This document shows positions 1-20,000 of a DNA stretch of 20,000 nt, one piece after another; the first letter of the stretch is position 1, and each line of letters opens with the position of its first letter. The notes beneath the pieces are model-generated. The model was not told where the DNA came from. It saw only the letters and a program-made list of their open reading frames with translations, and did no database searches. Source of the stretch: an uncultured virus (IMG/VR IMGVR_UViG_3300024520_000070) (Duplodnaviria; Heunggongvirae; Uroviricota; Caudoviricetes); the IMG/VR virus record IMGVR_UViG_3300024520_000070; one strand, written 5' to 3'. Made by a program: the position numbers and the translations under genes.

Positions 1-809
1 TAAAAGAAAAAACTGGAGATATGTATTTAGCGGGCGATGATGATCAAGCCATCTTTGCGTGGGCTGGAGCTGATGTAAATAGATTTATAAATGAACCGGC
101 TCAAGAAAAAGTATTAAGATATTCTAGACGTGTTTCAAAAGCTGTCCAGGAACAATCACAAATAATAGTGGGTCGGATATCAGGCATCAGGAAACATAAA
201 GATTACTTCCCTAGAGCGCAAGAGGGTCTTGCGTCTCATATCTCTAATTTAGGACAAGTAGACCTTACAAAAGGTAAGTGGTTAATCTTAAGCAGAACAA
301 AAAATAATTTATTAAAAATAATGGAAGAGCTGAGGAGAAAAGGTTTATATTACCAGAGTAATAAAGGAAAAAGTTTTAAGGTTAGTCTTTATAAAGCAGC
401 GGTGTCTTATACTAACTGGCGCTTTGATGAAAAACTTGAGGCAAAAGATATTGCGGAAATAAGAGAATACACCCCTGAAGGAGAATGGGATGTAAAAAAA
501 GAATGGTACGAAGCATTCACGCAGGCTAGTCAGGAAGATAGTTTATATATCAGAAATTTATTATCAAACAATGAAAAATTAAATGAGAATGCTAGAATAT
601 TTGTTTCTACAATTCATGCGGCGAAAGGTGGTGAAGAAGATAACGTAATTTTATCCTTACATCAAGGAAGAAAAGTTCAGGGGGGAATTGCATTAAGCAT
701 TGACAAACAAGATGAGGAGCATAGAGTATGGTACGTGGGCAGTACGAGAGCAAGAATTAATCTATATAAACTAGTTTCGAAAGTACATCGAAAGGAATAC
801 ATATTATGA
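1..809 (+). CDS. UvrD/Rep-like superfamily 1 helicase, C-terminal part (5'-truncated by window)
   Basis: SF1 motifs GDDDQAIFAW (III), LRYSRR (IV), STIHAAKGGE (V), EEHRVWYVGSTRAR (VI); frame is open back to the window start (KEKTGD before the ATG at 21). Confidence 0.9.
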   Translation, partial: KEKTGDMYLAGDDDQAIFAWAGADVNRFINEPAQEKVLRYSRRVSKAVQEQSQIIVGRISGIRKHKDYFPRAQEGLASHISNLGQVDLTKGKWLILSRTKNNLLKIMEELRRKGLYYQSNKGKSFKVSLYKAAVSYTNWRFDEKLEAKDIAEIREYTPEGEWDVKKEWYEAFTQASQEDSLYIRNLLSNNEKLNENARIFVSTIHAAKGGEEDNVILSLHQGRKVQGGIALSIDKQDEEHRVWYVGSTRARINLYKLVSKVHRKEYIL

Positions 810-1015
810 GTGAAGCTTATAAAAAACAAATTGGTGGTGATCATTATGCCTCAATGACGATACAACCCTCAGAATTTATTAATAAAAATAATATTCCCTT
901 TGCGGAGGGAAACGCCATAAAATATTTATGTCGTCATAAACAGAAAGGACAAAAACAAGATTTAGAGAAGGCTATTCATTATTGTCAGATGGCTATTGAA
1001 AGGGACTATGAATGA
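806..1015 (+). CDS. DUF3310 family protein (T7 gp1.7-like nucleotide kinase domain)
   Basis: QIGGDHY...GNAIKYLCRHKQKG..QDLEKAIHY signature; ATGA overlaps with both neighbours. Confidence 0.85.
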   Translation: MSEAYKKQIGGDHYASMTIQPSEFINKNNIPFAEGNAIKYLCRHKQKGQKQDLEKAIHYCQMAIERDYE

Positions 1016-2973
1016 AAATACCTCCTTACTTATTACAAACTGAATGGGTAGCACCAGATGAGTATCCAGACTTAAGAAACTATCCTGAAATTGCAATTGA
1101 CTTAGAAACTAAAGACCCTGATTTAAAAACAAAAGGATCAGGCGCTGTTGTGGGTCGAGGTGAGGTAGTAGGTATAGCAGTGGCCGTAGAAACAGGCTCC
1201 TGGTATTTTCCTATCGCACATGCAGAAGGACCTAATGCAGATAGAAAGAAAACTTTAGACTGGTTTAAAGATATTCTAGGTTGTCCAGCTACCAAAATAT
1301 TTCACAACGCAATGTACGACGTATGTTGGATACGTAGTTTAGGTTTAAAAATCAATGGTTTAGTGGTAGATACAATGATTGCGGCTTCTCTTCTAGATGA
1401 GAATAGGTACTCTTTTACACTTAATACTTTGTCCTGGGTATACTTAGATAAAGGTAAAAATGAAACTGCGTTAATTAATGCGGCGAAAGAAAGAGGACTC
1501 GATCCTAAAAAAGATATGTGGCAGTTACCAGCGTTAGTAGTAGGTGCCTATGCAGAAAAAGATGCTGAGTTAACATTTGAATTATGGCAACGTGTGAAAA
1601 AATTAATAGTTGAAGAAGATTTACAAAAGATATTTAATCTAGAGACTGATCTTTTTCCTTGCCTGGTCGACATGAAATTTCTCGGAGTGAGAGTGGACGT
1701 TGACAAAGCTCATACACTGAAGACACGGCTAGCATCCCAAGAAGAAAAGTTAATCCAAGAAATAAAAAAAGAAACAGGAGAAGAGCCTCAAATATGGGCA
1801 GCAAGATCGATTGCCAAAGTTTTTCAAAAACTCCACCTACCTTATGACCGTACTGAAAAGACTGACTCTCCTTCATTTACAAAAAATTTCCTTTCCTCTC
1901 ATGAACATCCTGTAGTTCGCATGATAGCAGAGGCAAGAAAAATAAACAAGGTCCGTACAACTTTTATTGATACAATCTTAGAACATGAACACAAAGGTAG
2001 AATACATGCAGATATAAATCAGATTAGATCTGATCAAGGTGGAACTGTAACGGGAAGATTTTCATATTCTAATCCAAACCTACAGCAAATTCCAGCACGG
2101 GATCCAGAAACAGGGCCTTTAATAAGAAGTTTATTTATTCCAGAAGAAGGACACAGCTGGGGATGTTTTGACTACTCACAACAAGAGCCGAGACTGGTTG
2201 CACACTATGCTTTAAAATTTGGATTACCTTCTGTTAATCAAATTGCAGATTCATATGATACAGAGCCGGCAACAGACTTTCATCAAATTGTAGCTGACAT
2301 GGCTGACATTCCCCGACTACAGGCCAAGACTATTAATTTAGGTTTGTTTTATGGAATGGGTAAAGCAAAACTTCAAGCTGAGCTTGGGGTATCAAAAGAA
2401 AAAGCAACTGAGCTATCAGATAGATATCATTTAAAAGTTCCGTTTGTAAAACAACTCATGAATACATTAATGAATATTGCGTCTACCAAGGGACAAATTA
2501 AAACTTTATTAGGAAGACGTTGTAGATTTCCTAGGTATGAACCTATCTTAAGAGGAATAGACTGGGGTAAATTTGTACCAGCAGAGGATCAAGAAAGAAT
2601 GTTGGAACTGCAGGCAATGGGGCCTTATTTAATTGATGAAGAAGGGGAAATAATAAAAGATAAAGATAACAAACCCAAAAAAAATTATTGGCATCAAAAT
2701 AGTTCGCGAAGAGCCTTCACCTATAAATCTTTAAATAGACTAATTCAAGGATCAGCGGCTGACATGACGAAGAAAGCAATGTTAGATTTATGGAAAGAAG
2801 GTATTGTCTCTCACATTCAAATTCACGATGAGCTAGATATTTCTATTAAAGATGAAGCTCAGGTTAAAAAAATAAAAGAAATTATGGAGAGTGCTGTTGA
2901 GTTAGAAATTCCTAATAAGGTTGATTATGAATCAGGGCCAAGTTGGGGAGAAATAAAAGAAAATGACCTATAG
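1012..2973 (+). CDS. polA: Family A DNA polymerase with 3'-5' exonuclease domain
   Basis: Exo motifs DLET, FHNAMYD, YAEKD; polymerase motifs TGRFSYSNPNLQQIP, A (DYSQQEPR), B (RLQAKTINLGLFYGMG), C (IHDEL). Confidence 0.97.
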   Translation: MKIPPYLLQTEWVAPDEYPDLRNYPEIAIDLETKDPDLKTKGSGAVVGRGEVVGIAVAVETGSWYFPIAHAEGPNADRKKTLDWFKDILGCPATKIFHNAMYDVCWIRSLGLKINGLVVDTMIAASLLDENRYSFTLNTLSWVYLDKGKNETALINAAKERGLDPKKDMWQLPALVVGAYAEKDAELTFELWQRVKKLIVEEDLQKIFNLETDLFPCLVDMKFLGVRVDVDKAHTLKTRLASQEEKLIQEIKKETGEEPQIWAARSIAKVFQKLHLPYDRTEKTDSPSFTKNFLSSHEHPVVRMIAEARKINKVRTTFIDTILEHEHKGRIHADINQIRSDQGGTVTGRFSYSNPNLQQIPARDPETGPLIRSLFIPEEGHSWGCFDYSQQEPRLVAHYALKFGLPSVNQIADSYDTEPATDFHQIVADMADIPRLQAKTINLGLFYGMGKAKLQAELGVSKEKATELSDRYHLKVPFVKQLMNTLMNIASTKGQIKTLLGRRCRFPRYEPILRGIDWGKFVPAEDQERMLELQAMGPYLIDEEGEIIKDKDNKPKKNYWHQNSSRRAFTYKSLNRLIQGSAADMTKKAMLDLWKEGIVSHIQIHDELDISIKDEAQVKKIKEIMESAVELEIPNKVDYESGPSWGEIKENDL

Positions 2974-3544
2974 TTTTAAAGATCATGACAAAGCTGACGT
3001 TAGAAATCTAATTATGGCTATCAATGTTCTAGGCGAAAATTTAGTTGGTTTAGAATTAGGAGTTCTGCAAGCTGAAAGTTTAATGACCATCCTACATAAC
3101 TGCAGTATAAAAAAATTATACGGTGTAGATCACTGGAAGGGCTACACTGATTATCTAAGTAGAGAACCAAATTATCAACCTGTATATACGGTGTCTGATG
3201 AAGACGCCGAATATAATAAGCTTACTGCACTTCACCGAATTAAACATTCAGGGATGAAGGACAAGGTAGTAATAATTGAAGGGGATTCTTTAAACAAGAA
3301 CACAATAGATTACATAGAAGATAAAAGTCTAGACTTTATATTCTTTGATGCCATGCTGGACGAGGATCAAGCTTATAAAGAAGCTCTGGCTTATTATCCT
3401 AAACTAAAAGTAGGAGGCTATTTAATGGGGGATGATGCTTTCTGTGAAGAGCAGGTTATTATTCCTTTAAACAAAGTATTAAAACACTATAAAAACACCA
3501 ACCCAATCATCACATATGGGCGTTGTTTTATGGTAAAAATATAG
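2963..3544 (+). CDS. Class I SAM-dependent methyltransferase (Methyltransf_24-like)
   Basis: LELGV motif I, YGVDHW, GDS, LDFIFFDA, LKVGGYLMGDD. Confidence 0.85.
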   Translation: MTYSFKDHDKADVRNLIMAINVLGENLVGLELGVLQAESLMTILHNCSIKKLYGVDHWKGYTDYLSREPNYQPVYTVSDEDAEYNKLTALHRIKHSGMKDKVVIIEGDSLNKNTIDYIEDKSLDFIFFDAMLDEDQAYKEALAYYPKLKVGGYLMGDDAFCEEQVIIPLNKVLKHYKNTNPIITYGRCFMVKI

Positions 3545-3551
3545 ATATAAT
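3523..3551 (+). promoter_or_regulatory. Putative sigma70 promoter
   Basis: TTGTTT(3523-3528)-N17-TATAAT(3546-3551), followed by AAGGAG RBS and ATG at 3576. Confidence 0.55.
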
Positions 3552-3575
3552 AAGAGAAAAATAAGGAGAAAACTT

Positions 3576-3677
3576 ATGAACAAAATAAAACAAGTATGGG
3601 CATTAGCACAAGCTAATCCGAAGATAGCTACCGCTGCTGTGGTAGTAATCATTGCCATATATTTTTTAGTAAACTAG
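3576..3677 (+). CDS. Small membrane protein (33 aa), not in ORF track
   Basis: MNKIKQVWALAQANPKIATAAVVVIIAIYFLVN; strong AAGGAG RBS; single C-terminal hydrophobic helix. Confidence 0.75.
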   Translation: MNKIKQVWALAQANPKIATAAVVVIIAIYFLVN

Positions 3678-3691
3678 GAACTGTATGACCC

Positions 3692-4342
3692 ATGGCCTAT
3701 CTAAATGCAAACATCCCTGTGCTCTATTCACAGATCAGGAGAGAATATCTTTATGATCTTAAAGAACATCATGGAGAAGTTGAAGACTGCATTATATTTG
3801 GCCTGGCATCAATTACAGGGCGTCCTGTCCTTTTTCATGCAATCATGGAAAACGGCGCGGTCTTCTATAGGCTCCCTATCTCCGCGTTCATTCAAAGAGG
3901 ATTTAGAGCAAGTGAAGTTCCTCGGATGCGACTTGATGAGCTGGAGCTATGGAATTGCTTTAGTTATTATCCTAGCGTTTTGCTTTTTGATATCTTAGAC
4001 GGCCAATCTGGAAAATTTTTTGGAAAAGATAAGAAAACCTACCCAGGTGCATATCTTTTTACAGTTGACTGGGCACATCCAGAGAGTAATATAGTAGATA
4101 CGGATCATTCTGAAGTACCGCATGAACATAAATGCGCACACATTCTAGCCCTAGAGAATGGAAATTATGCAGCACAACCTAATAATCGGATCCTTTGGGA
4201 TATACCTTCATTCACAGTAAGAGACGAAGTCCCCGATTGGAAGGTGCAGACTTCAGATTGGAATGTAGAGGACACCGGTAAGTGGAAGACAGAAGATACC
4301 GATAGGTATTTTTATAAAATTGAGGAAAACAAAGATGAGTAA
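3692..4342 (+). CDS. Phage hypothetical protein (MAYLNANIP N-terminus)
   Basis: 216-aa ORF with HEHKCAH and AAQPNNR motifs; recognised as a common marine-phage family; function unknown. Confidence 0.8.
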   Translation: MAYLNANIPVLYSQIRREYLYDLKEHHGEVEDCIIFGLASITGRPVLFHAIMENGAVFYRLPISAFIQRGFRASEVPRMRLDELELWNCFSYYPSVLLFDILDGQSGKFFGKDKKTYPGAYLFTVDWAHPESNIVDTDHSEVPHEHKCAHILALENGNYAAQPNNRILWDIPSFTVRDEVPDWKVQTSDWNVEDTGKWKTEDTDRYFYKIEENKDE

Positions 4343-4553
4343 CTGTAAAAAATGTAACTGTAAATGTCATTGTAAGGATGAATTTCATACCGATGTGTAT
4401 GGAGTATGTCCTTGCGATAACTGTAAATGCAACAGCAAAAGAACCTATACAAACCTAAAGGAACATGGTACAGACATTTCCTATGAAAACGAAGTCAGCA
4501 AGACTGGTGGAGTCGTTGTAGATGACACTGGCGAATGCGATTCATGTCAATAA
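4335..4553 (+). CDS. Cysteine-rich metallothionein-like small protein (72 aa)
   Basis: 11 Cys in CxxCxCxCxC, CxCxxCxC and C-terminal CxxC; GAGG RBS favours the ATG at 4335 over the track start at 4320. Confidence 0.7.
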   Translation: MSNCKKCNCKCHCKDEFHTDVYGVCPCDNCKCNSKRTYTNLKEHGTDISYENEVSKTGGVVVDDTGECDSCQ

Positions 4554-4562
4554 TGGAGGAAT

Positions 4563-4724
4563 ATGAATAAACTATTTTTAATACTGGTAATATTATTCAC
4601 TTTAAATGCCTGCGCAGTGGGGCAGAAATGCACTTATACACAAGAAGGAACTAAAATTTCATCTTGGTTTTGGATTACTGAAGGTGAAATGCCAGCGGAC
4701 TTAAGTAAAGACAATTGTAACTAG
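4563..4724 (+). CDS. Small lipoprotein (53 aa), not in ORF track
   Basis: MNKLFLILVILFTLNAC: signal peptide with lipobox LNA-C; GGAGG RBS. Confidence 0.75.
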   Translation: MNKLFLILVILFTLNACAVGQKCTYTQEGTKISSWFWITEGEMPADLSKDNCN

Positions 4725-4744
4725 TATGACTGATGGGGGCGTTA

Positions 4745-4870
4745 ATGAAGTACAGAACGTTAAAGCTTTTTCGGACAAGAAGAAACGCAAGGAAAAGAAT
4801 TCAAGCAACAGAAAAAGCGGTGCAGGCTTTAATAATTGTCCTAATGGTGATTCTAGTACTTTTGGTATAA
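4745..4870 (+). CDS. Small basic protein with C-terminal TM helix (41 aa), not in ORF track
   Basis: MKYRTLKLFRTRRNARKRIQATEKAVQALIIVLMVILVLLV; fills the gap between flanking genes; GGGGG upstream. Confidence 0.5.
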   Translation: MKYRTLKLFRTRRNARKRIQATEKAVQALIIVLMVILVLLV

Positions 4871-4873
4871 TGA

Positions 4874-5291
4874 ATGTCTAAACAACCCTTAACAATTTCA
4901 GAAGAAGCAAAAGTTCAGATGCCTATGAAAACGGTAGCTAGCCTCATCGCCCTCGTGGCGATCGGGACCTGGGCTTTCTTCACCATTCAGGAAAAATTAA
5001 ATACACACACAACTCAACTACAAATTATGGAGAAGGATCTCGAAATGAATTCAGAGTTCAGAATAAAATGGCCTCGTGGATTACTCGGATCCTTACCCCG
5101 CTGATTCAGAACAATTTATGTTGATCGAAGAATTATATAAACAAACTGACAAGCAACAAATAAGAATTGATGGTATGTTACACAATGAAGTTAATATAAA
5201 AGCTTTAGAAAAAGCTGTTGATAAGTTACAATCAGATGTGGAAAAATTAAAAGATAAACAAAGAGAATTTGCTAATGGAGGTACTCACTAA
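4874..5291 (+). CDS. TM-anchored coiled-coil protein split by a +1 frameshift at CCCC 5096-5099 (possible spanin or holin-associated protein)
   Basis: ORF 4874-5104 (TM helix, coiled coil, ...WPRGLLGSLP) continues as ADSEQFMLIEE... in the +1 frame, giving ~138 aa; no RBS seen for an independent start at 5076. Confidence 0.65.
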
Positions 5292-5569
5292 TGGAAGAAG
5301 TAATTATATGCATAGCACTTTGTCTCTTCATGAATGGAGAGTTAGTCGAGCATACATACCAAAAATCGATGGGCGACTGCCTCAAAGCGAAGAGGATCGC
5401 GATGCGTACGATCGAGCCCGAGCGCATTCAATTTAAATGCGGTGCAAATATTAAAGCAAAAGTAGAGTACATAGAAGAAAAAGGGCAAACCGTAGCTCGT
5501 ACACGTATTATAGAAGTTCTGGATCATGGTTATGAGAGCGATAGTTATGAAGCAGAATCGCGCTACTAA
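5291..5569 (+). CDS. Hypothetical protein with hydrophobic N-terminus
   Basis: 92 aa; GGAGG RBS; TAATG coupling to upstream gene. Confidence 0.75.
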   Translation: MEEVIICIALCLFMNGELVEHTYQKSMGDCLKAKRIAMRTIEPERIQFKCGANIKAKVEYIEEKGQTVARTRIIEVLDHGYESDSYEAESRY

Positions 5570-5702
5570 AAAAAGAAATTCTATAGCAAAATGGCTAAGA
5601 CAACCCCGATACAGAATGCTTGTAATTAAGAACAAGAAAAAATATAATAGGAGGAAGAACAATGAAACTATCCAAGAACTTTTGTTTAGCGGAACTGACT
5701 AA
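5547..5702 (+). CDS. Small basic protein, ArfA-like motif (51 aa), not in ORF track
   Basis: MKQNRATKKRNSIAKWLRQPRYRMLVIKNKKKYNRRKNNETIQELLFSGTD; spans the gap between two genes and overlaps both. Confidence 0.55.
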   Translation: MKQNRATKKRNSIAKWLRQPRYRMLVIKNKKKYNRRKNNETIQELLFSGTD

Positions 5703-6156
5703 ATCCCAAACGGCCGAACGTATGGGGCTTAATAATAGTCCTAACGAAGACCAAACTGAGAATCTCAGGTTGCTCTGTGAAAGAGTCCTACAACCTATTC
5801 GAGATCACTTTGACGATGTCGTGTCTATTTCATCAGGCTTCAGGGACCCTATTTTGTCGCGTAAAATAGGCAGTTCAGATAAATCACAACATTGCCGTGG
5901 CCAGGCGGCGGATTTTGAAATTTTTGGCACTTCTAATGCTAAAGTAGCTGATTGGATTAAAGAGAATCTTATGTTCGACCAGCTTATATTAGAATATTTT
6001 GAGCCTGGAGAGCCCAACTCTGGATGGGTACATGTGAGTTACAATAAAGATATAAATTTAAATAGGAAAGAATATTTGATGGCAATTAAAGCCGAATCTG
6101 GTAAAACAGAGTACAAACCAATCTTAGGATTAAGTACGGATAGATATGTTAAATAA
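5662..6156 (+). CDS. Peptidase M15A-family Zn peptidase, probable endolysin
   Basis: LSKNF.LAEL, ISSGFR, SQHCRGQAADF (SxHxxGxAxD), FDQLILE, WVHVSY. Confidence 0.9.
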   Translation: MKLSKNFCLAELTKSQTAERMGLNNSPNEDQTENLRLLCERVLQPIRDHFDDVVSISSGFRDPILSRKIGSSDKSQHCRGQAADFEIFGTSNAKVADWIKENLMFDQLILEYFEPGEPNSGWVHVSYNKDINLNRKEYLMAIKAESGKTEYKPILGLSTDRYVK

Positions 6157-6274
6157 AATCAAAAAAATAATACACACAGTGGACTGCTGGCTTAATAGAT
6201 ATGCATTCGAATACAGAATCTTTGTTCTGGTAGCAGTGATATATTTATTACATGCTCACTACACCGGTTGTTAA
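6146..6274 (+). CDS. Small membrane protein (42 aa), not in ORF track
   Basis: MLNKIKKIIHTVDCWLNRYAFEYRIFVLVAVIYLLHAHYTGC; TAATG coupling to next gene. Confidence 0.6.
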   Translation: MLNKIKKIIHTVDCWLNRYAFEYRIFVLVAVIYLLHAHYTGC

Positions 6275-6501
6275 TGACTGACTTCTTTAAAAGAGGAGAA
6301 GCTCTTAAAGCCGAGCTTACTAGTGGCAAATGTCCCACATGTCATCAATATACTATGCTAGTATCGGTGGCGAGAGATTTCTATAGATGTATCACTTGTG
6401 GTGCTGATCTTGAACAAAAAATAAATGGCATTATAAAATATATTCCCTTTAATGTTAAGACCCATGTACCGGAAAACAAACCTGAAATAAAGAATGGCTA
6501 A
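6274..6501 (+). CDS. Zinc-ribbon protein
   Basis: CPTC-x15-CITCG; ATG at 6274 overlaps the previous TAA. Confidence 0.75.
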   Translation: MTDFFKRGEALKAELTSGKCPTCHQYTMLVSVARDFYRCITCGADLEQKINGIIKYIPFNVKTHVPENKPEIKNG

Positions 6502-6628
6502 AGGAACGTACGGAGTCAATACCTATCGTGATAGAACGCGCAAAAAGATAGGACGTCATAAAAAAAACATGAATAAATCTGAAAGGCGTAATTTTAAATA
6601 TTACGTGGGCCAAGGAAGAGCTAGATAG
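6494..6628 (+). CDS. Small basic protein ending YVGQGRAR (44 aa), not in ORF track
   Basis: MAKGTYGVNTYRDRTRKKIGRHKKNMNKSERRNFKYYVGQGRAR; resembles small phage proteins ending in YRGQG. Confidence 0.65.
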   Translation: MAKGTYGVNTYRDRTRKKIGRHKKNMNKSERRNFKYYVGQGRAR

Positions 6629-6842
6629 TGGGACCTTCTCTGCAGCTATAACTCATAGCTATCTTATTATCATTAACATACTTATAACCCATTTTGGACA
6701 GCAACATGGCTGCCTCTGTATGGGCCGCTTTTGAGCACTCATACCAGCTGTCAAAAGTCTTGGGAAACTGCATAGGGGGTAAACAAGCTGGTTGAGCCCC
6801 TAAAAAAGAGCACACCCATATTATTAATGTAAACTTTATCAT
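6621..6842 (-). CDS. Small exported cysteine-containing protein
   Basis: 73 aa; hydrophobic N-terminus; four Cys; FDSWYEC motif. Confidence 0.7.
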   Translation of the reverse strand: MIKFTLIIWVCSFLGAQPACLPPMQFPKTFDSWYECSKAAHTEAAMLLSKMGYKYVNDNKIAMSYSCREGPTI

Positions 6843-6906
6843 TGACAGTCCTTGAAAATTTATATAAATATCCTATATCATTTGATACAAATGAAAGGAT
6901 ATAACA
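6842..6906. promoter_or_regulatory. Divergent promoter region with TATCCTATA operator-like site
   Basis: AT-rich gap between divergent genes; TTGACA at 6842-6847; TATCCTATA at 6869-6877; AAAGGA RBS before 6907. Confidence 0.5.
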
Positions 6907-7092
6907 ATGACAGACATAAGTAAATATAAAAGTCTTGCAGTCGATCTTAGTTGCTATGCAATAATTGATAAACTCTCTCAGATTCTGGCCCCAGGGGTCA
7001 AACTTAGTAGAGCGCAAGTAATTAGAATGTTAGTAGATGAGAAAGCGAAGAAATTGAATGGCAAAATTAAGCGTATTTCCAAGAGCAAGTAG
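6907..7092 (+). CDS. Ribbon-helix-helix DNA-binding protein (putative regulator)
   Basis: Alternating beta-strand YKSLAV, helix, then LSRAQVIRMLVDE helix, as in CopG/Arc-type RHH proteins. Confidence 0.65.
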   Translation: MTDISKYKSLAVDLSCYAIIDKLSQILAPGVKLSRAQVIRMLVDEKAKKLNGKIKRISKSK

Positions 7093-7366
7093 CGAAGGCG
7101 AAGAACTTAAGGATCCTATTCGAAGTCTTTGGAGAAACGTTTTAATCGTAGCTCTAGAAGATGCAATGGGGAAAGGAGTTAATGGCGGCAGTGTGTGGGC
7201 TAATAAGAATTATTACAGCCACTTATCAAAAGAATCTGCACGTAATTATTTTCTGGAACCTAGTAGGGATTTCCAAATGGTGTGCCAGCTAGCTGGTTTT
7301 GACCACCTATATGTTAGGAAGAAAGTGAGGGAAAAGATACATGAAGGAACAACAGATTTGTCCTAG
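7058..7366 (+). CDS. Phage hypothetical protein
   Basis: 102 aa; LWRNVLIVALEDA and DFQMVCQLAGFD motifs. Confidence 0.75.
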   Translation: MAKLSVFPRASSEGEELKDPIRSLWRNVLIVALEDAMGKGVNGGSVWANKNYYSHLSKESARNYFLEPSRDFQMVCQLAGFDHLYVRKKVREKIHEGTTDLS

Positions 7367-7511
7367 ATGCTTTGGTAACGGTTACATCAAAGTTCAGAAG
7401 GATACTAGAGAAGAAAAAGAAATTGTAGTACAGTGCACCATGTGTGATTCGCAGGGGGAGATCACCAAACTAGAAGGACCCCTCGATGAACTGAGAGCGA
7501 AAGGACTATGA
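7341..7511 (+). CDS. DnaJ-type zinc-finger small protein (56 aa), not in ORF track
   Basis: CPRCFGNG ... CTMCDSQG (CxxCxGxG-like pair); GAGG upstream. Confidence 0.75.
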   Translation: MKEQQICPRCFGNGYIKVQKDTREEKEIVVQCTMCDSQGEITKLEGPLDELRAKGL

Positions 7512-7633
7512 TGCCACATAAAACTATCATCTTTTTAATGCTCTGCACTCTGTTGGTAGCATGCCAAACAGGTCAGGGTTTCAACAATCCAATTGTAACG
7601 GCGCTAAGGTTTAGCTATGGAATAAGTAAATGA
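7508..7633 (+). CDS. Small lipoprotein (41 aa), not in ORF track
   Basis: MMPHKTIIFLMLCTLLVAC...: lipobox LVA-C; ATGA overlaps on both sides. Confidence 0.65.
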   Translation: MMPHKTIIFLMLCTLLVACQTGQGFNNPIVTALRFSYGISK

Positions 7634-8220
7634 CCATCCAAGGTGACAGTAGTGACTATGACTTACTGGCCAAATGGGTGAGAGAGTTAAAACTAAGCAC
7701 GGATCCGTGGCCAGATCGGATACTAACTTGTGAGATAGGAGTCAGGGAAGGCTTAGGCTCCAAAATTATTCTAGACGAAATTATAAAACGAATACCTAAG
7801 GGACGAATTAACTTTAAACATGTAGGCGTTGATCCTTACGATGATTTAAAATACCAACATTACGACAATACGCCGGCCTACACCGCTGACTATTCACCTC
7901 AAATGATGAAGCAGATGGTCCAGGATTTTCTTCCTTACCATCAATACAAATATCTTCACATGACAGATACTGAATTTATGGGAGCATGGTACGACCACAA
8001 GGTACCATTTGATTTTGTTCATTTAGATGGACCTCACATGACCAAAGATGTTTTTACTGAAGCCATCTGGTTTGCCAACCGATCAAGGGTTGGGAGTAGA
8101 ATGGTATTCGACGATTATCTTAAATACGGAATGGATCAGATTGCTTTTGCGCTAACCTATTTCGGATATAGAACACAACACATGGGGGACCATAAATGCA
8201 TGTTGGAAAGAATGGAGTAA
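7630..8220 (+). CDS. Class I SAM-dependent methyltransferase (Methyltransf_24-like)
   Basis: CEIGVREG.GS, GVDPY, FDFVHLDGPH, MVFDDY. Confidence 0.87.
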   Translation: MTIQGDSSDYDLLAKWVRELKLSTDPWPDRILTCEIGVREGLGSKIILDEIIKRIPKGRINFKHVGVDPYDDLKYQHYDNTPAYTADYSPQMMKQMVQDFLPYHQYKYLHMTDTEFMGAWYDHKVPFDFVHLDGPHMTKDVFTEAIWFANRSRVGSRMVFDDYLKYGMDQIAFALTYFGYRTQHMGDHKCMLERME

Positions 8221-8363
8221 AGAAACCTAAGCACGGTGGTGCCCAAGAAGAATCTAAACGAATTGAACAATACGCTGATCAATGGTGTAAAGATAATGGC
8301 TATCCTCTTCAGCGTAGGAGATACGTCTATCAAGGAAAGTGGGTGAAGAATGACGCCAAATGA
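8196..8363 (+). CDS. Hypothetical protein (55 aa), not in ORF track
   Basis: MHVGKNGVKKPKHGGAQEESKRIEQYADQWCKDNGYPLQRRRYVYQGKWVKNDAK; GGGGGA upstream; fills gap. Confidence 0.55.
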   Translation: MHVGKNGVKKPKHGGAQEESKRIEQYADQWCKDNGYPLQRRRYVYQGKWVKNDAK

Positions 8364-8754
8364 TGCTGCCTACATGGCTGGACTATTTGATGGTGAAGGT
8401 TGTGTTATTTATAAACAACATTTAGATACAAAACGTAAAGACAGGCCAAAACGCTATAAAGTTTGGAGAATTGCTTTGGAGATGTCCATGACTGACAAAC
8501 CCGTTATGGAATGGGTATATGACTTAGTTAAATGTGGAACTCTTAAACTCAATGTTAAAAACAAATCTCCCAGTTCTAAATCTCATTGGAAAGATCAATG
8601 GCGCTGGAGGTGTAGTCACCGAGATGCCTATCAAGTTGCTAAACTGATATGGCCATACGCTCAGGTGAAATTGCATAAGTTAGAACAAATAATAGATCAT
8701 TACGAACCGGAATTTTCCGATGATAATGTGTTTAGTCTGGAGGACTATAAATGA
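8350..8754 (+). CDS. Free-standing single-motif LAGLIDADG endonuclease-like protein
   Basis: AYMAGLFDGEGC at N-terminus followed by typical strands (LEMSMTD, QWRWRC). Confidence 0.8.
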   Translation: MTPNDAAYMAGLFDGEGCVIYKQHLDTKRKDRPKRYKVWRIALEMSMTDKPVMEWVYDLVKCGTLKLNVKNKSPSSKSHWKDQWRWRCSHRDAYQVAKLIWPYAQVKLHKLEQIIDHYEPEFSDDNVFSLEDYK

Positions 8755-9431
8755 TAATACAGAATAAATTTAAATATTTAATCCCTGAAGAGAATAGAGT
8801 TACTACTCCCGCTGGTAGGCATTACACTTATTTTGGAGAGAAGCTTCCAAGTGTGACGACTATTCTACAAGCGACCCAAGATTATGGTAAAACACTAGGG
8901 CTCGAAAGATGGCGACAAAATGTCGGTGATAAGAGAGCGGACGAAATTCGTGATAATGCAGCCAAGCGTGGTACAATTATGCATAGAATCCTTGAAGGAG
9001 TGATTACTGGGAAGCCCCATATGGACCTCTCAGACATGGGTCAGGAAGCAGGGACCATGGCCCAGGCATTGATCGATGATGGGCTTCTAGAGGCCTTAAC
9101 GGAGGTCTGGGGCACTGAAATGATGCTATGTTATGATGGTCTTTATGGTGGCGCAGCTGATGTGATAGGTATTTATGATGGACGCGAAAGTATATTAGAT
9201 TTTAAACAGGCCAACAAGCGTAAAACAGAGAGTCTTGTAAAAGATTACTATGTTCAGGCGGCAGCCTACGCGATGGCCCACAACTTAATGCATGGTACTA
9301 AAATACAACAAGGTGTGATCTTAGTCAGCGTTGAAGGGGGTGAAGTACAGCGATTTATAGTAAAAGATAAGCAATTTCAAGGTTTTATGTGGGAATTCTT
9401 AAGAAGGGTTGATCGCTACCATAGTATCTAA
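8751..9431 (+). CDS. PD-(D/E)XK exonuclease (Cas4/MGME1-like phage nuclease)
   Basis: LPSVTTIL, RGTIMH, GAAD...DFK, YYVQAAAY motifs. Confidence 0.88.
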   Translation: MIIQNKFKYLIPEENRVTTPAGRHYTYFGEKLPSVTTILQATQDYGKTLGLERWRQNVGDKRADEIRDNAAKRGTIMHRILEGVITGKPHMDLSDMGQEAGTMAQALIDDGLLEALTEVWGTEMMLCYDGLYGGAADVIGIYDGRESILDFKQANKRKTESLVKDYYVQAAAYAMAHNLMHGTKIQQGVILVSVEGGEVQRFIVKDKQFQGFMWEFLRRVDRYHSI

Positions 9432-9525
9432 TTTAGGTAAATGATAAAATATTTTTTTAATCGGGAGAAGAGGGTGTTACAATGTGACAATGGCTTACTA
9501 TGGTTGGTATCATTGACTAATAGTA

Positions 9526-9563
9526 TGCTTCACAACTGCTTCATTGTGCTTCACGCTGCTTCA
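9526..9563. repeat. Four TGCTTCA direct repeats with 10-11 bp period
   Basis: TGCTTCA at 9526, 9537, 9547 and 9557. Confidence 0.85.
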
Positions 9564-9588
9564 GGGGAAAACCCTTCGCGCGCACATG

Positions 9589-9612
9589 AAAATGCTTTTT
9601 CAAAAGCATTTT
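9589..9612. repeat. 11-bp perfect inverted repeat
   Basis: AAAATGCTTTT-TC-AAAAGCATTTT. Confidence 0.8.
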
Positions 9613-9637
9613 TAGGTATAAAAACTACTAAGGAAGC

Positions 9638-9922
9638 ATGACATCAAAGAAATCTAAGTACAAACATATTATAATTAAGAAGAAACGTTACTATTTTTAT
9701 AAAATAACGTGGACCGACATCACGGGGGACAGCTCGCACGCCACGTTAGATGAGTTCAATAATTTTAAAACAAGTGTAATGATTACGCACGGTTATGTGT
9801 TTAAAAAAGATAGAAAGAATCTTTGGACGTTTGCTAGTTTCGAGGAGAATGATGAGCTATTCTCCGACCGGAATGTCTTTCCCATTGGATGCATCACTAA
9901 GATGGAGAGGATCCTTCTTTGA
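9638..9922 (+). CDS. Phage hypothetical protein (WxDI motif)
   Basis: YKITWTDITGD...FPIGCITKMERI; AAGGA RBS. Confidence 0.78.
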   Translation: MTSKKSKYKHIIIKKKRYYFYKITWTDITGDSSHATLDEFNNFKTSVMITHGYVFKKDRKNLWTFASFEENDELFSDRNVFPIGCITKMERILL

Positions 9923-10429
9923 TTTATTTTCAGTTGACTTTGGTTTACGTCTCACTTTGCTTTTTAATTCTTCAACTCCGACGCCTTCTAGGATCGGAGA
10001 ATAATCATCTATTATTTGTTTCATTCTGTTTTCTAACTCTTCTGTGGTTAAGTCTTCTAGCTTACCAGTTCGGATTATCTTTTGTTCAATATACAAACCC
10101 GCCGCCTTTCCTCGAGCTACTTCAGCGTTTACTGCCGCTGACCACGCACCCTTCTTAAGTGCTTCCGCTCTAATCTTTCCTAACTCAGCGATGTGTCTTC
10201 CATAGTTTACTTCATATTTCTTTTGCCATTCTTCTCTTAACTCTCCAATGTGTTTTACTACTAGTGGATAAAGTTTTGGATTCTGTAATTTACTTGCGTA
10301 TTGGCGCGCCGAGTCTTTACTAAACCCTGCGTTAATAGCACACTGCGTAGACGTTTCTCTTCCTTCATTTATTATAAGCTCGTTAGCAAATTTCATTTGC
10401 TGTTCAGTCAGCCTTTTTGGTAGTCCCAT
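9857..10429 (-). CDS. terS: Terminase small subunit
   Basis: LTEQQMKFA...AINAGFSKDSARQYASKL HTH typical of TerS; AAVNAEVARGKAAGLY; AGGAAG RBS favours MGLPKR at 10429 (in-frame extension to 10528 possible). Confidence 0.82.
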   Translation of the reverse strand: MGLPKRLTEQQMKFANELIINEGRETSTQCAINAGFSKDSARQYASKLQNPKLYPLVVKHIGELREEWQKKYEVNYGRHIAELGKIRAEALKKGAWSAAVNAEVARGKAAGLYIEQKIIRTGKLEDLTTEELENRMKQIIDDYSPILEGVGVEELKSKVRRKPKSTENKSKKDPLHLSDASNGKDIPVGE

Positions 10430-10537
10430 TTTTCTTCCTGTGTTGTTTGTAGACAAACTTTCTTGCCTGATTAAAGATTTCATCAAATCGTTTTCTGTAT
10501 TTATCATTAGCCACTCTGGACTTGCCATCCCACTTCA

Positions 10538-11281
10538 TCATACCTTTAAATGTTTCACTCCAAGTACGTTAACTTCTTCCTGAGTTAATGTTTTAACATA
10601 ATGATTATTTATTTTAGCTGAGCCATATTTTCTAGCCCAGTCCCCATCAAAATAATGTGGTTCAATTTCTTTTTCTTTAATCCAGTTTTTGATTCGTGTA
10701 AGTCTTTCCATCTTTTCATTTGGTATAGAACAGAGAAAAGTATTAACAGCATATCTCTTGCCCTTGGTGACAGGTGTGACCTGATGTATCCAAAAACAAC
10801 CGGCGGGAAAGATTAAACATTCTCCTTCTTTTAAGTCTTCTTTGTGTTGACCATTAAAGAATTTAAACTGTCCACCATTAAAATGGTTATTCAACTGAAT
10901 AGTACAGCTGGCTGTAACAAAGTCATGACCATCGATATGAGGGTGAAGCTTACCACCATTTTCATAACACATTAATCTATAGATATGAGCGTAGTTAACT
11001 TCATCTGCAAATATATTAACCGAGACACAATTTAGTTTTTTTAAATGATCCATCCATTCATCGATCATTCCTTTCATAGCCTCATGTACTATGTGAAAAG
11101 TCTCACTTCCATGCAGTAGGTGAACTAGATTAAATGTAGACTCTGTGTCTACGCCAGTAAGGGCATGATAACAATGTTCGCCTGCTTTCTCTGCTTTGCG
11201 GTGTTCATACTCATCTATAAGTCTCTTACATTGGGCTTTATTAAGTACTTTTCTCTTCATTATAAATTGTCGTTGATCCAT
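10538..11281 (-). CDS. 2OG-Fe(II) oxygenase (prolyl 4-hydroxylase-like)
   Basis: HxD (HPHID), FNGGQF.F, IFPA...WIHQV.PV.KGKRY; start uncertain (11260, 11281 or 11317). Confidence 0.88.
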   Translation of the reverse strand: MDQRQFIMKRKVLNKAQCKRLIDEYEHRKAEKAGEHCYHALTGVDTESTFNLVHLLHGSETFHIVHEAMKGMIDEWMDHLKKLNCVSVNIFADEVNYAHIYRLMCYENGGKLHPHIDGHDFVTASCTIQLNNHFNGGQFKFFNGQHKEDLKEGECLIFPAGCFWIHQVTPVTKGKRYAVNTFLCSIPNEKMERLTRIKNWIKEKEIEPHYFDGDWARKYGSAKINNHYVKTLTQEEVNVLGVKHLKV

Positions 11282-11320
11282 GGGTTGAAATATAATACAA
11301 CTTAGTCTATAAAGCAACCT

Positions 11321-11545
11321 ATGTTTACCGGAAAGTTATTAAGACAAGTTATAGGAAAGTTTTGTAAAGCAGAAGTTGCGCGACAAGCGCGTGTTCAAGT
11401 TCTACTCCCGAATGGAGAATTTTATGACATCAATGGCATGAAACTCTTGCAAAATAAATTAATAGGTGTAAGAGAATCTCATAGACTGGTGTTTACAGTT
11501 ACTCCCGAAACATGGAAGATGGGTAAAGTTATTAAGAAGGTGTAG
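11321..11545 (+). CDS. Hypothetical protein
   Basis: 74-aa ORF divergent from the oxygenase and 2 nt upstream of the next gene. Confidence 0.7.
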   Translation: MFTGKLLRQVIGKFCKAEVARQARVQVLLPNGEFYDINGMKLLQNKLIGVRESHRLVFTVTPETWKMGKVIKKV

Positions 11546-11547
11546 TA

Positions 11548-11916
11548 GTGAAACCAGAAAGAAAATTTTGGCATGAGCTTAAGAAAAATACTCCACAAAT
11601 TTGCTGGACAAGGATTGAAAACTCTGTATCTTTTGGTACTCCTGATCTATTGGGCTATAATGCTAATGGGACCTTTTTCACTGTGGAGCTCAAAGTTACT
11701 AGGGGAAACACCGTCCGCTTCTCACCACATCAATTCTCATTCCACCTCAGTCATAAACAAAACACTTTCATTCTGATCAAGGCCCTTGGTGCCTTACACA
11801 AGGGTGTAAAACTTTATGAGGGAAAAAATATCAAGGAGCTTGATGCTTGCGGCCTGAATCTGGAACCAAGGTGCTCTAGCCTGCCTGATGCTTGCTTGAC
11901 GCTTGAGGCTCTTTAG
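11548..11916 (+). CDS. Holliday-junction resolvase / VRR-NUC-like PD-(D/E)XK nuclease
   Basis: E..FW, RIEN, GTPDLLG, VELK, FSPHQ motifs. Confidence 0.82.
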   Translation: MKPERKFWHELKKNTPQICWTRIENSVSFGTPDLLGYNANGTFFTVELKVTRGNTVRFSPHQFSFHLSHKQNTFILIKALGALHKGVKLYEGKNIKELDACGLNLEPRCSSLPDACLTLEAL

Positions 11917-11943
11917 AGCTTGATGCTTGCTGCTTGAGGCTTT
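11838..11943. repeat. 7-bp-period GCTTGNN repeat cluster 1
   Basis: GCTTG/GCCTG at 11838, 11845, 11852, 11883, 11890, 11894, 11901, 11918, 11925, 11932. Confidence 0.8.
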
Positions 11944-12052
11944 TTGGCGTACGCCCTTCTATGTCCGTCGACATGTCGGGGCTAATAGCCTTCTTCCTCA
12001 GGGAAGCTCTTAATTCTTTAAAAAATTTCGGTGATTTGAATGTGTGAGTCAT
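11876..12052 (-). CDS. Small hypothetical protein (58 aa), not in ORF track
   Basis: MTHTFKSPKFFKELRASLRKKAISPD...; ATG directly follows the stop of the GP88-like gene; C-terminus is read from heptamer repeats. Confidence 0.45.
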   Translation of the reverse strand: MTHTFKSPKFFKELRASLRKKAISPDMSTDIEGRTPKSLKQQASSSKEPQASSKHQAG

Positions 12053-12667
12053 TTAGTGTTTTCCATATGATACATTTTTTATTTCAGGATTCCAACAATT
12101 TCTACAATCTTTGCATTCGTTGTTTTGCTTAGGAGCTGGACACGTGGCGCCTGCTGTTACGACTGTCGACGTGTTGTCCCAGCCGCCCGCTGCAGGTTGA
12201 TTGATCATTGGCATGCTGAACCGGATAACTAAGTTATCAGGTGCCAGCGGCAGGAAGTGCTTCACCCAGGCCTCACGCGTCGGTAGCCAGTGCTTGACTG
12301 AAGGCGTTAACCTGCAAACTGAAAAAATTTTTGTTAGGTGATCTTCATCCTGGACATCCCCTGAGTCATGCCACCTAAAAACTTTTGATTTTTTACTATT
12401 GATTAATAATGTCATGGCCCCCGTCCAGAGCTCATGTGTAATGCTTGCCAGTCTCTTATACTGTGCAGCCTGCACCACGGGAAAAACATAACAACCCTTT
12501 AAGGCGTAGCAGCCATGGCAGGTCGAGCCCTTGACCGCTCGGAGCTTGGAGCCGGTCTTGCATTCTTTAGCTGGCAGGCCATAGGCCCAGCCAGGCATTT
12601 TTGACGGCTTGCTTAGGCCTCCGACCAGATCCCATGCTTCACTTGTTTTCATACTTTCTAAATTCAT
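12053..12667 (-). CDS. GP88-like protein (cysteine-rich, putative Fe-S)
   Basis: LPAKEC...CHGCYA, FRWHDSGD, CPA...CKDCRNCW motifs. Confidence 0.75.
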   Translation of the reverse strand: MNLESMKTSEAWDLVGGLSKPSKMPGWAYGLPAKECKTGSKLRAVKGSTCHGCYALKGCYVFPVVQAAQYKRLASITHELWTGAMTLLINSKKSKVFRWHDSGDVQDEDHLTKIFSVCRLTPSVKHWLPTREAWVKHFLPLAPDNLVIRFSMPMINQPAAGGWDNTSTVVTAGATCPAPKQNNECKDCRNCWNPEIKNVSYGKH

Positions 12668-12671
12668 ATCA

Positions 12672-12803
12672 TCAATTCATTGTGTCTTTTTTAAGGCGCT
12701 TGCTGCTTGCTGCTTGATGCTTTTTATTATTTTTATTTTTCTTCAATTCCAGGTTGTATCGGGCCCTTGCGGGCCCGGTCTTCCAGTTTATAGTTTTATG
12801 CAT
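12672..12803 (-). CDS. Small basic hypothetical protein (43 aa), not in ORF track
   Basis: MHKTINWKTGPARARYNLELKKNKNNKKHQAASSKRLKKDTMN; fills gap but is low complexity. Confidence 0.35.
   Translation of the reverse strand: MHKTINWKTGPARARYNLELKKNKNNKKHQAASSKRLKKDTMN
12698..12723. repeat. 7-bp-period GCTTGNN repeat cluster 2
   Basis: GCTTG at 12698, 12705, 12712; GCTTT at 12719. Confidence 0.75.
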
Positions 12804-13035
12804 GCTCTACAGGTAACCAGTTATCATCTCTGAAAACTTTCAATATTTCTTTGGTATAGATGGATCCGATCTCATCGAAGAGACCAACTTCAGAACCTTT
12901 AACATCGACCAGCAATGTGCTGCGGATGCCCCGGCCTACAATTGGTGACTCCTTAACAATGCCAGAGACTGGCGGATTGCTGCCCATGTGACTGTGCAGG
13001 ATCTTATCACCTTTTTTTATTTCTCTTATATTCAT
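12796..13035 (-). CDS. Hypothetical protein (possible SH3-like beta fold)
   Basis: MNIREIKKGDKI...; AAGGAG RBS and ATGA overlap favour start 13035. Confidence 0.72.
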   Translation of the reverse strand: MNIREIKKGDKILHSHMGSNPPVSGIVKESPIVGRGIRSTLLVDVKGSEVGLFDEIGSIYTKEILKVFRDDNWLPVEHA

Positions 13036-13157
13036 TTTTTCTCCTTGTCCCATTGTCTTTGTCTTGCTGCGCTGTCTTCTTGATCTTTTTTAACTAGTCG
13101 CAAGATCTCTTCTATTGCAACAGCTATTCTTTTTAACTCTTCACTTGATTCACTCAT
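13032..13157 (-). CDS. Small helical protein (41 aa), not in ORF track
   Basis: MSESSEELKRIAVAIEEILRLVKKDQEDSAARQRQWDKEKK; AAGGAG RBS; first gene after promoter at 13177-13205. Confidence 0.72.
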   Translation of the reverse strand: MSESSEELKRIAVAIEEILRLVKKDQEDSAARQRQWDKEKK

Positions 13158-13176
13158 TTTTTCTCCTTTTTAATTA

Positions 13177-13205
13177 ATCCTATACTATCCCAGATCCATT
13201 GTCAA
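13177..13205 (-). promoter_or_regulatory. Sigma70 promoter overlapped by tandem TRGGA sites
   Basis: Minus strand TTGACA-N17-TAGGAT (TTGACAATGGATCTGGGATAGTATAGGAT). Confidence 0.75.
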
Positions 13206-13231
13206 GCTTGATGCTTGAGGCTCTGAGCTTT
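13206..13231. repeat. 7-bp-period GCTTGNN repeat cluster 3
   Basis: GCTTG at 13206, 13213; GCTCT 13220; GCTTT 13227. Confidence 0.7.
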
Positions 13232-13283
13232 TAATATTTTTTACCCCATAACCTGAGGTTGTATCCTGTAACCAGCGCGCTTC

Positions 13284-13627
13284 CTGATCAGGGAACCCAG
13301 CAACGCTGGCAAAACTCCACCTATAAAGAGGGCTGCCAGAGGCATGCCTTATGGTCGGCTGTTTATCAAATTCCTTGGACCAGTAACCAGTGAAAACGTT
13401 TGCGTGCTTATTTTCTTAGGCCGGCCCTAACTTCGTGATTACTGATCCCAGATCCAACAATCGCGCATGATTTCTCATGGGCCGTATTCGGGTACGATGC
13501 TCCCCTAGACCATTGGATCAGGGATCAGGCCGGCAACCCGATATTTAACGTCGTTTCGCGACATACGCGCACCGGCTTTGGTCTGATCTTGAGGCAGTTA
13601 TTATTAAGGCTCATACCTCAGGAGCCT
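13284..13627 (-). ncRNA. Candidate structured non-coding RNA cassette (5' pseudoknot plus four stem-closed modules)
   Basis: No ORF in the track apart from a 10-nt overlap; GC-richer than flanks; long stems whose mismatches are G-U pairs on the minus strand; GAAA tetraloop; TATAAT just upstream. Confidence 0.6.
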
Positions 13628-13636
13628 AGTTGAGAG

Positions 13637-13666
13637 ATTATAGGAGAATTAAGGCAGAAATAAGGC
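13637..13666 (-). promoter_or_regulatory. Promoter with TATAAT and GCCTTA direct repeat in place of -35
   Basis: Minus strand GCCTTA-tttct-GCCTTA-attctcc-TATAAT. Confidence 0.6.
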
Positions 13667-13695
13667 AAGAGCTTAAATAAAAAAAAATAAACTTC

Positions 13696-13724
13696 TTGAC
13701 ATCTCCTATTTTTTCCTATACACT
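13696..13724 (+). promoter_or_regulatory. Sigma70 promoter
   Basis: TTGACA-N17-TACACT with upstream A-tract (UP-element-like); spacer contains TCCTA twice at 10-bp period. Confidence 0.72.
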
Positions 13725-13792
13725 TGGCAGGTGGCTGGGGATGGTGGTTAGTAGTAGAAGAAGCACAACCACAGGTTGTGCGCAAAAATCGC

Positions 13793-13824
13793 GCCTTAAA
13801 ATAGCCACATTTCAAGTATAGGAT
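13793..13824 (+). promoter_or_regulatory. Promoter with GCC-N8-GCC repeat upstream of 13858 gene
   Basis: GCCTTA-aaata-GCCACA-tttcaag-TATAGGAT, same spacing as 13637-13666. Confidence 0.5.
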
Positions 13825-13857
13825 TATCCCAATGCAAATAATAAAGAAAGGCAAACA

Positions 13858-14838
13858 ATGAGTAAGATACGTATGAACACCGAGTTAAGAACTAAAATTC
13901 TTAACCGATATAGAGAAAGTGCAGAACAAGAAAACACACAGGAACTTGAAGCCATGAAGCAAGCAAGAGAACAAGTGGATATGATTTATCCATCAACTTT
14001 TGAACTTGCACGCCAGGTCGTTGAAAGGTCATATCCGAGTGAAGATGTTAAAACGTGTAGAACATTGAAGCAAAAATATGGTGAACCTTTAGACGTTGTT
14101 GCAAAAGATAAATGCTTTTATTTTTCTTATGCAAGAGAAAACCCTGGTGAAGATGAAGATAAAAATGTTTCAGAACATTTTGACTTTGGTTTATTTGGTG
14201 ATACCGATAATGGAAATAATTATCGCAACGAAAGTGGAAAGCAATTTGCTTATGCTTATTATCGTGATGAGTTAAAAGCAAAAGACCTTGACGCAGACAT
14301 CTTGGCAAAACAAAATGGCAAAGATGACAACCCACATAAAACAAAGCACATGGATTTAAATGATAGGGCTTTGGGTTATAGTGGCTACTCTAGTTATAAT
14401 CATGACCGAGATAATAATGTCGGAATTGCTAAAGACTTTGATAAGCAATACGAGTTAGACATCATTGGTACTTCACATTGTAGGTCAAGAACGATTGCTT
14501 GTACTGACCAGGAGTTTTTAATCTTCAAAATGTTAAAACAAGCTAAAGGACAATTAATAGTATGTCATCAAAAATGGATTGATAGTATTACGAAACAATG
14601 TGAAGCTATGAAAACAGGGTTGAAAGCATATCGTTATTTAAGTGAGGGTGTTGAGTTAATGTCAGAACTTGGTGTCACTTGTGATGAAGCAGAATTAATC
14701 AGAACTAATTCAACAGGACTTGTTATTTATAATCCTGTTAATTTAGCTAGTATGATTAAGGGTATGAAGAACACAACAATAACAAGAGAACAAAAGATAG
14801 CTTTAAGAAAGGCATACGAAGCAAAACAAATAAATTAG
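13858..14838 (+). CDS. Phage hypothetical protein (326 aa, probable early gene)
   Basis: Long ORF with AGAAAGG RBS; no confident domain. Confidence 0.85.
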   Translation: MSKIRMNTELRTKILNRYRESAEQENTQELEAMKQAREQVDMIYPSTFELARQVVERSYPSEDVKTCRTLKQKYGEPLDVVAKDKCFYFSYARENPGEDEDKNVSEHFDFGLFGDTDNGNNYRNESGKQFAYAYYRDELKAKDLDADILAKQNGKDDNPHKTKHMDLNDRALGYSGYSSYNHDRDNNVGIAKDFDKQYELDIIGTSHCRSRTIACTDQEFLIFKMLKQAKGQLIVCHQKWIDSITKQCEAMKTGLKAYRYLSEGVELMSELGVTCDEAELIRTNSTGLVIYNPVNLASMIKGMKNTTITREQKIALRKAYEAKQIN

Positions 14839-14841
14839 CTA

Positions 14842-14883
14842 TTGACATTTATTATGGGATATGATACTATTATCCCATAATAA
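14842..14883 (+). promoter_or_regulatory. Sigma70 promoter with 13-bp inverted-repeat operator
   Basis: TTGACA-N17-TACTAT (TGn extended -10); TTATTATGGGATA-N9-TATCCCATAATAA flanks the -10. Confidence 0.8.
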
Positions 14884-14906
14884 CAAACTAACAAAAAGGA
14901 CGAAAT

Positions 14907-15110
14907 ATGGAAAAAACAATACTAGTAGTTAGACGTTGCAAATACTCTAACTTGGCACCAAGATACGACATCGAGAAAGTTGCGCAAAGTTTAGAGGAAG
15001 CAACAAGATATAAAGTTGCTCTTGAAACTTTAAATGCAAGTAAAGAAGTAAGTTACATTCTATACAATGAGTTAGGACAAATAGAATACAACGTAAGAGA
15101 GGTTGCATGA
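14907..15110 (+). CDS. Hypothetical protein
   Basis: 67 aa; AAAGGA RBS; ATGA coupling to next gene. Confidence 0.72.
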   Translation: MEKTILVVRRCKYSNLAPRYDIEKVAQSLEEATRYKVALETLNASKEVSYILYNELGQIEYNVREVA

Positions 15111-15301
15111 TAAACGGCAAATCTTTTATTATTAGTTATTTTTCAGCAAGCGATAAAAAGCACATAACAAGAAATGCGCTTTGGAATGACCAATGTAAAT
15201 ATTGGACATCTAAAGCTGGCAGATTACTTTGTACTTATTTTGATATCGACGCGAATGATTATAGATGTGCGAGAGATAGTTGGAAGATAAAAAGTGAGTA
15301 A
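15107..15301 (+). CDS. Small protein, possibly WYL_2/DUF2693-like SH3 barrel
   Basis: FIISY...ITR...TYFDIDANDYR pattern; GAGG RBS. Confidence 0.6.
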   Translation: MINGKSFIISYFSASDKKHITRNALWNDQCKYWTSKAGRLLCTYFDIDANDYRCARDSWKIKSE

Positions 15302-15665
15302 GCTTTGTCAAGGTCCGTCGTGTCATATGTACGACACGACCGACAGGAAACGTGGACCAAAAGGAAACAAAAGAAATGTAACTCGTAATGTTGGAACTTA
15401 CAATTATGGCAATGGAAACTTTTGTACTTTAAGTTGTTACAATGATTGGGCAAAAGAAAACATGGACCAGGCAATAGATTACTTTGGTAGATTAAGAGAA
15501 CGTAAAGCAATGACACCTGAGAACTCTTGGATTAAACGTGAGAGATATAGTTGGGAAGAAGATAGACACACATCAACTTATTACTTTCGTAATGTATGTA
15601 CCAACGAGGAACGAGATATAACAGAACAACAATACAATGACGAGGAGTACACATTGAATACATAA
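15294..15665 (+). CDS. Hypothetical protein with putative Zn-binding Cys pairs
   Basis: CQGPSC ... FCTLSC; 123 aa. Confidence 0.72.
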   Translation: MSKLCQGPSCHMYDTTDRKRGPKGNKRNVTRNVGTYNYGNGNFCTLSCYNDWAKENMDQAIDYFGRLRERKAMTPENSWIKRERYSWEEDRHTSTYYFRNVCTNEERDITEQQYNDEEYTLNT

Positions 15666-15680
15666 CAGTTCGTCCAACCA

Positions 15681-15709
15681 TGAAGCGTGGCGCCATGCGC
15701 CACGCTTCA
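15681..15709. repeat. 13-bp perfect GC-rich hairpin (possible terminator or cruciform)
   Basis: TGAAGCGTGGCGC-CAT-GCGCCACGCTTCA, 15 nt after a stop; no U-tract. Confidence 0.7.
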
Positions 15710-16022
15710 AGATACCACGCGTAGTGTGTCAAGTAATATCATGGGATATTATAGGAGCATATTGTCGCAGGCCATGCAGTTTATGCATCAATCATAGGTT
15801 GAATTTTTTGCACCCCCAAAATTTTTCGCGCCCGCCTAAATTTTTTCCATAGAGGTACCAAGTCAATCCAGGAATTTGAAACGTCCATAATGGGTTTTTC
15901 CCCCCTTTAAAAAAGGGGTCCCAAAGTTTTGACTTTAGACCTTGATTCATACGTTTAAAGCGTTAAAATACTTAATAAGTTCCCAAAAAATTCTGCAAAA
16001 AATTTTGTGGATAAATTTTGCT

Positions 16023-17501
16023 ATGATAGAGAGAGAAAAACTAAAGAATTTTGAAAAACTACCTGAGGATGTAAGAAGACAGTTTTCTCTTTACATGAAT
16101 CAGTGGAAAGACAAGAAAAAGGGCATAAAGGTTAAATCTGACTTCCTAAGCTTCGTAAAGCATGTCTGGCCTGAATTTATAGAGGGATCCCATCACAAAA
16201 AGATTGCTAATAAATTTAATGATCTGGCCGAGGGAAAAATCAAGAGACTCATCATCAATATGCCTCCTAGGCATACTAAATCTGAATTTGCTTCTTTTCT
16301 TTTACCTGCATGGATGGTTGGAAAGAATCCTAAATTAAAAATAATACAATCTACGAATACCACTGAGCTTTCAGTTAGGTTTGGTCGTAAGGCTAAACAA
16401 CTGATTGATTCGGAAGAATATCAGCAATTTTTTAAAACTAGACTCAAAGAAGATTCTCAAGCTGCGGGGAAATGGGAAACCCAACAAGGTGGAGAATATT
16501 ATGCTGCCGGTGTTGGTTCTGCCATCACTGGAAGGGGTGCAGACTTATTAATCATTGATGATCCCCATACTGAGCAAGATGCAATGAATGCACAAGCTTT
16601 GGATAGAACTTATGAGTGGTATACATCAGGACCTAGACAACGTCTTCAACCTGGCGGCTCAATTGTTGTGGTAATGACTAGATGGAATGAAAAAGACTTA
16701 ACTGGTCGTTTAATTGGATCTCAAAAAGAACCTAGAGCGGATAAATGGGAAATAATAGAGTTCCCTGCAATTCTACCCTCAGGTAAACCTGTTTGGCCTG
16801 AATATTGGAGTCTAAAAGATTTAAATGGGGTTAAAGCCTCTATTCCTGGAAGTAAATGGAATGCACAATACATGCAGAACCCAACTTCTGAAGAAGGAGC
16901 CTTAATTAAAAGGGAATGGTGGAAAGATTGGGAAGATGAAGAGTTGCCGCCCCTACAACACGTCATACAATCTTATGATACAGCTTTTATGAAAAAAGAA
17001 ACAGCGGATTTTAGTGCAATTACCACTTGGGGAGTTTTTACTCCAAACGAAGATAGCGCCCCTGAATTAATTTTAGTAGATGCATTAAAAGGAAGGTTCG
17101 AGTTTCCTGAGCTCAGAAGAATTGCTCTGGAGCAATACGGTTACTGGAATCCTGAGACCGTTATAGTCGAGGCTAAGGCTTCAGGACTCCCACTAACATA
17201 TGAGTTGCGTAAAATGGGAATACCTGTTATAAATTTCACACCTAGTAAAGGAAACGATAAACATACTAGAGTGAACTCGGTATCACCTCTGTTTGAGAGT
17301 GGCCGAATATGGGCGCCCAAAGAAATGGAGTTTGCTCAGGACGTAATAGAAGAATGTGCAGCGTTTCCGTACGGGGATCATGATGACTTGGTCGATAGTA
17401 TGACACAAGCCGTAATGCGATTTAGACAGGGCGGGTTAATCAGCCACCCAGAAGACTACAAAGAAGAAAAAGTAGTCAAGACGCAAAGGACTTATTATTA
17501 A
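16023..17501 (+). CDS. terL: Terminase large subunit
   Basis: Walker A-like NMPPRHTKS, Walker B LIIDDP, VVMTRW, nuclease SYDTA, IVEAKASG, HDDLVDS; ATG 16023 more likely than TTG 15942. Confidence 0.96.
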   Translation: MIEREKLKNFEKLPEDVRRQFSLYMNQWKDKKKGIKVKSDFLSFVKHVWPEFIEGSHHKKIANKFNDLAEGKIKRLIINMPPRHTKSEFASFLLPAWMVGKNPKLKIIQSTNTTELSVRFGRKAKQLIDSEEYQQFFKTRLKEDSQAAGKWETQQGGEYYAAGVGSAITGRGADLLIIDDPHTEQDAMNAQALDRTYEWYTSGPRQRLQPGGSIVVVMTRWNEKDLTGRLIGSQKEPRADKWEIIEFPAILPSGKPVWPEYWSLKDLNGVKASIPGSKWNAQYMQNPTSEEGALIKREWWKDWEDEELPPLQHVIQSYDTAFMKKETADFSAITTWGVFTPNEDSAPELILVDALKGRFEFPELRRIALEQYGYWNPETVIVEAKASGLPLTYELRKMGIPVINFTPSKGNDKHTRVNSVSPLFESGRIWAPKEMEFAQDVIEECAAFPYGDHDDLVDSMTQAVMRFRQGGLISHPEDYKEEKVVKTQRTYY

Positions 17502-17992
17502 TGAAACCGTATAACTGGAAACAAGATTATGATTGGACGGATCCAGATGATTATCCGGTGGAAGACGACAAAATGTTTGATATACAAAGTGAGGAGGAAT
17601 TAATGTTACCACATGAAATAAAAGCCCCTGGAGGCATTGGGTCTTTAGACAAGAGACAGGCTTCAGGAATCAATCCTGATATAAATATTGAAGTAGTTGT
17701 AGAAGAATTTGTTAGAAGAAAAGGTCGTAAACCACGATCTCTCGAAGAGATTAAAGAATTTTATTTTAAAGAAATGGCGGGCGGTGCAGGTGGTTCAGGT
17801 GAACCTCAAAGAGTTGCTTATGAGCCAGGAAACTATGATCCTATCATGGTCGAAGAGTATGAGAGATATAAATTCGACATGAACGAACAAAAACCTGGTT
17901 TCCCTGTAATGGAAATTGATGAATTTATTCAAATGCAGCAAGAGCCTAAAATGGGTGCAGCTGGAGGATTATCAGGCCTATTAGGAGTTTAA
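17501..17992 (+). CDS. Acidic hypothetical protein with GG motifs
   Basis: 163 aa; TAATG coupling to terL; KAPGGIGSL and AAGGLSGLL. Confidence 0.75.
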   Translation: MKPYNWKQDYDWTDPDDYPVEDDKMFDIQSEEELMLPHEIKAPGGIGSLDKRQASGINPDINIEVVVEEFVRRKGRKPRSLEEIKEFYFKEMAGGAGGSGEPQRVAYEPGNYDPIMVEEYERYKFDMNEQKPGFPVMEIDEFIQMQQEPKMGAAGGLSGLLGV

Positions 17993-19888
17993 GTGAAGCT
18001 GCATCATTACAATCAAATGATGGCGCATCTTACGCAACGCCAAAAGTTTTCAAAGGGTGGAGACGCAACAATTCTTCCCCAACCAAATCCATTATCACCA
18101 ACAGAACGAAATCAAAAAGTATTTTATGACTATGTAGGTAGAATGAAACACTACTTAACTGGTGCTGAGATGCCTGAATGGTTTGTTAAAGATTTAATTT
18201 TAAAGAAAGCAGAAGAACTAGGAGTAGAATTAAAAGCTGCCGGGGGTAGAACTGGTTTTAATAGAGCTGGAATGGCTATAGCAAGTAATCCTTTATTTAG
18301 AGGAACAACAGGTCCTAACCAAATTTTAAAAGCTCCTAGAGGTAAAACTGGGATGGCAGACATTTTAAAACATGAAGGAGCAGCAACTCTAGCTTTAGGA
18401 ATTAATCAATTAAATAAACCTGACGATGACGGTACAAGAGAAATTATTCAACACGAGGGAGGAGGTCCTCCCCCTTTAGTAGAACCACCTCAAGATCCGG
18501 ATGAATCTGAATTAGTTAAAAGAACAGTAGAAGAAGTTATTAAAGATCGGATTCAAAAGAATGCTCCAAAACATAAAGAACAGGCTAGTGATGAATATTT
18601 AAATGCATTTAGGGAGTTGGTTGATTTTCATGAGGGAAGTGTAGCAAAAGCCATAAGATCATCCGGGCTTGATAGAGAATATATAAGAGCAAAATTTTAT
18701 CAGCGGGATCAAGAAATCAAAGGAACGGGAGGACAAATAACTGAAACAATTGAGCCTTTAGAAATTACAAAAATATTCAAAGACTATACAAATGATATCA
18801 ATAAAGATTCTTCGATTATCGATACAATTTATAACGAAGCTCTTGAAACAGGAAGAATTAAAAAAGAAGAAAAATATTACAACATTAAAGATGTAGCTAA
18901 TATTATAGGGATGGATATTTCTAAGAAAGGACCCAAAAATCAACTTTTAGATTTACTAATGGAAAACGTGAGAAAAACAGATGAAGGTCGTTCCCTAGCA
19001 AAAAAATATCATATTGATGATGTGGTAAACAAAGTAAAAGAATGGAGCAGCGACAAACAGATAGTGGGGGGAGAGCCTTCTACAAGTAAAAGATATAAAT
19101 TTGAGCAAACAAAGGATGCTCCTTTAAGTAAAGAACTTACCACGATTAAAACACGAATCGCAGACCTAACTAAAGCAGAAGGAACTTATGATAAAGATCT
19201 GGAGCAAATAGAACATGCCGGTCACCTTGAATCTCTAAGAACTGAAGAGAGATACCAAGACCTATTCAAAAATCTAAATACAATCCAAGATATGATTTTT
19301 CAAGATGGCTTTGTAAATAAAGACATTATTCAAAACAAAGGCCATGCAGGGGACATGGAATCTATCTATAAAGAACTAGATGCATTAAGGGGGCAAAAAA
19401 ATATTAATAAGGAATTAATTAAAATCCAAGAGAAAATAGATGCCAGACTTAAAAAAACTCAAAAACAAATTAGGGATCATAAAGAATACACCATAGGAAA
19501 AAACCAAGATAAAAGAATTGCCCGAATTAAAATAAATCTTCCTAAAAAAGGGGAAGCATTCACGGGTAATAATATTGTAGCTGATCTTTCAAAAGTGGAT
19601 AAAAGATGGATTATGGGGAATGTAGATCTTATTAATTCTAAGGCTAAAAAATTTGATGATTTAAATGACAACCAAAAAGAAATATATCGAGCAAATTTAA
19701 ATGATCAGTACTTAAAAATGATAGGAAAAATCTACAAAGAAGTTGGTTACGGAAAAGGGGAAATAGAAGATATTAAAGAAACAATTAGTGAAGGCACACA
19801 TTCTAAAAAAGGAGTCTTAGAAAAAGCACAGGGAGGACCAGTATATGGCAAATATGCCGACCAAATCAAAAACCTCAAAATATCCTAA
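17993..19888 (+). CDS. Large hypothetical protein between terL and portal (possible virion protein)
   Basis: 631 aa; TAGGAG RBS with GTG start; FSKGG, AAGGRTGF and AQGGP motifs. Confidence 0.8.
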   Translation: MKLHHYNQMMAHLTQRQKFSKGGDATILPQPNPLSPTERNQKVFYDYVGRMKHYLTGAEMPEWFVKDLILKKAEELGVELKAAGGRTGFNRAGMAIASNPLFRGTTGPNQILKAPRGKTGMADILKHEGAATLALGINQLNKPDDDGTREIIQHEGGGPPPLVEPPQDPDESELVKRTVEEVIKDRIQKNAPKHKEQASDEYLNAFRELVDFHEGSVAKAIRSSGLDREYIRAKFYQRDQEIKGTGGQITETIEPLEITKIFKDYTNDINKDSSIIDTIYNEALETGRIKKEEKYYNIKDVANIIGMDISKKGPKNQLLDLLMENVRKTDEGRSLAKKYHIDDVVNKVKEWSSDKQIVGGEPSTSKRYKFEQTKDAPLSKELTTIKTRIADLTKAEGTYDKDLEQIEHAGHLESLRTEERYQDLFKNLNTIQDMIFQDGFVNKDIIQNKGHAGDMESIYKELDALRGQKNINKELIKIQEKIDARLKKTQKQIRDHKEYTIGKNQDKRIARIKINLPKKGEAFTGNNIVADLSKVDKRWIMGNVDLINSKAKKFDDLNDNQKEIYRANLNDQYLKMIGKIYKEVGYGKGEIEDIKETISEGTHSKKGVLEKAQGGPVYGKYADQIKNLKIS

Positions 19889-20000
19889 GACCTGGCTCCT
19901 GCCGCCTGAAGCAGGGCCCATGCCTCAGGGCTTGAATATTAATTATAATACTGTTAAAACAGTCAAATTGGAGAAAATAAATGGCAGACAAAATAGACAA
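19854..20000 (+). CDS. Possible small protein with PPxxGPxPQGL motif (runs off window)
   Basis: MPTKSKTSKYPKTWLLPPEAGPMPQGLNINYNTVKTVKLEKINGRQNRQ... open to the window end. Confidence 0.4.
   Translation, partial: MPTKSKTSKYPKTWLLPPEAGPMPQGLNINYNTVKTVKLEKINGRQNRQ
19981..20000 (+). CDS. Start of next gene, probably portal protein (truncated)
   Basis: GGAGA RBS then MADKID; only 6 full codons visible; portal identity inferred from position after terL. Confidence 0.4.

What the first reader, a model, noticed from the sequence alone, without database searches (positions are those of the whole stretch)
13284..13627. Tandem cassette of structured non-coding RNA modules in the phage early region
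Seen: a GC-richer non-coding stretch built from modules joined end to end by shared CTG/CAG or GATCAG ends: A 13284-13383, B 13381-13444, C 13442-13528, D 13523-13588. Module C has a 21-position stem (minus strand CUGAUCCCUGAUCCAAUGGUC / GAUUGUUGGAUCUGGGAUCAG: 17 Watson-Crick, 3 G-U, 1 U-U). It encloses two hairpins (CGUA-cccgaa-UACG; CAUGA-GAAA-UCAUG), forming a 3-way junction. B (CAGUAAUCA/UGGUUACUG), A (GGAAUUU/GGGUUCC) and D (GCCGGUG/UGCCGGC, inner GUCG-cgaaa-CGAC) also pair through G-U on the minus strand, which argues for selection on a minus-strand RNA rather than on DNA palindromes. A perfect TATAAT lies 10 nt upstream. Inference: one precursor cut (RNase III-like, at the long stems) into several small RNAs with related stems and variable cargo, e.g. 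decoys for host defence or regulatory proteins, or guides. I recognise no named RNA family.
Basis: partly seen in the sequence, partly recalled or inferred. Interest (0 to 1): 0.85.

Follow-up and report, generated by a model that had tools for sequence, protein, structure and literature searches.

The report
Shuffled small-RNA library in ocean phages
An abundant group of ocean viruses carries a non-coding stretch made of small folded RNA units that are swapped between viruses at constant stems; about two hundred different units were seen, many shaped to pair with a second copy of themselves, and what they do is not yet shown.

Summary
Real, and part of a much larger system. The window is an HTVC027P-like pelagiphage. 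Its minus-strand cassette (13272-13626) holds five RNA modules plus a 3' hairpin. The constant arms occur in 54 of 68 syntenic contigs and in cultured HTVC027P. They enclose 302 distinct cargos in 207 clusters, exchanged exactly at the arm edges. G-U and GNRA bias mark one strand as RNA. C and the overlooked leader E are covarying pseudoknots (D weaker). Cargos are enriched in loop-less palindromes: in one family 115 of 115 members keep a self-complementary 8-mer across 12 sequences, which implies RNA-RNA dimers. Rfam Flavobacterium-1 is one module of this cassette, and the Flavobacterium scaffold carrying it is a phage fragment. Best reading: an early, recombining library of aptamer-like decoy RNAs, probably cut by RNase III. 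Cutting, transcription of the cassette itself and targets are inferred, not shown. The scan earlier noted similar frame-and-cargo layouts in other phages (unchecked notes), but not this frame.

The parts
13637..13642 (-). -10 hexamer TATAAT of the presumed cassette promoter (no consensus -35 at normal spacing here)
   Evidence: in relatives a sigma-70-like promoter points at the cassette in 45 of 114 upstream regions, 18.8 expected
13591..13626 (-). Module E: 5' leader H-type pseudoknot at the presumed start of the transcript
   Evidence: 9 sequences, 79 of 79 cells paired, one pseudoknot pair seen as A-U, G-C and U-A, 0 of 500 shuffles
13523..13588 (-). Module D: 'outer' module closed by GAUCAG/CUGAUC; inner hairpin 13550-13562 whose loop can pair with 13539-13543
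   Evidence: 5 distinct sequences, 92% paired, hairpin G-C/C-G swap; the pseudoknot has no double change (88% paired), so it is weaker
13515..13528 (-). Left constant arm, two copies of a 7-nt unit; U of the U-U mismatch
13456..13514 (-). Module C cargo: three-way junction with P2 (13483-13496), GAAA-capped P3 (13466-13479) and pseudoknot 13502-13504 with 13490-13492
   Evidence: 9 sequences, 81 of 81 cells paired, 4 pairs with double changes including the pseudoknot pair (G-C 6, U-A 2, A-U 1), 0 of 500 shuffles
13442..13455 (-). Right constant arm; its last 6 nt also open module B
13378..13447 (-). Module B: outer module ending in the half arm CUGGUC; 8-nt palindrome at 13419-13426
   Evidence: only three distinct true homologues (window/L016, L001, L044); L001 keeps a self-complementary centre; predicted homodimer 14.7 kcal/mol below two monomers, no shuffle control
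13311..13367 (-). Module A core; 10-nt palindrome at 13340-13349; apical hairpin shared with Flavobacterium-1
   Evidence: 4 IMG/VR contigs, one of them near-identical to the window
13272..13309 (-). 3' hairpin of Flavobacterium-1 type with a 10-nt palindrome (13283-13292)
13177..13205 (-). Promoter-like site for the downstream 85-aa and GP88 genes; its spacer contains most of a right arm
13858..14838 (+). Divergent 326-aa gene, orthologue of HTVC027P gp35 (early); no family, no fold match
12053..12667 (-). GP88-family gene downstream of the cassette, orthologue of HTVC027P gp33

Best explanation
The stretch is one instance of a non-coding early transcription unit of HTVC023P-type pelagiphages that works as a recombining library of small, aptamer-like RNA domains. 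Shown from sequence comparison: (a) constant 14-nt arms fold into a 17-20-bp stem with a U-U mismatch; (b) cargos lie inside and between the stems, each with its own conserved fold; (c) cargos are exchanged between phages exactly at the arms; (d) many cargos keep a loop-less palindrome whatever its sequence, so they pair with a second molecule. Inferred: the cassette is transcribed early from a promoter back-to-back with the gp35-like gene; host RNase III cuts or nicks at the top of each frame; the lower arms re-pair so each module is a closed, stable unit; the monomers or symmetric dimers bind and inhibit host proteins (defence, RNA decay or regulation), and host diversity keeps the pool large. 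Architecture about 0.9, processing about 0.5, decoy role about 0.4.
For: G-U against A-C 88:3, and 30:0 when oriented by synteny alone. GNRA loops 26:2 by strand. 302 cargos in 207 clusters. Of 271 same-cargo pairs, 0 share both flanks. Half arms vary only by G-U: 26 exact, 19 G-U, 0 breaking. Pseudoknot covariation in C and E. Palindromic 8-mers 84 against 38.5 +/- 6; family P 115 of 115. The register with pb4 at stem position 17 is the only one scoring on both RNase III boxes. The flanking HTVC027P gene is early and reaches about 214,000 TPM.
Against: No transcript, strand, end or cut site of the cassette was observed. No target is known. 136 of 214 right arms had no half-arm partner by my rule. 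The RNase III fit is partial (all four proximal positions in 15% of modules, first distal pair unmet), uses E. coli rules, and counts U-U as U-G after the fact. A cut at the top of the frame would strip many cargos of their closing stem. Only about a third of cargo pieces carry an 8-mer palindrome (73 of 209, 35 expected). 14 of 68 syntenic loci lack this frame, though several hold other modules. Template switching can create palindromes and compensatory changes without selection (own knowledge); the strand bias argues against that being the whole story.
Confidence: 0.5

Rival explanations
1. The transcript stays whole and acts as a natural multivalent scaffold: long arms with palindromic stickers cross-link copies into networks, cages or condensates, and the pseudoknotted cargos recruit clients. 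The palindrome sequence could also act as a self/non-self code between co-infecting phages.
For: The window's cassette alone has three palindromic sites (B, A, 3' hairpin). Covarying palindromes are the criterion used for intermolecular pairs in OLE and GOLLD. Engineered single-strand nanostars with 25-bp arms and palindromic loops condense.
Against: 28 of 58 loci with 1.5 kb upstream have a single right arm, and many cargos have no palindrome, so valency is often low. The arms form a linear comb, not a closed junction. Half arms suggest modules close on their own.
Confidence: 0.2
2. The modules are cis-acting or largely selfish: a structured leader and RNase sink that sets stability or timing of the downstream 85-aa/GP88 operon, with cargos hitch-hiking by recombination at the arms, as PeSL cassettes shuffle T4-type early genes.
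For: No U-tract terminator follows the window's cassette. HTVC027P gp33 and gp34 form their own expression cluster at 6-9 h. Modules also stand singly behind small genes.
Against: A same-strand promoter-like site follows the cassette in 76 of 117 loci. A cis role does not need about 200 different folds with conserved pseudoknots and dimer sites.
Confidence: 0.17
3. The arms are attC-like single-stranded DNA recombination sites and the folds act as DNA.
For: Exchange points coincide with the arms. Comparative methods cannot reliably tell ssDNA from RNA. GNA triloops are also strand-biased, 17:3.
Against: Cargos carry no ORFs. None of the 21 distinct window proteins scanned (a subset of its ORFs) matched an integrase family. 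GNRA bias, pseudoknots and promoter orientation fit RNA. Cargos were never inverted: 293 same-strand hits, and the 2 opposite calls were orientation artefacts.
Confidence: 0.05
4. Cargos are guides or antisense sequences, like CRISPR spacers.
For: Constant-variable alternation and an open cargo pool.
Against: Cargos conserve folds, not linear sequence. No excess k-mer match to E. coli rRNA in either sense. The 15 matches of 18 nt to other phage DNA that I inspected lie in other cassette copies. No nuclease family sits beside the cassette. A SAR11 genome was not tested.
Confidence: 0.05

Closest known systems
Rfam Flavobacterium-1 RNA (RF02976)
   Same: Lies inside these cassettes in 10 of 80 loci scanned, HTVC027P among them. 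Window module A shares its apical and 3' hairpins.
   Different: It is one module of about 200. The window does not match the model. The Flavobacterium SCGC AAA160-P02 scaffold that holds it also carries the frame and homologues of the 326-aa and GP88 genes, so it is a phage fragment.
RNase III processing stems of phage polycistronic RNAs (T7 R1.1 type)
   Same: About 20-bp imperfect stems spaced along an early transcript; partial fit to proximal and distal boxes.
   Different: They separate folded RNAs, not genes; they are near-invariant and double as exchange points; cutting is not shown.
PeSL cassettes of T4-type phages (PMC2839356, abstract read)
   Same: Conserved elements in the early variable region that mediate modular shuffling by recombination.
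   Different: PeSLs are promoter-terminator units that shuffle protein genes; here the shuffled units are non-coding folds within one transcript.
Self-assembling RNAs OLE, ROOL, GOLLD, manA, EGFOA; engineered RNA nanostars
   Same: Covarying palindromes imply intermolecular pairs.
   Different: Those are single conserved families or designs; here the dimer sites sit on many small swappable modules, and no assembly has been observed.
CRISPR arrays and integron cassette arrays
   Same: Constant units alternate with variable units, and copy number varies.
   Different: The repeats are inverted pairs; cargos are folds, not captured spacers or ORFs; no Cas or integrase family was found among the proteins scanned.

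Membership tests
Flavobacterium-1 RNA (RF02976) | Covariance-model score at or above 58.9 bits | tested here: not met
   No hit in the window at E<=5 or, on 13240-13660, at E<=10; met by sister cassettes
Flavobacterium-1 RNA (RF02976) | 3' hairpin with the central palindrome | tested here: met
   13272-13309 aligns with the 3' end of family members L017, L081, L119, L157
RNase III substrate | Helix of at least 11 bp | tested here: met
   Pairing is nearly complete to position 17 in 226 modules
RNase III substrate | Proximal and distal box preferences (E. coli) | tested here: inconclusive
   Best joint register: at least 3 of 4 proximal positions in 51% and all 4 in 15% of 227 modules; U-U at distal position 2; distal position 1 unmet; box spacing inferred from pair numbers in PMC1540722
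RNase III substrate | Cleavage leaving 2-nt 3' overhangs | not testable with these tools
   Only assembled contigs were served
Known riboswitches and self-cleaving ribozymes in Rfam | Model match | tested here: not met
   None in the window or in 80 loci. A likeness of D's hairpin and A-rich strand to the pistol ribozyme, and of E to preQ1-I topology, is recalled, not tested.
Self-assembling RNA (kissing or palindromic dimers) | Covariation of adjacent nucleotides that keeps a palindrome | tested here: met
   Family P: 12 distinct 8-mers, all self-complementary, centres CG, UA, GC, AU; two variants each in families Q, R, U, V. In the window's own modules only B shows variation, in three sequences.
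Self-assembling RNA (kissing or palindromic dimers) | Oligomer observed physically | not testable with these tools
   Needs native gels, mass photometry or cryo-EM
CRISPR array | Direct repeats with spacers matching foreign DNA | tested here: not met
   Inverted arms; no match outside cassettes in 358 kb of phage DNA among the hits inspected; host genome not tested
Integron cassette array | ORF-bearing cassettes and an integrase | tested here: not met
   Stops in all six frames; module lengths mod 3 are 80/65/83; no integrase family among proteins scanned
PeSL | Promoter plus terminator stem-loop in each repeat unit | tested here: not met
   No promoter-like or terminator-like site within 13272-13626
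Phage tRNA cluster | tRNA or tmRNA genes | tested here: not met
   0 in the window; 7 relaxed-threshold hits in 337 loci, of which the 4 inspected are not tRNA-like

The most novel reading that the evidence does not exclude
These phages run a natural, recombination-driven aptamer library: hundreds of small tertiary folds displayed on standard stems, many self-dimerising through sequence-free palindromes, that are cut out or cross-linked into assemblies and act as RNA inhibitors of SAR11 defences or as identity codes between co-infecting phages. It would be the RNA counterpart of anti-defence gene islands.
Probability: 0.4. Interest if true: 0.95.

Novelty: categorically new. Interest (0 to 1): 0.86.

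Why it matters
[quoted passage not shown] An open pool of small natural RNA folds with built-in covariation data is a source of new aptamers, ribozymes and dimer motifs. It also gives the orphan family Flavobacterium-1 a context and a likely correct origin. The system is testable now: HTVC027P is cultured, carries the cassette, and has public directional RNA-seq (PRJNA1253180).

Tried and rejected
Rfam on the window: nothing. rRNA mimicry: k-mer matches to E. coli rrnB equal shuffles (10-mers 40 against 43). Spacer capture from phage genes: matches trace to other cassette copies. Protein coding: rejected. A CUNG-tetraloop explanation of the palindromes: rejected, CUAG 36 against CUCG 8, CUGG 9, CUUG 7. 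Restriction-site avoidance: no deficit of 12 palindromic tetramers elsewhere in the window. Expression: two seawater metatranscriptome runs (contigs only) were laid; one 102-nt contig of depth 3.7 covers 13269-13364, and neither run covers C or D; contigs show neither strand nor ends, so this counts neither way. The 326-aa neighbour gave no family, only a weak Atlas lead (Nmad5, 0.79), pLDDT 64 and no Foldseek match. My first half-arm test was too noisy and was replaced. Searches used mis-registered brackets and were redone. Alignment A1 held one row on the wrong strand and was not used. The B pattern had too short a gap. HTVC033P has the 326-aa gene in a different order; its region was not searched for modules. 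No whole genome is held for the window, and no SAR11 genome was searched for antisense targets.

Full report
Setting. The window is a phage. It encodes DNA polymerase, exonuclease and both terminase subunits, and gene order around the finding matches Pelagibacter phage HTVC027P. The finding lies between a GP88 operon on the minus strand and a 326-aa gene on the plus strand. In HTVC027P the orthologue of that gene (gp35) is early and reaches about 214,000 TPM; gp33 and gp34 peak at 6-9 h (PMC12753301, passages and Table S3 rows). The main text of that paper has no occurrence of 'non-coding', 'intergenic' or 'sRNA'.

Observation. The C stem, the TATAAT site and the raised G+C are as described. 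A, B and D are not unusual by energy alone. Module A extends to a hairpin at 13272-13309, and a fifth module, E, sits at 13591-13626. All six frames contain stops.

The frame is a family. The 326-aa protein has 516 confirmed relatives in IMG/VR, of which 80 were returned. I examined the 68 with enough upstream DNA: 54 hold the CUGAUCCCUGAUCC / GGAUCUGGGAUCAG frame, with 0 to 4 right arms in the 58 that have 1.5 kb upstream. L016 is nearly identical to the window and is not independent. HTVC027P and 023Pt_psg01 carry the frame. Among 185,579 prokaryote genomes the exact pattern occurs in 6 contigs: 3 phage fragments and 3 unrelated REP-like hairpins.

It is selected as single-stranded nucleic acid on one strand, most likely RNA. 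In 226 distinct modules position 11 is A-U in 123 and G-C in 100, and position 12 is U-A in 209 and A-U in 13. Isolated G-U against A-C at positions 15-20 is 88 to 3, and 30 to 0 in the 82 modules oriented by synteny alone; 74 of those 82 have U-U and none has A-A. Among 270 tetraloop hairpins with Watson-Crick stems, GNRA loops number 26 on this strand and 2 on the other. A promoter-like site points at the cassette in 45 of 114 upstream regions, against 18.8 in shuffles; 39 have one on the other strand, for the divergent gene.

Cargo. 302 distinct segments inside and between arms fall into 207 clusters, 164 of them singletons. Among 289 module records, 271 pairs share a cargo; 255 of these differ upstream, 240 differ downstream, none shares both flanks, and identity drops to background within three bases of the arm (the C family is over-sampled there because I searched for it). 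Each window module occurs in other orders elsewhere. Of 214 distinct right arms, 33 pair through an outer stem with the next left arm, 45 with a free half arm, and 136 had no partner by my rule. The 45 half arms are 26 exact and 19 G-U variants with no breaking change, whereas shuffles give mostly breaking ones. Outer modules are therefore also selected to close on themselves.

Window modules. C: 81 of 81 cells paired in 9 sequences, with double changes in P2 and in a pseudoknot pair. The metagenome scan, which left those positions free, gave 117 hits in all loci, 49 distinct; of the 27 with an arm remnant, 26 keep the pseudoknot, and chance hits without the fold do not. E: 79 of 79 cells, one pseudoknot pair in three forms. 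D: hairpin and closing stem covary; the pseudoknot is only consistent. B and A have three and four homologues, too few for statistics. These alignments are small and related, so the shuffle counts are not probabilities.

Self-dimerising sites. In one representative per cluster (209 pieces), palindromic 6-mers number 225 against 154 +/- 12 and 8-mers 84 against 38.5 +/- 6; window coding DNA shows little excess (119 against 102). Exposed palindromes number 60 against 21-27 in shuffles. In a prospective test on cargo family P, with eight positions left free, 115 of the 120 loci were members, and all 115 carry a self-complementary 8-mer in 12 different sequences; the 5 non-members do not. Adjacent bases cannot pair within one strand, and this is the argument used for intermolecular pairs in OLE and GOLLD (10.1101/2024.12.08.627333, passages). 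Family P is not in the window; the window's cassette has palindromes in B, A and the 3' hairpin.

Link to a known family. Rfam Flavobacterium-1 was found inside cassettes in 10 of 80 loci scanned, including HTVC027P. The Flavobacterium single-cell scaffold that holds it has the frame and both flanking phage genes. That this scaffold gave the family its name, and that the family comes from PMC5737381, is recalled: the main text has no occurrence of the name and the supplement could not be opened.

Mechanism. The most likely reading is an early non-coding unit whose modules act as aptamer-like decoys. Recombination in the arms explains the shuffling (inferred). By the E. coli rules of PMC1540722 (passages and Discussion part 1), the only register that scores on both boxes places the U-U at distal position 2 and the cut at the top of the frame; the fit is partial, and natural sites often fit poorly (PMC5371410, one passage). 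No target is identified. Rivals are an uncut multivalent scaffold like engineered nanostars (PMC11567899, passages) or natural small assemblies (10.64898/2026.07.01.735769, part 1 of 5; PMC12990946, passages), a cis or selfish role like PeSLs (PMC2839356, abstract), ssDNA sites (PMC5737381, passage), and guides.

Novelty. Ten literature searches listed no paper that describes this cassette, judged by titles and abstract openings. PMC9599517 on these phages has no occurrence of 'noncoding' or 'intergenic' (passages). Single modules may be among the 10,006 viral candidates of PMC10690425, whose alignment files could not be read. The scan's own notes describe comparable frame-and-cargo layouts in other phages and a structured leader in another pelagiphage, but searches by place, sequence and words found no note on this frame. 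Those notes are unchecked and are not used as support.

Verdict. The architecture is well supported and unlike the known systems considered. Transcription of the cassette, its processing and its function remain inferred. Interest 0.86.

Noticed in passing
window 13250-13261 and 13766-13778: Inverted element CAACC-N3-GGTT(G) next to promoters, operator-like; in 39 of 80 syntenic loci. A second inverted element, TTAGAAT-N-ATTCTAA, is in 29 of 80 loci but not in the window.
   Followed up: partly
window 12696-12716 and 11916-11936 (minus strand): Runs of a 7-nt unit beginning CAAGC, often just upstream of a -35 box; in 53 of 80 loci. The left arm is also a 7-nt repeat.
   Followed up: partly
L205, L206 (Vicinamibacterales), L207 (Flavobacteriales): Intergenic REP-like hairpins built from the same 7-nt unit as the arm, with no phage genes nearby. 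Convergent or ancestral: unknown.
   Followed up: no
L204, L203, L208: Pelagiphage-like contigs sit inside three bacterial genome assemblies (Flavobacterium, Porticoccaceae, Winogradskyella), probably as contamination.
   Followed up: partly
L081 4290-4400 and 41 other variants: The commonest outer module is a three-way junction that itself carries a further variable insert, so the modularity is nested. It is a candidate ribozyme or sub-scaffold.
   Followed up: partly
L081, L119, L256 and others (29 loci): A second frame type, A+U-rich with two U-U mismatches, carries the same cargos, module C among them.
   Followed up: partly
window 8350-8754: Small ORF with a weak LAGLIDADG match below the Pfam cut-off.
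   Followed up: no
window 10538-11317: 2OG-Fe(II) oxygenase on the minus strand beside the small terminase, at a position where HTVC027P has a short gene instead.
   Followed up: no
L009 4940-5010: A single framed module lies after the last early gene, away from the main cassette.
   Followed up: partly
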